This document shows, piece after piece, positions 1 to 64,000 of a stretch of 64,000 bases of DNA (positions are counted from its first letter, which is position 1; each line of letters starts with the position of its first letter). The notes beneath the pieces were generated by a model. It worked only from the letters and a program-made list of their open reading frames with translations. It was not told the DNA's origin and ran no database searches. The stretch lies in the sequence record MT028491.1, one strand, 5' to 3'. Both the position numbers and the translations under genes were made by a program.

Positions 1-1
1 T

Positions 2-313
2 ATCGAAAAAATTGCGAGTGAAGAATTTTATATTCCTTACTACTCGCCTGTAGATAACAAGATGCATCGATATTTTGTTGACTTAATGGTCAAAACAAAA
101 ACTGGCGAAATTTGGATTATTGAAATTAAACCAGATTCGCAAACTAGACCTCCAAAGAATAGTAAAAGAAAAAAGCAAACTACTTTTCTTCAAGAGGCTC
201 TAACCTATGAGATAAATAATGCAAAGTGGACGGCTGCTAAAGAGTTTTGCCGTAAACGTGGATATAAGTTCTTGATTGCAACAGAATTAGATTTAAAGAA
301 CGTTAGGAATTAA
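2..313 (+). CDS. gp4: head completion nuclease (T4 gp4-like), 5' truncated by the window edge
   Basis: Frame is open from base 2 (IEKIASEEFYIPYYSPVDNKMHRYFVD...IEIKP...N.AKW.AA..FC); typical TnsA-like gp4 motifs; lies next to gp2. Confidence 0.9.
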   Translation: MEKIASEEFYIPYYSPVDNKMHRYFVDLMVKTKTGEIWIIEIKPDSQTRPPKNSKRKKQTTFLQEALTYEINNAKWTAAKEFCRKRGYKFLIATELDLKNVRN

Positions 314-315
314 TT

Positions 316-975
316 ATGGCGTCAATTTTTGGTTCAACTACAACCATTCGTGACATTGTTGAAGATGCTCTTCGCTCCAATGTTAATCTAAGAGATAGAA
401 ATCGCAAAAGCATGTTGTGGCTTGCCGAACGTGCTAGACAGATGAATTCAAGAGCAAACAATGCATCAACCTTTATTCGTGAAGATGGTCACACACTATT
501 GAATAAAGGTAATGAAGGTATCGGTAAAATGTTCCTTTATTTCTATGATGCTAAACATAAAGCAACACTACCATATTATGACCAAGTGCCATGCATATTC
601 GTTCTTGAACGTTATAAGGATGGTTTCTTAGGTCTTAACCTACACTATCTTGCTTATCGCGAGCGCGCCTTTTTGCTGGACGCTTTGTTTGAATTAGAAA
701 ACAATGCAAAGCTTCCTGAGAACAAAAAGTTGCGTTTGCGTTATGCTGTCTTGAAGACAATTAGCCGATCAGAATTGGCTATGCCTTGTATCAAGAGATA
801 TCTTTATTCACAAGTTAGAAGTCGTTTTGTTCGTGTGCCTGCCGATGAATGGCACATTGTTGCAATGCTTCCATATCAGGCTTTCCGCGATGGAAATGGC
901 AAGACTATTCCGGTTCGAAAGGTTTGGGCCGATTCCAGACGTGCCGCCAAAAAGAGACAAAGAAAAGGAAAATAA
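316..975 (+). CDS. gp2: DNA end protector protein (T4 gp2-like)
   Basis: Motifs GKMFLYFYDAKHK..LPYYD..P, GFLGLNLHYL, CIKRYL..QVRSRF. Confidence 0.92.
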   Translation: MASIFGSTTTIRDIVEDALRSNVNLRDRNRKSMLWLAERARQMNSRANNASTFIREDGHTLLNKGNEGIGKMFLYFYDAKHKATLPYYDQVPCIFVLERYKDGFLGLNLHYLAYRERAFLLDALFELENNAKLPENKKLRLRYAVLKTISRSELAMPCIKRYLYSQVRSRFVRVPADEWHIVAMLPYQAFRDGNGKTIPVRKVWADSRRAAKKRQRKGK

Positions 976-1517
976 TGTCAAACATTGATGAATTCCTATC
1001 GGCACTGTCGAAAGGTGGAATATCCAAATCTTCTAACTTTTCGTGCATTGTCACATCACCAACCGGATCAGCCGACGAAATGCGCGACCTTACAATGCGT
1101 ATTGAAGCGGCTGATATTGCCGGTCGAAACACTACAATCTTGGAAGATACTACAGGTGGTTTTCCAACAAAGGTTGTGGTTGGTTCAACAATGAACGAAT
1201 TACCCTTGAGCATTATTCTTTCCGAAGATTTGAAAGAAAAAATCTTTATGGAAAAATGGCAAGACCTTGCTACAGGAAGTTATCGATCTGGAACAATATC
1301 TAAATACATGTATAATCCGGGTTATTATAACGATTATGTAGGTACTGTTTTAGTCTATGTCAAAAATGATATGGGTGATACTACTTACGAAATCGAATAC
1401 GAAAATGCTTTCCCTGCATTGATTGGTAATATTTCTTATTCATGGGAAAACGGACAAGCAATTGCAAAGCTACCTGTGACATTTATATTCAAAAAGTTTA
1501 TAGACAAAACTTTATAA
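975..1517 (+). CDS. tail tube / baseplate tube-initiator family protein (gp19/gp54-like)
   Basis: ATG at 975 overlaps the gp2 stop (TAATG); MFMEKWQD, YYNDYVG, YENAFP..IG.ISYSW, KLPVTF.F resemble the T4 tube-protein fold. Confidence 0.7.
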   Translation: MSNIDEFLSALSKGGISKSSNFSCIVTSPTGSADEMRDLTMRIEAADIAGRNTTILEDTTGGFPTKVVVGSTMNELPLSIILSEDLKEKIFMEKWQDLATGSYRSGTISKYMYNPGYYNDYVGTVLVYVKNDMGDTTYEIEYENAFPALIGNISYSWENGQAIAKLPVTFIFKKFIDKTL

Positions 1518-1536
1518 AGGACTGTGACTTAATACT

Positions 1537-2256
1537 ATGGCGTTACCAAAACTTAGAGTACCTGAATATTTTACTAAACTACCTTCCAATGGAAAAGAAA
1601 TTAAGTTTAGACCTTATCTTGTTGGTGAACAGAAAACACTTCTGGTTGCTATTGAAAGTAAGGACGTAAAAGAAATCTATAACGCAATCTTGAACATTAT
1701 TAACGAATGTATTTTGACTCCGGGCATCAAAGCTGAAAAGCTGGCGTCCTATGATGTTGAATGGCTGTTCATTAAAATGCGCGAACATAGCGTCGGTGGG
1801 CAAATCGCACTTATGCATAATCATGTGGTTGATGAAGAGGAATTTGAAGTCCCTGTTAAAGTCAATCTTGCAAATGTCAAGTACGAAAATCCAAATGTAA
1901 ACAATAAGATTTTGCTTGAAGAAGAAACTGGAATTGGTGTTGTTCTCAAGCATCCAACTCTAGAAATGTCTCTTAAGATATCAGACTTCCAAGAGGAAAT
2001 GTCTCAAACAGAGTTGACATTCAAATTTGTTGAAGAATGCATTGAAAGCATTTTTGATAAAGATGAAGTCTATACAGATTTTCCAGATGGTTATGTTCAT
2101 GAATTTGTCAATAGCATGACCGAAACACAAAGACAGAAAGTAATGGCATTCTTCAAAGATGCTCCATATGTCTATCTAGACATTTCTTATATCTGTCCAA
2201 AGACTAATAATACCATCAATAAACGCTTGTCGGGTATTACCGATTTTTTTATCTAA
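1537..2256 (+). CDS. gp26: baseplate hub subunit / assembly chaperone (T4 gp26-like)
   Basis: MALPKL..PEY..KLPS.GKEIKFRPYLVGEQK.LL.A.ES, YDVEWLFIKMR..SVG, C-terminal L.GITDFF. Confidence 0.88.
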   Translation: MALPKLRVPEYFTKLPSNGKEIKFRPYLVGEQKTLLVAIESKDVKEIYNAILNIINECILTPGIKAEKLASYDVEWLFIKMREHSVGGQIALMHNHVVDEEEFEVPVKVNLANVKYENPNVNNKILLEEETGIGVVLKHPTLEMSLKISDFQEEMSQTELTFKFVEECIESIFDKDEVYTDFPDGYVHEFVNSMTETQRQKVMAFFKDAPYVYLDISYICPKTNNTINKRLSGITDFFI

Positions 2257-2432
2257 CCCAATCCCATGATAGTATCTTCAATTATCTCACTGTGAACTTT
2301 ATTCTAGTTCATGATGAAAAAATTGATCTTGTTACTATTGAAAATATGATTCCATGGGAAAGGGAATATTATATTATGAGTTTGAACAAGCGTATTATGG
2401 AACAGAACCAAAAGGCTCAAAATAATGGCTAA
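2244..2432 (+). CDS. gp51: baseplate hub assembly protein (T4 gp51-like), probably expressed by -1 frameshift from gp26
   Basis: The -1 frame after T TTT TTT (2244-2250) reads FFYLTQSHDSIFNYLTVNFILVHDEKIDLVTIENMIPWEREYYIMSLNKRIMEQNQKAQNNG*; ENMIPWER is a gp51 hallmark; there is no ATG at the start of the homologous region. Confidence 0.75.
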   Translation, partial: FFYLTQSHDSIFNYLTVNFILVHDEKIDLVTIENMIPWEREYYIMSLNKRIMEQNQKAQNNG

Positions 2433-4323
2433 TGAATTGCCAAGGCTTTCTAATACAGATGCTATCAATTCGGGTGATTTTTCAGCCGAATTTAGCAAAC
2501 TCATGGCTGGTTCGTTTGCACGTGCCAACAAGACAATGACGGCTATTAATGCTCGATTCATTGATGACACGATCAAAGTCACTGGCGACATGATTAAGGT
2601 TGATCAAGAGGCATATCAAAAAAGCGTTGATGACCTAAAAAAAGCCTTGACAAATTCGACTTCTATTGGAAATCAACCTTTGAAAGTTGAAATTACCAAC
2701 TACCATTTCATTACCGATAAGCTGGATAATCTTATCGGTAAGATTGACCTTTTGTCACTCAATCAAAATACTCCTATCGTTGACGGAACTCCAACACCAG
2801 AAGAAAACCCAACCAAACCAAAGCCAAAGAATCCAAAAGAAAAGAGACAGGACGAAAACGAAAAGAAAGATCGTTCTTTATTCTCAAAATTTATGTCTTT
2901 CCTTCAACTTGCCGACAATAAGCGTAAGATGAAGGGTGGTGCAATGGATGAAGATTGGCTTAAAAAGGGTGGTGCGCTTGCTTCATTGCTTCTAAATCCT
3001 AGCGAACACGTAAGCGTTATGAGTCGTATGCTTGTAGGAAGACTACTTCTTAAGCTTAATACGTCTCTGTTCTCACTGATCAATGGTATCATTGGAGCAA
3101 CATTCTCAACTCTTGGTGGGCTTACGGCTGTAATCATCGGATCAGTTCTTTCAACTACAATGTTGAAAGCCGGTATTGGTATGCTTGCTAGGGTGTTTTC
3201 CAAAATCAATCCATTAATGTTGATCCTAACCGGATTAGGAACAATGGCCTATGATGCTGTTACTGGTTGGATGAACACAGAAGGTTCAATGGGTGATAAA
3301 GCCATTGGAGCTTTGAAATCCGCTTTCCTAGAAGGTGGTGTTCTTAAGATGACCGGTAAATGGGCCGCAATGGGCGCTACAATTGGTATGATAGGTGGTC
3401 CTGTAGGAAGTCTTGCCGGTGGTATTATCGGCTCTGTAATCGGCCTTGTATTGGGTTTGGTTGGTGGAGATACGATTGCTGCTTGGACTTCGGCTGCATG
3501 GGAATCTCTAAAAGAACTTCCGGGTATGATCTGGAACGGAATTGAGGGGGTTTATAACTGGACAAGACAAAAAGTTCAAGACCTCATTGCATGGTTTCAA
3601 TCTATTCCAGATACCGTTTCAGCTAAGATTGATGAATGGGTGTCTTCTTCGGAAGCATGGGCTAATGAAAATATCATTAATCCTGTTATGACTAAAATCG
3701 ATGAATGGTCTGTGAAGGTACTTGCTTTCTTCCAACCAGCTATCGATTTATTTAACAATGTTTCAAATATGTTAAATGGTATTTCTATTGAGGGTATTCA
3801 AAATACTCTACAAGAATCCATTGATAAATTTTATGAAACATTCGATTGGATCACTGGATCAATTACACGTTGGTTTGATGAAAAGATTGGACAATTGAAG
3901 AACCTAAAAGATCGTATTTTAGGTATCTTTAATTATGGTGAAACTACAGAAGAACTTGACAAAATTGAACCTGTAGAACTTACACCAGAATCAAGAGAGC
4001 GCATGAGAGCTAGAGCCGCAAATATGAATACGTCTCTAGATAGATCATCTTCGGATGGAAACATGCTATTGGATAGCATGAATCTTTATGCGGAAAAAAA
4101 TAAAGAAAGTACCCTATCACGTAATTCCGGTATTAAGCCCGGAACAGAAGCATTGAATGACTACAATGCAGGAATTGCCGCTGCTGGAATTGCAGCTAAC
4201 TTTGTAGATAATTCAAGAACAAGTGTTAATAACACCAGTGTTACAAACGCTTCTAGCACTAGTGTCAATACTCCATTAGGGCCAACGGATAGACAGGGAC
4301 AAAAAGCTAATTTAGGTTATTAA
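2425..4323 (+). CDS. tape-measure / baseplate hub-like protein (gp29 position)
   Basis: 632 aa; Gly/Ala-rich hydrophobic middle; Trp-periodic helical repeats; C-terminal low-complexity N/S/T (VDNSRTSVNNTS); follows gp26/gp51. Confidence 0.65.
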   Translation: MANELPRLSNTDAINSGDFSAEFSKLMAGSFARANKTMTAINARFIDDTIKVTGDMIKVDQEAYQKSVDDLKKALTNSTSIGNQPLKVEITNYHFITDKLDNLIGKIDLLSLNQNTPIVDGTPTPEENPTKPKPKNPKEKRQDENEKKDRSLFSKFMSFLQLADNKRKMKGGAMDEDWLKKGGALASLLLNPSEHVSVMSRMLVGRLLLKLNTSLFSLINGIIGATFSTLGGLTAVIIGSVLSTTMLKAGIGMLARVFSKINPLMLILTGLGTMAYDAVTGWMNTEGSMGDKAIGALKSAFLEGGVLKMTGKWAAMGATIGMIGGPVGSLAGGIIGSVIGLVLGLVGGDTIAAWTSAAWESLKELPGMIWNGIEGVYNWTRQKVQDLIAWFQSIPDTVSAKIDEWVSSSEAWANENIINPVMTKIDEWSVKVLAFFQPAIDLFNNVSNMLNGISIEGIQNTLQESIDKFYETFDWITGSITRWFDEKIGQLKNLKDRILGIFNYGETTEELDKIEPVELTPESRERMRARAANMNTSLDRSSSDGNMLLDSMNLYAEKNKESTLSRNSGIKPGTEALNDYNAGIAAAGIAANFVDNSRTSVNNTSVTNASSTSVNTPLGPTDRQGQKANLGY

Positions 4324-5885
4324 TGCCAAAAATCCATTATGATGAAGATGAAGGTTATAAGGGTAATCCGCTCTTAAGACATGCCGGAGTCAAAATCGAA
4401 GTAACTAAAGAACAACTTATTGAAAAGGCTAAATGTAAATACGACATTCATTATTTTATGAATAACTATGTGTTCATTGAAACACCTAGAGCCGGTATTG
4501 AACAGTTTAAGCCTTACAAATATCAGAAAAATTTGACAGACATTGTTCAAGATGAAACACGTGTTATTGTCAAAATGCCTAGACAGGCAGGGAAATCGAC
4601 AATCCTTGCCGTCATTATTGCACACTATCTGATTTTCAATAGCAACTTCTCAATTCTAATTGCCGCGCATACACGTGAAGCTGCAATTGAATTCATGGAA
4701 CGTATCAAGATTGTTTATCAAAATCTTCCATCTTGGCTTCAATGGGGAGTCAAGAAATGGAACGTTCATTCATTCCGTCTTGAAAACGATAGCCGCGTAC
4801 AGTGCGTTGCTACTTCTAAAGGTGCCGGTCGTGGTTCGTCACGTAACCTTGTTATTCTTGACGAATATGCGTTCGTTGATCAGAACGTTGCAGATGCTTT
4901 CTATGCTTCGATATATCCTACAATTTCCTCAAACCCAACATCAAAATTGGTTATTATTTCTACTCCTAACGGCCTAAATCACTATCATAAAATGTGGGAT
5001 GACGCCGAAAAGGGAGAATCAGAATATCAACCATTCTCAATCAAATGGGATGATGTTGATGGTCGTGATGATGAATTTAAGCGTAAGACCATTTCTGACT
5101 TTGGCTTAGAACGTTGGGAAGTGGAATACGAATGTAAGTTTGCTGGTAAAACAGCATCGCTTATCAATGCCGTTAAGCTAACTTGTCTTGTATCCGATAA
5201 ACCCCAATATCAAGACGATCATGGTTGGACAATGTTCAAACAGCCTGAGAAGGGTAGGACATATGTTATAACCGTTGATACAAGCCGTGGTAAAGGACTG
5301 GACTATCACGCCTTCGTTGTCACTGACATTTCGGAAGAAACGTTTAAAGTCGTTGCTCATTTCCGAAATGATTCCCTAGACACTTTGGCTTACCCTCAAG
5401 TCATTTACAATGCGGCAATAGCGTATAACAATGCATATTTGCTCATTGAATTGAATGATCTTGGAAAACAAGTTTCGGATATTCTCTATAACGAATTCGA
5501 ATATGAAAACCTGTTAGGAACCAAAACACGTGAAAAAAGACAGGTTCTTGTTCCGTTTAATATTTCATCTATGGGTGTTATGACTTCCAAGGTGACAAAG
5601 CGTCTTGGTTGTTCCACACTCAAATCAATGATTGAACGTGACAAGCTTATTGTTAGTTCACGTGATATCATTGCTGAATTGTCGAACTTTGTCCTTGTCG
5701 GAAACAGTTATGAAGCCGACAAGGGTTTTAATGATGACTTGGTTATGTGCCTTGTCAATCTGGCATGGGCATCAACTCAACCGGTCTTTTCAGAACTTGC
5801 CGAAAATTTCTCATTGAAAGATGTCTATAGAGACAATGAATTCTATGATGAAATGCCGGTTGGTTTTTTTGATGATGGAATGTGA
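4323..5885 (+). CDS. terL: terminase large subunit (T4 gp17-like)
   Basis: YKGNPLL N-terminus, Walker A PRQAGKST, Walker B ILDEYAF, nuclease motifs VDTSRG and DDLVM. Confidence 0.97.
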   Translation: MPKIHYDEDEGYKGNPLLRHAGVKIEVTKEQLIEKAKCKYDIHYFMNNYVFIETPRAGIEQFKPYKYQKNLTDIVQDETRVIVKMPRQAGKSTILAVIIAHYLIFNSNFSILIAAHTREAAIEFMERIKIVYQNLPSWLQWGVKKWNVHSFRLENDSRVQCVATSKGAGRGSSRNLVILDEYAFVDQNVADAFYASIYPTISSNPTSKLVIISTPNGLNHYHKMWDDAEKGESEYQPFSIKWDDVDGRDDEFKRKTISDFGLERWEVEYECKFAGKTASLINAVKLTCLVSDKPQYQDDHGWTMFKQPEKGRTYVITVDTSRGKGLDYHAFVVTDISEETFKVVAHFRNDSLDTLAYPQVIYNAAIAYNNAYLLIELNDLGKQVSDILYNEFEYENLLGTKTREKRQVLVPFNISSMGVMTSKVTKRLGCSTLKSMIERDKLIVSSRDIIAELSNFVLVGNSYEADKGFNDDLVMCLVNLAWASTQPVFSELAENFSLKDVYRDNEFYDEMPVGFFDDGM

Positions 5886-5999
5886 TCAGCCAATAAAACG
5901 AATGGCAGAAAACACCAAGGCTGCAAAGACAGGAAGAACACAAAGAGATACGATAAGAGTTTCCTTTGCGTCACGACGATTGTAACAAATAGCCTTCAT
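5886..5999 (-). CDS. small membrane peptide (37 aa)
   Basis: Translated by hand as MKAICYNRRDAKETLIVSLCVLPVFAALVFSAIRFIG*; SD AAGGGAG; has its own promoter; abuts the terL stop tail-to-tail. Confidence 0.55.
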   Translation of the reverse strand: MKAICYNRRDAKETLIVSLCVLPVFAALVFSAIRFIG

Positions 6000-6034
6000 A
6001 ACAAAATCTCCCTTTAGGATTATCAACGTTTATA

Positions 6035-6063
6035 TTGATACCTAATAGGGAGATTAATGTCAA
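6035..6063 (-). promoter_or_regulatory. sigma70-type early promoter
   Basis: TTGACA-17nt-TATCAA on the - strand. Confidence 0.6.
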
Positions 6064-6072
6064 TGTTTATAT

Positions 6073-6106
6073 AAAGAAAAAGAGGGGTTTTTACCCCTCT
6101 TTTTTT
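6073..6106. terminator. intrinsic terminator, potentially bidirectional
   Basis: AGAGGGG-TTTTTA-CCCCTCT flanked by an A-tract and a T-tract. Confidence 0.75.
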
Positions 6107-6381
6107 ATTGTATCTGCCGTTTTAACATCACAAGACAGATTGATAAAATCTACTGTGTCAGATAGAGAAATGCCCTTGACCTTATACAGTTCATTGGCAA
6201 TCTGTTTGGCCTTTTCACAACGCTCAATTTTTACTTGTTCAAGCGAAGCGCGTTCTTGTTTGATATTGTGAATGTAGATCACAAATATGGCCACCAAAAC
6301 GCTAAAAATAATGCCACCAATAACGTTCAAGAACCAAGAGAACATACGCCCTCTATTTTGAGGTTTTTGTTTGGATGTCAT
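6091..6381 (-). CDS. hypothetical membrane protein
   Basis: One N-terminal TM segment followed by a charged helix; SD upstream. Confidence 0.55.
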   Translation of the reverse strand: MTSKQKPQNRGRMFSWFLNVIGGIIFSVLVAIFVIYIHNIKQERASLEQVKIERCEKAKQIANELYKVKGISLSDTVDFINLSCDVKTADTIKKEG

Positions 6382-6438
6382 TTGTTCCTTCCGAATGATT
6401 ATAGGTTATACCCCATACCCATAATCTTATTTATCGTT

Positions 6439-6597
6439 TTACCAGCCCAAAGATCGCATGTATATTGCCACAAACATGATAATTGCGGCTAATATCATCC
6501 AAATAGTTTGAATAATATTACCCTTTATTGATGGGCTATCAGCAACAATTGTTCCAAACAACAATAATGCGCCCATGATAAATGCAATCCAAGTCAT
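6439..6597 (-). CDS. small 2-TM membrane protein (52 aa)
   Basis: Translated by hand as MTWIAFIMGALLLFGTIVADSPSIKGNIIQTIWMILAAIIMFVAIYMRSLGW*; ATG overlaps the upstream stop. Confidence 0.5.
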   Translation of the reverse strand: MTWIAFIMGALLLFGTIVADSPSIKGNIIQTIWMILAAIIMFVAIYMRSLGW

Positions 6598-6812
6598 TTA
6601 TACAATCCCATTATTCCACCAATGCAGACTAAAGTAACCAACATGAATAGAGTGATCACGGTTGATAGAATCAATCCAACAGATGTAGTTGACATAGCAA
6701 ACATGCCTATGCTCCAAACAGCATAGGCCAATCCGATAAGAATCATAACAACAATTTTCATTTTATGATTAGTCAAATCATAGTTCTCCAATTCCACCAT
6801 AGAGTGAGCCAT
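6594..6812 (-). CDS. small 2-TM membrane protein
   Basis: Two hydrophobic segments; tightly packed in the operon; start uncertain. Confidence 0.5.
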   Translation of the reverse strand: MAHSMVELENYDLTNHKMKIVVMILIGLAYAVWSIGMFAMSTTSVGLILSTVITLFMLVTLVCIGGIMGLYK

Positions 6813-7014
6813 CCTTTTGATCCACTCGAAAAATTTCTACATAATCGGCCTTGTGCATAAGCTTCCAATCCATGGCCAGATTATATGCGTGGTCAAAATC
6901 ATCTGCCGAAAGTTCGCTTTCTCCACACCATGTGCGAATACGAACTACAAACGGAAGATCATAATCGGTTCCGTTGATGATTTCCAAACGATCTTCATTG
7001 GTTGCAAAAGCCAT
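6778..7014 (-). CDS. hypothetical protein
   Basis: ORF in a packed - strand operon. Confidence 0.55.
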   Translation of the reverse strand: MAFATNEDRLEIINGTDYDLPFVVRIRTWCGESELSADDFDHAYNLAMDWKLMHKADYVEIFRVDQKDGSLYGGIGEL

Positions 7015-7017
7015 TGC

Positions 7018-7248
7018 TCAAGCCTTTCTTACGATATCGTTGAAGCTTTCCGTACCAGCATACAGACGACCAGACTTATGCCAGCTTTCACTAACACCAC
7101 CAGCATTGTAGAAGCCGTGGCAACCCATATCATGCTTTGTGCTTACGATTGTCACCGTAACAACATCGCCGCAACGGGTAACATATTCACCAGATTCATC
7201 AATAACAACAGGAAGGGAAACCAGTGGGAGAAAGTAAGCTTTTGCCAT
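7018..7248 (-). CDS. hypothetical protein
   Basis: First ORF after the promoter at about 7290-7315; SD AAAGG. Confidence 0.6.
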   Translation of the reverse strand: MAKAYFLPLVSLPVVIDESGEYVTRCGDVVTVTIVSTKHDMGCHGFYNAGGVSESWHKSGRLYAGTESFNDIVRKA

Positions 7249-7286
7249 GTCCGTAACCTTTATGTTAGGTCGTTTTCGATGATTAA

Positions 7287-7354
7287 TATCTATATTAGTT
7301 TAAATGTTAAGTCAACACCTAAAAACAAAAAAAGAGGCCGTTAAGCCTCTTTTT
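7287..7354 (-). promoter_or_regulatory. terminator-plus-early-promoter cassette, copy 1
   Basis: On the - strand: hairpin AGAGGC-TTAACG-GCCTCT, then TTTTTTGTTTTTAGGTG-TTGACT-17nt-TAGATA; near-identical to 29456-29516. Confidence 0.7.
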
Positions 7355-7355
7355 C

Positions 7356-7829
7356 TCATTTTTCTTTCCACTGGTGTTTACGATAGCGTTTCCAGTTGTT
7401 ATTACCAACCGTTGAACACAGAATATCATCCCAAGAATTAGGAAGCTTGCGGCGCTTTCCACGTGTATATTCATCCACGCGAGAACGTTCTTGCTTCGTT
7501 TTCATCTTGGTACGATAATAATTACCAAAACGCCATTTTGCACAACTAATGCCCTCTACAGGACCATCACGAAACTTATAACGCTTTACATAAATCTGAT
7601 TCATACGCTTCTGCCAACGCTTATGAATTTCAGCATTATACTGTTCGTATGCCACTTTCATTTCATAAGGCTGGACATAAACACCATCCTCAAAAACCAA
7701 AACTCGATTGTCGTTTACTTTAATACAACCATCGAAAGTCACTGTTCTATAGGCCCAAAAGCGCATAAGTTCTTGAAAGGTTTCAAAAAACTGGCGAGTG
7801 CCATAGAACGTATTAATCACCTTATACAT
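7356..7829 (-). CDS. hypothetical protein
   Basis: 157 aa basic ORF ending WK..RK.QWK, a common phage hypothetical type. Confidence 0.6.
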   Translation of the reverse strand: MYKVINTFYGTRQFFETFQELMRFWAYRTVTFDGCIKVNDNRVLVFEDGVYVQPYEMKVAYEQYNAEIHKRWQKRMNQIYVKRYKFRDGPVEGISCAKWRFGNYYRTKMKTKQERSRVDEYTRGKRRKLPNSWDDILCSTVGNNNWKRYRKHQWKEK

Positions 7830-7899
7830 TTATTCCTCTTCTAAGCAAGTTGATTACTTAAAAGAATTGCATCCTGATAAACATATATGTTTCCTTTCT

Positions 7900-7983
7900 T
7901 TAGTGTGGAATGCCGATCCAGAGTCCAACAAAGGGAATCGTGAAAGCGGCTGACATCATCAAGATAGCGTAAAACTTAGACAT
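7900..7983 (-). CDS. hydrophobic mini-protein (27 aa)
   Basis: MSKFYAILMMSAAFTIPFVGLWIGIPH*; follows a promoter-like TTGCCA-17nt-TATAAG with SD TAAGG. Confidence 0.4.
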   Translation of the reverse strand: MSKFYAILMMSAAFTIPFVGLWIGIPH

Positions 7984-8031
7984 TTGTAAAGACCTTATGT
8001 TTGTCTTGTTTCGATGACTAAGCTTATACAT

Positions 8032-8166
8032 TCACTTTGAATTTCTGGCAACTAAACACCAAAAACATGATAAACAAATCCCTAATATCAATGGCGACCA
8101 ATCCCATAATGCGAGAGACAAGATAGCCGATACTAGTAAAGTGAATGCCACTTCGTAAATGATCAC
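8032..8166 (-). CDS. small membrane protein (44 aa)
   Basis: GTG start after SD AGGAG; MIIYEVAFTLLVSAILSLALWDWSPLILGICLSCFWCLVARNSK*. Confidence 0.5.
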   Translation of the reverse strand: MIIYEVAFTLLVSAILSLALWDWSPLILGICLSCFWCLVARNSK

Positions 8167-8177
8167 GGTATTCTCCT

Positions 8178-8205
8178 AAAAGAAAAGAGGGACCGAAGCC
8201 CCTCT
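8178..8205 (-). terminator. intrinsic terminator after gp32
   Basis: AGAGGGGC-TTCG-GTCCCTCT-TTTCTTTT; core identical to 31266-31290. Confidence 0.85.
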
Positions 8206-8216
8206 AATCGTTTGTA

Positions 8217-9188
8217 TTATAGGTCTTTTAGAAGGTCGTCCAACTCTTGTTCACCAAGCGAGTCGTCTTCTTCAAGATCGGTGCTTAGCTTAGAGTCGCT
8301 CTTCCCTTCATCAAAACCCGGTAGTTCGTCGTCAAGATCGCGAGCCTGTTCACGAACCGAAGCTGGAGTCGATCCAAGGTCTTTAGCCTTGACTTGTGCA
8401 ACGACATCAGGGCCGAATACACGTTCGATATCCTTGAAAATCTGTTCTTCCGAAGGGTAGAAAGATGGTTCTAGGTACTGACCAAGATCATGCGCCTGAT
8501 TCCAAATTGCTTCAATATCTTCATCGCTATCAGCAATTGCGCCAAAACGATTAGAGAAATTAGAAGCATCGTACTTTGGAACTTCAACAGAATTGCCGTT
8601 GATATCAATCTTTTCCTTAGTGATGATAAGATTGAAATTCGGTGCATTCCAAAGGTCGTAGATATCGATTCCTTCTTCGCCAAGTTCTTCCGGTGGATTC
8701 ATTGCCGCCTTGAGCTTGTCATGCAGCTTTGTACCGAAAGCGTACTTGAAAACCTTGCCTTCGTTAGAAGGGTTGTTCTTATCCTTGACGATATAGACGT
8801 TGGCAACGTACTTAAGCTGTCGCTTTTGTGCACGTGCCTTATTTTCCATGCCAGCATCCCAAAGAAGCTTATTATAGTCCATCATCGGATCAGGCAAGCT
8901 AAGAGTAGAAGGCGAAAGGTTGATGTACCAACGATTGTTTGCCTTGTTCTTAAAGCCATATGAGTAATAATGAACGATGTTCTTGGTATCTTCGCCAAAC
9001 TTTTCGAAGTCGTTCTTCGAAGTTGGAAGGAAACGCATAACAACGGTTGCATTGCCAGCCTTATCATAGGTAGGCTTGAAGAAACCATCATCATCCTTGC
9101 GTTCGTTCTTATTAACGAAAGATTCCTTGTTCTTCTGTAGTAGGGTTTCTTTATTCTTCTTTAGGTATGATAGGGAAATATTGCCCAT
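8217..9188 (-). CDS. gp32: single-stranded DNA binding protein (T4 gp32-like)
   Basis: D.GFFKPTYDKAGNA.VVMRFLP, N..NEGKVFKY.FG.K..DK, acidic C-terminal tail ending LDDLLKDL. Confidence 0.95.
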   Translation of the reverse strand: MGNISLSYLKKNKETLLQKNKESFVNKNERKDDDGFFKPTYDKAGNATVVMRFLPTSKNDFEKFGEDTKNIVHYYSYGFKNKANNRWYINLSPSTLSLPDPMMDYNKLLWDAGMENKARAQKRQLKYVANVYIVKDKNNPSNEGKVFKYAFGTKLHDKLKAAMNPPEELGEEGIDIYDLWNAPNFNLIITKEKIDINGNSVEVPKYDASNFSNRFGAIADSDEDIEAIWNQAHDLGQYLEPSFYPSEEQIFKDIERVFGPDVVAQVKAKDLGSTPASVREQARDLDDELPGFDEGKSDSKLSTDLEEDDSLGEQELDDLLKDL

Positions 9189-9281
9189 GTTTATTAACTT
9201 TCTTATAAAATAACTTTTAACTTTTATTAACTATTTCTTATCCACAACATAATATATAGGTTGTTTCACTCAAAAATTTCA

Positions 9282-9326
9282 TATCAAATATGGTCGTATA
9301 TTACTATAATGCTTTTTGTTTGTCAA
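9282..9326 (-). promoter_or_regulatory. gene 32 promoter with conserved start-site motif
   Basis: TTGACA-17nt-TAATAT followed by ACCATATTTGATA. Confidence 0.65.
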
Positions 9327-9949
9327 GCATTAAGTTGTTGAATAACTTCACAAATGAGCTTTTTTTGTTCCCCACTGATCGATAAAGATTGAGCATACTT
9401 TTCTAATGCTCTAATAAGGGGTTTGAAATAAAATTCATCGTCGGAATTATCCAACCAGTATCCCGCTAATTTTGGGATACAAACCATAAGAGCCGCAACG
9501 ATTGTATAATCAGTTTCGCCCAACTCCATGGATTGAATGAGAATTGGTATTTGTTGAGTCTCCCTATCGATCTTGATAAGGTGTTTCAACTTAATACCTT
9601 CCTCATTCGAAAGAGCTTTGTTTATGTGATACGCATACGCGCTCGCAATATTCTCCACTCTTAAGACTTTCTTGAAGTTTTCTTCTGAATAGAAGTCTCC
9701 AATGTATTTAGAGAATTTCGACTCCTTTAAAAAGAAATCGAAGTGATTTATCATAAAAAACTGTGTCGCGTTCTCTTCCGTTACAAAGCGATTAGCAAGC
9801 TTCTTAAATCTGCCCCATTCGGTCGTATTTTCCTTTAGCTTACTAGCAGTTTTCAACCGCCCCTTGTATTTGAAAAAATCATAGTTTTCGCGTTCATAAT
9901 GGATAGCGGACGCTAGAAACAATTCTTTAACACGCGACTCTGTAATCAT
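9323..9949 (-). CDS. gp59: helicase loader (T4 gp59-like)
   Basis: A.AIHY..ENYDFFKYKGR...F.KLA..F; lies between gp33 and gp32 as in T4. Confidence 0.88.
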   Translation of the reverse strand: MITESRVKELFLASAIHYERENYDFFKYKGRLKTASKLKENTTEWGRFKKLANRFVTEENATQFFMINHFDFFLKESKFSKYIGDFYSEENFKKVLRVENIASAYAYHINKALSNEEGIKLKHLIKIDRETQQIPILIQSMELGETDYTIVAALMVCIPKLAGYWLDNSDDEFYFKPLIRALEKYAQSLSISGEQKKLICEVIQQLNA

Positions 9950-10180
9950 TTAATAAAAAACTGATATCTCTTCATTTTCTGTTTTTGCCAGAAGGTTCAA
10001 GCTTCGTGCCTCAAGTTCCAGAAAGGTGATTAACTTTTCTGTAAGAAGGTTTGCCGCCGCTTCAATTTCAATGCCTCTTCGTTCGGCAACTGTAATAATA
10101 GCATCCATATATTCGGCACCGTCATGAGACATAACTAGAAGAACTTCTTCTGAAAAATCTTCCTTGGTTATGATATTCAT
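9950..10180 (-). CDS. gp33: late transcription coactivator (T4 gp33-like)
   Basis: YMDAII..AE..GIEIE.AA.LL...L...LE.EA..LNLL; T4 synteny. Confidence 0.88.
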   Translation of the reverse strand: MNIITKEDFSEEVLLVMSHDGAEYMDAIITVAERRGIEIEAAANLLTEKLITFLELEARSLNLLAKTENEEISVFY

Positions 10181-10345
10181 TTATCCTGCCATATTCACCG
10201 TCGAAACGATGATTACGTTCTGGTTCTTGTCATTCACTGTATATGAGGCTGTAAAGGGGATTTTCTTGGTCTTAAGGGCATCCATGCACTTATCCAAAAG
10301 GTCCATTTCAGTTTCTTCATTTACGCGGAATACAAACTTCTTCAT
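10181..10345 (-). CDS. hypothetical protein (54 aa)
   Basis: Translated by hand (MKKFVFRVKDEETEMDLLDKC...); SD GGAG; first gene after the promoter at 10382-10427. Confidence 0.5.
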   Translation of the reverse strand: MKKFVFRVNEETEMDLLDKCMDALKTKKIPFTASYTVNDKNQNVIIVSTVNMAG

Positions 10346-10381
10346 ATAATATTTACTCCATAAAACTCATAATAAAATTAG

Positions 10382-10427
10382 TATCAAAATATGGTGTTAT
10401 CTTAGCATTATGATTTGCTTTTGTCAA
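10382..10427 (-). promoter_or_regulatory. promoter of the gp33-gp59 unit with conserved start-site motif
   Basis: TTGACA-17nt-TAAGAT followed by ACCATATTTTGATA. Confidence 0.65.
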
Positions 10428-10468
10428 TATGTGGATAGAGAAAAACCCTATCCACATATGCATTTCGC

Positions 10469-11254
10469 TTAAGATTTTGCTAGTGCTTCGAACCATGCAC
10501 GGACGAAACCGCTTCTAACGATGTCTTCCGGCTGGAAATCCACAATGCCGAATTCCTGCATTTTTCCAGCAATCTTAACGAAGTCCTGAAATCCAGACTG
10601 ATCGTTCTTTTTGATAAGATCGGTCTGTCTGAAATCACCAGCCAAAATGATTCGGCTGTTTTGTCCAAGTCTGGAAATTACGGTTGAAATTTCCGTAAAA
10701 TTACAGTTTTGGATTTCATCAAAAATGATGATTGCGTCATTGAAGGTTAAGCCTCTAAGGAATGACGTTGACATAAATTCAATGTATCCCTTTTTCTCTA
10801 ATAGAGCGAAGGCATCACCCCCACCCATAACTTCACCAAAAATATTTCGGTAAATCTGTTTATATGGTTCTTCTTTTTCCCCTACGCTTCCGGGTGTAAA
10901 ACCCATATCACGCGACTGGACGGCTGATCTAACGATAATGATCTTATTAATTCCTGCCGATTTATCCATGAGCTTTTGAAGAGCTAGATAAGAGGCTAGG
11001 AACGTCTTTCCTGTACCGGCACAACCTAGCAATGCTAGATTTTTATTCTCTTTCTGGAATAGAGTGAATGCCTTGGATTGACTTCTGGTAATTGGCTTGA
11101 TGTCTTTTACATCAAGATTGTCAAGTGCTACAGTTGTCGTTTTATTTCTTTCTGCCCTTGCCTTAGCTTTTTGTTCTAATTTTTTACCGCGTTTGTTAGG
11201 GCGCTTGCCAGTTTGTTCGAAAAATCCATCATCAACAGATTGGTAGTTTCTCAT
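10469..11254 (-). CDS. phoH: PhoH family ATPase
   Basis: Walker A GCAGTGKT, IIIVRSAV, EFMSTSFLRGLTF, DEIQN, SRLGQNSRIILAGDFRQTDL. Confidence 0.96.
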   Translation of the reverse strand: MRNYQSVDDGFFEQTGKRPNKRGKKLEQKAKARAERNKTTTVALDNLDVKDIKPITRSQSKAFTLFQKENKNLALLGCAGTGKTFLASYLALQKLMDKSAGINKIIIVRSAVQSRDMGFTPGSVGEKEEPYKQIYRNIFGEVMGGGDAFALLEKKGYIEFMSTSFLRGLTFNDAIIIFDEIQNCNFTEISTVISRLGQNSRIILAGDFRQTDLIKKNDQSGFQDFVKIAGKMQEFGIVDFQPEDIVRSGFVRAWFEALAKS

Positions 11255-11267
11255 TGGGACTCCAGAA

Positions 11268-11519
11268 TTACAGACTTCCGATATTGCCCGAATCGATGGT
11301 CGATCCCGGATTCTGCTTCTTAATTTGTTTTAAAACGTCTCTGAAACCGGGTGGAACCTTATTAGTTAGGTTATGGTTATCGTAAATAAATCCCGGTGCA
11401 CTTACGATAAGTTGAATGATATGTGGATTTTGTTCTAGAAATTCTTCTCTAGCAGCAATCGACATATATTCGTCAAATTCCTCGCCTGTTTCAGTATTCT
11501 TAAATGTATATTTTGGCAT
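11268..11519 (-). CDS. FmdB-like regulatory protein
   Basis: MPKYTFKNTETGEEFD..MS...E.FL..NPHI.Q, a typical T4-like FmdB family sequence; adjacent to phoH. Confidence 0.75.
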   Translation of the reverse strand: MPKYTFKNTETGEEFDEYMSIAAREEFLEQNPHIIQLIVSAPGFIYDNHNLTNKVPPGFRDVLKQIKKQNPGSTIDSGNIGSL

Positions 11520-12169
11520 TAATGCATTGCGTCCTTAAAATTCACATTAAGTATAGATAGCTCACCTTGTTCAAACTCTGTTGTCTGTTTGGTGATATTA
11601 CAAAATAGACGTGCATAGTGAAGTTTATGTTTGTGAAATACAGTTCCTATACAAACAACATCATTCAAAACGAATGGTAAATCCTTTGCCCTCTTTACGC
11701 TAATTTTATCATGTGGTGTCTGTATAATAAAACGATCTGGTGTCGTTGTGACAACCTTGCCGTATATTGGATAAACCAGATGATCTAGGTAAGGAATATT
11801 TTTTGGAGTAGCGAATGATTTAAAGTGAGAATTGATGTCGGTTAATGTAACTTCTTCCAAATAGTTTGCGAATGTACCAAAGCTAGGTATTAAGCTAGTT
11901 AGATAAAACGGCAGTTTTGGTGAAGTATAGAAGCCGATTTTTTCAGATATATAACCTCCATCTTGTAGTCTAAAAATGTCTTGCGTGTTGACTAATATTT
12001 TATTTTGTTTTTTATCGACAACAACCACATGGTTTCGTCTATATTCAGAAGCAATAAATTCTTCTAATGAATCATTTTCCGCAAAGTTCTTTTCGACTAC
12101 AAAGCCATCTTTTTTATAATTAAAACTCAAATATATTTTGATGTCTTTGTGATATAGAGCCATAGCCAA
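11519..12169 (-). CDS. hypothetical protein
   Basis: 216 aa AT-rich ORF, no family recognised. Confidence 0.55.
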   Translation of the reverse strand: MAMALYHKDIKIYLSFNYKKDGFVVEKNFAENDSLEEFIASEYRRNHVVVVDKKQNKILVNTQDIFRLQDGGYISEKIGFYTSPKLPFYLTSLIPSFGTFANYLEEVTLTDINSHFKSFATPKNIPYLDHLVYPIYGKVVTTTPDRFIIQTPHDKISVKRAKDLPFVLNDVVCIGTVFHKHKLHYARLFCNITKQTTEFEQGELSILNVNFKDAMH

Positions 12170-12217
12170 CCTTTCTTATACTATTATGTATAACTTTTGG
12201 TTGGCTATTATTGCCCT

Positions 12218-12652
12218 TTACTTCCAAGTTTTTGTTAGTTCTGGAAATGCTTCGCTAACAATTTCAACATCGATTCTATCATAAGGAATTTCTTTATCCT
12301 TGATTGCTCCATAAACAATAGCAGCATCTTTAGGATGAATCGATTCGAGAATTTCCTTATAAATTTGGATACGATCACCTTTCGCCGCATCTGGATATGG
12401 CGTTAGATTGGTAAGATAGATCAGCTTGCGAACCTTGTTATAAAGTCGCTTTGCAGATGCACTTTCCGCATCCTTAGTGGATTTGAATTCCGGTAGATCG
12501 GTCAAAATCCACTTAATATTGGGATTGTAAACATAATCGAGTAAGAGCCTTAGCTGTTCCGAATCATTTGCCTGTAGGACTTCTACACGCTTCTTTTTAG
12601 CTCTGGTTGCTTCAATTTCCTCGAAAATTTCATAAATTGGTTTATTACTCAT
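12218..12652 (-). CDS. conserved T4-like hypothetical protein
   Basis: IYEIFEEI...K..RVEVLQ.NDS..LR.LL...YNP.I.W..., LES.HP.DA; a type usually found next to rnh. Confidence 0.65.
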   Translation of the reverse strand: MSNKPIYEIFEEIEATRAKKKRVEVLQANDSEQLRLLLDYVYNPNIKWILTDLPEFKSTKDAESASAKRLYNKVRKLIYLTNLTPYPDAAKGDRIQIYKEILESIHPKDAAIVYGAIKDKEIPYDRIDVEIVSEAFPELTKTWK

Positions 12653-13461
12653 GCTACCTCAAATATAGTGCTTTCCGCACTCTGTCTTTCATAAACATCA
12701 AGAATATCATCCTTGATGTCATTTGGGATATAGCGAAGATCGATCAACATTCGATTTAGCTCATACCCCTTCTTCACATCGGGAAATTCTTCACCGATGA
12801 ATTCATTATTAGCGTCAAACAGCTTTTTAACTACCTTAGAATTAAGTTTCCATTGTCTAACGTCTTGAAGGATCATACCGCCACCATAGTTCAAAATAGA
12901 TGGAATTCCATCCGTCTTGTCACCCTTCATAATATGCTTATGAAGATCATAGGAATCATCTGGTTCAATCCACTTTTTCTTTTGTGGAGACATGATCTTT
13001 AGATTAGGGACGTAATCAAATAGCTGGCGAAAATCCTTATCGCTGGAAATGATAGTGATATCTCTTTGACCGGCAAAATGGATAGCGATTGTTCCAATCA
13101 CATCATCAGCTTCGGCATCAGACACATAGATCGGTTTGAATCCATACTGACTTTGTAGGATAGGAAACGCTCCATCGATTACGGCATGGATTTGTTTCCA
13201 TTCCATCGAATCATGATCGCGTGTCGATTTGTATTGGGGAAGATATTCATAGCGCCATGGCCTACGGCCTTCTCTAGCAATGAGAACTTCATCACCACGC
13301 ATATAACCAGATTTTTCCAGATATTTATAAACGTAAGAGACTGCGCTATTTCGTGTACTGATATAGGGAACCTTATTTTCTTTATCTTTACGGCTCTTCA
13401 TAACACCGAAGGCCAATTGTACGACCAAAGAATTAAGGTCTACAATGAACAAATTTTTCAT
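12649..13461 (-). CDS. rnh: RNase H / 5'-3' exonuclease (T4 Rnh, FEN family)
   Basis: DLNS, EADDVIG, SSDKDFRQL, GDKTDGIP. Confidence 0.93.
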   Translation of the reverse strand: MKNLFIVDLNSLVVQLAFGVMKSRKDKENKVPYISTRNSAVSYVYKYLEKSGYMRGDEVLIAREGRRPWRYEYLPQYKSTRDHDSMEWKQIHAVIDGAFPILQSQYGFKPIYVSDAEADDVIGTIAIHFAGQRDITIISSDKDFRQLFDYVPNLKIMSPQKKKWIEPDDSYDLHKHIMKGDKTDGIPSILNYGGGMILQDVRQWKLNSKVVKKLFDANNEFIGEEFPDVKKGYELNRMLIDLRYIPNDIKDDILDVYERQSAESTIFEVA

Positions 13462-13505
13462 AATATCCTTTGAACATCACCTTAAAATAAATGGCGATGA
13501 CTGCA

Positions 13506-13703
13506 TTAACAATATGTTTGTTTATAGCATAAGTAAGAGGTAAAAATCAACCTTAAAATGTCAAAAAGAGGCTTTTGCCCTTTACGAGAATAAGCCCCTT
13601 TTCCTTTTTTCATCTTGACAATTCGCTTTCGTCTAAAAAGCAAATTGTTTGTTAGTTCCTTGGCAACTGGATTGCCCTTTTTAGGTTTTTCCACTTCTTT
13701 CAA
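13506..13703 (-). CDS. arfA: ArfA-like alternative ribosome-rescue factor
   Basis: LFRRKRIVKMKKGKGAYSRKG aligns with E. coli ArfA [20 protein letters not shown]; TTG start with SD GGAG; hydrophobic C-terminal tail. Confidence 0.75.
   Translation of the reverse strand: MKEVEKPKKGNPVAKELTNNLLFRRKRIVKMKKGKGAYSRKGQKPLFDILRLIFTSYLCYKQTYC
13563..13583 (-). terminator. terminator-like hairpin inside the arfA-like ORF
   Basis: The - strand reads AAAGGGC-AAAA-GCCTCTTTTT; the 3' arm GCCTCTTTTT matches the phage's own terminators; the stem is short or bulged. Confidence 0.5.
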
Positions 13704-13839
13704 GATAATGACTCCATAGATAAAGAATTGTTTCTAATGCATTTCCAACCTTAATTTCATACTCATTGATAAACAATCCATAATATTTATCAATGATGGA
13801 TCAGTTTCAAAAATCAACGTCTGGATAATGTTTTATCCA

Positions 13840-14520
13840 TTAGTCAAAGTTTTCCAACATTCCCAATGCCAATCTCGCACATACTCTATCGATATTCGAT
13901 TCGATTGTATAATAAACAGATTTATCTCCTGCAATAACAGATAGCACTCGCTGATATACCCTAGACAATCCGACTGTGCGATCTTTATTGACAACCAATT
14001 CGGAACATATTGTCACATAGAATTTAGAACCATCTGGCGAAGCATTAATATAATCAAGAAATTCATCCATTGGATCGGTTGCAAAATTGATCGAAAAATC
14101 CATAGGATATTGCATCTTAGGAGATACGTTATCGCGTGAAATTTCTTCCGGCGATACTGAGATAAAATTGCTTTCGTCTATCAGGTATTCTTTCCCCACC
14201 AACCCCGTTGAGAAAATAGATACTTTGCCTTGGAAATTTTGAATTTGTTCCGGCAGATTAGTGATTAGACGATTGTAGTTGGTGCTACGATCCCTTTGCG
14301 GGATAATAAGATCGCGCCAAAAATCATCAAAAAAATGGTCAACCTTCACATCATTAACGAAGATTGCCAATTCTTTAGTTGTCTTGTTTTTTCCATGATC
14401 ACGCACAAAACTAATGGCAGTGACAGGATTGAACATTGAAGCTGGTCTTTTTTCATGTGTCTCATAATAGACAAAATCTTTTGGAAGGCCAAAATGAGAG
14501 ATAACAATATCTTTATGCAA
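13840..14520 (-). CDS. hypothetical protein
   Basis: 226 aa ORF with a promoter directly upstream; no family recognised. Confidence 0.6.
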   Translation of the reverse strand: MHKDIVISHFGLPKDFVYYETHEKRPASMFNPVTAISFVRDHGKNKTTKELAIFVNDVKVDHFFDDFWRDLIIPQRDRSTNYNRLITNLPEQIQNFQGKVSIFSTGLVGKEYLIDESNFISVSPEEISRDNVSPKMQYPMDFSINFATDPMDEFLDYINASPDGSKFYVTICSELVVNKDRTVGLSRVYQRVLSVIAGDKSVYYTIESNIDRVCARLALGMLENFD

Positions 14521-14556
14521 TGATAAAACTCCAAATCAAAACTTTAAGTTAATCGA

Positions 14557-14612
14557 AACGTATATGAATGTGTAAAGAATGTCAAAAAGAAAATGGGGCC
14601 GAAGCCCCATTT
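14557..14612 (-). promoter_or_regulatory. terminator immediately followed by a promoter
   Basis: ATGGGGC-TTCG-GCCCCAT-TTTCTTT runs into TTGACA-17nt-TACGTT. Confidence 0.7.
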
Positions 14613-14615
14613 GTT

Positions 14616-14897
14616 TTAGAATGCCTCAATATTATCAATGACATCCTGAAAAGGATATTCCAGCCCGACTCCGCGTGTAAATGCCGATAACATAGTTTCG
14701 CGCATCATAAACAATTCGTTATCGATTGCAGCCACATCAACATTGTGTATCTGCATTGCAGCCATTACACTACCCATCAAGATATCAGCAACTTTTTCGA
14801 ATTCGCTGATACCTTCAAACTGACCTGTAATCATCGTGGTTTCGTTGATGATAGGTCCAACAACTTTTGGTTGGAATTGAATGATTTCTGCCGACAT
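14616..14897 (-). CDS. conserved hypothetical phage protein
   Basis: MSAEIIQF N-terminus and EYPFQ..ID C-terminus resemble small T4-like conserved ORFs. Confidence 0.6.
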   Translation of the reverse strand: MSAEIIQFQPKVVGPIINETTMITGQFEGISEFEKVADILMGSVMAAMQIHNVDVAAIDNELFMMRETMLSAFTRGVGLEYPFQDVIDNIEAF

Positions 14898-14939
14898 GTT
14901 GTTATCCTCTTCGTATTTTCTGTCTGGTGGTTTCTTTTG

Positions 14940-16022
14940 TTATTCTATACGCAACAACAAGCATTCCGCACTGATACGCCCCACGTCTTGTTGTGCGGGT
15001 TTCGTAGTCAGAGAATCGAAGAGTTTATAAGCCGTCTTTTTAGCAGCACTGGAAATCTTCGGAACATCAAGTTCCGGCTTCCTAACCTTTTTAGAGAAAG
15101 ACTTAGCCGGATCAAATCCAAGCACAGTTGTCCCTTTAACGGTTAGCTTCTCACCATCCTTAGCGGTAAGGTAGAAGAGTTGCCTTGTTTTGGTGTTATA
15201 AACCCATACCACAGAAGCGCCGATAAGCTTTTCTGGTGCAACACTGGAAAGATTCAATTCTTTGCAGTGAGGAAGGAACTTTAAGCCCTTCAAAAGCTTT
15301 TCTACCGAAGGCTTCTTTTTAGCTCGCGGTTTGCGTTGCTTTTTAGCATTGTCTAGACCGGTAGTTGCAGCATCGATAATACCCCTCACGAAGTCGGCAA
15401 AACGCCGCACTTCCACCCTCGACAAATAGGAATATGCTTCCTTAAGGTCTTTGTCTTTATTGACGGACTCTAGTTCGGAAAGCAGTGGACTATACCGTTC
15501 GGAAATAAGTTTCAGTTGCCCGACTGGAACGGTATATAAAGCATAAAGGTCTTTGAATTTAGTATTCGACTTACAGCCGGATTCAATGAACGAATCTATT
15601 TCATCTTCGATTGTTGCTAAGATCGGGATGTGTTCGTTCTTGACCTTTGGCTTATCCTCCTTAGCCTCTTGCTTTGCCGCTTTAACAGCCATGGCAAGTT
15701 CAAACAGTTTCGATTGCTGCCGGTCGAACCACTCTTCTGTGTCTGTCGGCAGAGTGCAATTTAGCAGTTTTAATTTAGAAATCCAGCCTATTGTTGTCGG
15801 AATTTGGTTGTCCGATAAACTTTTTACCCGGCTTAGATTTGGATTTTTTGTTGACTCCAAATATTCAAGCCACCATTCTTTAGAATCAGCATATCCATAG
15901 TGGTGGTTGAAAATGTTGAAAACGGGAGTTACCCATTCAATAGTAGTTCCAGCTTTCGGTATGTCGCCTACATATTTTACCTCTTGCGCCCTTGTGACGT
16001 TTCTAGTGATCTTTTGTGCCAT
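14940..16022 (-). CDS. conserved T4-like hypothetical protein
   Basis: 360 aa; RKPRAKK.PS.EKL.K.LK and KL.GA..VWVYNTK.R.L...LTVKGTT..GFD...S..K.VRKP resemble a widespread T4-like core ORF. Confidence 0.7.
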   Translation of the reverse strand: MAQKITRNVTRAQEVKYVGDIPKAGTTIEWVTPVFNIFNHHYGYADSKEWWLEYLESTKNPNLSRVKSLSDNQIPTTIGWISKLKLLNCTLPTDTEEWFDRQQSKLFELAMAVKAAKQEAKEDKPKVKNEHIPILATIEDEIDSFIESGCKSNTKFKDLYALYTVPVGQLKLISERYSPLLSELESVNKDKDLKEAYSYLSRVEVRRFADFVRGIIDAATTGLDNAKKQRKPRAKKKPSVEKLLKGLKFLPHCKELNLSSVAPEKLIGASVVWVYNTKTRQLFYLTAKDGEKLTVKGTTVLGFDPAKSFSKKVRKPELDVPKISSAAKKTAYKLFDSLTTKPAQQDVGRISAECLLLRIE

Positions 16023-16504
16023 TAATTACCTAACATAGATTCATATACCGTTCTATGATGAAGGTATATGAATTCGAATATTCTCTTTAAAATTCTGATT
16101 GAGTTGCCAGTCAGCAACACATGTTCTTTCTCAAATTGAAGTGTGAAATTCGTAAATCCATTTGTGACCGCGAAATTATACCCGTAATTGAAAAGACGAA
16201 TTTTCCCCAACTCCAACGCACAACTCCCATCCTCGGAAATAACGTATTCCAACTTTATTTCTATATCATCATATGCATCTACATAATCGAAGACAATATG
16301 AATATGCTCTCCAAAAATACCATCGTCAATGTTAATACTAATATAGGGTTTTGTCAACTTCAAAAATCCTATAGGTATCATTATTTCATATATTTCACCA
16401 TTGGCAGACGCCAAAGAAAAATAATATGAGAATTGATCGTTGACGACCTTTCCCCCATTAGCTCTAATTTCTTCAATCAAATCACTAATGTCGTCCATTT
16501 TCAA
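16022..16504 (-). CDS. hypothetical protein
   Basis: Overlapping operon ORF. Confidence 0.55.
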   Translation of the reverse strand: MKMDDISDLIEEIRANGGKVVNDQFSYYFSLASANGEIYEIMIPIGFLKLTKPYISINIDDGIFGEHIHIVFDYVDAYDDIEIKLEYVISEDGSCALELGKIRLFNYGYNFAVTNGFTNFTLQFEKEHVLLTGNSIRILKRIFEFIYLHHRTVYESMLGN

Positions 16505-16961
16505 TTGTCTTTCTGATTAGCTGCATTATCTTTAACATCACAATTTTTTCTTTATCTGTAAGAGCGCAATGTGTATCTGGACCGGATGATGAGCTTATGT
16601 AGAATGCAATTCTCTCTTTTGCCGCATCATAATACCAATATCGTCTTCCTGTGTCATGACGTTCTACCAATTTATAAATTGAACGTTTTGAATCAACAAA
16701 CCAATCAATACTAGTATTGGTATTCAAATTGATTTCGAAACAGAAACCAGCATCACCAAAATTAGTTGAGGCATCAAACTTACAATTAAGGAGTCGTCTC
16801 GGAATGAATAAGTTTACCAAACCAGAAGCGCTTGCAGCCTTTATCAATATGCCATAATCATTAGCGCAATATTCAATTATTTCACAGGTTGGAAATGTTT
16901 CTCTGAAACCATCAATGGTATCCAGTTTGGCGACAAACAATAACAAATTATTCGAAGCCAT
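16485..16961 (-). CDS. hypothetical protein
   Basis: Overlapping operon ORF. Confidence 0.55.
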   Translation of the reverse strand: MASNNLLLFVAKLDTIDGFRETFPTCEIIEYCANDYGILIKAASASGLVNLFIPRRLLNCKFDASTNFGDAGFCFEINLNTNTSIDWFVDSKRSIYKLVERHDTGRRYWYYDAAKERIAFYISSSSGPDTHCALTDKEKIVMLKIMQLIRKTIENGRH

Positions 16962-17436
16962 GACTAAAAAACTCTGGTTTTTCGATATTGAATTTTACAA
17001 AATGAACAATCTTTTTCATGAAATCATTTTCAATACCTTCAAAAAATGGCTTATATTTATATCCATCATCGTTGACAACTAATTCTGCCGAATGTGCATA
17101 AACCCGGTAGTGAATAAAAAAATCATTTTCTTTTTTGTAATAAACGATTTCATTGAAATCTTTTGCTACTCTCAATAAGTTCCCACCTACATTTGGAACA
17201 TATTGAGTAGCAAATTCAAAAATAGATTTATTAATAAATTCTGAGCTTGCGAATCTACCTTTGAACAAATCTTCAAACAGAATTATTCTTTTGCGCATCA
17301 ATTCATCTTGTGCGTGTGATGGAATAATAGACAAAAAAGAGGAATGGTATGCCATGACATTTATGATTGCCAATTCTTCAAAAGAATGACCTTCCAAATA
17401 ATAAGCTAAATCAGATTTAAACTTAATGTTTATCAT
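16948..17436 (-). CDS. hypothetical protein
   Basis: AT-rich operon ORF. Confidence 0.55.
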   Translation of the reverse strand: MINIKFKSDLAYYLEGHSFEELAIINVMAYHSSFLSIIPSHAQDELMRKRIILFEDLFKGRFASSEFINKSIFEFATQYVPNVGGNLLRVAKDFNEIVYYKKENDFFIHYRVYAHSAELVVNDDGYKYKPFFEGIENDFMKKIVHFVKFNIEKPEFFSHGFE

Positions 17437-18371
17437 AATCCCCCTAAAAGCCTATGCCATTTATCCATATTTGTTGAAACGGAATGATGTTTGATAAATC
17501 CCTTATTGTCAAGCTTTTTGTTGAAATCGATAATGGCTTCTTCCAACGCTTGATATGCACTATCAAGAAATTTGTCCATATTTACATCAAAATCAAATTT
17601 ATGAGACAGGTTAGGCCATGCAGTTTCAATCAAGGCTTCTAGATTTGGACAAACAACACGACAACCAGCCATTTGAGCTTCGATAGCTGCAATGCAACTG
17701 GTTTCAGGATAGACACATGGATAAAGAAAGATGTCACTCTCTAAAAGCGCTGATCTAACAATATCATTTGGTTGTGCACCATGATATGTGACATAGGGTA
17801 ATGATTTGAGAATATCGAACATTTGCTGGAATTGTGCGTCTCTCTGATTCCATCCATATACACCAAAAGACGAAAACACATTTAGGTGAAAGTCAATTCC
17901 AGACTTATGAAGTCTTTCAATTAATGGTATGATCAGATGCAAACCGCGATGTGGAGTAGTGTGGTAGATCAAACGAACCTTTCCTGATTCGTTCTTGATT
18001 CGTTTACCAAACGGTCTAACCATATTAGGAATTACGCAAGCTTCATCATAACCGATTCCATATCGATAACGATAGGTAAGAAACTGCATGTTTGAGACAA
18101 ACACCAGCTTTGCAAACTGATCGCGGAAAGCCTTGTCTTGTAATCGTTGTGTTTCTACATCAGTTACATGATCATGAAGCCATAGAATTTGTTTTTTATC
18201 CGGGTCTATCGTGCGCACACGCGAGCATATAATCTGAAACCGATCTTTCAATTCTGGTTTCAGATTAGCCATCAATGTTCTAAATTGTAGTTCTGTACCG
18301 CCATTTGAATTAGGATATGTGCCATTGTAAAGACTCATACCATTGGCATCAATTTGAGTTTTCAATATCAT
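17433..18371 (-). CDS. glycosyltransferase (GT-B, family 1/4-like)
   Basis: GGTE loop, LIYHTTPHRGL, YPETSCIAAIEAQMAGC (E-X7-E). Confidence 0.88.
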   Translation of the reverse strand: MILKTQIDANGMSLYNGTYPNSNGGTELQFRTLMANLKPELKDRFQIICSRVRTIDPDKKQILWLHDHVTDVETQRLQDKAFRDQFAKLVFVSNMQFLTYRYRYGIGYDEACVIPNMVRPFGKRIKNESGKVRLIYHTTPHRGLHLIIPLIERLHKSGIDFHLNVFSSFGVYGWNQRDAQFQQMFDILKSLPYVTYHGAQPNDIVRSALLESDIFLYPCVYPETSCIAAIEAQMAGCRVVCPNLEALIETAWPNLSHKFDFDVNMDKFLDSAYQALEEAIIDFNKKLDNKGFIKHHSVSTNMDKWHRLLGGL

Positions 18372-18874
18372 CTTTCAATATCACTTCTAACCAATCGAAT
18401 GAATTCCTTAATTATTTTATAATCCTTAGAATTCGGTGGCTGATAATCTATATAAGAATTTTCGGTTAAGTGATCTTTCCATCTATAATACACTTGGTCA
18501 AGTGTATAGTTGATACCATAAACAACGGAATAATCCCAACCATTTCCAGTGTCTTGAAATGCTAGTTCATATGAATCTGGACAGATAGAAACTCCGAAGT
18601 TAATTCCATTATTGTGTTCGCCGTCTGGAAATTCACACAGAAAAAACAATGTGTCTCCATGCATTTCAGACATGGTAAAGTTTTTATTGAGAACATCTAC
18701 ATGAAAGCGAAAGGATAGATATGATAGGTATTTACCGCTTATTTCCGCTTCGTCTTTTAGATTAATACACATTCTGGAATGACTAGTAATTTTGACTTCT
18801 AGTTTTTCACCAAAAACCAAACCACTTTCAATAAGGGATTCCATTATCCCCCGAATCCCCAACTTTTCAGACAT
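18368..18874 (-). CDS. hypothetical protein
   Basis: Operon ORF. Confidence 0.55.
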   Translation of the reverse strand: MSEKLGIRGIMESLIESGLVFGEKLEVKITSHSRMCINLKDEAEISGKYLSYLSFRFHVDVLNKNFTMSEMHGDTLFFLCEFPDGEHNNGINFGVSICPDSYELAFQDTGNGWDYSVVYGINYTLDQVYYRWKDHLTENSYIDYQPPNSKDYKIIKEFIRLVRSDIER

Positions 18875-19401
18875 CAGACAATGCCATTGGGCTTGACGAG
18901 AACAACATTAAAGCTGGAAATGGAAGTAAGATACTTCATACGCTCTTCAACTTCCATTGGATTAAGACCGCCCAAACCAGCACCCAAAAGAGGCATAGCA
19001 AATGTCTTACCTTCCAAATCTGGATCATCATTCAAAATCTTGAATCCAAGATCGATGAAAGCCATTTCAGAAGGACGTTTGAAATGAATCTTAGTTGGAA
19101 AGAAAAGAACACCATCTTCCTTTGGTGTACCACTTATAAGAGGTTTAATGAGCTTGAAACCATCAGCATCAGAAAGGCCAGCCGCAAGATTGTTGAACTT
19201 GTCAAACTCACGTTCTTTCTTTTGCAGACTGGCAGAAAGAGCGTTATATTCTATACAATTGGCGGCATAGTTTTTGTGGCGCATAAACTGGTATGCAAGA
19301 CCACCACCCATTGTGCCTACTGAATTTGTAGGCACCGTTATGTAATCAACCTTCTTTGCGTAGTTGAAGATGTTGCCGCGTTCAATTGTAAATTCACCCA
19401 C
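18874..19401 (-). CDS. macrodomain ADP-ribosylhydrolase, DarG/Poa1p-like
   Basis: GNIF, TNSVGTMGGGLAYQF, FPTK.HF..PS, AMPLLGAGLGGL; likely GTG start at 19401 after SD AAGGA. Confidence 0.82.
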   Translation of the reverse strand: MGEFTIERGNIFNYAKKVDYITVPTNSVGTMGGGLAYQFMRHKNYAANCIEYNALSASLQKKEREFDKFNNLAAGLSDADGFKLIKPLISGTPKEDGVLFFPTKIHFKRPSEMAFIDLGFKILNDDPDLEGKTFAMPLLGAGLGGLNPMEVEERMKYLTSISSFNVVLVKPNGIV

Positions 19402-19741
19402 GATAATTTTCCTTCTTAACCATGCTTTCAATAGGGTCCATACCATTGCGAAGAATCGATTCTCCACCGTCTACATATTCAATTATACCGTAATTGTAGC
19501 CGATGTAACGAACAACAAATTCTTCATCACCCCATAAAATTACTGTTTCTGTTCCAGCGTATTTTTCCAATTCTTCCCAAGTCATAGGCTTAACCTTTTC
19601 CCAAGAAACGTTAAGAGAACCACGAATAACGGAAATCTCTTCACCATCAGAACCTTCAAGAATGGCATAAGATTTGCTTGTTGCTACAAGCTTGTATGGG
19701 TTATGAGGTTCATTTGAATTAGTGTAGTACGTTTCACTCAT
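19394..19741 (-). CDS. hypothetical protein
   Basis: Operon ORF. Confidence 0.55.
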   Translation of the reverse strand: MSETYYTNSNEPHNPYKLVATSKSYAILEGSDGEEISVIRGSLNVSWEKVKPMTWEELEKYAGTETVILWGDEEFVVRYIGYNYGIIEYVDGGESILRNGMDPIESMVKKENYRG

Positions 19742-20010
19742 TCGGGCAAATTCCTTTTATCCAGCCATTCTTTTAGCATGACTTCATAATTGTTGATTTG
19801 ATCTGTTTCATTTTGAAATAACATTTCAAACTCTTTTCTAGCACCATCATCAATAATGCTTTCAAGAATTTTGTTGTTGTCACGCTTATGCTGGCGACAA
19901 AAATTCAACATGATTCTTACGGACGGAGCATCATGAAACCCATCCAAAGAACCATAATGTTTGTTTACGACTTCAAGCCATTCTGCAATGGTGGGAGCAT
20001 AGTTATACAT
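19738..20010 (-). CDS. hypothetical protein
   Basis: SD GAGG; operon ORF. Confidence 0.55.
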   Translation of the reverse strand: MYNYAPTIAEWLEVVNKHYGSLDGFHDAPSVRIMLNFCRQHKRDNNKILESIIDDGARKEFEMLFQNETDQINNYEVMLKEWLDKRNLPE

Positions 20011-20172
20011 GACAACCTCGCTTTAGTTTTGAGTTGAAAAGAGTGCTGCAACTGTGCACACAAAGAACATTACCAATGCAAAACCCGCAAGAAACATAAC
20101 AAAAATCCCCATCTACAAAGCCTCAATTAAGAACTTTATAAACAGGGATTTCGTATTAGTCAATAGACTAAG

Positions 20173-20688
20173 TTATGTATTAGGATTAATTGCGCGCCTA
20201 ATAGCTTCTTCAATCGTAATGGCATGATAGCCGATACTATCAACACCAACATCAATTCCGCATACACCTAAAGGATAGTCAACCTTAGCACCATGCACGT
20301 GTCCATGAATATTGACTTCACAAATACCGGTTTCGGTAACTGGATAATGCGTGAAAAGAATACCCGGCTCAATCTCTAATGAGTCGCGAATGTCTGTCCA
20401 ACCCATTGCTTCCATTTTGGATCGCGGATCATGATTCCCCTTGATCATAATCTTTTCGCCGTTCAACTGATCAAAGATTGGCTGAATCAATTCTGGTTTC
20501 AAGCAAAAAGTGAAATCTCCCCCGAAAATAACCACATCATCAGGCGCGATAGACTCATTCCATGCACGAATCAGAAACACATTCATCGTGTCAACAGAGT
20601 CAAAAGGTCTATTGCAATACCTAATAATGTTGGTGTGGAAGAAATGGGTATCTGCCAACGTCTTTGCTTTTAACCAGTTCATTTCCAA
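20173..20688 (-). CDS. calcineurin-like metallophosphoesterase
   Basis: ADTHFFH, GGDF, KGNHD, THYP, NIHGHVH. Confidence 0.92.
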   Translation of the reverse strand: MEMNWLKAKTLADTHFFHTNIIRYCNRPFDSVDTMNVFLIRAWNESIAPDDVVIFGGDFTFCLKPELIQPIFDQLNGEKIMIKGNHDPRSKMEAMGWTDIRDSLEIEPGILFTHYPVTETGICEVNIHGHVHGAKVDYPLGVCGIDVGVDSIGYHAITIEEAIRRAINPNT

Positions 20689-21074
20689 TCCCTATATCTA
20701 TTTTTTGGCTTGTCTTCTTTCTTCTTCTCACCAAAATTGGTTGCGATTCCTATGAATGTTCCAATCAGAACAATTGTAGAAATAATAACCACAATACCAA
20801 TTGCAGCATCAGTTTTAGGTGGTTCTGGTGGCTTTTCAGGCAACCATGCATTCCAATTCAAGTGATGAACCAGTGTTTTGGTATTGGTCAGATATTTAAG
20901 TTCGGCTTCTGTCTTACGACAAAACTTTTCTTCAACCGGTTTTTGACGAACGTATTGTTCCATCATTTGATTTTCGAAGAATTTACTCTTTTCTTCATCA
21001 ATACGAAATGAATCTTGTGTTCCGTTTGGACGTGTGATGACGATATAAACACCCGGATTGAAGAGATTATTCAA
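20679..21074 (-). CDS. hypothetical membrane-anchored protein
   Basis: One C-terminal TM segment. Confidence 0.5.
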   Translation of the reverse strand: MNNLFNPGVYIVITRPNGTQDSFRIDEEKSKFFENQMMEQYVRQKPVEEKFCRKTEAELKYLTNTKTLVHHLNWNAWLPEKPPEPPKTDAAIGIVVIISTIVLIGTFIGIATNFGEKKKEDKPKNRYRDWK

Positions 21075-21111
21075 TTGACCAATGCCCTTTCATTATTAAT
21101 TTGACAAGAAC

Positions 21112-21645
21112 TTAATATTGAAAATTAGGCTTGTCAACGCATATTTCTCTAAATTCGTCAAACCCTTCATCGATATCAGGTATAACAAAATGTTCGCGCA
21201 TAGTCTCATACACATGGTCTGGAATACGCTTATCAGGACGACTTGCAATGAAATTCTTATGAGCTTCATCAGAAGGGTTAAAATAAACCGCCTCAATACG
21301 ATAACCAGCTTCCTTATAAAAATCGATGAATGTCTTACGATCTTCAACCTTTAGATTGGTTCTATCCAAGACAACAACATCGTGTTCCAAGGAATATTCC
21401 ATCAGTTTTTTGAACGTTTTCTTTTCGTTTGCGGCACTGACAAAGATTCCGAAGCACTTCGAATAAGACTCGATTCCATAGACTTTACCCAAAGCCATAA
21501 GCATATCATCAGTAGAAATGACAAAATCATTCTCATGGTGCTTCTTTCTATAAGAAGACTTGCCCGTTGCAGGCAAGCATATCAGCATAATAAATCTTTT
21601 ATTGGAATTTGTTGTAGATAATCCCGTATTCTTTTCTTGCATCAT
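21112..21645 (-). CDS. polynucleotide 5'-kinase domain (PNK, P-loop)
   Basis: Walker A variant CLPATGKSS, VISTDD, VVLDRTN...R; adjacent to the RNA ligase. Confidence 0.82.
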   Translation of the reverse strand: MMQEKNTGLSTTNSNKRFIMLICLPATGKSSYRKKHHENDFVISTDDMLMALGKVYGIESYSKCFGIFVSAANEKKTFKKLMEYSLEHDVVVLDRTNLKVEDRKTFIDFYKEAGYRIEAVYFNPSDEAHKNFIASRPDKRIPDHVYETMREHFVIPDIDEGFDEFREICVDKPNFQY

Positions 21646-22759
21646 TTACCAAATTTCTAAAAAATGTTTGACCCTTACAATATTGATTGTACATGATCCA
21701 TTGAATAGTTCTTTCAGGGTCTTTTCCATTAAGAATATCAAGAGCAATGGAACGCTCAAAACCAGTGAATTTTTTACTATGAATTGTGGCTACTTCTTTA
21801 GGAGTGACATCGCCCAAAGATTCCATCTTTTTCTTAGCATTGGTTCGAACAGCAAGAATGAAATCTCTTACAAGGTTTTCAACTCTTTCAATACGTTCTG
21901 CATGTACAGGAAGATTAGCTTTTGCATCATCCGAATGTCCATTTAGAACTAGTTCGGCAATATGAAAATCAAACTTGATCCCATCGAAAATTTTATTCTG
22001 GATAAAATACCAAGGCGTTTTAAGCTTGATTTTATGACCATCAGGATAAAGGGCAATATAACCTTCTGTATGTGTCGTTGTTTCCAATTCCTTGATGATT
22101 TCCGGCAAAGTGCCTTTATCCTCAAGCTTGACAACTTCAACATTAAAAGACTTGCCGATATTCACAACATCCGAATATGGAACATATTCACCAGAAACAA
22201 TGTTTCTAACACCGAGCAACACCAACCCATGACGATCTTTGTAATCAAGAACAATGCGATTGTGAGGATGGATAAACTCGAAATATGGTGTATATCCTTG
22301 ACGCTGCATTTCATGAAACAACCGAATATAACCAAGATGATCCACCATATAGCGTTCTGCCATCATAGCGGTTTCAGTGACACCCTTTTTGGTTGCCAGA
22401 CGAAAAGCCTTATATTCCTTATTGAAAATTGGATGAATCATGCTCCCATCCAACTTTTCCATCAGTTCAAAACCAACATGAGGGATGACACTAAGTTGTG
22501 TTTCTTCCTTCTCATTGACATTATAAAATTTGTGTGGTGGACGTGCCAAAATCTCGCCGGTTTCACCATCAAAGGTGATACCACGACATTCACGCAAAAG
22601 AGCGTTTTCAATTGATCCCGGCGTTCCCAAATCACCTAGGATATTGTAGAAAACCTTTGTAAACCAACCAGCATTCTTTGCTACAGTGAAATTTTCATTA
22701 TTTTCAACAAGCGGCAACAATTGAGAAATGTCATTGATTACTGGAAATTGATAATTCAT
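21599..22759 (-). CDS. rnlA: RNA ligase 1 (T4 Rnl1/RnlA-like)
   Basis: ECRGITFD, ARP.HKFYN, adenylylation motif EKLDGS, FEFI.P.NRIVLDY, EGY, KIKLK..WY. Confidence 0.93.
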   Translation of the reverse strand: MNYQFPVINDISQLLPLVENNENFTVAKNAGWFTKVFYNILGDLGTPGSIENALLRECRGITFDGETGEILARPPHKFYNVNEKEETQLSVIPHVGFELMEKLDGSMIHPIFNKEYKAFRLATKKGVTETAMMAERYMVDHLGYIRLFHEMQRQGYTPYFEFIHPHNRIVLDYKDRHGLVLLGVRNIVSGEYVPYSDVVNIGKSFNVEVVKLEDKGTLPEIIKELETTTHTEGYIALYPDGHKIKLKTPWYFIQNKIFDGIKFDFHIAELVLNGHSDDAKANLPVHAERIERVENLVRDFILAVRTNAKKKMESLGDVTPKEVATIHSKKFTGFERSIALDILNGKDPERTIQWIMYNQYCKGQTFFRNLVNDARKEYGIIYNKFQ

Positions 22760-23075
22760 TCTTTACCCTCATATAATTTTCAAAAAGCTTTTCAATATTT
22801 TCTTTTCCCACTGGATTTTGGGAATGAACGGAAAATTCAAAATAGTCTGGCATAAACTCGCCATTCATGGCAATATCTCTATTGACAATCCACTTGGCAA
22901 TGTCATAACCTGTAAGTTCGCCTTCTCCTAAGTCATGATCAAACATGACATAATAAGGGCAACCAGCTAATTCCATAATATTGATAGCATCATTATAATT
23001 ACGGGCAATGATAGGAACACTGGACGTTGGAACACGTTCATCATCAATAAACAGAACGTATTCTCCAATAATCAT
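22731..23075 (-). CDS. cyclic-phosphate-processing receiver domain protein
   Basis: LFIDDER, FDHDLG, TGYD.AKW, VHSQNPVG..NI, the receiver-fold motifs seen in RNA-repair loci. Confidence 0.8.
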   Translation of the reverse strand: MIIGEYVLFIDDERVPTSSVPIIARNYNDAINIMELAGCPYYVMFDHDLGEGELTGYDIAKWIVNRDIAMNGEFMPDYFEFSVHSQNPVGKENIEKLFENYMRVKNELSISSNQ

Positions 23076-23515
23076 AGCAATTGCCCCTGTGAAACGTTGA
23101 AGGAATAAACCCCTTCTTCTGCAAACATTTTGATATTACCGTCGCGATCTTCAAAGGCCGCAAATGGCTCACCATATTTCTCACGAACGATTTTAAGCAT
23201 ATCGCGCTTAGCCTCGACATCTGGACGATAATCACCCAATGGACGCATAATCATATCGTGATATTTGATACCGTTCTTCTCAAGCCACCGTTCACTAACT
23301 TCTCTAAAGTCTTCTGGACGTGCCGTAAACATGATGATTTTATCGCCAGAATCATAAAGCATGTTGACAAGCTTTTTAACTTGTTCACATGCTGGTGTAT
23401 GGATCGAACCGTGAAAGAATGTCTTCCAATTTTTCGGCTTAGTCTTAAGAAAGATATAATAATCGTGGTTGGACAAACTTGCCGTTCCATCAATATCAAT
23501 CAACCAAATTTTCAA
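23072..23515 (-). CDS. HAD-family polynucleotide 3'-phosphatase (PNKP C-terminal domain)
   Basis: DIDGT, FTARP, MRP.GDYRPD...K, FEDR; likely TTG start at 23515 after SD AGGAG. Confidence 0.88.
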   Translation of the reverse strand: MKIWLIDIDGTASLSNHDYYIFLKTKPKNWKTFFHGSIHTPACEQVKKLVNMLYDSGDKIIMFTARPEDFREVSERWLEKNGIKYHDMIMRPLGDYRPDVEAKRDMLKIVREKYGEPFAAFEDRDGNIKMFAEEGVYSFNVSQGQLL

Positions 23516-23856
23516 AGTAATAATTCTCCTAAGTATGTGAGTCCCCAAATGACAGCCGCCGAGAATGTAAGACTCGGAAATATGGTAATGATAGCAACGT
23601 AATTCGATGAATATTCAAATCCATGACCTTTGTTGTTATCGTCATACCAAACATCATCAGCTTTCCATGGCTGGACGACAAATAACAAAAATATTGCAAT
23701 CAAGCTTAGATATGCCAAACCGCACATCATTACCCATGAATAATCTCTAAACTCACCTATGAGGTTAGCAAGATTGGACGAACGAGGATAAACCACGTTG
23801 TAAATATTTCGTCCATATGTAAAAACATCAACAGGATCGATCATTTTCCCAACCAA
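23512..23856 (-). CDS. hypothetical 2-TM membrane protein
   Basis: Two hydrophobic segments. Confidence 0.5.
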   Translation of the reverse strand: MVGKMIDPVDVFTYGRNIYNVVYPRSSNLANLIGEFRDYSWVMMCGLAYLSLIAIFLLFVVQPWKADDVWYDDNNKGHGFEYSSNYVAIITIFPSLTFSAAVIWGLTYLGELLL

Positions 23857-23935
23857 TGGTTAAGGCCAAATACAACCAATATGAATATAACGCATATGGC
23901 TATTATAAGGATCATTATCCGGTCAATGTAGTCCA

Positions 23936-24376
23936 TTACATACTGTCTCCTAGAATCGATTTGATGACATGTGTAATAAAGATATCATTATTCATAACAG
24001 AAATTCTTACAACTGAAAAGGGGCATTCTTCAAAAGAATTTACAATATTTGAGTAATAAGATTTATCTTCTGTAAACGCCATTGGGCATTTTGCTATCAT
24101 TGTTTCCATGAGATTATCATTAGGATAGACTGAAACAATTGGCAAATCGGCTTCAAACATGAGTTTTCTAAGTCTCTCATGGTATGGCAATAGAATGAAA
24201 TCATATGTTGAATTATCATCCAATTCCTTAAGTTTCTTGACGAAATCCTTAAGGGGAGTCTCAACTTCCATTTCCACAACTTTAAAAGTTTCGCCGTCAA
24301 AAGGTTCTGAAAACTCTTTGACGGCTGTAGTTCTTCCCATATGAGGGAAAGACATTAGATAGATAATGTTTGCCAT
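23936..24376 (-). CDS. hypothetical protein with a degenerate P-loop-like N-terminus
   Basis: Likely start MANIIYLMSFPHMGRTT after SD AAGGA, downstream of a terminator. Confidence 0.5.
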   Translation of the reverse strand: MANIIYLMSFPHMGRTTAVKEFSEPFDGETFKVVEMEVETPLKDFVKKLKELDDNSTYDFILLPYHERLRKLMFEADLPIVSVYPNDNLMETMIAKCPMAFTEDKSYYSNIVNSFEECPFSVVRISVMNNDIFITHVIKSILGDSM

Positions 24377-24393
24377 TTTTATCCTTTCAAATA

Positions 24394-24420
24394 AAAAGAG
24401 ACTCCTTAGCGGAGTCCCTT
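24394..24420 (-). terminator. intrinsic terminator
   Basis: GACTCC-GCTAA-GGAGTC-TCTTTTATTT. Confidence 0.65.
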
Positions 24421-24999
24421 CTCTTTCATGATTTCTTCGGCAGCGGCGCAAATGGTATTGAAAGCCGTCTTTTCACCACGAAGATACCAGTCAATGCGAA
24501 CCCATGATGTACCGAAAGAGTTGGTGCAATAAACTGGATAGGTGCTGATAGGAAGTGAAAGAACTTCCTTTTGCAGCTTTTCGCTGAAAACAACCTGTCC
24601 AAAAAGTTCACATGCGCGCTTGGCGATATCGAACTTTTCCTTGCGGCGTTCAATTTCTTCCTTAAGAGTACGAACAATTTTCTGTTCCGGGGTTTCAACC
24701 TTCGGCTGGCGAGTAATGATCGGCATAGCCTTAATTGCATTGCGCATTTCAACCAGTTCGGCAACTCGCGGCCAAACATCGCCCATTACTTCCTTATGCT
24801 TAACTTCGCGAACCTGATGAAGATTGAAAGGAATATCCCAAATGCTTACGCCGCGCTCATGCCAATTGATGTTCTTGATTTCGGCTTCATAAATCCAATT
24901 CAGAGCTTCCGTACCACGCTTGATGAAAGCCTTCGAACCCTGACCGGCTGCGAGAACTTCATTTACGGTTGCAATGTGGCGTTCGTTGCGAGTGGACAT
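24406..24999 (-). CDS. hypothetical early protein
   Basis: 197 aa; first gene after a near-consensus promoter. Confidence 0.65.
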   Translation of the reverse strand: MSTRNERHIATVNEVLAAGQGSKAFIKRGTEALNWIYEAEIKNINWHERGVSIWDIPFNLHQVREVKHKEVMGDVWPRVAELVEMRNAIKAMPIITRQPKVETPEQKIVRTLKEEIERRKEKFDIAKRACELFGQVVFSEKLQKEVLSLPISTYPVYCTNSFGTSWVRIDWYLRGEKTAFNTICAAAEEIMKEKGLR

Positions 25000-25031
25000 A
25001 ACCTTGTTCCTTTTCGTTTGGCTATGATCTT

Positions 25032-25060
25032 AAGATAGACCTAAGCCAAACGAATGTCAA
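25032..25060 (-). promoter_or_regulatory. sigma70-type early promoter
   Basis: TTGACA-17nt-TATCTT. Confidence 0.7.
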
Positions 25061-25098
25061 CAGCCATATTAAGAAAAATGCTAATTATTATGCATTTT

Positions 25099-25344
25099 TC
25101 ATATCTTGTGACAACTAACAGGAACCAAATCCTTTGACTTAACAGTCATCAAGAAAGTGTATCCATCATTTTCAGAATATCCAAGGGAAACAGGATATGC
25201 TTTTGCCTCTTTCCCTTCAATATTGAAACAAGTTCCAATAGGATAAATCCTCTTCGGCTTTGAATCTGAAAAATCCCCAAATATGAGAATTAAAGCGGCG
25301 GCTGGCATTAAAGACAGCAAACAATTCAAAGCAAGTTTCTTCAT
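25099..25344 (-). CDS. hypothetical exported protein
   Basis: N-terminal signal or anchor (MKKLALNCLLSL...). Confidence 0.5.
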   Translation of the reverse strand: MKKLALNCLLSLMPAAALILIFGDFSDSKPKRIYPIGTCFNIEGKEAKAYPVSLGYSENDGYTFLMTVKSKDLVPVSCHKI

Positions 25345-25346
25345 TC

Positions 25347-25613
25347 TTAATCAATACCCAAATAGATTTTCAATTCCTTGACACCCTTGGTAAGAAACTT
25401 ATCACGCTCATGATCAAAAAAAACCCCATCACCTTCAACAGCGGTCGTTGAAAAGATTTCCTCTTCTAGAGTTGTATCATATACCGTAAAACGACCATGC
25501 CGAAGACGGAAATATCCACAATACAAATCGTTATGGAACGCATCATATGCCTCTGGACATGCTCCACAACTTTCAACCAGTTTGATACCGTCTATTTCAT
25601 AATCGCATTCCAT
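25347..25613 (-). CDS. conserved hypothetical phage protein
   Basis: CGACPE.YD......GY.RLRHG.F, a recurring phage motif. Confidence 0.6.
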   Translation of the reverse strand: MECDYEIDGIKLVESCGACPEAYDAFHNDLYCGYFRLRHGRFTVYDTTLEEEIFSTTAVEGDGVFFDHERDKFLTKGVKELKIYLGID

Positions 25614-25650
25614 AACGTATTCCTTTACTTAAGAGTTTGCCTCTAACATA

Positions 25651-26196
25651 CTATTCATTTGTATGCTGTGTCAATTCATTAAATCGTTCCAAAAACAATT
25701 CTTCGGCTTCCTTTGGACCTAGACATTGAATTTTCAACGTAAGGTGTGCTTCTTCTGCCAATTTCCAATCATCTGGTTCTTTAACCATAATCTGTTTTGC
25801 TTCGGTTGCGAGAAGAATTGTATCGGCCCTTTTAACTTCTGGCGACATTGGATAATTCAAGCCAAAACGTTCTGAAATGGCTTTCATGTTTCGATCTTCA
25901 ATATCCACATAACCATCAATAAAACGCTTTGCCGGTCTTACAATATCAGCAATGTACGCTTCCGATGCATCATGCAAAAGAGCTTCCAAAGCATATTCGG
26001 GTGGAACTAGAAGGCTTACATAATAACTATGTTCTGCAACAGAGTAAAACTCATTACAGTGTCCATTAAAACGGCACATGAGACTTAGAGCATGTGCGAT
26101 GTCTTCAATAGATACCTCTTCTGGTCTTGGATCAATGGGCCAATACTTACCACCTGTGGCGGTCTGCATCCAATCGCCCTTTCTTTCATTAGTCAA
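25651..26196 (-). CDS. HD-domain phosphohydrolase (YfbR/YfdR-like)
   Basis: IEDIAHALS..CRFNGH...YSVAEHS, ALLHDASEAYI.D, VKRAD. Confidence 0.9.
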   Translation of the reverse strand: MTNERKGDWMQTATGGKYWPIDPRPEEVSIEDIAHALSLMCRFNGHCNEFYSVAEHSYYVSLLVPPEYALEALLHDASEAYIADIVRPAKRFIDGYVDIEDRNMKAISERFGLNYPMSPEVKRADTILLATEAKQIMVKEPDDWKLAEEAHLTLKIQCLGPKEAEELFLERFNELTQHTNE

Positions 26197-26229
26197 GCAA
26201 AAATATCCTTATAGCCTTTACAGCTAAAA

Positions 26230-26280
26230 CAAAAAATAGAAAATGGTTCCACTATCTAATATGACAGTGGAACCGGTTTT
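26230..26280 (-). terminator. probable terminator after the AAA ATPase
   Basis: GGTTCCACT...AGTGGAACC stem followed by ATTTTCTATTTTTT on the - strand. Confidence 0.55.
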
Positions 26281-26283
26281 TAA

Positions 26284-27465
26284 TTAAAGAAACTGGCGAT
26301 AATCAAATGCCTGAGTCTTTTCCTTGCGGATCATGACTTCATCACCTTCATCATTGCGATAGGTGTAAGTGTCATTCTTAATCGAAATCAGGTGCTTTGC
26401 TTCAAATTCGACATACGAAGCATCACGATAGGTACGTTCTTGTGGTGGCGTTGCCGTTGCCTTCTTAGCTACAGCGATGCTATCAGTGGACTTTTCATCT
26501 TCCAAGCCTACATCATCATCGGTTTCGAGGTATCGATAGCTAAACCGATAGCAAATGTGGAAAGAACCAGCCAACGGGTTAATATAACCACCATCGTCAA
26601 CTTCGGCTTCCAAGTCACCAACATATACACGGTCGCTTTCTTCACATTCCTTAACAGGATCGAAGTTGTTTGTAACAACCTTGTACTTCTTACGACCGCC
26701 ATTTTCAGGCGTAAGATTCAGGTGCGAAAGAAGTTCTGCCACCGGTTCATCATAACGATTGATTTCTTCAACCATTGCCTTGAGCATGTCGAAATTGAAT
26801 TCAGAGAACAATGCTGCAACGCGAACGATATCTTCAATCTTAGACTGATTCTTGAGAGAATCCTTACAATATTCACGAATGAATTCTTCATCCAAACCCT
26901 TATAAGTGTAAGAATAATAGATACGACCGGGACGATTGATAAAGAATTCATTTACCTTCGAAACGTTGTTCACGGTAAACATAAACAACTTCTTACCGGT
27001 AATCGTACCGTCCAAAAGCGTAAGGATGGTTTCTTGTTCTGCATTCGGATAAACCTTGTCAAATTCATCGAATACAACAATAGCTTCCTGTGTGATGGAA
27101 CCCATGAACGTAATGAAGGCTTCATTGGAATATGGAGCGGCAACAATAATCGTCGGAATTCCAAGTTTACGACCAAGAGCCGAAACTTGCTTGATCAAAA
27201 GAGTCTTACCAGAACCCCTTTCACCCTTGAGAAGAACACCGGTATTTGCTGGACGGTCGCGATAGGTATCCATGATTCTATCAGCACGTGCCGGTGCTTG
27301 TCCGTAAATCTTGGAAGGCATTTCCATATCAGGAATCTTTTCAAGATGAAAACCCTGCATAGTAACCTTGACGCTAAAGGTAGCTACCGGAAGGTTGTCA
27401 ACGATTTCATCAGCATCGCCAAGAACACGAACAGTAGAACCAAGCACCGAATATTTGGAATTCAT
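26284..27465 (-). CDS. AAA+ ATPase
   Basis: Walker A GERGSGKT, Walker B VFDEFDK, LLDG, INRPGRI. Confidence 0.9.
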   Translation of the reverse strand: MNSKYSVLGSTVRVLGDADEIVDNLPVATFSVKVTMQGFHLEKIPDMEMPSKIYGQAPARADRIMDTYRDRPANTGVLLKGERGSGKTLLIKQVSALGRKLGIPTIIVAAPYSNEAFITFMGSITQEAIVVFDEFDKVYPNAEQETILTLLDGTITGKKLFMFTVNNVSKVNEFFINRPGRIYYSYTYKGLDEEFIREYCKDSLKNQSKIEDIVRVAALFSEFNFDMLKAMVEEINRYDEPVAELLSHLNLTPENGGRKKYKVVTNNFDPVKECEESDRVYVGDLEAEVDDGGYINPLAGSFHICYRFSYRYLETDDDVGLEDEKSTDSIAVAKKATATPPQERTYRDASYVEFEAKHLISIKNDTYTYRNDEGDEVMIRKEKTQAFDYRQFL

Positions 27466-27492
27466 TATATATCCTTTTCTTTCTAATCAGGG

Positions 27493-28581
27493 TTATTCAC
27501 GAATAAAATTAACAATATTTTTGCTAATCCTATCAAATTCTTCATCCATTGAATTTCGAATAAATTGCTTCTTTTCTTCGAAATTCAAACCACGTGGCAC
27601 TTCAACATAACGAATATTAAATTCGTCTAACAAATCTTTCCAGAACTCATAGGATGATTCGCGCTGATCACCACCATACCTTAACTGATCTTGTTCAAAA
27701 GGTATATCATCTGGCATAAGAAAATATCTATCAATTTCATATGACATTTTCTTAGCTGCTTTTAATAGATAAGGATTGGTATTAATGTCAAGGTCCATTA
27801 TTCGATAATACCCAACTGTTGAAAAAAGATCGGTATCATGAATGATGGTATGATATTGATCCATACCAATAACAGCTTTTTGATATCCAGATTGACCAAA
27901 AGATATGTTTTCCATCTTCTCTTTAGTCAATTCAGCCCCTACATGTTCCAGATAACCACGTGCATATTCTGGAACAAACAAGGTGTGTCCTGTTTTATCA
28001 TCATCTGCCAAAGCCTTAGCCATTGTTGTTTTACCAACCGATTCTTGTCCAAAAATGACAAATCTTTGCTGGAAATTTTCCCGAAAATATTGAGACAATT
28101 GCATCCAATTTTCTTTGATGTTTTGTCTGGCAGTTGTCCCTTTAATCGGATTTAGAACGCGATCAATATCATAAGGTACAAATCGACATCCAAATTTATC
28201 GGCAATAATTTGTCCATATGGTTCGGAAGAAATAATTGCCGTATCGGGAACAACATCATTTACCAAACTGACAATTGCATCTGTCCAATATTTCCAAAAC
28301 TTGACATCAGCGCCCGGAGTCGTTTCCAAATCAGGATTTGGATTTTGTGGCGCTTGATCATCCGCATGAGAGATAATTTCCACATTGTTCAAATTCTCAC
28401 GTCTAGCAAAGGATACTAGTGCTTCTGTTCTTTGAATAGAATAAATAGGTTCAAAAGAACGAGAACTAACAATTACATGAACTTTGCCAAATGTTATTGA
28501 AGATGCAAAACGAATTAAATCTTCATGACCGCGAGTCGGCAATAATGCCGTCATAAGTACAACAGAATTAACTATACGCAA
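27493..28581 (-). CDS. nadR: NadR-like NMN adenylyltransferase / ribosylnicotinamide kinase
   Basis: N-terminal cytidylyltransferase-fold MTALLPTRGH; C-terminal P-loop GQESVGKTT with PEYAR, DTDLFST, LRYGGD.RE; next to pnuC; likely TTG start at 28581. Confidence 0.82.
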   Translation of the reverse strand: MRIVNSVVLMTALLPTRGHEDLIRFASSITFGKVHVIVSSRSFEPIYSIQRTEALVSFARRENLNNVEIISHADDQAPQNPNPDLETTPGADVKFWKYWTDAIVSLVNDVVPDTAIISSEPYGQIIADKFGCRFVPYDIDRVLNPIKGTTARQNIKENWMQLSQYFRENFQQRFVIFGQESVGKTTMAKALADDDKTGHTLFVPEYARGYLEHVGAELTKEKMENISFGQSGYQKAVIGMDQYHTIIHDTDLFSTVGYYRIMDLDINTNPYLLKAAKKMSYEIDRYFLMPDDIPFEQDQLRYGGDQRESSYEFWKDLLDEFNIRYVEVPRGLNFEEKKQFIRNSMDEEFDRISKNIVNFIRE

Positions 28582-29224
28582 GATGCTTTCTCCATTGCGA
28601 ATACCCATAGACGGCATTCAAGAGGAATAGGAAGAATTGAATAGCAATTAGGTAGTTGCCTGTTTCAAAATTGACGTAAACAGAAACCACATTAACACCA
28701 ATCCACACGAACCAAGTTTCAATCTTTTTGCGATCTAGAAGGAATTGGGCAAGAATAGTACCAATCATTCCTAGAGAATCTAGAACCGCAAAACTACCAC
28801 CAAAATAACTATTGATTAGCAGTGCACCCAAATATGCAAGAGCCGTGAAAAACATATATTGATATAGGGATTTACCCTTTACATGTTGTACAGGCTTTGT
28901 TTCACTATCTTTGCCCCAAATGAAATAGCCATAGATGACAGTGGGAATGAGATAGAGATTAAGCATCATCGAAGCGTAAAGACCAGATTTCCAAAACACA
29001 TATGAAAGCAATGCCGTTGATAGAACTGCCATAGGGTAATTCCATCTGGTTTGCTTTACGCACATATATGTACATGAGAATGAGGTAAATGTTGCGGCAA
29101 CTTCCCACCAGTTAATTGCAGTCATCCAACCCATATTTTGGGCAAAAACAATAGAAAAACCTGTAAGCAATACTGCCAGTGCGAGCGATTCCAAAAGAAC
29201 CATTAACGAACGTTTATTAATCAA
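28568..29224 (-). CDS. pnuC: nicotinamide riboside transporter PnuC
   Basis: Multi-TM; WNYP, LDS......ILAQFLL.RKKIETW.VWI.VN, NAVYGY.QW. Confidence 0.92.
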   Translation of the reverse strand: MINKRSLMVLLESLALAVLLTGFSIVFAQNMGWMTAINWWEVAATFTSFSCTYMCVKQTRWNYPMAVLSTALLSYVFWKSGLYASMMLNLYLIPTVIYGYFIWGKDSETKPVQHVKGKSLYQYMFFTALAYLGALLINSYFGGSFAVLDSLGMIGTILAQFLLDRKKIETWFVWIGVNVVSVYVNFETGNYLIAIQFFLFLLNAVYGYSQWRKHLAYS

Positions 29225-29422
29225 CTACTCCCCCTTATTCGATGGTTTGGAAGGCGTCATGTCTTTGACTTCAATGCGACGAAAGAAAATCTTGAGTGTA
29301 GGAAGGTCTTTGACGGATTCTTCCCATGCCTCTTTGACCGGCTTATAATTTTCCGAAATCAAAAGAGGTTCTTCATCTGGAAAATGAGCTAGATAGAATT
29401 CGACAATACTTTCCATATCCAT
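29225..29422 (-). CDS. hypothetical protein
   Basis: First gene after the promoter cassette. Confidence 0.5.
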   Translation of the reverse strand: MDMESIVEFYLAHFPDEEPLLISENYKPVKEAWEESVKDLPTLKIFFRRIEVKDMTPSKPSNKGE

Positions 29423-29455
29423 AAACCCTTACTGGTTTGTTGACTTGATGACTAA

Positions 29456-29516
29456 CTTTTAGATTAAACTAATTCCTATGTCAACACCTAAAAACAAAAA
29501 AGAGGCCGAAGCCTCT
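29456..29516 (-). promoter_or_regulatory. terminator-plus-early-promoter cassette, copy 2
   Basis: AGAGGC-TTCG-GCCTCT-TTTTTGTTTTTAGGTG-TTGACA-17nt-TAAAAG; shares about 30 nt with 7311-7340. Confidence 0.72.
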
Positions 29517-29947
29517 TAAATATTTTTAAAATCTCTTTTCTCTTGCCATGGTGTTTCATTATGAATTTCTTCTGCAACACCACCAAATCGACTTTCAAAC
29601 TCTTCACTCATTTGATGTCGTCTATTCACATCAATAGGAATACCAAGCCGCTCACATTCTGCCCTACTGAGAACACGAACATCATAATTAATATCTCTAT
29701 GACGAAGTTTGTATTCGCCAAACAAAATCTTGTCTTCTGAATATCCTAGGCCTGTTTCAATATAATAATGTCTGACAACAATCATATCATTAAAAGGATA
29801 GGTTTCGCCTGTAGGAAAGGTAAACTTCTTTCTACCGTTGGCGTTAGATAGCTCTTGTTCCAGCTTCTTTTTTTCAGCTAATAGCTTATTAATTTTTGCT
29901 TCATTTTCTGCAATCTTCTTTTCAATTGCAGTTACGGCTTTACTCAT
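29516..29947 (-). CDS. hypothetical protein with N-terminal coiled coil
   Basis: Heptad-like N-terminus. Confidence 0.55.
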   Translation of the reverse strand: MSKAVTAIEKKIAENEAKINKLLAEKKKLEQELSNANGRKKFTFPTGETYPFNDMIVVRHYYIETGLGYSEDKILFGEYKLRHRDINYDVRVLSRAECERLGIPIDVNRRHQMSEEFESRFGGVAEEIHNETPWQEKRDFKNI

Positions 29948-30162
29948 TTTTTAGGTCTTCCCCTCTTTCGGACAAGAGACAATTTTCCCTCATCTTCCAT
30001 CTTGTTCATAATTTCTTCTGGACACCACATTTCTTGATTGTCTTTCTCACGTACACAAAGCCATTCGATTCGGCCTTTCATACGTTTGTTCTTTCTGGTT
30101 GCTTTGATCAAATAGACAGTACCATTTGCATCTTTGATTTTTTCAGAAATCGCCAGAATCAT
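29944..30162 (-). CDS. hypothetical basic protein
   Basis: Ends in the AT-hook-like KRGRPKK. Confidence 0.55.
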   Translation of the reverse strand: MILAISEKIKDANGTVYLIKATRKNKRMKGRIEWLCVREKDNQEMWCPEEIMNKMEDEGKLSLVRKRGRPKK

Positions 30163-30355
30163 TGTTGATATCCTCTATCAGTCTGTCAAATTCGTTCTCA
30201 CGCATAATTCTACAAACTTTATGACAAGCATAAATTTGTTCCTTGCAATGGTTACTAGGTTTAGATGAACGATTGAGTATATCACGAACTTTACGAAAAT
30301 GATTTAATACCTGTCTGGCTTCATCTAATGAACCAGCTTCTACTATGATATCCAT
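30143..30355 (-). CDS. hypothetical protein
   Basis: Overlapping operon ORF. Confidence 0.5.
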   Translation of the reverse strand: MDIIVEAGSLDEARQVLNHFRKVRDILNRSSKPSNHCKEQIYACHKVCRIMRENEFDRLIEDINNDSGDF

Positions 30356-30558
30356 TTTTCTCTAATAACTTTCATCGCAACAGTGGAACTATTGCCCACG
30401 TATCCAGATTCATGTTTTGGTGGATATAAGGCATATTTAATTCTATTCACCTTACCGTACATAGACAGTGCTTTTTTATGATATATGGATGTATATGGAT
30501 ATCGTACAAAGATGATTTCCAAATGATTCAATAGATCATCAATTTCTTGTTCTGTCAT
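30343..30558 (-). CDS. hypothetical protein
   Basis: Overlapping operon ORF. Confidence 0.5.
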   Translation of the reverse strand: MTEQEIDDLLNHLEIIFVRYPYTSIYHKKALSMYGKVNRIKYALYPPKHESGYVGNSSTVAMKVIREKWIS

Positions 30559-30872
30559 TAAGTAATCACTGACATTTCAACCTTGACAATGACACCATTT
30601 GTTACATTTTTGACATGCTTTCTAGCGTTATCAAGATTATAAAAATGATCGATAGGGTGATGAATGCCGCAATGATCAACAGAGTTGACAGCATATAACG
30701 GTCGTTTGTTCATTTCATCATGTGCCGCCACAAGCTGTTCTGGATTATTAGTTGACAGGTTTTCATAGACTTCTGCGAGTCTGTCTCTTAGTTCTTGAGG
30801 ATATGACTCTAGATCGGCTCTTAGGTCTTCCATCTGTTTAATAATGGATTTGTATTCTTCAATTAGAGTCAA
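30558..30872 (-). CDS. hypothetical protein
   Basis: Overlapping operon ORF. Confidence 0.5.
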   Translation of the reverse strand: MTLIEEYKSIIKQMEDLRADLESYPQELRDRLAEVYENLSTNNPEQLVAAHDEMNKRPLYAVNSVDHCGIHHPIDHFYNLDNARKHVKNVTNGVIVKVEMSVIT

Positions 30873-31203
30873 TATGCACTTCCTTCATCGTCACACAGAA
30901 TACCTTGTTGTTGGGATTTTTATCAGCTTTGATATATTCCAAAGCGTTCTTTTTGGAAAAGAAACGTTGACCAACCATCATAGCCCAATGTCGGTTCTCA
31001 CCAATAACATAAATTTTTCTTGAAAAGAAATCTCCAATGTATTGACGATCTTCAAAAGAACAATTCGTTATAAGATCGTCAAAAATTTTTTCAAGTTCAT
31101 TGATTTTTGAAAACAAATTTCTATCAGCCAAATAAGCAATATCAAGCTTTTCAATTTGATTCTTGATCTTCTTAATTTTTTTAATTCGTTGTTCAAGTTC
31201 CAT
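30859..31203 (-). CDS. hypothetical protein
   Basis: SD GGAG; layout similar to 30558-30872 (helical N-terminus, F.....NA..Y). Confidence 0.5.
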   Translation of the reverse strand: MELEQRIKKIKKIKNQIEKLDIAYLADRNLFSKINELEKIFDDLITNCSFEDRQYIGDFFSRKIYVIGENRHWAMMVGQRFFSKKNALEYIKADKNPNNKVFCVTMKEVHIDSN

Positions 31204-31265
31204 ATCAATATCTCCATAACAAATAAAACACCATTAGCCTAACATATCGTTTATTAAAAAGCAAT

Positions 31266-31290
31266 AAAAAAGAGGGACCGAAGCCCCTCT
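31266..31290 (-). terminator. intrinsic terminator after NAMPT
   Basis: AGAGGGGC-TTCG-GTCCCTCT-TTTTT. Confidence 0.85.
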
Positions 31291-31298
31291 TTTAATCT

Positions 31299-32723
31299 TT
31301 ATACGTTTGCACGTTCCCTGATAAGCTTGAAGTTATCATCAACGATAAGTTTACCATTGACATAAACATCACGCATCAGTGGGTATCTATCGCGGAATAT
31401 CGAACCCTTTTTGTACTCTTCTTCCGGCAACGAAACGACTTTGCCAGCAATCATATACGTCTCATGGCGACCAAGCTTAGAAGCTTTACCATGATCGGTA
31501 GCAGGGTTTTTGTTAACACCGCGAATTTCACCATTGACAACAATTTCGCAAGCCTTTTGAGCAAACTTCAAAGTGTCTCTGGTCATCCCCTGTAGGAGAT
31601 ATCCACCGCAACCAAAAACAACATTTTCCGAAGAAATTTGATTGTCCTTGAGAACGTTCAAGATTTCATCGATAGTTGTTTCGGTAATGCCGTCGCCCTG
31701 AATAACACGAACACAATCAGGAAGAACCTTGTAACCCTTGGAATTGATACGGAAGCCGAAGCTATCCATAAGCATTTCAATAGTCTTGAGAACGATTTCC
31801 TTTGGTTCGCCCGAATCTGGACGTACCACCAAACGACCGCCCGACTTTTCGATACGGTCTTTGAACTTATCGCCCCAAAGGTCTTTGACGGCGCGGAATA
31901 GATCATACGAATCACTTACAACCGAAACAATCGAACCTTTCTTAAGAAACTGATCAAGCATATTTTCATAAGCAGCCGTTTCATCTTCGAAAGTTGAACC
32001 CCAACTGGTAATCGTGCTATGTTCCGCTGCCGGTACACTGTACGACAAACCATCCTTATCAGCATTGTAATAGCGCATAGCACCAATCATTCCTTCAAGG
32101 GTATCAGAACCCATGAAATTGACCAGATGTGCCATGCCACCTAAAACGGCTTGTTCGGAACAAGTTGCACCACGACCGCCGAAGTCATGAAGAGAGAACG
32201 AAAGGTCTTCGTTTTCCGCCGTTTCTTCTGCGAACTTTCTCAAGACTCCCTTGATAGTAAAAGAACGGGTTGCAACTGTCGTTGGATACCAAATACCGCG
32301 CAACAGATTTGTTTCGAGATATTGAGGCAACCAACTAAAGCGAGGATCGGTATTTTCAATTGTCGCCAAGACAATACGAGGCCCAACAACCATACCTTCC
32401 GGTATTGCTCGAATCTTAACTGGAATGAAACCCTTATGCTCACGCAAAATGGTTTCCCAATCGCCACGATTGAACACATCACCATGGGCAGTTGTCAGAA
32501 CTTCCATTTCATCGATATCCTGCATAGTAATTGGCTTAAGAAGATTTTCCTTAACCCATGCCTGTAGACCGAAGAATACTAGACGATCATAAAGACCACC
32601 ACGCGATTCGATATATGAGACAACCTTACTAATACCATCTGGATATTGAAGGAAATGGCCTGTCTTGTAACTATCAGCTTTGTTGATAGTTGATGTAGTT
32701 GTGATTTTAGTAATTGCATTCAT
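31299..32723 (-). CDS. nadV: nicotinamide phosphoribosyltransferase (NAMPT)
   Basis: KADSYK.GH, HDFGGRG, GSDT, PAAEHS, VVSDSYD, RPDSG, QGDG, FGCGG. Confidence 0.97.
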   Translation of the reverse strand: MNAITKITTTSTINKADSYKTGHFLQYPDGISKVVSYIESRGGLYDRLVFFGLQAWVKENLLKPITMQDIDEMEVLTTAHGDVFNRGDWETILREHKGFIPVKIRAIPEGMVVGPRIVLATIENTDPRFSWLPQYLETNLLRGIWYPTTVATRSFTIKGVLRKFAEETAENEDLSFSLHDFGGRGATCSEQAVLGGMAHLVNFMGSDTLEGMIGAMRYYNADKDGLSYSVPAAEHSTITSWGSTFEDETAAYENMLDQFLKKGSIVSVVSDSYDLFRAVKDLWGDKFKDRIEKSGGRLVVRPDSGEPKEIVLKTIEMLMDSFGFRINSKGYKVLPDCVRVIQGDGITETTIDEILNVLKDNQISSENVVFGCGGYLLQGMTRDTLKFAQKACEIVVNGEIRGVNKNPATDHGKASKLGRHETYMIAGKVVSLPEEEYKKGSIFRDRYPLMRDVYVNGKLIVDDNFKLIRERANV

Positions 32724-32800
32724 TTCTAAGACTCCCTTAGATATTTTAAAAATTACAACTTAAGCAAACCCCTTGCTTAAGAGGATTTGGGTTTTCACCC
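32721..32800 (-). promoter_or_regulatory. structured 5' leader of nadV (tandem GGRGU-loop hairpins)
   Basis: ATCCT-CTTAAGCAA-GGGGT-TTGCTTAAG...TCTAAG-GGAGT-CTTAGA-AATG; the same design recurs at 34768-34826. Confidence 0.7.
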
Positions 32801-32808
32801 GAATTCTT

Positions 32809-33054
32809 TTACCATTTTATGGTTAGATGATATTTCAAAAGAGTATCATTATCTACAGATACTTTAAATCCATACCTTTCAAGAGTGTCAACAATGACAT
32901 CTTTACATTCATAGGATTTACTAGGATAGACGAAAATTAAGTCTAAGCTGTTTAGACCATTTTTGGCCTTTGTCTCAATACTTTCTGAAATTTCTTCCAT
33001 GACTTCATCAATGGCAATTACAGACAATTCTAATGCATCTTTAGCCGTTATCAT
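32809..33054 (-). CDS. hypothetical protein
   Basis: MITAKDA... short alpha/beta phage type; similar layout to 33265-33582. Confidence 0.5.
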   Translation of the reverse strand: MITAKDALELSVIAIDEVMEEISESIETKAKNGLNSLDLIFVYPSKSYECKDVIVDTLERYGFKVSVDNDTLLKYHLTIKW

Positions 33055-33274
33055 TATCTTCTTTCCACTTAGTCCACTGTGTAGACCAAGACAAATTTAT
33101 AAACCATAAACCAAACAATTTATGTGGACCATCATACCAATTTTGACGATATCCCCAAAAACGTTCTTCTTTAGGAAGCCAATTCCAATATGAGAAATAG
33201 TACCAATCTGATTTAGGCCCACCCCATTCGAAAAATGCACCGTTTTTAACTATTCTGTGTTTTATCATGACCAA
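33041..33274 (-). CDS. hypothetical Trp-rich protein
   Basis: WGY.Q.WYDGP...FGLWF motif. Confidence 0.5.
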   Translation of the reverse strand: MVMIKHRIVKNGAFFEWGGPKSDWYYFSYWNWLPKEERFWGYRQNWYDGPHKLFGLWFINLSWSTQWTKWKEDNDNG

Positions 33275-33582
33275 TCTATATCTAATATATATGCTACCCT
33301 GTAAACATTAGATGTCCCATTTAAATCAAACGTGATATAATGTCCCCTGATATCAAGATCGGTCTTATAACCATCCTGAATTAGAAGTTCTTCCAAATAT
33401 TCAACATGTTCCAAACACACATTAAAAATATGGTTGGGTGCAAAATCATTCGTATTGATCAAGATTGAAGTTTTATTGGACAATGCAGCCGCTTCAATCA
33501 ATGGCTCAAGAGCCTTGATAGCCTTTTGACAGGCAATGTATTTACGATCTTCCATAATTGCTTTTGCATGAGCGGCTAACAT
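33265..33582 (-). CDS. hypothetical protein
   Basis: SD GGAG; first gene after the promoter. Confidence 0.5.
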   Translation of the reverse strand: MLAAHAKAIMEDRKYIACQKAIKALEPLIEAAALSNKTSILINTNDFAPNHIFNVCLEHVEYLEELLIQDGYKTDLDIRGHYITFDLNGTSNVYRVAYILDIDWS

Positions 33583-33609
33583 ATTTTCTCCATATTAAAA
33601 TGTTGACTA

Positions 33610-33638
33610 AGATTATAGTATCCTAGCCAACATGTCAA
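33610..33638 (-). promoter_or_regulatory. sigma70-type promoter of the nadV operon
   Basis: TTGACA-17nt-TAATCT (TATAAT at 15 nt). Confidence 0.6.
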
Positions 33639-33654
33639 CAACTATTTAAATTAA

Positions 33655-34770
33655 TCAGATGTTTAGCATCTTCTTAATCATGAAATAATGATCATCGTAG
33701 AATTCAAGCTTATGGATGTCAGAGACATGAACCCACTTGGCAAAAGCCGCATCGTCATCACCCTTGACATGGAAAAGCTTTCCCGTATCTGGTAGATCAT
33801 ACTTGAATACGGTTGTAATCACGCGACCACGCAAAGAACGACCCGGATAATCATTTGTCCATGTTGCACGTTCATCAATGAAGCTTTCGAGAATTTTTGC
33901 AGGAATTTTACCCTTGTGATCGCTCACTAGAGTTTCTTCGCGCAGTTCACGAATTGCAGCATCCTTGAATGTTTCCAGTTGTTCAATATGTCCACCGGGC
34001 AAAGCCCATTGACCAATACCAGAATCCTTACCACGCTGGATAAGAAGGATATGGCCAGATTGGACAACCAGATTATCCACACAATGAATTGTTGGTGGAT
34101 ATGGTGCACTTTCCCATGCCTTTTTATAGTCACGGTAGAACTCATATTCTCGCTTCAACCATTTGAAATGATCTGGATTCATTTCCTGCATATATGAAAG
34201 AATTTTCAGAACCGATTCAGGAACAAATTTTTCATCCCAAACACCAGTTTCATAAAAATTATCACGCAAATAAGTTGCGTCGATAGGCTTACCATTACCA
34301 TTTGGTTTTGGATCAACCAAGATAGGCGGAATCCATTCTGGAAACATTTTGATATAGGCTTCTGTAGCCTTATCCTTTGCACAGCCAACGATAGCAATTT
34401 GATTGAATTCGGCTTCAAGGTCAATATCTGGATCGATAAAACCGTTTCCACGTTCCAGCATATGTGTAACAGCTTCATGAACAGCATCACGAATATTTTT
34501 CGTCCATACCGTATCATTATACCAATCATCATCAGCCGTGGTTACAGTGAAATGATTTCGATTCCAACCGGCTTCCATAAGCGCATTATCAACCATAGAT
34601 GTACGCCAATTGGCAGGAAATGGATTCTTTGGAGAACGCGACACATTGGCAGAGCCGACAACCACAATGAGATTTTCACAGTGTTTCTTGGCTTCTGTAA
34701 CCACATGCATGTGACCAGTGTGGAATGGATGAAAGCGACCAATATAGACGCCATACTTTACTTTAGACAT
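33655..34770 (-). CDS. nadM: bifunctional NMN adenylyltransferase / Nudix ADP-ribose pyrophosphatase (NadM-Nudix)
   Basis: YIGRFHPFHTGH, GSAN..RSPKNPF, Nudix box GGHIE.LETFKDAAIRELREET, GDDDAA.A.W, DH..MI. Confidence 0.95.
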   Translation of the reverse strand: MSKVKYGVYIGRFHPFHTGHMHVVTEAKKHCENLIVVVGSANVSRSPKNPFPANWRTSMVDNALMEAGWNRNHFTVTTADDDWYNDTVWTKNIRDAVHEAVTHMLERGNGFIDPDIDLEAEFNQIAIVGCAKDKATEAYIKMFPEWIPPILVDPKPNGNGKPIDATYLRDNFYETGVWDEKFVPESVLKILSYMQEMNPDHFKWLKREYEFYRDYKKAWESAPYPPTIHCVDNLVVQSGHILLIQRGKDSGIGQWALPGGHIEQLETFKDAAIRELREETLVSDHKGKIPAKILESFIDERATWTNDYPGRSLRGRVITTVFKYDLPDTGKLFHVKGDDDAAFAKWVHVSDIHKLEFYDDHYFMIKKMLNI

Positions 34771-34826
34771 TTTCTAAGACTCCCTTAGACATTTAATAAC
34801 ACGACAAACCCCTTGTCGCTTAGGAT
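34768..34826 (-). promoter_or_regulatory. structured 5' leader of nadM-Nudix (tandem GGRGU-loop hairpins)
   Basis: ATCCT-AAG-CGACAA-GGGGT-TTGTCG...TCTAAG-GGAGT-CTTAGA-AAATG. Confidence 0.7.
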
Positions 34827-34831
34827 AGACC

Positions 34832-35083
34832 TTATTCCTCTAGCAATTCAAAACGGAATTGTAAAGTCTTATTGTCCATTTTACATAAAAGTTCACAATA
34901 GACAAACAAAACACCTAGAGAAACAAGTTCCAATCTATAATTCGAAATGGCAGAAATAGCCGCTTGGTTAATACCTGTAGCATTGGAAATTTCTGTACCA
35001 TTTATATTTAGCTTGGCACGAATAGCATTTCCCTTTTCAGCAAGCTTAAACTTAATTCTGTCAATTTCGATATGTGATGTCAT
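34832..35083 (-). CDS. possible XRE-type helix-turn-helix protein
   Basis: INGTEISNATGINQAAISAISN resembles an HTH. Confidence 0.5.
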   Translation of the reverse strand: MTSHIEIDRIKFKLAEKGNAIRAKLNINGTEISNATGINQAAISAISNYRLELVSLGVLFVYCELLCKMDNKTLQFRFELLEE

Positions 35084-35319
35084 TCCTGATCCTGAATATG
35101 AACAGAAAAGATTTCGATAGAATCGATAATCAACTCACCATTCTGAAAAATGATGTAGAAACGTTCCTGCCCACCAAATGCATGAGGAACGTACTTGGCT
35201 TCTACGACATCCTTATAAACGGAAGCTTTTCTACCCCTGTAATAGACTGTAACAGTCTTTAGGGTCTTATCGCTTAGAATTTCATTTTCAAGTTCTGTCG
35301 TATCAATTACGTCTGGCAT
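35080..35319 (-). CDS. hypothetical protein
   Basis: Operon ORF. Confidence 0.5.
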   Translation of the reverse strand: MPDVIDTTELENEILSDKTLKTVTVYYRGRKASVYKDVVEAKYVPHAFGGQERFYIIFQNGELIIDSIEIFSVHIQDQE

Positions 35320-35329
35320 TCCAAATTCC

Positions 35330-35689
35330 TTAATAATATTTTTTCACGTTATAGTCACGTGCAACATCGAAATAGTTTTCTGGAACAGCTTCATTATAAG
35401 AGACAAACATTGCCGTATCAAATTCAACACCAGAATCAACAAAATACATTCTTTTGAATGTAACCCTGAATCCGCGATCCCTGAATATTCTTGTCAATGC
35501 CATCATTTCAGCATCACTAGGAAGCTTGCCCAAAACATGTTCATAGACAAGATTTCCATCTTTTGATGCATTAAGCACTTTACGTTCCATCTTATCAACA
35601 AACTTCTCGATGTTGCGTTGATATATTTCTTTTCGCTTTTCTGGTGTAAGAGGTTGTTTTTTAAACAATGTCTTCAACTTCGCAAACAT
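35330..35689 (-). CDS. hypothetical protein
   Basis: Operon ORF. Confidence 0.5.
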   Translation of the reverse strand: MFAKLKTLFKKQPLTPEKRKEIYQRNIEKFVDKMERKVLNASKDGNLVYEHVLGKLPSDAEMMALTRIFRDRGFRVTFKRMYFVDSGVEFDTAMFVSYNEAVPENYFDVARDYNVKKYY

Positions 35690-36374
35690 TTATCGCAGCC
35701 TCCATTTCACCAACACGAAAGATTTTCAATGGCTTTAGATTATCAGATTCCGTATCAAACAAAGCACCAACCAGTTTACCACCATAAACACAACCACCAT
35801 CCAAATTACAACGGTTATCTCTGATATCAATATCACCCGTAATTTTGGTAAAATCGTCATCATATGGTGTATGACCATGAACGATATAATAGGGCATAGG
35901 GTCTTTGTATTTCAGGAATTCCTTACGAATCCAAAGCATATCCTCACTTTGTACATTATTATCTAGTTCAAGATAAGGATTGATACCGGCATGAACGAAC
36001 ATATGATCATCAATGATCTTGTAAAGTTCTGTATGTTCGTTTAGCCACATTAGGTCTGCGACAAGTTCTTGAGAGAAGTTTGAATAATCACATTCATATT
36101 CCTTAAGAACCTTGTCGCCACCATTGGCAACCCAATTTTGACGCCAATATCCACTGGTCAAAGATCGGATTGCCATATCTTCATGATTTCCACAAAGAAG
36201 AGTAACGTTAGAAAGTTGTCGAATAATTTTGATGACTTCACGACTCGATTCGCCGCGATCAATATAGTCACCAATGAAAACGATATGATCATGATCAACA
36301 TCTTTAATAGCATCCAACATCAAATTAAGATGTCGGTATTGTCCATGAATATCACCAATTGCGACAACTTTCAT
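35661..36374 (-). CDS. Ser/Thr protein phosphatase (PPP-type metallophosphoesterase)
   Basis: IGDIHG, GDYIDRG, GNHE, NGG, HAGI, WIR..FL, VHGHTP, D.G.VYGG.L. Confidence 0.93.
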   Translation of the reverse strand: MKVVAIGDIHGQYRHLNLMLDAIKDVDHDHIVFIGDYIDRGESSREVIKIIRQLSNVTLLCGNHEDMAIRSLTSGYWRQNWVANGGDKVLKEYECDYSNFSQELVADLMWLNEHTELYKIIDDHMFVHAGINPYLELDNNVQSEDMLWIRKEFLKYKDPMPYYIVHGHTPYDDDFTKITGDIDIRDNRCNLDGGCVYGGKLVGALFDTESDNLKPLKIFRVGEMEAAINVCEVEDIV

Positions 36375-36379
36375 AACAT

Positions 36380-37039
36380 TTAGCCTTTCTTAGCTGGTGC
36401 CTTTTTAGCAGGCGTTTTCTTAACCGGAGTCGACTTAGCTTTTGATGTCTTTACCACAGGTTTAGGTGAAGGTACAACAGAATTCTTAACAAAGGGCTTA
36501 GTCGAAATGGAAACAAAAGGTCCACGAACACCACCGGAATATTCTTCCGCCGCTTCCAAAGCCATCTTCAAACGGGTTTCAGGATCAAGATTGGATTGCG
36601 CCGTGGCATGAAGGCTACCAATAGCGTAATCACCACCACAACCAATGCTATCAAAATTCTGATAAAGTTCACCAATCTGAAAATCCATATCAGACAAGAA
36701 CAGACGACCGCGAACACCAATCAAAAACTGTGCACTCATGCGATCCTGACCAGCTTCATTCTGTGAGGAACCAATTCCCTTGAGAACACCGCGCATGGAT
36801 TCAATAACTTCGGTATTTACATATTCTTCAACATCTTCGTCTTCGTACATTGCACGAAGGTTAAGATGGTTCTTAATGGCTTGTCCGCCTCGAAAACTCC
36901 CCGCGAAACCGAAAATGACTTCACCGACTGCAAAAACTTTAGGGTCTTTACGTCTCTGAATATCAATACCGGCTACCCCTGCCGAATCAGCTAGGAGATA
37001 AACAACACCATCTTCCACAATTCCAGCTACACACGTCAA
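36380..37039 (-). CDS. Ntn-hydrolase peptidase (HslV / proteasome beta-like) with basic PAKK tail
   Basis: N-terminal (M)TC, ADS, K at about position 33, GFAGS, IGCGG.YA.G.L; tail KKTPAKKAPAKKG. Confidence 0.75.
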   Translation of the reverse strand: MTCVAGIVEDGVVYLLADSAGVAGIDIQRRKDPKVFAVGEVIFGFAGSFRGGQAIKNHLNLRAMYEDEDVEEYVNTEVIESMRGVLKGIGSSQNEAGQDRMSAQFLIGVRGRLFLSDMDFQIGELYQNFDSIGCGGDYAIGSLHATAQSNLDPETRLKMALEAAEEYSGGVRGPFVSISTKPFVKNSVVPSPKPVVKTSKAKSTPVKKTPAKKAPAKKG

Positions 37040-37069
37040 ATTATTTTACTCCTATATACAATTAAAAAA

Positions 37070-37630
37070 TTATAAAATTCTTCCATGATTTTCATGGAAA
37101 CCATATTTTATTTCAGCTTCTTTTCTAACAAAAACAGCTTCATCATAAGATGAATAAGAACCTAAATTGATTTTTTGTTTATCAACTGTAATAATAGATC
37201 GCCATTTTTGAGTATCTTTACGCCAAATGACTCCCATAACACCACTTGTGTTATTCTTATAAATCTTCTGATTCTTCATATTTTCTTGATCAGAAACGTC
37301 TCTTAAATTAACCCATCGATTATCATTATAGATACCATTAATATGGTCAACCCTATCTGGCCATTCACCAGTCATCCAAAGCCATATAATCCTATGGAGT
37401 TTGTAATTTTTAGCGAATATCATAATATGACGATATCCTTTTAATTTACAAAGATTTCCAGCTATAGCATTAGCATGGCGGGTATTCCATCTTTTAACAC
37501 GTTGGTCTAACGGATTACCACCATTCGGATCAAACCATTTGGCATCCCGTTCCTTCCACCGGCAAATGCCGGTTTCGGGATCATAATCAATTAGTTCTTT
37601 AACAATTTCTTGAGTTAGTTCAAATTTCAT
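37070..37630 (-). mobile_element. free-standing HNH-AP2 homing endonuclease
   Basis: L.YDPETG, HRIIW..MTGEWP..VDHING..DNRWVNLR, NNTSGV.GV, LG.Y...DEA...R..AE. Confidence 0.88.
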
Positions 37631-38187
37631 GCAACCTGATTTTCGGGTAGATCAGATTCTTTGACAAAAACGCCATTGATCATTCTACCACGACGATCTT
37701 TAATTTCGTCGTAAGCCACTTCAAGAGCTTCAACTTCGGTAAATTGACCAAGAGAAGCACTAAAAGAAATCAAAAAGATAACAATATCACGAACAAATGT
37801 ATCAACTTCATCAGTCTTGCCACGTGCAATCTTGCCGGAAATACGACCAAGAGAACCCATGAAATTAATAGAAGTTGGATCGAAATTTGGTGCATTAATG
37901 GTGTTATACGCATCAGCAATAATTTGCTGAGAAGAGAAACCCATCTGTTCGGCTAGGATAATAAGGGTAACGAGTGTATCACCAACGCCGTCTTTAAGTC
38001 CGTCAACATCTGCTAGAGCAAGAGCATCATCAATTTCACCAGCTTCTTCGAACACCTTCAAAATCTGGCGATCTGCCGAAGCACCCTTAACGATATTTCT
38101 GTCTTCTGCCCATTGGACGGTCTTTTCTGCTAGAGTAAACAAATTTTCGGTAGTCATATTTAAATTATTATTTAACCTTTCAATCAA
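37627..38187 (-). CDS. mazG: MazG-like NTP pyrophosphohydrolase (tandem domain)
   Basis: WAEDRN...Q..K..EEAGE....DG.GD.LVTLII and AYDEIKDR.G..ING.FVKE; second degenerate helical copy in between. Confidence 0.82.
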   Translation of the reverse strand: MIERLNNNLNMTTENLFTLAEKTVQWAEDRNIVKGASADRQILKVFEEAGEIDDALALADVDGLKDGVGDTLVTLIILAEQMGFSSQQIIADAYNTINAPNFDPTSINFMGSLGRISGKIARGKTDEVDTFVRDIVIFLISFSASLGQFTEVEALEVAYDEIKDRRGRMINGVFVKESDLPENQVA

Positions 38188-39082
38188 CCCATACGGATTG
38201 ATGCACTTTCAAAATAAATTCATCAAGCCAATCCGAATCAATTTCGGATGGTAGGAATGTGGTTTCTTTTAAATTAAGAACCTCATTATACACTGTATCA
38301 ATGTATTTTGCAACAGTGTCATAGTCCACTTTACCCATTTTAACATCAAGAAAGAAATCTCTTTCATCAGTAAATGGGAATTTAAGTTCACCGGTAGACA
38401 ACAAGTCGTGAACCTGTCGCATGATTCGGCAAACATGGCTTAGACCTTTCCAGTCAAAACCCGCTTCATCCACTCGCTTACGCGCTGAATTTCTATAAAT
38501 CTTAGCCAAACTTTCGGAATATTGATTATATGCGTGATCCACGGTAATTGTCAGAGTTGCTTTACGATTGGCAAACTCTACAAAATCAACACCGTTTTTA
38601 GAAACCAACACACCACCAACTGCAACCAAATCATCTTTGTGATCGATTAGTTTTGCGTTAGGATCAAGTCTTGACAAAATGTCAATTGCGGTTTCCAGTT
38701 CCCTTTGGAAACGATTATCAAAAACATGATAACGAGCATTGGTATTGCAATATCCCATAGCGTCATCCAATTTAGATGAAACAAGCTTGGATCGATTGGC
38801 AACAAGTTCTTGCCAAAATGCATGAGGAACTTCTTCATGATGATCATCAGGGGCAAACAAGCACTCCAATGCCATCATTTCCCCATTCTTAAGACGTTCT
38901 CCAAAAACTACCAATGGAGCGCTATGAATGTCACCGGCTGGACTGATTTCATGTGTTGGCCTATCCAAATGGAAAACTGTTTCCCTTAGTGTAGGAACAA
39001 ATACCGTGTGAAAATCGATATCACTATTTTCATTATGTAAGCCATATAGACGTGATCCATGTAGAATCTTACAAAGCTTCAT
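38180..39082 (-). CDS. Pol-beta superfamily nucleotidyltransferase (RlaP-like)
   Basis: GSRLYG...NSD.D, DWK.LSH..RI, LL.TGEL.FP, LDVKMG. Confidence 0.8.
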   Translation of the reverse strand: MKLCKILHGSRLYGLHNENSDIDFHTVFVPTLRETVFHLDRPTHEISPAGDIHSAPLVVFGERLKNGEMMALECLFAPDDHHEEVPHAFWQELVANRSKLVSSKLDDAMGYCNTNARYHVFDNRFQRELETAIDILSRLDPNAKLIDHKDDLVAVGGVLVSKNGVDFVEFANRKATLTITVDHAYNQYSESLAKIYRNSARKRVDEAGFDWKGLSHVCRIMRQVHDLLSTGELKFPFTDERDFFLDVKMGKVDYDTVAKYIDTVYNEVLNLKETTFLPSEIDSDWLDEFILKVHQSVWVD

Positions 39083-39095
39083 TATATCAAACCTT

Positions 39096-39464
39096 TCAAT
39101 CCAATGGCAAGCCGTGTTTATCTTTTAACCAAAAATAAACTTTTTCTGGCGTTTCTCTACTATATGCATGTTCTACCTTTTCACCAGTAAGGGCAGAAAA
39201 CATGAGTATGTCAGTTGTATGGTTGTTATCAAACAAGGTAACAATATTTCCAGCCCAATAAAAACGATCTTTTGCGCATGGTGATAGAATTCTGGTTTTG
39301 ATAATTTTCAATTTAGATAGAGTTTCATGTTGTGTTGAACACTCCAAATGCTCTACATTTGAATAACCAGTTATTGGATCATAAGTATTACAATAAAAAC
39401 TGGTTTCATAATCAATATACCAGTTTATATTTTTCTTGTATGAAAACCTTTTATAAGTCAGCAT
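39096..39464 (-). CDS. hypothetical protein
   Basis: AT-rich operon ORF. Confidence 0.5.
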   Translation of the reverse strand: MLTYKRFSYKKNINWYIDYETSFYCNTYDPITGYSNVEHLECSTQHETLSKLKIIKTRILSPCAKDRFYWAGNIVTLFDNNHTTDILMFSALTGEKVEHAYSRETPEKVYFWLKDKHGLPLD

Positions 39465-39640
39465 TCATCATCCAAAATCCAACCGTAATCATTGTGATAT
39501 TTTGCACCAATGGCAGTCAATGAAACGTTTGGAAGGGCGATATTTCTACCAGTTTCAGCATCAACACCGTGACTGATAATGTCTTCTTCAACACCAGTTT
39601 TTGTGTTGATTTCTTTCGTAGTGATTAGCTGTATAATCAT
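39458..39640 (-). CDS. hypothetical protein
   Basis: Operon ORF. Confidence 0.5.
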   Translation of the reverse strand: MIIQLITTKEINTKTGVEEDIISHGVDAETGRNIALPNVSLTAIGAKYHNDYGWILDDEC

Positions 39641-39957
39641 GGTGCGATCCCCTTATCATAATCATATTCTTCACCTTCGTAAAACTTCATATCGTCAACC
39701 CAATCACAATATTGTTTACTAGGTTCTTTCAATGAAATTCTGATTTCAGTATGACCATCACCCCAACGAGCTTCTTTCACATCGATTTCCGTACCTTGCA
39801 AGATACGTGCCACTTGATCAAGAACCCAAGCCTTATGATGTGCACCATCAATTTGACCATAATGTTCAATCCAAGTCATAGCCCAATCGGAAGGCGTGAA
39901 ACTTTCATACATTGTCCCTGTAATATCAAAGGGAAATTCGCCAAGGTAATTAGCCAT
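39637..39957 (-). CDS. conserved hypothetical phage protein
   Basis: YGQIDGAHHKAWVLDQVARIL...WD.GIAP-like, a recurring phage motif. Confidence 0.65.
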   Translation of the reverse strand: MANYLGEFPFDITGTMYESFTPSDWAMTWIEHYGQIDGAHHKAWVLDQVARILQGTEIDVKEARWGDGHTEIRISLKEPSKQYCDWVDDMKFYEGEEYDYDKGIAP

Positions 39958-40244
39958 TAGGCTTTATCCAAAGCGTCTTTGAAATCAGCAAGGACGTTTT
40001 TGACTTTACGCTTGGTTTCAGCACGACCAATAGCAACGCCGCTATTGTGAACGGAACGAAGTAGATGGAAAACCTGTTTGGCTTCTGTTTCGTCATCAAA
40101 AACATGTTTTCGGTCAGAATCAATATAATCATAATCTCTTTTATGATAATCAACTAGGCCAAAATATTGGTAGACGATAACGTTTTTCCGGCGAACGACT
40201 CTTTGTTCATCACCTGTTTCAATATACTCTTCTTCTAGAGGCAT
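39957..40244 (-). CDS. hypothetical protein
   Basis: Likely start MPLEEE after SD TAAGGAG. Confidence 0.55.
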   Translation of the reverse strand: MPLEEEYIETGDEQRVVRRKNVIVYQYFGLVDYHKRDYDYIDSDRKHVFDDETEAKQVFHLLRSVHNSGVAIGRAETKRKVKNVLADFKDALDKA

Positions 40245-40345
40245 TAAAAACTCCTTATAAACTAATATCGGTCTTATACACGATCTTAACATATATGTCA
40301 AAAGAAAAATGGCGAACCAGTTTCCCGATTCGCCATTTAGAAAGC

Positions 40346-40735
40346 TTATTTCTTCCATTGAACACGAACGCCATATTTTGCTGGCATCGCGTGACAATGT
40401 GCTGCTTTTGTTGGATGATTACCCACTTTGTCGTAACAGAGCTTTAAATGTCTAAGCCCAAAGGTTAATCCGGCTCCACAATTGTTTAACCCATTCCTTG
40501 CACCTTTGTATCCTAGCGCTTTAGCTGATGGATAGCTAATCTGTAAAGGTCCAAAATATTTTGGATTATTAGGGGAACAACGGAACCCTGATTCGCGTTT
40601 AGCGACGTGGGTAATAACAGTTCTGGAAATTCCAGCACTCATGCCCGCGTGGATAATGTGTTCTCTTTCGCTTCTGGCGGGGGCAGGGAGTGTTAGGCTC
40701 ACTACCATCACCACGGCTAAGAGGAATTTTATCAT
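40346..40735 (-). CDS. exported lytic transglycosylase (SLT-like)
   Basis: Signal peptide; catalytic RES.F, GPLQI...A..LGY, G.RHL. Confidence 0.75.
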   Translation of the reverse strand: MIKFLLAVVMVVSLTLPAPARSEREHIIHAGMSAGISRTVITHVAKRESGFRCSPNNPKYFGPLQISYPSAKALGYKGARNGLNNCGAGLTFGLRHLKLCYDKVGNHPTKAAHCHAMPAKYGVRVQWKK

Positions 40736-40761
40736 GTGTTATCCTTTTCTGTCTAACTTTA

Positions 40762-40905
40762 AAGGCGGTTGGATTCATTCCTTCCGCCTTCTTTTTTACG
40801 TGTAGTTTAGAGACGAAAAAGTAAGCAACTAAACTACAAGACGCGACTATGCGCGTATCCGCGTGGCTCATTCCACACGAAATTCAAATATCTGATTTTG
40901 AAGGA
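40762..40905. ncRNA. cluster of consecutive hairpins upstream of the SLT gene (candidate structured leader or ncRNA)
   Basis: Stems at 40762-40790, 40801-40838, 40841-40856 and 40860-40879, plus a weaker one near 40885-40905. Confidence 0.45.
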
Positions 40906-41081
40906 TATTTACGGCTTAGATAGAGCGCGTACCAACAAGATTCTTCTACTGGTTTACGTTTCGTATAATCGCACTCTGTCAACACCTTTTCTAATTCTTC
41001 GGTTGTAATAATTTCACAACCTTCTAGCGGCAACTCCCCATGTTGACAACCCTTTTATGTCAAAAAGTTAACAAAAAATTT

Positions 41082-41113
41082 AAAATAAAAGAGGGGATTT
41101 CTCCCCTCTTTTT
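41082..41113 (-). terminator. intrinsic terminator after the endolysin
   Basis: AGAGGGGA-GAAA-TCCCCTCT-TTTATTTT. Confidence 0.8.
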
Positions 41114-42395
41114 AGACCTTGTTTCTAACGCCGTCTTTATACTCTTGGACCGTATTGTCCTTCATTTTCTTAGCATATAAGAACACTAAGACAAATGCGA
41201 TAATTAACAACAGCCACCAATATTGACTTGCCCAAATCCAAATATCATTCAACGAAGAAACGATACCTTGGAATGCATGGAATTGATCAATATATTGATC
41301 AGTGTTATTAAGGACATCAGGCGGAACCATTTCGGAAACACCTTTAACAGCACCAATACCAGTACCAATTAAACCTAATTTTTGTAGATTGTCGGCTTGT
41401 TTTACTGGAACAGAACCTTTTTCCTTTAGTTCCTTCGCCGTCACATCAGCTAGAAGTTCCTTAGAAGGCTTTACTTGATCAGACTTCATAATGACATCAT
41501 ATGTGTCTTCATCAATGTAGTCTGGTGTAGGAGTGATTCCGTTATCGGCTTGGAAAGCCATTATAGCGTCACGTGTCATGATACCGAAGGCACCATCAGC
41601 ATCCAGACCATATCCAAGTTCCTTGAGCTTTTCCTGTGTCTGTTTGACATAAGAATTCTTATCGCCGCGCTTGGCAATAATTTTAGGAGTGCTTGGACGT
41701 GGTGTAGGGACTGGAATGTTTTCGGTTGGAAGAACGACACCTACACCATCAGATTCGAAAGAACGACCGGCAAGGTATTTCATCGCTTGATCAAAAATCT
41801 TTTGACGTTCTGGTAAACCAACCGTACCACCGTTCCACTTGACAGCAACAGTTTTCAATGGTGTTGAATTCGTTACAGTGATTCCTTTCCATTTCCAGAA
41901 AGAAGCACCGCAAAGGACACCATATTTACGATCTAGGAGCAAATCAGGATTGGTTTCAATATCAATCCCCATAAGCTTTCCAACGGCTCTATAGGCGTCT
42001 CTACCAGTCAAATGAGGATATGAACGACCGCGATAACGCCATCCGTCGCCAGAAGCTTCACTACCATTACCCATGCGATTAGCATAGACATTATTAGCTA
42101 ATGCTTTTGGATTTCTAACATATGGTTGAGCGGCTTTGTCGGTTTTAAAACGAGAAGGCCAAACAGCGCGGAGTCTGGTTGTCGTGGTGTAGTTTAGGTT
42201 TTCTTCGATAGAACGTAGGTTTCCAGTTTCATGCAAGACATTTGCAAGAAACATCGAAACGGCTCTAGGGGAATTAATGCCATATTTAGGCAAGACTGAA
42301 TTACAGTCAGAAACAAATTGGCCGATATATGATGGATTGATTGTTCCACCATTACCGGCCTTTGTAATTTTATTCAGAATATCAACTGTTAGCAT
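41112..42395 (-). CDS. endolysin: GH19 domain + peptidoglycan-binding domain + C-terminal TM segment
   Basis: FLANVLHETG, ENLNY, YANRMGNG..SGDGWRYRGR; PG-binding VKQTQEKLKELGY..DADG.FG..T..AI.AFQ..NG; hydrophobic C-terminus. Confidence 0.9.
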   Translation of the reverse strand: MLTVDILNKITKAGNGGTINPSYIGQFVSDCNSVLPKYGINSPRAVSMFLANVLHETGNLRSIEENLNYTTTTRLRAVWPSRFKTDKAAQPYVRNPKALANNVYANRMGNGSEASGDGWRYRGRSYPHLTGRDAYRAVGKLMGIDIETNPDLLLDRKYGVLCGASFWKWKGITVTNSTPLKTVAVKWNGGTVGLPERQKIFDQAMKYLAGRSFESDGVGVVLPTENIPVPTPRPSTPKIIAKRGDKNSYVKQTQEKLKELGYGLDADGAFGIMTRDAIMAFQADNGITPTPDYIDEDTYDVIMKSDQVKPSKELLADVTAKELKEKGSVPVKQADNLQKLGLIGTGIGAVKGVSEMVPPDVLNNTDQYIDQFHAFQGIVSSLNDIWIWASQYWWLLLIIAFVLVFLYAKKMKDNTVQEYKDGVRNKV

Positions 42396-42407
42396 AAGTA
42401 TGACCTC

Positions 42408-42439
42408 TATTTATTATTTGGAAGGCATACTTATTTATG
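42408..42439 (-). promoter_or_regulatory. two T4-type late-promoter-like boxes upstream of the endolysin
   Basis: CATAAATA and AATAAATA (T4 consensus TATAAATA); gp33 is encoded in the window; the short AT-rich motif can arise by chance. Confidence 0.45.
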
Positions 42440-42441
42440 AT

Positions 42442-42771
42442 TTAATGCAATGTTGGCGGTTCAATAAACTTCAACACCAACGGATTGTCATTAGTATTAC
42501 TGGTATTATGAGCATGAAATTGTTTCAAGATACCAAAATAATGTGGCATGAAGTAGATGCAAAAATATTCGTATTTACCACGTGCAACCTTTGCATCATA
42601 GGACTGATCGTCATCAGAGAAAGTCACATAATGTTTGGCGATGTTTTGATAAAGTTCCAGAAGGGTTTCAATATCAGTAATCTTATAATGTTGGCACCAA
42701 TCTTCGAAATTTTCGATAGCTTCTTTGACTGGATCGCTTTTTGGTTCTTCTTCAATAACTTGTTTTGTCAA
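42442..42771 (-). CDS. hypothetical protein
   Basis: Operon ORF. Confidence 0.5.
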   Translation of the reverse strand: MTKQVIEEEPKSDPVKEAIENFEDWCQHYKITDIETLLELYQNIAKHYVTFSDDDQSYDAKVARGKYEYFCIYFMPHYFGILKQFHAHNTSNTNDNPLVLKFIEPPTLH

Positions 42772-43004
42772 ACTAATTCCTCTACCACCACGTCACTAAT
42801 AGTGTAACGATCTTTGCTATAATCCCATTGACGATATAGAACACCGTCGCCAAATTCTTTATGTGAAAGAAGCTTTTCCTTTAAAGTTTTTGCCCCATCC
42901 TCATTCAATGTTCGAAATGAACCGTCTTCATCTGGCCTATTTGAATCATTCAAATATTTTTTCTTAAAACGGACTATCCACTTGAATTCCATCGCTTTTG
43001 TCAC
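42768..43004 (-). CDS. hypothetical protein
   Basis: Operon ORF. Confidence 0.5.
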   Translation of the reverse strand: MTKAMEFKWIVRFKKKYLNDSNRPDEDGSFRTLNEDGAKTLKEKLLSHKEFGDGVLYRQWDYSKDRYTISDVVVEELV

Positions 43005-43383
43005 CTTCCTGTGTCTTGAAGATTTGCCAGCGTGTCCTTTGAAGGTTTATCGTATCCATACCGATTTTATGTTCTTTCCATAAAATCTTTTCACCGGATT
43101 CGTACACGTCTCTTGGCAATACCAAATCAACAGCTTCACCCAACATTTCGTTGATGAATTCACCATTATGGTTGAAGCCATCATTCAACGTTCCTCTAAT
43201 GCCATATCCATGCATAATCAATAGACAACTAAAAATTATTTTAGGATCGGCTTTGCTCTTTATATTTTTATTTAGCAAAAGGGAATCGTCTCTGACTTCG
43301 CCCATAACTCCATCGCCAAGGTCTTCAATTTTCATTTCTAGACCAGCATTCTTAATGAAATTGGCGATAGATATTACTGTCAT
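42964..43383 (-). CDS. hypothetical protein, weak IrrE/ImmA-like resemblance
   Basis: LGDGVMG...LLLN.N and A.DLVLP layout, but no HExxH. Confidence 0.4.
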   Translation of the reverse strand: MTVISIANFIKNAGLEMKIEDLGDGVMGEVRDDSLLLNKNIKSKADPKIIFSCLLIMHGYGIRGTLNDGFNHNGEFINEMLGEAVDLVLPRDVYESGEKILWKEHKIGMDTINLQRTRWQIFKTQEGDKSDGIQVDSPF

Positions 43384-43590
43384 TTAGCCCAACTTTTTGA
43401 AAGTGAGAGTTTTGTCAAGTTTTGGTTTTTTTCTAGTCAAATCGGACATAGACACTGTGAAAGTTGTTGCGGTTTCATCTTCAAAATATTTGTCAACGAC
43501 AATTTTTGAAACTTTATTGAAACCACTGGAAACGCCAACAATCATTGAAATGACAAAAGCTATAAAACAAAAAACTACTGCCAAAATCAT
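43384..43590 (-). CDS. small membrane protein
   Basis: N-terminal TM segment. Confidence 0.5.
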   Translation of the reverse strand: MILAVVFCFIAFVISMIVGVSSGFNKVSKIVVDKYFEDETATTFTVSMSDLTRKKPKLDKTLTFKKLG

Positions 43591-43772
43591 TTCTTAAGCC
43601 TTTCCTTAATACGCGCAAGAATCAAATCAGGAACAGCACCCAAAAGTAGTGTATTCATCATGATAAGAAGGGCGGCGCTTCTTCCATATGCATAACCTAG
43701 CCATGCAAACAGGAAAATAAAAAGAGAAACAACTAATTGCTCCAAAATATTACCCCAAAAATAAGGCGGCAC
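43587..43772 (-). CDS. small membrane protein
   Basis: Hydrophobic 61 aa ORF. Confidence 0.45.
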   Translation of the reverse strand: MPPYFWGNILEQLVVSLFIFLFAWLGYAYGRSAALLIMMNTLLLGAVPDLILARIKERLKK

Positions 43773-43818
43773 TAAACACCACCCTATTCACATTGTTATT
43801 TGAAAATGATTGCGACAA

Positions 43819-45222
43819 TTAAGCCGCAATCTTGTATCGATCATCCATCAGGGTCTTAGTGATGACCTTGATTGGATCAATCTCACCACCCAAGAGATTC
43901 TTGAGAATGGAAGGACTGAAACCGGAAACAAGAGCCGTGCCATTCGTATCAAATTCCACAGGGGAACCAACCGATGCACGAAGATTCCAGAAAATGATAC
44001 CCGGCATTTCATAACCAGCATCATTAAACTTCTTTGTCCAACGCTGATACATCGTTGCATCAGTGCCACCAGACACACACCTATCAAACTGCATATCCGA
44101 AAAGATAATGAGTTTGTTTGGAAGGTCTGATTGAGGAACTGCATTTTGAACCGCATGATCCAATACCAGCTTGAAAGCCTTATCGATATCAGTATTCATA
44201 GCCCAATCGCGATCCATACCATGGACAAAATGCTTTCGATCAAGAATGGTATTACCAGCTACCTTGATCAACCTTGGATTTCCTGAGAACGTAAGAACGT
44301 AATCCTTGAAAGCCGACTTGTTGCGTTCGGAACAATAAAGACCAAGTGCAACAGAAACTTCCATCGGAACACCAGACATAGAACCAGAAACATCACACAT
44401 TGGAAGGAAACTAGTGTTTTCCGTGATGTAGTTTGGCAACGCCTTCCACTGTGCATCCATGACGCCAGCATTAGCACCCCTTAGAACATCATGAGGGAAG
44501 ATCGCACCAGCATTGACCTTTGCACCAGAATCCGGCTTGGAAAGAGCGGCAATCCATTCACGATAACGCTCACCATCATTACGATGAAACGCCTTCTGGT
44601 AGTTCTTTGCGGCAACAGAAGGAATATGATTGTAATCAATCGCATCCCATTCCTTGGCACACATCTTGGTTTCAACCACATTCGTAAGTTCCACAAGGGT
44701 CTTACGATAGGTCTTTGGATTCATACCAAGATACTTGCGAAGTGCAATAGCTTGTGCACCCTTGCGAGGCATCCACTTTGCACAAAGACCATCCTTGGCT
44801 TCCAAGGCTTCCTTGATTACCGGCATTGCCGCTTCAAAGACCTTATCACCAGAATGAAGAACATCATCCCAACGGCCCATTTCGACCATCTTGCGAATAA
44901 CCACATCAGGAGTCACCCCATGATCGGCAACGATTCGTTCAAAAAAAGTATTCATAAGGCGACGGCCCATAGCGCGTTCACCAGCACCTTCACGAACATC
45001 ACGACCATAAAGCACAAGGCGAGCAAACATTTGTGGATCGCTAATATATGCAGTTTCGGCAAGCTTCATAAAGCTACCAACCGACTGGCGAGAAGCGCCA
45101 ATACGGAAAAATGCATCTACCATATACTTACCAGAAGTATCTAGAGTTGCATCACCATTTTCCGTAACGGTACGACCAACCGAGACATCAGCACCGTTAA
45201 GCGAAGATACAAACTTATTCAT
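43819..45222 (-). CDS. TROVE-like / vWA domain protein (DUF2828 type)
   Basis: TENG...TSG...VD.FF, RDVREGAGER, GRWDD, LCAKWMPR, VNAGAIFPH; vWA MIDAS CDVSGSM, TD..KAF..VL, IFSDMQFD, FWNL, SGFSP. Confidence 0.88.
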   Translation of the reverse strand: MNKFVSSLNGADVSVGRTVTENGDATLDTSGKYMVDAFFRIGASRQSVGSFMKLAETAYISDPQMFARLVLYGRDVREGAGERAMGRRLMNTFFERIVADHGVTPDVVIRKMVEMGRWDDVLHSGDKVFEAAMPVIKEALEAKDGLCAKWMPRKGAQAIALRKYLGMNPKTYRKTLVELTNVVETKMCAKEWDAIDYNHIPSVAAKNYQKAFHRNDGERYREWIAALSKPDSGAKVNAGAIFPHDVLRGANAGVMDAQWKALPNYITENTSFLPMCDVSGSMSGVPMEVSVALGLYCSERNKSAFKDYVLTFSGNPRLIKVAGNTILDRKHFVHGMDRDWAMNTDIDKAFKLVLDHAVQNAVPQSDLPNKLIIFSDMQFDRCVSGGTDATMYQRWTKKFNDAGYEMPGIIFWNLRASVGSPVEFDTNGTALVSGFSPSILKNLLGGEIDPIKVITKTLMDDRYKIAA

Positions 45223-45301
45223 TACAAACCTCTTTCTTTTAGGATCGACATTCGATCAAACATTTAAATTCATTTACGATTTTTTGCATCCTACTATACA
45301 T

Positions 45302-45709
45302 TTAGGATAAAGTCAACCACGATCTTGACGGTATTATAAAATTTTCGAATGTTATCGTATAATTTATGATGTCATATATGCGTTTTGCATGAGTGTTATC
45401 AGACGACATAGTACCAGCCGTTCGTGCTATGCTGAAAATTTTTATACCGTTTCCCAAATATCGATAATATGTTCCAATTCCATTGTTATAAATCGTTATC
45501 GCAATGGATTGCCCAATATGGTATCCCAATTTATTATTCTTAAATCGAACTCTACAATAGACCCCATCCCTTTTCATTTTTCTAGTTTCAAAGAAATAGA
45601 CAGTTGTTAGTATGTCATGCGAAATTTCCATAAATTCCCGACATGCATGAAAACGCTGGCGTCTACTTAAATGTGGTTCTCTTTCCATCCACATATTGCT
45701 ATAAAACAT
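45302..45709 (-). CDS. hypothetical protein (AT-rich island)
   Basis: ORF, no family recognised. Confidence 0.5.
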   Translation of the reverse strand: MFYSNMWMEREPHLSRRQRFHACREFMEISHDILTTVYFFETRKMKRDGVYCRVRFKNNKLGYHIGQSIAITIYNNGIGTYYRYLGNGIKIFSIARTAGTMSSDNTHAKRIYDIINYTITFENFIIPSRSWLTLS

Positions 45710-45710
45710 A

Positions 45711-46010
45711 TCACAACCTATCCATCTTCATTATTTCATCAATGAATTTATCGATATCAAATCGTCTATCATAAATCAATCTGTTTGGATGCTCTATTGT
45801 GCCTTGGACTATCAAACCTACTGAATAGTTGTTATTCAACGCCACTATAATATATGCACGATGCACCGCCCTATAATCTTTTATTCTTTGTAGTCTAAAT
45901 ATTTCGGTATCGTATGAATAGACATATTTGTTAAAAACTAATTTCTTGCACAACATATCCGAGAATTTTTTCAGGTTGTTGCGATATAATTTTTGAATAT
46001 TTTCTGGCAT
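45711..46010 (-). CDS. hypothetical protein (AT-rich island)
   Basis: ORF. Confidence 0.5.
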   Translation of the reverse strand: MPENIQKLYRNNLKKFSDMLCKKLVFNKYVYSYDTEIFRLQRIKDYRAVHRAYIIVALNNNYSVGLIVQGTIEHPNRLIYDRRFDIDKFIDEIMKMDRL

Positions 46011-46488
46011 ATCTTGAGAATACTTTATCAGACTTAATAAGTCTTTGTATTATTTCTAACTGATTATTTTCCATTGAATCTATTTGTGTACTAATGGGGG
46101 TTTTATACAAGAGTATTAAACATTCAAATGTTGAATTGTGCATATTGACGAAAAAAACATGTGTGTTTATCTTTTGAGGTTCCATTCTAAATGTTGAATC
46201 AATATATGTTGTATTAAATTTTTCATCATCATAACCACGAAATATCCTCATTCTTTCATGCCATTCTATTTTTCTAATTTTTTTGGCAAAGAAAGAATTA
46301 ACAAGCTTTCTTATTTCCAACATTCTGGATAATTTTTCTTTGGTTTTAGTACAATATGAATATCTTTTCTTGGCCCATTCAAATTTAACAATGAATTGAT
46401 CTGGATTGATATAGATAGCTGGACCTGTTGTCGTTGTGCTTATTGGTTTAAATATTACATTAGTCTTATTAATAATAACATTATTCAT
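45931..46488 (-). CDS. hypothetical protein (AT-rich island)
   Basis: ORF. Confidence 0.5.
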   Translation of the reverse strand: MNNVIINKTNVIFKPISTTTTGPAIYINPDQFIVKFEWAKKRYSYCTKTKEKLSRMLEIRKLVNSFFAKKIRKIEWHERMRIFRGYDDEKFNTTYIDSTFRMEPQKINTHVFFVNMHNSTFECLILLYKTPISTQIDSMENNQLEIIQRLIKSDKVFSRYARKYSKIISQQPEKILGYVVQEISF

Positions 46489-46934
46489 AGTTCACCACAA
46501 AAATCCACGTATTTATTGTTCATAAAAAATATCAAATATGACTGATTTTTAGCCATCAATGCATTTGTATAATAACTATACATCATTGTATGAAATATAT
46601 AATGTGACGTATTAGTTCTCATAACAAATTTAACACCATCCAATAACTTCCAATGGTGGAGCATCACATCTGAATTATCATATCGATACAATTTCTTAAT
46701 AGAACTATCTCTAAACCTTTCGAAGTGATCGTTCTTATCGTAACGATACAATGAACTTTCCCCATCACTAGCCCAATCACAAAAGAAATTTTCTGACAGG
46801 AAATCATCGAATTGATAACTGGCCTTTCTAACATCATGAATCAATGTCACCGCATTTCGAAAATATCCCAACTTTGCCCTTTGTTCCAAATCATCATAAT
46901 TCGTCTTATAAGGGTTTTCATACATTGACTTCAT
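46485..46934 (-). CDS. hypothetical protein (AT-rich island)
   Basis: ORF. Confidence 0.5.
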   Translation of the reverse strand: MKSMYENPYKTNYDDLEQRAKLGYFRNAVTLIHDVRKASYQFDDFLSENFFCDWASDGESSLYRYDKNDHFERFRDSSIKKLYRYDNSDVMLHHWKLLDGVKFVMRTNTSHYIFHTMMYSYYTNALMAKNQSYLIFFMNNKYVDFCGEL

Positions 46935-47388
46935 TTCCGAATTTCAAACATATTTTTCTGATAAACTCTTTCTCATAATCATCAAACTCAATTTTGCTCG
47001 AATGGATTCTGGACAGAACAAAAGACAGATATAATGCAGGATAATGCGCTATCGTTTGGATATCTTTATTCAAATTTTTGGCGAAAAACCCCGGAAAATG
47101 TAAAAGGGTACAGCTTGGAAAAAGTGTTGGATTATTCACGTAAAAATAAAGTCTTTCGGAATATACCATTTCCAAATTCATAAGAGCGTCACTTAGTAAA
47201 TCAGCATAGTTGCGCGAACCCCAAAAATATTTAAGGGTATTATACAATCTAATAAATTCTTGTGGTTCAATCTCCATCAAACATTTAGCTAGGAAATTGT
47301 TCATTTTAGTGGAAAATAAAACACATTCCAAATTTTCAAGCGTATTGTCGAAATTATCCCGACGCCTTCTAGCATTCATATTTCTCAA
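46918..47388 (-). CDS. hypothetical protein (AT-rich island)
   Basis: ORF. Confidence 0.5.
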   Translation of the reverse strand: MRNMNARRRRDNFDNTLENLECVLFSTKMNNFLAKCLMEIEPQEFIRLYNTLKYFWGSRNYADLLSDALMNLEMVYSERLYFYVNNPTLFPSCTLLHFPGFFAKNLNKDIQTIAHYPALYLSFVLSRIHSSKIEFDDYEKEFIRKICLKFGNEVNV

Positions 47389-47486
47389 AAAATAATTCCC
47401 TAATATCCTAGAATCAAAAAGGCTAAGACAAACATTAATCTTAACGTCTATCTTAGCCTAATTTTCATGCAATGTCGAATCAAAAG

Positions 47487-47759
47487 TTACTTCGATTTGC
47501 AATAAGCCCTCCACACGCTAAAAGCTGGCATCTGGTAATTCATGGGATCACCCTTAACAGTGATGCTTTCATATGGATCGCCATTCATCCAAACCTTACG
47601 GTTTTTACAATTGACAATAGCAGTGAATTTCACACCACTATATTCAGACAGAACCATATCACCACGATCCGTCTTTTTGATGAATTCGGGTTTAGTTGCA
47701 GCCATTGCCGAAGTTACAGCAAGAGCCATTACAACACCAAGTACGAGTTTCTTGATCAT
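47487..47759 (-). CDS. small exported protein
   Basis: Signal peptide MIKKLVLGVVMALAVTSAMAA; two Cys. Confidence 0.6.
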   Translation of the reverse strand: MIKKLVLGVVMALAVTSAMAATKPEFIKKTDRGDMVLSEYSGVKFTAIVNCKNRKVWMNGDPYESITVKGDPMNYQMPAFSVWRAYCKSK

Positions 47760-48133
47760 TTGACACCACCCTTACACGTAGCTCGCCAGACATTAAACAG
47801 GATATATTCCTTACCTGTGCGAAAACGAATGTTCTTGGTCTTGGCAGGAATTTCAAAAACCTTACCAGTTCCAGCATCGGTTACATATGCGCCATTATCG
47901 CCGCCACACATGATACGAACATTGAAGCCGTCTTTCTTGTTGCCTTCCCGAATAATTACGGTAGCATTGATTTGACCGTCTTCATCGTCTGGTTCGACAA
48001 ATGGATTGATAACAGCGTATTGTCCACATTTACCCTGCCAGCAAAGCTTGAAAGGTTGGGGATCGGTCATAGCAACAGCCGGAACCGAAACAGATGCAAA
48101 GGCCAAAGCCCCTAGAAAAAGTGCCATTTTCAT
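47756..48133 (-). CDS. small exported protein
   Basis: Signal peptide MKMALFLGALAFASVSVPAVA; SD AGGAGG; four Cys. Confidence 0.6.
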   Translation of the reverse strand: MKMALFLGALAFASVSVPAVAMTDPQPFKLCWQGKCGQYAVINPFVEPDDEDGQINATVIIREGNKKDGFNVRIMCGGDNGAYVTDAGTGKVFEIPAKTKNIRFRTGKEYILFNVWRATCKGGVK

Positions 48134-48280
48134 AACAAAACCTCCTATGGTTAGAATCACACTTACACCATAGGATATAGAAACCTTAAAAATCATGTCA
48201 ATACCTATTTTATGTCAAGCATTAAATTTTATGTAAGGTATTGATTTATATACATTTTATTTTATGTAATAATTCGTGAT

Positions 48281-48309
48281 TTGACTCTTCAAACAAGTTT
48301 TGCTAATAA
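48281..48309 (+). promoter_or_regulatory. plus-strand sigma70-type promoter with no downstream ORF
   Basis: TTGACT-17nt-TAATAA. Confidence 0.55.
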
Positions 48310-48310
48310 T

Positions 48311-48450
48311 GACAGCGTAGCTGTTCAAGAAAAACCTTTAGAGTCTGGTTTAAATATCCCTTAAAAAATTCAAATAGTTGAAGTTGTGTAGCAACACACC
48401 TGAAAGGTGTTCAATTAACATCCTTCGGATGTGCAAGCTTCGCTTGCTTA
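48311..48450 (+). ncRNA. candidate small structured RNA
   Basis: Hairpins GACAGC-GTA-GCTGTT, ACACC-TGAAA-GGTGT, ACATC-CTTCG-GATGT and GCAAG-CTTCG-CTTGC downstream of the + promoter. Confidence 0.5.
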
Positions 48451-48461
48451 ATTTAGATTCT

Positions 48462-48827
48462 TTAAATATAAATTTGAATCTGTAAAAGTTCTTTATAGAT
48501 ATAAAGCATATTGGATACATTACCTCTATAGTTATTGATAACTTTCAATAAATCATCGTCTTTTACTACAAAAGTAATATTTTCAATAGATTTAATTTCC
48601 TCTTCATGTTTCATGATACATGAAATCAAATAACTTGCATCTTCCAAATTCTTGAAACAACGGCCCATTACTTCCATTGTTTCTAAAGAAATAGGATCAA
48701 AAATTGTCGCCTGCCCATTCCCATTTTTGTAAGATTGGAAAACTGGTAGAACTTTCTTGTATGTGAAAACAAGACAGTTCAATTTTGCGTTTAAGGCACT
48801 CAATTCTTTTGATGGTACTCTTGACAT
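48462..48827 (-). CDS. hypothetical protein
   Basis: ORF; likely start MSRVPS. Confidence 0.45.
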   Translation of the reverse strand: MSRVPSKELSALNAKLNCLVFTYKKVLPVFQSYKNGNGQATIFDPISLETMEVMGRCFKNLEDASYLISCIMKHEEEIKSIENITFVVKDDDLLKVINNYRGNVSNMLYIYKELLQIQIYI

Positions 48828-49203
48828 TATTAAACCTTTCAACATCAGACATTTTTTCTAGATCGCTTTTTGTCTGGTTGTACAATAACCAATATTCTTT
48901 CGTTTTATTAAGTGTGCAATGTTCTGTGTCGTCAATCCATTCCTTGATGGTATGAAGCCTGTTTTCAAATGCTGATCTATTAATTTGAAGTAGACGAATT
49001 TCATTCGGTTTGTATGCCTCTTCCGGTGAAACTATTCCTCTTTGGGCATTAATGAACAAAAGATCATTGACGAGTGCACAACCAATCTCAAGAATCATGA
49101 TTGTGCTTCGACACGCATACTCGACTTTAGTTCTTTCTTTTAAACGAATCATACTGATAAAAGCCCATGTGAATAATTTCAAGAGTGCTATCGGGTATAT
49201 CAA
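48697..49203 (-). CDS. hypothetical protein
   Basis: ORF with large overlaps; boundaries uncertain. Confidence 0.45.
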   Translation of the reverse strand: MIYPIALLKLFTWAFISMIRLKERTKVEYACRSTIMILEIGCALVNDLLFINAQRGIVSPEEAYKPNEIRLLQINRSAFENRLHTIKEWIDDTEHCTLNKTKEYWLLYNQTKSDLEKMSDVERFNNVKSTIKRIECLKRKIELSCFHIQESSTSFPILQKWEWAGDNF

Positions 49204-49648
49204 TCATTTCATCGTCTGAAATGCTGACATACATTTCGAGAAGGGTTTCAATAGCCGTAATTGAATTTTTAAGATAGCTGATAACGTCTCGACTGACTTC
49301 CCAATACAGCTTAATCGCTTTGCTGATATTATGATAGTTAATGTCATCCATCATGAAATGCCATCCATTCTTTTTCCAATACATTGGAATGGCAATATAT
49401 CGATAATCGGTTCTCAAAATTTGATTAAAGTATTTGATCCATTCTTCGCGTTCGGAAGTCTCAATGATCTTTCTACGAAACGGCCATTTTTTACCGATAA
49501 CAGGTTCGGCATAAACACCATCTTCAATTGTGTTTTCAGCATTCGTTTCGATATCAATTTTCATTTTCTGTGCATCTGCCAGACAAACCTTTAGATGATC
49601 CAGAAGCATTTTATAAGTCGCGATTCTCATCAATAACCTTTCATTCAA
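49127..49648 (-). CDS. hypothetical protein
   Basis: ORF after a terminator. Confidence 0.5.
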   Translation of the reverse strand: MNERLLMRIATYKMLLDHLKVCLADAQKMKIDIETNAENTIEDGVYAEPVIGKKWPFRRKIIETSEREEWIKYFNQILRTDYRYIAIPMYWKKNGWHFMMDDINYHNISKAIKLYWEVSRDVISYLKNSITAIETLLEMYVSISDDEMIDIPDSTLEIIHMGFYQYDSFKRKN

Positions 49649-49690
49649 AAACGATTTGCAAATTAGTATAATACTAATCTAATTTTAGCA

Positions 49691-49720
49691 ACAAAAAAAA
49701 GAGGCCGAAGCCTCTTTTTC
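49691..49720 (-). terminator. intrinsic terminator
   Basis: AGAGGC-TTCG-GCCTCT-TTTTTTT. Confidence 0.85.
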
Positions 49721-50277
49721 TATGTAGGATTTTCAACAATGATTTCCCCTTCCCAACCGGGAAGGAAATCTAGCCAACCTATGTCATTGACAACCAGCGG
49801 GAATTTCTTGCGAACTTCCAACATCTGGCCAAAGGTTGGTTCAAATGGCTTCTTAATCGGTATCCAAAGCCCTTTAGGATCATGGTGTCCTTTCTTGTTA
49901 TTACAATCGGTACAAGCTGCAACGATGTTATTCCAAGAATGTTCACCACCCTTCACACGTGGAACCACGTGATCATAAGTGAAAGAGTTAAGCTTTAGAG
50001 CCTTTTCGCAATACTGGCAAATACCATGATCGCGATAATACAAGGCTTCTCGCTTAAGCCTTAACTTTTCTGAGAAGCGCTTATTCGTCACAATGACACT
50101 TGGCCAATACAAATCTGTACGACTTGGTGTTTTGATGACATTTGAGTGATTAAGCACAACTCTTGCCGATCCTGTTAGAACTTTGGTGATAGCGTCTTCT
50201 GCCGGTATTGTCTTCACTGGAAACAGAGAGACAGGCATATATGCATTATTGAGAACCAAAGTCCTATAACCAATCAT
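49720..50277 (-). CDS. HNH endonuclease (LVLN-type, McrA-like)
   Basis: TLVLN..Y.P, RD...CQYC, TYDHVVPR.KGG.HSW.N.V.AC..CNNKK. Confidence 0.9.
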   Translation of the reverse strand: MIGYRTLVLNNAYMPVSLFPVKTIPAEDAITKVLTGSARVVLNHSNVIKTPSRTDLYWPSVIVTNKRFSEKLRLKREALYYRDHGICQYCEKALKLNSFTYDHVVPRVKGGEHSWNNIVAACTDCNNKKGHHDPKGLWIPIKKPFEPTFGQMLEVRKKFPLVVNDIGWLDFLPGWEGEIIVENPT

Positions 50278-50289
50278 TTTACACCACCA

Positions 50290-50745
50290 TTATCCATTAG
50301 CCTTTTTCAAGCTATCTGCCGTTGTGAAAACTTCCAACAATTTGGAAGCCTTTACCTTGGCTGATTTCACCCATGCCGCTACAACTGGATCGGTTTTGGA
50401 AATAACAACCATAAGGCTGAAATCTTCCTGCAACTCTTCATCCATTGCGCCTAGCGCTTTGTCGAAACCTTCTTTAAGGTTCAATTGACGTAATGCCCTA
50501 ACAAACCAAATCTTGTCAACTGAATTAATATCAGGTTCAACACTTTTTGGTGCTTCATAGGCTTCAATTACGATAGAACCTTCATCTAGAAGCTTAATGA
50601 CATTTTGATAATCAACATTACCAGCAATCATAACATTGCTTCTATCTGTTGTATATGGAATTGTGCGTTCGATCCCGGTTTCAGGATCGAATTCGATAAC
50701 ACTTTCATTATTAAAACCAAAACGGTATGTCTTAGCCTTTACCAT
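50290..50745 (-). CDS. tail-fibre-associated (chaperone-like) protein
   Basis: Directly downstream of the tail fibre; N.DYQ....L...G..I..Y..P motif typical of fibre accessory proteins. Confidence 0.55.
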   Translation of the reverse strand: MVKAKTYRFGFNNESVIEFDPETGIERTIPYTTDRSNVMIAGNVDYQNVIKLLDEGSIVIEAYEAPKSVEPDINSVDKIWFVRALRQLNLKEGFDKALGAMDEELQEDFSLMVVISKTDPVVAAWVKSAKVKASKLLEVFTTADSLKKANG

Positions 50746-50761
50746 TAAATTAACCTCTTAA

Positions 50762-52495
50762 TTATACCAAAATATCAGCACTGAATTCAGTTACAGATTC
50801 GGCATTAATGTTACCGTCTGTGCTTGAGACAACCGCATATTTGAAATTCTTTTCGTTCAATGGTGTAACGGTTGTGGTGCTTACGTTAGTGTTAGCCGTA
50901 TTGACCTTTGTAGCAGTTGGAGTAACGCGCATAGGAACAATAAAACTGTTTGTGAATGCAAGGACTTGAGAACCAGCCGTAGCAAAATATGTTGCATTTT
51001 GCGTTAGTTTCTGATAATATCTCTTACAAATAGTGTCTTCATAATCTCTTGGCTTATATTCGTATTTAGTAGCCTTATTTCCAGCTTCCAACATGAATAG
51101 AGCAAAATCAGCATAGGAAGTTCCGATATCGGAACCAATAGTGCCGTCTTTTAGAACAACCTGAATTCTAATATGATCGGTAGCATCATTTGTACCCAAA
51201 ATCTTACCAGCAATGGTAGGCATGGTGAATGTCGCTGTAACGCGCTGCCAAGCCGAATTAAGGGTAAACTGATTGAGAACAGTTGTTGTAACTTCTGCCG
51301 AAACTGTACCACCCGTTCCGAAGTTCTGAATTACCTTCAAGCGAATGTCACGATCTGTTGACGATCTAGCCCAAAATGACAATGTAACTTGCTGGCCTTG
51401 GAAAATGGTTACGTCTTCAAATCCAGTTTCAAGAGCAAGATCAGCAGATGCAAAATTTTCACCACGCAAACGAATGTAATAACGTGGATTGTCTGCAACT
51501 TGAATTTGACCCGGCGCAAATGATTCGCGAGTAGTATTCAAAACACCTGTAGGAGAACCAGAATCAACGCGGGTTTTCCAACCATCAGCATTGAAGCCGA
51601 TCCCTGTGAAGGTTGATCCTCTTTGCCAGATATTCAAAGCACCATTGACGATTGGTGAACGCCACGAACCAATAGACCAGTTATTTAGAGACTGTACATT
51701 GATGTTTGTATCGCCACTTTTCAAGCCAACGGCTGTTTGTGCTGTTTCAACATTTGCTGCGAAGAATAGGGTATTACCGATGTTGGTTGCACCCAAGTTC
51801 AATACGGCTTGTTGACCATTCTGAATATCAGATAGATTGCCATTCTTGGTTACAAACGTATCTAGAGCCGTTGTAAGACCCGTTACATCTGCAATAGCGT
51901 GTACGTGCGTCTTACGCGCAAACGTGTCCAATGTTATTTTAAGATGTTCTGTAGACAGTTCATCATAAACAGCCACATAAACATTCTGGAAATTGGAAAT
52001 ATTGGCTGTTGCCGTCATTCCATTAATGTCAAGAGAAACTTTACGTGAGACTGTGTTTTCTTCAAATTTGATCCCGGCACCAGTTGCGATATCGTGAGGA
52101 CGCCAACCATTGTTTGTGAGGGTTACGTTAAATGAAGTGTTTCCCGGTGCTGGAACCAAACCCTTATCAGAAGCCGAAAAAGCATCCAATTGAATTGTAG
52201 CCGCATGGGAATTTGTTGCGGTCAAAATAGAACGTCCGACATTAGACGCATCTGTAATGTCAGTTGAAACGTGTGTATGAATAACGTTAGCTTTTAGATC
52301 GAAATCTTCGATATCAACCTTTTCGTCTAGAGCGTCTTGCAAGCCGACAATATTGTCAACTGTAACGCTGATAGGCGCAAGGGCAAGCTGAGAAATAGTT
52401 GCCTTGTAGGTTTTACCATTTTGAATTACCAAAGTTTCATCAGTACCTACAACGATAGATGACTTAGGTAATTCGGTAATTCTCTTTTTAGCCAT
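50762..52495 (-). CDS. tail fibre / receptor-binding protein
   Basis: MAKKRITELP N-terminus; HTHV and H.HAIADVTGL fibre repeats; NG...IWQRG carbohydrate-binding-like C-terminal module; start at 52495. Confidence 0.78.
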   Translation of the reverse strand: MAKKRITELPKSSIVVGTDETLVIQNGKTYKATISQLALAPISVTVDNIVGLQDALDEKVDIEDFDLKANVIHTHVSTDITDASNVGRSILTATNSHAATIQLDAFSASDKGLVPAPGNTSFNVTLTNNGWRPHDIATGAGIKFEENTVSRKVSLDINGMTATANISNFQNVYVAVYDELSTEHLKITLDTFARKTHVHAIADVTGLTTALDTFVTKNGNLSDIQNGQQAVLNLGATNIGNTLFFAANVETAQTAVGLKSGDTNINVQSLNNWSIGSWRSPIVNGALNIWQRGSTFTGIGFNADGWKTRVDSGSPTGVLNTTRESFAPGQIQVADNPRYYIRLRGENFASADLALETGFEDVTIFQGQQVTLSFWARSSTDRDIRLKVIQNFGTGGTVSAEVTTTVLNQFTLNSAWQRVTATFTMPTIAGKILGTNDATDHIRIQVVLKDGTIGSDIGTSYADFALFMLEAGNKATKYEYKPRDYEDTICKRYYQKLTQNATYFATAGSQVLAFTNSFIVPMRVTPTATKVNTANTNVSTTTVTPLNEKNFKYAVVSSTDGNINAESVTEFSADILV

Positions 52496-52510
52496 AAAAA
52501 AATCCTGAAT

Positions 52511-52556
52511 CAAAAAAATAAGGTGAAGAGGTTTCATCCTTCTCACCTTATTTATT
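52511..52556 (-). terminator. tk terminator overlapping a late-promoter-like AATAAATA box
   Basis: ATAAGGTGA...TCACCTTAT-TTTTTT on the - strand; AATAAATA at 52549-52556. Confidence 0.6.
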
Positions 52557-52559
52557 ATG

Positions 52560-53147
52560 TCAGGTTTTGGCTATTTCGCCCAATTTCCAATGATATCGAC
52601 AAACAGAAGCATATCGGTCTTCTGCCCCAATCTCGACAATCTGTCCATCACGAACGATTCTCATATTGACTGGATCATATCGCAAAACCATATTGGCTTT
52701 CTTACCACAATGACAGATTGATTTAATCTCTTCTGAATAGTCACAGATAGCTAATAGACGTTCAACAGCATCGGAGAATAGTTCTCCCTTGAAGTTGTTT
52801 TTCAAACCATAGCAGAACACATCTACATGGAGATAATCAACGATATCTGATAGTTCTTCAATTTGTGTTGGGCTGAAAAATTGGATTTCATCAATGAAGA
52901 TTGCATCAATCTTTTCATCTTTATGTTTATTATAAAGGTCCATGATTGACTCTTCCTGAGATACCGGAAATGCCGGAATTTGTAGACCGATTCGAGAAGA
53001 AATCTTACCCATACCATCCCGATCATCAAGACCGGAAGTCAACAAAAGAGTTTTGAAATTGTTAGTTTTAAAATTATGATTCGTCTGTAGTAAGTGAGCG
53101 CTTTTTCCAGCACCCATTACTGAATAAAAAAATCTAAGTTTTGGCAT
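52560..53147 (-). CDS. tdk: thymidine kinase
   Basis: SVMGAGKS..LL, DDRDG...I.SRIG, DEIQF, YGL.NNF..ELF, zinc ligands CHCG and CRYH. Confidence 0.96.
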   Translation of the reverse strand: MPKLRFFYSVMGAGKSAHLLQTNHNFKTNNFKTLLLTSGLDDRDGMGKISSRIGLQIPAFPVSQEESIMDLYNKHKDEKIDAIFIDEIQFFSPTQIEELSDIVDYLHVDVFCYGLKNNFKGELFSDAVERLLAICDYSEEIKSICHCGKKANMVLRYDPVNMRIVRDGQIVEIGAEDRYASVCRYHWKLGEIAKT

Positions 53148-53167
53148 TTAGATGTTTGTATAATCCT

Positions 53168-53392
53168 TTACTGACTGTTTAGCTGGTTGCCATTTTCATC
53201 GATCACTTTGACGGCACCAGACTTGATCCTATTATAAAGATCAAGAGAAATCCCTTCACCACCACCCATACCGGCGATGATTTCACCGGTAATAAAACAG
53301 GTTGCACATGCTGCCGGGGCAATCTGGCCAAATTTGATTTGAACCAGATTTAGCGAATAATATTCTTCATAGACTTCATCGGAACGTGTCAT
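53168..53392 (-). CDS. hypothetical protein
   Basis: Likely start MTRSDEV; CATC motif. Confidence 0.5.
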   Translation of the reverse strand: MTRSDEVYEEYYSLNLVQIKFGQIAPAACATCFITGEIIAGMGGGEGISLDLYNRIKSGAVKVIDENGNQLNSQ

Positions 53393-53802
53393 GGGTTTGC
53401 CCTTGGTAGATTCCTCAATTCGCATGGTCGATAAACCTCTACAGTCTTCAACTTCGTAGCGATCTTAGCATAATAATTCGTTCCATTCCACGAATCATAA
53501 ATTCCACTGATACCAATAAAAGTGTCAGTTGGAACATGGTAAACACCGGCAATGGTGTTGTTCCCCTCATATCGCCACAGTCTTTTTGAGCGGTCTAGGT
53601 CGTCATGTGGTGTTGAATATGAGATATATTCGAAATAATTACCAAGATCATCTAAATCGGTAATATTTTCAATATAACCATTGGTATCATAATGAAGTGT
53701 AAAATCTGTGATTTCACCAGCATCAACAAAAACCGTCAACACCTGTTTCTTATCCACACCCCTAATAGTGATGTTTGCTTCATAAGTATATTTGTCTGTC
53801 AT
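53389..53802 (-). CDS. hypothetical protein, YDSW family paralog 1
   Basis: GVYHVPTDTFIGISGIYDSWNG. Confidence 0.65.
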   Translation of the reverse strand: MTDKYTYEANITIRGVDKKQVLTVFVDAGEITDFTLHYDTNGYIENITDLDDLGNYFEYISYSTPHDDLDRSKRLWRYEGNNTIAGVYHVPTDTFIGISGIYDSWNGTNYYAKIATKLKTVEVYRPCELRNLPRANP

Positions 53803-53984
53803 AGGAGTCTTTGTAATTCCTCATAGAATTCTTCTGGACTAGAATTCTTTTGCATACAATTTTCACTAAGGTATTTGATTTTGGCAAATTCTGTCTGTTT
53901 ACGAATTCGCTTTGTCCTGCTACCAAATAAATGGTTGAACATACACCGATACGTTTTCATCAATTCCTTATACAAAATAAGCAT
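53799..53984 (-). CDS. hypothetical protein
   Basis: Short operon ORF. Confidence 0.4.
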   Translation of the reverse strand: MLILYKELMKTYRCMFNHLFGSRTKRIRKQTEFAKIKYLSENCMQKNSSPEEFYEELQRLL

Positions 53985-53985
53985 A

Positions 53986-54759
53986 TCAAATTACCTGTGC
54001 TAAGTTATATTTCAGTTGCTTGATCAAATCACGATAAGTGCAACCATTTCCGTAAACAGATATATAGGAAATCTGCATTTGATCCAAAACCATAGAGAAC
54101 AAACGATCTTCAATCACATAGTTTCGTGAATATTTGATACCTTTAGCTACCATCTTAGGATCGCTATGAACTAGCAAACGATTGCAACGCATTACATTAT
54201 GCATTCTGTCTGCCAACTTAGCTAAACTCATATTAGCCGAAAGAAGATATGGATAAGACGCCAGTTTGATATCCGGGCGTGCTGTTATATCAAGAAACAC
54301 ATCAGGAACTAGTTCAATCTGTGTTGTGTCTGTGAAAGACATGATACTTTTATAGATGTGACCAGAAGGGCCAAAATTGGTATCTTCCTTTAGAATATTT
54401 GCCAATTGTTCCTTAGTGATGTAATTGTCTTCAACCATATCATGACATAGACCAATGACAAATTCATCTGACCAAACAGCATCAGACTTAATTTTTGCCA
54501 TGGACTTGGAAGCTTGTGCAACCCAAGTCCAATGAAGGATTTCACGGATAGTTGGGCATTTCGACATTACAAATTTATGCCCACCACCAAACAAGATATT
54601 GGTGATAGTACCTTCATTGTAAAACTTGTCACCTAGATTGAATGCATCGTCATCAAGTGCCTGTAGCTCCATAACATCTTCATTTACAGAACTAATAATA
54701 GCATCAATAATTAGCGTTCCATCTTTAGTAGTAAAATTGTCGAAAAAATTAATATCCAT
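53986..54759 (-). CDS. HD-domain protein, RelA/SpoT hydrolase-like
   Basis: GLCHDMVED and AKLADRMHN match the SpoT/Mesh1-type HD pattern; N-terminal part is atypical. Confidence 0.6.
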   Translation of the reverse strand: MDINFFDNFTTKDGTLIIDAIISSVNEDVMELQALDDDAFNLGDKFYNEGTITNILFGGGHKFVMSKCPTIREILHWTWVAQASKSMAKIKSDAVWSDEFVIGLCHDMVEDNYITKEQLANILKEDTNFGPSGHIYKSIMSFTDTTQIELVPDVFLDITARPDIKLASYPYLLSANMSLAKLADRMHNVMRCNRLLVHSDPKMVAKGIKYSRNYVIEDRLFSMVLDQMQISYISVYGNGCTYRDLIKQLKYNLAQVI

Positions 54760-54798
54760 GAAATCCTCTTATATAATAATCTTTATGCCAATATTATA

Positions 54799-55197
54799 TC
54801 AAAGAATCTTCGAATTGGCAAGTCCATAAGACGTATAAGCTTTGACATCTGCAACGATTCGATCATTCCAATCTGTACCGTTCCAAGAGTCATAATAACC
54901 ATCTACACCAAGAAACTGGTTTGTAGCCTTGTAAATGATACCAGCCGCCGACTGAGAATGTTCATAGCGGTAAAAATCGGTCCATTCGAACGTATCTGGA
55001 TACGCCTTAGCAAGATCAGAACCTTCAAAGATTTCGGAGATTTCACCATATTCGCTAGTAATATCGTCACCGTTAGAATAAAGCTTCCAATCAGAAACCT
55101 TTTCATCATCGCCAAAGGTAAGAACCAAACGATATTCGAAAGTTTCAGTGTTATTCCAATTGCTAAGCGACCATGTAAATTCTTTTTCGTTACTCAC
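54799..55197 (-). CDS. hypothetical protein, YDSW family paralog 2
   Basis: GIIYKATNQFLGVDGYYDSWNG. Confidence 0.65.
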   Translation of the reverse strand: MSNEKEFTWSLSNWNNTETFEYRLVLTFGDDEKVSDWKLYSNGDDITSEYGEISEIFEGSDLAKAYPDTFEWTDFYRYEHSQSAAGIIYKATNQFLGVDGYYDSWNGTDWNDRIVADVKAYTSYGLANSKIL

Positions 55198-55240
55198 TTA
55201 ATGCCTTTCAAATGTGAAGTAATACATCTTCACAACCAGT

Positions 55241-55426
55241 TTAAAATTGGATTTGATTATGCAAATCCATTGCATGGCGAGCTTTTTCATAACATTCGCT
55301 CGCCAAACTCTCATATAGGTTCCAATAATGGGAACCCGGTTTGTAGTGTTTCATTGATTTGCGACAAGCATATGCCGCAAATTGGTTATAGATTGCGCTT
55401 TCTAGAAACGTGTGTTCCATTACCAA
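55241..55426 (-). CDS. hypothetical protein
   Basis: Short operon ORF. Confidence 0.45.
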   Translation of the reverse strand: MVMEHTFLESAIYNQFAAYACRKSMKHYKPGSHYWNLYESLASECYEKARHAMDLHNQIQF

Positions 55427-55920
55427 TCGACCGACTGATAAAGTTCAAAAAGAGCATCAAAAGCCGCTTGAGCCTTTTCCTTTAGCTCTGGAAATTCATC
55501 AATTCGTGGATGTCCAAGAACATGGGTAGAAAAATGATCCATGGATGTATAGGTTCTGTCTAGGATTTCGTAAGAACCTAGATCAAATTCTTCTCCATCA
55601 ATATCAACAATCTGTTCATTGGCATAAAGATGCTTAATCAGCTTTGCCGAAGGCTTTTCAATATCACCGCGCAACATAGCTAGATGAACAGCGTTAGGAT
55701 CGGAAAGAACGCTCTTGTATTCAGAAATACGTTCAACCAAACCATTTATTTCACCGGCTGTTACTGGTTCCGCCAATTCGCAATCATTCGGTCCTTGTGC
55801 ATAAAGTGGATGGTTTTCCTCATAAAAACCATAAACCACTTCGCCATTAAGACGTGCAATTTCTTTTTCCAGCCGCGCAATCTTTTCTTCCAAGGTTTCA
55901 TTCTTAAGTTCATTCATCAA
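55420..55920 (-). CDS. hypothetical protein
   Basis: Contains DPNAVHLAMLRG.I..P, a recurring phage motif. Confidence 0.6.
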   Translation of the reverse strand: MMNELKNETLEEKIARLEKEIARLNGEVVYGFYEENHPLYAQGPNDCELAEPVTAGEINGLVERISEYKSVLSDPNAVHLAMLRGDIEKPSAKLIKHLYANEQIVDIDGEEFDLGSYEILDRTYTSMDHFSTHVLGHPRIDEFPELKEKAQAAFDALFELYQSVDW

Positions 55921-56267
55921 TAAATACTCCCTTGATATTCGTCAACTATATCAAGAACATCAGAATGTTTTTTAATATAGTCAATTGCATCTTTCATAGT
56001 CCAAAATGATGCAAAGCTTTCATTGATCTTGATAGGTGGCAATAGCAACGCAAGATCATTATCGGTCGTATGACCACCAAGACTATTGATACTATAATAG
56101 TCACTTTCTAGTGATGCTGGATCGCCTTTATGATACGCTGCCAAATCTTCGTACATCGATTCAGTGAAGACAAAAGTTTCAAAAGCATTCCAACTGTCTT
56201 CACTGACAATTTTGATGTCAAGGTCTTCCGAACCAATCAAAACGATCAAATAGCCTTTAATTTTCAT
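55917..56267 (-). CDS. hypothetical protein
   Basis: Likely start MKIKGYL after SD AGAGG. Confidence 0.55.
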   Translation of the reverse strand: MKIKGYLIVLIGSEDLDIKIVSEDSWNAFETFVFTESMYEDLAAYHKGDPASLESDYYSINSLGGHTTDNDLALLLPPIKINESFASFWTMKDAIDYIKKHSDVLDIVDEYQGSIY

Positions 56268-56478
56268 CGGTTGACCTCTTGAGTTTATAGGTTGGTGGAA
56301 TGGGATATCTTGCGCGCTTTTCAAAAAGCAACCCTGCTATAGACGAACCTGTCATTATCCCACCAATACAAGCAATTACCAAGCCAAACCAAAATGGCAA
56401 AGCCGTGACAAAAATAGAAATTCCAATAAGTGTCAGGCCAGCAATTCCACGAAAAATGAGTTGGGTTTGTCTAGTCAT
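56257..56478 (-). CDS. small 2-TM membrane protein
   Basis: Hydrophobic hairpin. Confidence 0.5.
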   Translation of the reverse strand: MTRQTQLIFRGIAGLTLIGISIFVTALPFWFGLVIACIGGIMTGSSIAGLLFEKRARYPIPPTYKLKRSTDEN

Positions 56479-56834
56479 TAGTCGTCAAACTCCACAATTT
56501 TTTTCTTGACAATCTTATAGCTATTGACAGGTTCAATAACAAAAATACCGGGATCGCCACCATCACGACCAGACCAAGAATCATATGTCTGAATAGTCGC
56601 ACCGACAACGTAATCAGTATCCTTGTATCGATAACCCTTAAAGCCAATGCCTTCTACAAAAGACCAAGTGCCATCATCATAGCTATGGAAATGGAATAGA
56701 TCGTAAGCATCGCATTGACGTTCAATCTTTTCACCACAACGTTCCAATTCAATGTTTACAGGAACATCATGTTCCAGCGTGACAAGAATTGTACCTTCAT
56801 ATTTACCAAAATCAATCTTAACTACATTACTCAA
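56478..56834 (-). CDS. hypothetical protein, YDSW family paralog 3
   Basis: GYRYKDTDYVVGATIQTYDSWSG. Confidence 0.62.
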   Translation of the reverse strand: MSNVVKIDFGKYEGTILVTLEHDVPVNIELERCGEKIERQCDAYDLFHFHSYDDGTWSFVEGIGFKGYRYKDTDYVVGATIQTYDSWSGRDGGDPGIFVIEPVNSYKIVKKKIVEFDD

Positions 56835-57273
56835 TTTCTGTCCTTTTATAGAACCTTAGCTCAATACCAGATTCTTCCGCTTTAATCTTTGTAATATCGA
56901 AACCATAAATTTCTGGATTATGAAAATCATCTACTGATTCGACAACTATACACTTAATACCAGATTGTATAAGTAAGTCGATACAATGTTCACATGGCAT
57001 ATGGGTTACATATGCACTTGCACCTTTCAATCTGGTTCCTGCCTTTGCTGCATTACAAATAGCATTAGCTTCTGCATGAATTGTCCAATGATATTTTTCT
57101 GGACGTTTCATGCGTTCCGGGGTTTCATTGATACCTCTAGAGAACCCATTCCAACCGGTGGATAAGACCTCTTGATCTTCCCCAACAAGGACACAACCAA
57201 CTTGAGTCGTGTCCTTTGCTTTGGATTTAACCGAATGAGCAAGATCGATAAAATATTGATCCCAAGACTTCAT
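56827..57273 (-). CDS. dcd: dCMP deaminase
   Basis: WDQYF..LA, TQVGCVLV, STG.NG, HAEANAI, PCEHC. Confidence 0.93.
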   Translation of the reverse strand: MKSWDQYFIDLAHSVKSKAKDTTQVGCVLVGEDQEVLSTGWNGFSRGINETPERMKRPEKYHWTIHAEANAICNAAKAGTRLKGASAYVTHMPCEHCIDLLIQSGIKCIVVESVDDFHNPEIYGFDITKIKAEESGIELRFYKRTEIE

Positions 57274-57536
57274 AGATTATCTTCGATAATTTCCGTCTCA
57301 TATTCGGTCACAATAGCTACCTTTGCGCCGCATTTAACCACTGGCGAACCATCGGTTGTAGAAACGATGACGGCAACAGTATTGCCGTCTTTATCCTTGA
57401 TTGCGAGCTTATGAGCGCGCTTTGTTACCTTGCCAGATGGAGCTTTTGAAACTCGAATAGCAGGATCGGGGTTAACCCAACCTTTCTTGTTGTTACTGGC
57501 AATGACATTTTTACAAACTGAAATATAATTAGACAT
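57270..57536 (-). CDS. conserved hypothetical phage protein
   Basis: V..N.I..N.K.G...P.I and CGAKV.I.T, a recurring phage motif. Confidence 0.6.
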   Translation of the reverse strand: MSNYISVCKNVIASNNKKGWVNPDPAIRVSKAPSGKVTKRAHKLAIKDKDGNTVAVIVSTTDGSPVVKCGAKVAIVTEYETEIIEDNL

Positions 57537-57696
57537 GTTTATTTGCTAGAATTTCCCTCTTCATGATGTAGTGAGTCATCGCTACACCCTGATATGCAAA
57601 GCCAATATCCCAACCTTCGGCCCCTTCAACATTAAGCTTATCTTGAGCTTCGTTAAGGGTTTCTGCCGATATAATCTTGTACTCGAATTTCTTCAT
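57529..57696 (-). CDS. DUF4177-like small protein
   Basis: MKKFEYK...LN..G.EGW; start at 57696 after SD AGGAG. Confidence 0.6.
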   Translation of the reverse strand: MKKFEYKIISAETLNEAQDKLNVEGAEGWDIGFAYQGVAMTHYIMKREILANKHV

Positions 57697-57703
57697 GATG
57701 CTC

Positions 57704-58147
57704 CTATGTGCCGTATTTGTAAATAATTTCCTCTTCGTTCGACACATCCCGAACTTCGATTGTCTGGTAGCTATCGAACGGGTTTTGTTCCCGCCTTGGT
57801 TCTGAGACTTGCATGATGTAGAATTCTTCACCATATTCCATATCAGACCATGAATCATATACGGTTTTGATACCGAACATGAGTCCTGTTGATTTCTGTC
57901 GGAAGCCAACAAGAGAACGATTCTCGACCAATTCGAAATCATCCCCAAGATCAATCTTATCACCATAAGCCGCATTGTTTACCACATGGTAAAATGATTC
58001 GCTTTCTGTAATAAGACTACCCTTATCATTAAACAAACGACCTGATACCAGTTCTCCATTTTCAATATCTAGTTCAAGATGGAATCGCTTATCTCTATTC
58101 GCCCATTCTTGAGTGTTAGAAAGAAATGATACAACTTTGGTTTCCAT
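57704..58147 (-). CDS. hypothetical protein, YDSW family paralog 4
   Basis: GFRQKSTGLMFGIKTVYDSWSD. Confidence 0.62.
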   Translation of the reverse strand: METKVVSFLSNTQEWANRDKRFHLELDIENGELVSGRLFNDKGSLITESESFYHVVNNAAYGDKIDLGDDFELVENRSLVGFRQKSTGLMFGIKTVYDSWSDMEYGEEFYIMQVSEPRREQNPFDSYQTIEVRDVSNEEEIIYKYGT

Positions 58148-58164
58148 AACAAAAATCCCCTAAA

Positions 58165-58425
58165 TTAGAGATAGGAAATAATCCTATCAATTTCATCTGT
58201 TTGATCCTTAAGCCATTCTTTGTAATGATTAAGGACATATTTCTTTGCGTCCAACTCACTTGTCAAGTTATTGATTAAGCAAGTCGAATCATAGTCTGGA
58301 TCATGAGGATGTGCGCCTGAAAATACAGAATAAGTTTTTTCCAGTTTACTATTATGAATATGGTATCCATAATAGTATGCATATCCCAAATGATCGTATT
58401 GTAGTTCGTTATTCATTAACGACAC
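58165..58425 (-). CDS. hypothetical protein
   Basis: Operon ORF. Confidence 0.5.
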   Translation of the reverse strand: MSLMNNELQYDHLGYAYYYGYHIHNSKLEKTYSVFSGAHPHDPDYDSTCLINNLTSELDAKKYVLNHYKEWLKDQTDEIDRIISYL

Positions 58426-58538
58426 ATACTATTCGTCAAGAATTCCGTAGTGTCGCAGTTACGCTTGAACATTGCGCAACCAGAAGCCGTTCCAGCCAGA
58501 AGACCGATAACCATAAAGCTTGCAATAATCTTCTTCAT
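58416..58538 (-). CDS. small lipoprotein (40 aa)
   Basis: Translated by hand as MKKIIASFMVIGLLAGTASGCAMFKRNCDTTEFLTNSMCR*; lipobox ASGC; SD AGGAG. Confidence 0.6.
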   Translation of the reverse strand: MKKIIASFMVIGLLAGTASGCAMFKRNCDTTEFLTNSMCR

Positions 58539-58546
58539 TTCTTCTC

Positions 58547-58987
58547 CTAGTACAAGATATCCGACATCAGTTTTTCCGTTCGAATATCCATCAAAATTTT
58601 ACCCAAGTGATTAGAGCCTTTGCCATTACAAATACCCCAATACGTATCACCCCATGTATTACCTTCAATAAGATCATGTGGTGAAGTGGCTGTTAGTTTT
58701 TCTGACAATTCATATTTAAGAAATTTTTGAAAAACTAACATTTTCATCACATCTAACTTAACATCTTCCCAATCATTACGCAAGGGTAATTTTTTACCTT
58801 CTCGCTTTGCTTGACCGGCTGTTAGTGAACCAGATATCATAAACTGATATCTAAGATCGATATTTAATGTCTTTGCAGCTTGATAAGCATGTTCAACAGA
58901 AGGATACACATACCCATCATAATGAATGTCACAAGGATAGAAATTACTAAGGAATTCGTATTCCCCTATAAATCTATCGATTGGCAT
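58547..58987 (-). CDS. NADAR family ADP-ribosylhydrolase (YbiA-like)
   Basis: FLSNFYP, SVEHAYQAAK, LR.DWEDVK, KF, LIEGN.WGDTYWG, NHLGKILM.IR. Confidence 0.92.
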   Translation of the reverse strand: MPIDRFIGEYEFLSNFYPCDIHYDGYVYPSVEHAYQAAKTLNIDLRYQFMISGSLTAGQAKREGKKLPLRNDWEDVKLDVMKMLVFQKFLKYELSEKLTATSPHDLIEGNTWGDTYWGICNGKGSNHLGKILMDIRTEKLMSDILY

Positions 58988-59285
58988 AATCGATAATCTC
59001 TATTTCGGTATTGATAAACTGTTGAAAATATTCCAGCCGATCAATGATGTCCGAAACTTGTATAGGTTCTTCGGACGCCTTCCATTTCTCGATATTTTCT
59101 TTGAAAACTTCTGCAACTGGACGCTTTTTAGAAACCAATTCAGGATTTTCGTTTTCAACGAATGTGGAGATTGCCAAACAAGCGGCACCTTCTCTACTAA
59201 TCTTTTTGATAGAGGCAATAGTATCCAATGAATTCATTGCCTCATCATCAGCGTCAAATTCCATTTTGACATATTTTTCAGTCAT
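58974..59285 (-). CDS. hypothetical protein
   Basis: Operon ORF. Confidence 0.5.
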   Translation of the reverse strand: MTEKYVKMEFDADDEAMNSLDTIASIKKISREGAACLAISTFVENENPELVSKKRPVAEVFKENIEKWKASEEPIQVSDIIDRLEYFQQFINTEIEIIDYANR

Positions 59286-59449
59286 TTTCTTTTCCCATTA
59301 GGATCATGTGGTTCTGTCGATCCATCATCACATTTGTACAAGAATGCATAACCATCACATTCTGGACACGTTTCATCAAACATTTCGCCCCCGGAAATCA
59401 TCTGCCCATACCCGTAACAATACCAGCATTCAACAATTCTCTTCTTCAT
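59282..59449 (-). CDS. small DnaJ-type zinc-finger protein (55 aa)
   Basis: Translated by hand; CWYCYGYG...CPECDGY; SD AGGAG. Confidence 0.55.
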   Translation of the reverse strand: MKKRIVECWYCYGYGQMISGGEMFDETCPECDGYAFLYKCDDGSTEPHDPNGKRK

Positions 59450-59495
59450 TTGGACTTATGACTCCTATGCACTAAATTACAATAAAACTAATAAC

Positions 59496-59524
59496 AAAAA
59501 AAGAGGGATTTTGCAACCCCTCTT
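59496..59524 (-). terminator. intrinsic terminator after SPFH
   Basis: AGAGGGG-TTGCAAAA-TCCCTCT-TTTTTT. Confidence 0.75.
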
Positions 59525-59542
59525 TACATTTATTTTAGTCTT

Positions 59543-60394
59543 TTAATCGACTTGCTTCTTAAGCATATTGACCAACTGATCAGCATTGCCAACATAACCA
59601 AGCGTTGCTGGCATCTGGCCATTCCAGCGCTGAATAGCTTCAAGAGTAATCAGTTCTGGATTCTTTCGAATTGCTTCACCACGAATGGTAATTGCCTTTG
59701 CTTCTGCTTCCGCCTTTTCAACCGCCGCATCAGCAAGGCCCTTGGCTTCAATACGGTTCTTTTCAGCTTCGGCTTTAGTCGTTTCGATTTCGTTATTACG
59801 GGTAATCGATTTCTGTTGAGCAATGATCTTTTCGTTGATCGAATCCTTGACAACATCTGGTGGAACGATTTCCGAAAGAATATTCACTGATTCGATGTTG
59901 ATTCCATAAGGCCCAACTTGACTACGCAAACGCTCTTCTGTTGCCTTCAAAAGATCGGCCTTCTTAGGTCCAATAATATCTTCAATAGACATTCGAGAAG
60001 CGGACGTATTCATTGCAGAGTAAAGAAGCTGGCGAAGCTGAATTTCAGAAATTTCATCCACACCCTTACGATACTTCTGGAATAGAAGTGGAACCTTATC
60101 TTGTTCTACTGAAAAAGTTACACCGATTCGAGCCTTTGCCGAAACACCTTGATCAGCCTGAATATCAAATTCGTCATACTGTTTGGTAACAGTAAAGGTT
60201 GGGAACGTATAAAGGGTCTTTGTTGGGAAAGTCAGATACCAGCCAACCGGAAGGACTTCCTTTGGAACACCACGTTCCGTATCATCACCATACTTGTTGA
60301 CCATAATGCCAACTTCACCCGGATTTACCCAACCACATGCGGTCACGAAACCCATCATAAAAATCATACTAAAAACGGTAACGATTTTTCTCAA
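59543..60394 (-). CDS. SPFH / band-7 (prohibitin) lipoprotein
   Basis: Lipobox VTAC; V.PGEVGI.V..YG, PT....FPTF, LRSQV..YGI.IE, coiled coil AEAE...IRGEAIRKNP, WNGQMP. Confidence 0.9.
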   Translation of the reverse strand: MRKIVTVFSMIFMMGFVTACGWVNPGEVGIMVNKYGDDTERGVPKEVLPVGWYLTFPTKTLYTFPTFTVTKQYDEFDIQADQGVSAKARIGVTFSVEQDKVPLLFQKYRKGVDEISEIQLRQLLYSAMNTSASRMSIEDIIGPKKADLLKATEERLRSQVGPYGINIESVNILSEIVPPDVVKDSINEKIIAQQKSITRNNEIETTKAEAEKNRIEAKGLADAAVEKAEAEAKAITIRGEAIRKNPELITLEAIQRWNGQMPATLGYVGNADQLVNMLKKQVD

Positions 60395-60897
60395 TTGTGT
60401 TTTCCTTCTTTTATCATTTGTTTAACTAGCAGGCCCATTGCCTTTCTAGCCTTATTTTTATCCTCAAGATTATAGAGAATGCCTTTAACCACTATCGATG
60501 TATCATGAGGGGTATTCGGTTTTCTAACCGGAATTTCGTAATTCTCACCACCAGCCTTAATTACGATAACTGGTATTTCTGTCTGGCCTGTATGTTCGAT
60601 ATAAGTTCTGGTTTGAGGATATGCTAGATAGCGACTATCCAAACCATCAAACATCAATGCGCTTCGATATATATCCTCTTGTTTGGCTTTCAACTGATTG
60701 AGTTGTTTCAGAAATGTTAACATCATCAAATCTTTGGTTCTATAGACAGAGCTAATAGAAGAAAAGATCATGAACACACTAAATGTCATTAATGGTGTTA
60801 GCCATGGGTTTCCATATACGAATTGCAAAACAGTTGCGAATGATATCAACACTAATGAAGTCATCATCAGAATTATTTTAAATCTATGTGAACCCAT
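60391..60897 (-). CDS. 2-TM membrane protein with soluble C-terminal domain
   Basis: N-terminal hydrophobic hairpin. Confidence 0.55.
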   Translation of the reverse strand: MGSHRFKIILMMTSLVLISFATVLQFVYGNPWLTPLMTFSVFMIFSSISSVYRTKDLMMLTFLKQLNQLKAKQEDIYRSALMFDGLDSRYLAYPQTRTYIEHTGQTEIPVIVIKAGGENYEIPVRKPNTPHDTSIVVKGILYNLEDKNKARKAMGLLVKQMIKEGKHN

Positions 60898-60899
60898 TA

Positions 60900-61409
60900 C
60901 TAAGACCTTTCATCTAGCAAATCATTAACCAACTCAATCAATGGATCGACCAAATATACCGTATATTCATCACCCTTAAAAACCTTTTCCGTTTTAACGG
61001 TATATGATTCGGTTGGAATATCAAATGATATATAGATAGTTTTGTTATAATTTTTGGTAAAAAGCGCAAACGTACCTAGAGTTTCATATTGTAAGGTATT
61101 AGGGTTTTGATAAGGGTATTCGGCAGTCACAAACTTGTCTCCACATTCGACATATTTGAAAAACTTTCTCATATCCTCATCATATCGAGTCATTATATCA
61201 TATGGAACCCGCCAAGAGCTTCCAGCGAGTCCCATTACTTCACGATGTCTTCTTTTGATGTCCCGTTCAATGCTTAGACATGAATAACCTAGGGAAACAA
61301 TACATATGGCAGTTGCTATTGGCATTTTCCATAGAAGAATATCAATAAACATCCCAACCATTAGTATGCAACATATGATTATAAAGTCTAACCACATCTT
61401 ATAAGTCAT
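60900..61409 (-). CDS. 2-TM membrane protein with soluble C-terminal domain
   Basis: N-terminal hydrophobic hairpin. Confidence 0.55.
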   Translation of the reverse strand: MTYKMWLDFIIICCILMVGMFIDILLWKMPIATAICIVSLGYSCLSIERDIKRRHREVMGLAGSSWRVPYDIMTRYDEDMRKFFKYVECGDKFVTAEYPYQNPNTLQYETLGTFALFTKNYNKTIYISFDIPTESYTVKTEKVFKGDEYTVYLVDPLIELVNDLLDERS

Positions 61410-61897
61410 CGCATGAATGCCTTGCCGCTTCTTACGTTTTCATCTTCCTTCAACCATTCCAAGAAACGATTGATGCTTTTGTATTCGTTGGCACCAACAT
61501 AAAACACGCCATTACCATGAAATGTAACAGTCTCATAAGAATGGTAATTTGAGATATACACTCTTAAGGAAATTTGAGTTGGAGAACAATTGTATGAGTT
61601 AATTTCACATTTCCCATCAATACGAATCACAGAGAAAAATTCTCTAATGTCTGGTGCTGTTAGACTAAGAAACTCTCTTTTGATGGAGTGAGTATTCACC
61701 ATCATTGAAAACAGTTTTTTAATTTTGGTGTATTGGTCCAATGTGCGATTGATGAACAAAATGGTTCCGGTAACCAGAACAAAAACAGTTGCCATCAATC
61801 CGAACAACAAATTAAATCCCCAACCCAACACCAGCAAGATAAACATCGCAGAGAAAGCGGCAATGCTGATTTTGTCGTGTTTTAGGATGCTAAGCAT
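61406..61897 (-). CDS. 2-TM membrane protein with soluble C-terminal domain
   Basis: N-terminal hydrophobic hairpin; likely start MLSILK. Confidence 0.55.
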   Translation of the reverse strand: MLSILKHDKISIAAFSAMFILLVLGWGFNLLFGLMATVFVLVTGTILFINRTLDQYTKIKKLFSMMVNTHSIKREFLSLTAPDIREFFSVIRIDGKCEINSYNCSPTQISLRVYISNYHSYETVTFHGNGVFYVGANEYKSINRFLEWLKEDENVRSGKAFMR

Positions 61898-62102
61898 TAT
61901 CAGACTCCGGCTTGTTGCCAAATTTCGAAATAAGCTTGGCAATTACACCACCAATAATCAGAAGAACAACCAGATAGCAAATGATCCAGTAGGTTGAGGC
62001 ATAATTGACCAGATATTGGAACACACCCCAAAGGCCGCTGATTGCCAGAATAGAAACACCAATCAAGATAAGAATGGTGGAAAGATCAAACTTTTTAAAC
62101 AT
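61890..62102 (-). CDS. small 2-TM membrane protein
   Basis: Two TM segments. Confidence 0.55.
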   Translation of the reverse strand: MFKKFDLSTILILIGVSILAISGLWGVFQYLVNYASTYWIICYLVVLLIIGGVIAKLISKFGNKPESDNA

Positions 62103-62566
62103 TACTTCCCTTTCATAAAGGACTTGATATCCTCTATACGCATATACATTTCTTCAAAATTATCATCGGTAATTTTGACTTCGTTATTACCAAGGAATTC
62201 GATAAAGAAACCAGTTCCCTTGTCACAATAGAATATGACATTGTTTTTATGGCTCAACAAAATCTTACCATAATGTCGATTCAATGCAGTCTTATATGCA
62301 TACATTTCGGCATCTTGTAAAGATAATTTATTCGCTTTTTTATGGTTGCCAACATACCAACAAAGGTACATGATCCAGAAACGGAATAGCTGTTCACAAA
62401 AGAATAGTGTAGCACCGAATAGGAACACTGCAATAATGATATGAAATATATTGGCAAAATCTAAAGCCGATACCATAGATATAGTAAGTATATGCCAAGA
62501 TATAATATCGAATAGCATAAATGACTTTGGAAATTTATTTAGCATCGTCTTTATAATACCCCTCAA
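62102..62566 (-). CDS. 2-TM membrane protein with soluble C-terminal domain
   Basis: N-terminal hydrophobic hairpin. Confidence 0.55.
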   Translation of the reverse strand: MRGIIKTMLNKFPKSFMLFDIISWHILTISMVSALDFANIFHIIIAVFLFGATLFFCEQLFRFWIMYLCWYVGNHKKANKLSLQDAEMYAYKTALNRHYGKILLSHKNNVIFYCDKGTGFFIEFLGNNEVKITDDNFEEMYMRIEDIKSFMKGK

Positions 62567-62972
62567 TGACCTTGTTATAATCTTTTACCAAAGTCATAAT
62601 AATTCTTTTAATATCTAGTATGTTTGGTTCTTTTCCAAGAACGTTCTTCTTAATACTATCTAGAGCATGGACGTTTAAATCAGCTAGTTTTTCATCAAAA
62701 ACAGCGTCTTCAACTTCATTTTGCAGCTTTGTGATTGTATCTTGAAGTATCTCTATTTCTTCGTTTTTCAAATTCAATTCAGAATTCAGAAATTGAATAT
62801 CATTTTGAAGACTGTCGTTTTCTTTTTCAACTTTGCGAAGAATCAACATTTCTTCAAGAGCAATATCCGCAATTTGTTTTTCATTAATCGCCATATCCAG
62901 CGATGTTTCTAAATCTTTTATAATGTCTTGAAGTTTTTCAATTTGTTTTTGATAATCTAATTCTGTCGTCAT
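62535..62972 (-). CDS. coiled-coil protein
   Basis: Long acidic heptad pattern. Confidence 0.55.
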   Translation of the reverse strand: MTTELDYQKQIEKLQDIIKDLETSLDMAINEKQIADIALEEMLILRKVEKENDSLQNDIQFLNSELNLKNEEIEILQDTITKLQNEVEDAVFDEKLADLNVHALDSIKKNVLGKEPNILDIKRIIMTLVKDYNKVIEGYYKDDAK

Positions 62973-63346
62973 AATCCTGCATGTTTAAGATGTAGCTTTA
63001 TCTCTAGCAATACATCCTTTACCGAAGTACCTTTTATCTCGCCACTATGAATTTTTGCAATTCTATCCAAACCCCTTGCCATGATTTTGGATTGGGTTTC
63101 GAAATGGCCATCGTTTTCGTTTAGTCTCTGTATCCTATCTTCCAAATCTTTATTCTCTTGCTTTACGCTTGACAATTCGATTCTTAGAGATTGAATACGC
63201 GCAGCATATTGAGAATTTTGATTGTCTGTTGCATTGACCGAGTCAAGTATGTTTTCAATTTCTGAATAGAAAACATATTCTCCATTTGGAGCTTCAACCA
63301 TTTTCATACGACCAGCAAAACCGCGCTCAATTTTGTATCTTTTCAT
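62969..63346 (-). CDS. coiled-coil hypothetical protein
   Basis: MKRY...M.E.PNGEYV.Y N-terminus followed by heptads. Confidence 0.55.
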   Translation of the reverse strand: MKRYKIERGFAGRMKMVEAPNGEYVFYSEIENILDSVNATDNQNSQYAARIQSLRIELSSVKQENKDLEDRIQRLNENDGHFETQSKIMARGLDRIAKIHSGEIKGTSVKDVLLEIKLHLKHAGL

Positions 63347-63385
63347 TTCACCTGTCCTACTTTCTTTGTGGCTTTGGTGCATTTT

Positions 63386-64000
63386 TCATGCGACATTGAC
63401 CTTATCAATTTCTTCACGCTTTGCGTTGATACGTTCAACGAAATCAAAATCAAGTGTGAAAACTTCCGCAAGATTGTCGATCACGAATTGCTGAAACCAG
63501 CCTTTGCATAGTTCTGTAGTGAATTTTGCAATACCAATTTCATAGATTTCTTGCGTGGTTTTGTTTGGCGTATTATAACGCTCATACGCAATCACCATGC
63601 ATTCTTCTTTGGCCATTCGAACCTGATCATCATGAGAAAGCTTTTCAAAAAGATCACGATCAATCTTAGCCAAATTCATATCATGCTTGCATTTCTCAAA
63701 TAGAGGCACGTCATGATATGCCACAATGCGATGAAGGGCATCATGGTCAAACTCACGCAAATTTTGTGCCGGTTTGAAGAAATGTTCATTTGGCTTGTTC
63801 AAATTGATTTTGGCAATGCGCAGCTTATGACGCTCATATGCTTCTTCGCCGCGCAATTTCTCAACTTCAAGAGCTACATCAGAAGGTTCATAATGATCCT
63901 TGAGAATTAGCCAATCCTTGAGGTTTTTGAGCGCATTTACTGGATATTTGATATGAGACTTTTTCATCGCAATCAAAATGTCCAATGGTGGAACGAATAG
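63386..64000 (-). CDS. conserved phage protein (DUF7275-like), 5' truncated by the window edge
   Basis: K.SH, N...E.FF, FDHD.LH..VAY...PL, EE..V.A.ER, GWF..F.IDN; frame is open to base 64000. Confidence 0.65.
   Translation of the reverse strand, partial: LFVPPLDILIAMKKSHIKYPVNALKNLKDWLILKDHYEPSDVALEVEKLRGEEAYERHKLRIAKINLNKPNEHFFKPAQNLREFDHDALHRIVAYHDVPLFEKCKHDMNLAKIDRDLFEKLSHDDQVRMAKEECMVIAYERYNTPNKTTQEIYEIGIAKFTTELCKGWFQQFVIDNLAEVFTLDFDFVERINAKREEIDKVNVA

Follow-up and report, generated by a model that had tools for sequence, protein, structure and literature searches.

The window analysed here, a stretch of 64,000 nucleotides, derives from the Ochrobactrum phage vB_OspM_OC (MT028491.1), a T4-like jumbo phage with a genome of 227,654 bp. 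Positions are given in window coordinates (record position minus 62,000) unless they are marked as record positions. In this window, a gap of about 330 bp separates p160 and p161, two genes of unknown function that are both located on the minus strand. While p161 occupies 48462-48845, p160 is annotated at 47756-48196 with a likely start near 48133. The gap harbors a real, unannotated element that spans 48281-48454 on the plus strand and is referred to as the unit in the following; neither the GenBank record nor the phage's paper carries an annotation at any of its loci. A divergent promoter of p160 (TTGACA-18-TATCCT, 10 of 12 consensus positions) lies on the minus strand at 48172-48201, its TTGACA starting at 48201, which confirms a minus-strand -35 box that had been noticed nearby. 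This promoter falls outside the repeated unit, beyond the region common to the paralogues described below.

Other structured elements of the window are found on the minus strand. The gap between p158 and p159 (47380-47490) contains an 18-bp perfect hairpin that is followed by a U run (z -3.9) and is probably a strong terminator. The repeat families D1, D2 and D6 (6069-8205, 29447-31290, 41078-41113 and 49690-49717) are composed of minus-strand terminator hairpins with UUCG-type loops. In some of these repeats a conserved promoter-like stretch comes after the hairpin, resulting in terminator-promoter cassettes between early genes that resemble the PeSLs discussed below.

The unit recurs in the genome. 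One paralogue is located at record positions 183640-183782 on the minus strand (83% identity, E 2.7e-35) and another at record positions 20625-20773 on the plus strand (76% identity, E 1.5e-22); they are called the 183.7-kb and the 20.6-kb copy. Searches with nhmmer and with a covariance model, R1, retrieved exactly three copies in the genome, all of them full length. Further matches were weaker echoes on the opposite strand, which arise because the hairpins are palindromic. The copies lie 65-90 kb apart on the 227.7-kb genome. The repeated stretch covers approximately 48262-48455, beginning just upstream of the -35 box and fading just past the last hairpin, H5, so that the limits of homology delineate the extent of one transcription unit.

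At its 5' end, the unit carries a promoter that the first-pass annotation had read as TTGACT-17-TAATAA on the plus strand (48281-48309), and both boxes are present exactly there. The -35 hexamer TTGACT (48281-48286) is aligned with TTGCCT and TTGACA in the paralogues. It is followed after a 17-nt spacer by TAATAA (48304-48309), which together with the preceding TGn forms an extended -10 element (48301-48309). The 20.6-kb copy has a perfect TTGACA-17-TATAAT promoter without TGn and the 183.7-kb copy a TAAACA box with TGn, the extension being present in both copies with weaker -10 boxes. Single promoter-like matches are not above chance in the A+T-rich DNA of the window (6 found, 6.4 expected). 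The unit exceeds chance because it is recurrent, with two paralogues that keep the promoter hexamers and every hairpin. Only two matches to all 12 consensus positions exist in the 227-kb genome, and one of them is the promoter of the 20.6-kb copy; the other perfect TTGACA-17-TATAAT is found at record position 227411 on the minus strand. The spacer is 17 nt long in all three copies, yet its sequence is just 35-59% identical, while both hexamers are retained. Hexamers and spacing that are kept around a decayed spacer are a pattern typical of a working promoter.

Downstream of the promoter, five hairpins and an invariant segment could be delineated. H1 (48312-48324) has a 5-bp stem and a GTA loop; comparison of the three copies shows two-sided changes at four of the five pairs, with Watson-Crick pairing kept throughout. 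Directly after H1 comes a 30-nt A/U-rich core (48325-48354; 93-100% identity among the paralogues), which includes a GAGTC sequence, a GANTC site, at 48341-48345. Across the three copies no conserved pairing partner for the core was found, and folding predictions suggest that it is probably unpaired. The subsequent A-rich linker (48355-48382) is variable, measuring 28, 29 or 39 nt in the three copies of the alignment, and contains a weak AU-rich hairpin (48369-48382) that can form in all copies in a differing register. H2 (48383-48395) again combines a 5-bp stem with a GTA loop, which is GTA or GTAA in the paralogues; two of its pairs show two-sided changes, and a single G-T wobble occurs in the window copy. 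H3 (48396-48410) has a 6-bp stem and a GAA loop, and in the 20.6-kb copy its closing pair is changed from T-A to C-G and its loop is GTAA. A conserved 7-nt linker (48411-48417; 86-100% identity) leads to H4 (48418-48432), with a 6-bp stem and a TTC loop, from which one whole base pair is symmetrically absent in the 20.6-kb copy. H5 (stem-loop 48433-48447), also with a 6-bp stem and a TTC loop, gives the unit a terminator-like end together with a T-rich tail that extends to 48454 (93-100% identity). A terminator scan listed H5 and its tail as a plus-strand terminator; the U tail is weak. A second TAGANTC is located at 48456-48460, just beyond the unit.

Four of these hairpins, H1, H3, H4 and H5, had been noted before at these very places; the list was correct as far as it went and lacked H2. 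What did not hold is the geometry of 5-bp stems and 5-nt loops given for H3-H5. Stems of 6 bp with 3-nt loops are the better description because each 15-mer is a perfect palindrome, and UUCG is consequently out of register for a C(UUCG)G tetraloop. The notion of a DNA-level palindrome array with fixed spacing (ACAYC-N5-GRTGT) is contradicted by the paralogues, in which the spacing is N5, N6 or N3.

The loops alternate between GNA triloops and GNRA tetraloops among the copies. They are found on the plus strand for H1-H3 and, as GAA, on the minus strand for H4-H5; correspondingly, GCGAAGC or CCGAAGG is present on the plus strand in H1 and on the minus strand in H4-H5. The hairpins are also alike within copies, as H1 and H2 share a stem in the 20.6-kb copy and H1 matches H4 in the 183.7-kb copy. 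Through its inner 9 nt, H1 is complementary to H4 in the 183.7-kb copy and to H5 in the other two, perfectly in the 20.6-kb copy and at 8/9 positions in the window copy. In the minimum-energy fold of two copies, one long-range helix takes the place of two hairpins. By such folding predictions, the complementarity of H1 to H4 or H5 may represent a switch, or it may simply result from the likeness of the stems. A long-range stem closing the 5' and 3' ends was predicted for the window copy and was discarded, as it is not conserved in the paralogues.

Comparison of the three copies revealed that the stems pair in all of them, with seven positions changed on both sides and one symmetric deletion of a pair; the exceptions are one wobble and one terminal mismatch. 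Neighboring unpaired segments are only 35-67% identical, compared to 93-100% for the 30-nt core, and the indels between copies measure 1, 2 and 10-11 nt. All of this support comes from three paralogues, in which gene conversion or template switching within the palindromes could mimic selection. Coding potential was lacking. The only plus-strand reading frames in the unit start with TTG and comprise 27 and 35 amino acids; indels in the paralogues disrupt both of them, the copies have no frame in common, and no small ORF is conserved on either strand across the three copies, which bears out the initial impression of an ORF-less stretch. The plus strand folds more stably than shuffled sequences (z -3.9, 0/200), and for the minus strand the z value is -2.4. 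Alifold energies are -28.5 kcal/mol for the plus and -29.1 kcal/mol for the minus strand. Since the hairpins are palindromic, folding is equally possible on the plus strand, on the minus strand and in DNA, and wobble pairs as evidence for the strand amount to 1-3 versus 1.

The genomic surroundings differ from copy to copy. Two copies are antisense to both of their neighbors, one of them, the 20.6-kb copy, adjoining uvsY-uvsW. The 183.7-kb copy is located in a divergent gap upstream of the metallophosphatase gene p346, with which it is co-directional at a distance of 70 nt. No similarity was detected among the flanking proteins of the three copies, and there are no shared flanking genes and no mobile gene cassette. 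Position and orientation of the 183.7-kb copy would fit a cis-acting leader of p346, and the other two copies point at the 3' ends of p161 and p023, as expected if they acted by antisense pairing or interference against these converging genes. Such a role in cis is highly unlikely, given that the three contexts are mutually inconsistent, that the flanking proteins are unrelated and that the terminator-like H5 closes the unit ahead of the converging genes. Moreover, p346 has a -10-like TATAAT of its own between the element and its start codon, and in relatives the gap before the p346 homologue is filled by tRNA genes.

A repeated promoter-plus-hairpin cassette without a product of its own, PeSL-like in spirit and either regulatory or selfish, might insulate transcription units, drive or block local transcription, or spread by recombination. 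T4-type genomes contain repeated promoter/stem-loop cassettes (PeSLs) that mediate shuffling (Arbiol 2010; Comeau 2014, PMC4122927), and vB_OspM_OC has its own minus-strand terminator-promoter repeats D1, D2 and D6. Like a PeSL, the unit is a repeated intergenic module with a sigma-70-like early promoter and stem-loops in a T4-type genome. The mutual resemblance of the hairpins within a copy suggests duplication or conversion, and the 183.7-kb copy lies upstream of and co-directional with p346. The order of parts in a PeSL is stem-loop, early promoter, Shine-Dalgarno site and start codon (PMC4122927). In the unit this order is reversed: the promoter comes first and is followed by the hairpins, in about 140 nt of conserved non-coding sequence with no Shine-Dalgarno site, no start codon and no gene attached. 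Downstream genes are lacking altogether in two of the three copies, and the copy number is just three, all full length. Furthermore, a selfish or local element would not hold a 30-nt block at 93-100% identity while the promoter spacer decays to 35-59%. On balance, this cassette explanation is improbable.

Relatives of the unit were searched for at several levels. At the gathering threshold, Rfam 15 gave no match in the 64-kb window, and at 48250-48500 all matches were at chance level (E above 1; best E 1.2, to an unrelated family), so that the unit belongs to none of the families it holds. Exact 18/19-mers of the core matched 4, 7 and 8 times in IMG/VR, JGI metagenomes and GTDB genomes, respectively, all by chance and with unrelated flanks, and a two-block pattern search of large sequence collections returned no match. 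Two of the chance 19-mer matches, in the metagenome contigs L035 and L037, are situated in DNA that looks eukaryotic, possibly human, and contains a long A run. In the phage itself, a 16-mer with 15 positions identical to the core occurs at record positions 156201-156233 (minus strand) within the array of tRNA genes, flanked by tRNA-Met and a doubtful ORF of 31 codons; neither nhmmer nor duplex energy sets it apart from chance. The R1 model was run on five T4-like phages of Alphaproteobacteria and cyanobacteria (phiN3, phiM12, Cr30, HTVC008M and S-SKS1) and found no credible homologue in them. The best match, in Cr30 (26.9 bits), was rejected as it lies antisense within a coding gene, and those in phiN3 and phiM12 were rejected as their common ground is limited to generic GNA hairpins.

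The phage vB_OspM_OC is an orphan, whose large terminase shares about 44% identity with that of the nearest GenBank phages and whose UvsY relatives in IMG/VR reach at most 28% identity. Closer relatives were found in public assemblies (UvsY 61-65%, metallophosphatase 54-56% identity). In the former, the 76-92 nt upstream of uvsY gave no R1 match, and neither did the gap before the metallophosphatase gene in the latter; relatives of p161 were not found. In metallophosphatase relatives, tRNA genes occupy the place where vB_OspM_OC has its 183.7-kb copy (L071, 5830-6110; L072, 5960-6320). A strain of about 97% identity, retrieved from a 2023 public metagenome run, contains all three copies. Its window copy differs by 1 change and 1 indel in 198 nt of promoter and 5' half, compared to 2.5-4% change in most flanking coding pieces and 14% in one 152-nt piece; the contigs break at the repeat. 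The 20.6-kb copy of this strain shows one visible change, in the promoter spacer. Of four public runs, examined as contigs, the two labelled RNA-Seq were flagged as probably DNA; none spans the hairpins, and no evidence of a transcript was found in them. Conservation in relatives, on which the first-pass annotation had made its proposal depend, is hence divided: the close strain has all three copies and the element is missing at the syntenic loci of relatives with 54-65% protein identity. Judged from these searches, the family seems confined to the vB_OspM_OC lineage, and the informative comparison is the one between paralogues.

With a probability slightly better than even, we interpret the unit as a new, lineage-restricted family of small non-coding RNA genes with three paralogues. 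Its mosaic conservation in unrelated contexts points to an old, duplicated, stand-alone transcription unit that is selected for its promoter, its folds and its open segment. The generic features of a stand-alone small RNA gene, namely its own promoter, its own terminator, no ORF and compensatory structure change, are all found, the evidence coming from three paralogues only and the terminator having a weak U tail. The orientation of the copies, independent of their neighbors, also counts for an RNA gene. Counted against it are the position of H1 at the start site, the palindromes that fold on both strands, the mixed strands of the loops and the lack of a homologue in any other phage or metagenome searched. 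The structured plus-strand RNA of approximately 140 nt envisaged at the outset is thus the best-supported reading, because of the three paralogues, the homology that runs exactly from the promoter to the terminator-like hairpin and the compensatory stem changes. The roles that had been proposed along with it fared less well: nothing points to an antitoxin-like RNA or a sponge, and a partner of the TROVE/vWA protein is considered below.

Transcription of the unit, the ends of the transcript and its function are what we infer from the sequence. Transcription by the host sigma-70 RNA polymerase would probably fall early in infection, beginning at the promoter of the unit itself (-35 box from 48281, -10 box from 48304) and halting at the last hairpin and its U-rich tail (48433-48454), which would yield an RNA of about 135-140 nt. 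H1 starts 2-4 nt past the -10 hexamer in all copies (2 nt in the window copy), so near that a canonical start site (approximately 48314-48317) would fall inside its 5' arm or loop. The RNA would then hold just the inner 3-4 pairs of H1, the covarying pairs being the outer ones. The predicted transcript would thus begin with a short 5' stem, possibly these inner pairs alone, continue with the invariant, probably unpaired 30-nt segment (48325-48354) and the variable A-rich linker, and end in a compact block of four GC-rich hairpins, H2-H5. The invariant segment may serve as the working surface that binds a partner in trans, either a host or phage protein or a host RNA. The hairpin block H2-H5 may confer nuclease resistance and termination, and three dispersed copies with strong promoters might ensure a high dose. 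Antisense targets of the core in the phage were sought and discarded, since the best duplexes (-24.8 and -23.9 kcal/mol) compare with -22.3 to -24.1 kcal/mol for three shuffled cores. The duplex of -24.8 kcal/mol involves a 26-nt site in the uvsW coding region (record positions 19441-19466) and is taken as chance. As the core has no significant antisense target in the phage, its partner would be a protein or a host RNA.

One conceivable protein partner is encoded nearby. The gene p153 (43819-45222, minus strand) is annotated as Ro sixty-related, and Y RNA partners of Ro60 proteins are generally encoded close to them (Chen et al., 2014, PMC4201824). As a special case of an RNA gene, the unit could specify a Y-RNA-like molecule that tethers or gates the ring protein. 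The window copy lies 3.1 kb from p153, and the phage also has RNA ligase and kinase genes. There is no other Y-RNA candidate beside p153, as Rfam is blank and shuffled sequences fold as well as the small gaps on either side. Similar to the Y RNAs YrlA and YrlB, the predicted RNA is structured, non-coding and about 100-150 nt long, and its genome has a Ro60-related gene; two copies also have CGAAG, which resembles part of the Ro-binding motif, in the H1 loop close to their 5' end. The criteria for YrlA are a 5' GNCGAA(N0-1)G motif, stem-loops resembling T- and D-arms and a location within 4 kb of the Ro60 gene on the same strand (PMC4201824). GNCGAA(N)G is absent from all three copies, where H1 reads AGCGTAG (window), TCCGAAGG (183.7 kb) and AGCGAAG (20.6 kb); no copy has a G two bases before CGAA, and the window copy is devoid of CGAA. 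There are no tRNA-like T-/D-arm modules (ARAGORN found nothing in the window). The window copy, the only one less than 4 kb from p153, runs in the opposite direction, and 60-90 kb separate p153 from the other two. In addition, the 5'/3' closing stem of the window copy is not conserved, and the Pfam matches of p153 are DUF2828 and DUF7788, not the TROVE model. The suggested partnership with a TROVE/vWA protein therefore fails on motif, arms and same-strand adjacency. It is very improbable that the three-copy RNA is the partner of a divergent Ro60-like ring protein (DUF2828 plus vWA-like) and represents a new class of Y RNA without a tRNA-like domain. In that case, contact with the ring would be made by the invariant single-stranded 30-mer, with the hairpin block serving during infection to tether or gate an enzyme of RNA repair or decay.

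The main rival to a small RNA gene is a promoter-dependent signal at the DNA level, for which an origin of replication like T4 oriF, oriG or oriE is the most plausible candidate. It had been raised from the start as an origin-primer transcript, and it keeps its place as an alternative that we consider unlikely without dismissing it, the small RNA gene being preferred; the two are not exclusive. Transcription from the promoter would melt the A+T-rich stretch and leave an R-loop for priming. Mini-hairpins with GNA loops would form in the displaced strand and mark or stabilize the opened site, and the invariant core might be bound by a protein or sense methylation. Origin-dependent replication is expected for this T4-like phage by the authors of its paper. 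T4 oriF and oriG comprise about 100 bp with a promoter and an A+T-rich unwinding element, and oriE makes use of an early promoter (PMC3016281). The same layout is seen in all three copies, in which 58-69 nt of 69-74% A+T lie after the promoter, following H1. Three copies 65-90 kb apart, one of them beside uvsY-uvsW as is T4 oriF, also suit an origin, as do GNA loops on both strands and the location of H1 over the expected start site, which makes its compensatory evolution hard to place in an RNA. Finally, a GANTC site lies in the core of every copy, and a GANTC methylase of the phage was tested experimentally (PMC7139368).

Other observations speak against an origin. T4 origins have no common sequence motif, and R-loop formation needs no specific sequence (Kreuzer and Brister, PMC3016281), which leaves an invariant 30-nt block and five structure-conserved hairpins unexplained. 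The unit finishes in a terminator-like hairpin. Contrary to what is expected of an oriF equivalent, the element is absent beside uvsY in the relatives with 61-65% UvsY identity. GC skew tracks the gene strand and has no turning points at the three copies, and the density of GANTC sites in the genome is at chance (740 compared to 780 expected).

Small RNAs of lytic jumbo phages are almost unexplored. If the unit encodes an RNA, its 30-nt invariant segment points to a specific host or phage partner, and a new family would join the short list of phage regulatory RNAs. If it marks an origin, T4-like phages of Alphaproteobacteria and cyanobacteria would gain their first origin signal defined by sequence, in contrast to T4, whose origins have no motif in common. 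The value of either outcome is limited for now by the confinement of the element to one phage lineage, and its status as an RNA gene is a sequence-based prediction.

Among known systems, DNA mini-hairpins of the C-GNA-G type are unusually stable, as exemplified by the GNA triloop of d(GCGAAGC), and hairpin-based signals initiate replication on single strands, as in the complementary-strand origin of phage G4. The unit shares with them short hairpins in series that are closed by GC pairs and have GAA or GTA loops. Unlike signals of the G4 type, which belong to single-stranded DNA replicons, it resides in a double-stranded T4-like genome and has a conserved promoter. With T4 oriF, oriG and oriE it has in common the T4-like phage, the promoter followed by an A+T-rich stretch and the several dispersed sites. 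T4 origins have no conserved hairpin array and no terminator, whereas the unit has an invariant 30-nt block and five hairpins, and the likeness in build would appear to go only as far as a promoter followed by A+T-rich DNA. Short stand-alone phage transcripts such as lambda oop and trans-acting small RNAs of the Hfq type combine a stem at the 5' end with an open seed and a terminator hairpin at the 3' end. Like these, the unit carries a promoter of its own, measures about 140 nt and has a conserved open stretch set between structured ends, the last of them a terminator-like hairpin. It differs from them in its three copies, in an invariant segment far beyond the usual seed length, in a weak U tail and in that no target was found within the phage genome. 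Taken together, these comparisons suggest that the unit works most like a stand-alone phage small RNA gene.
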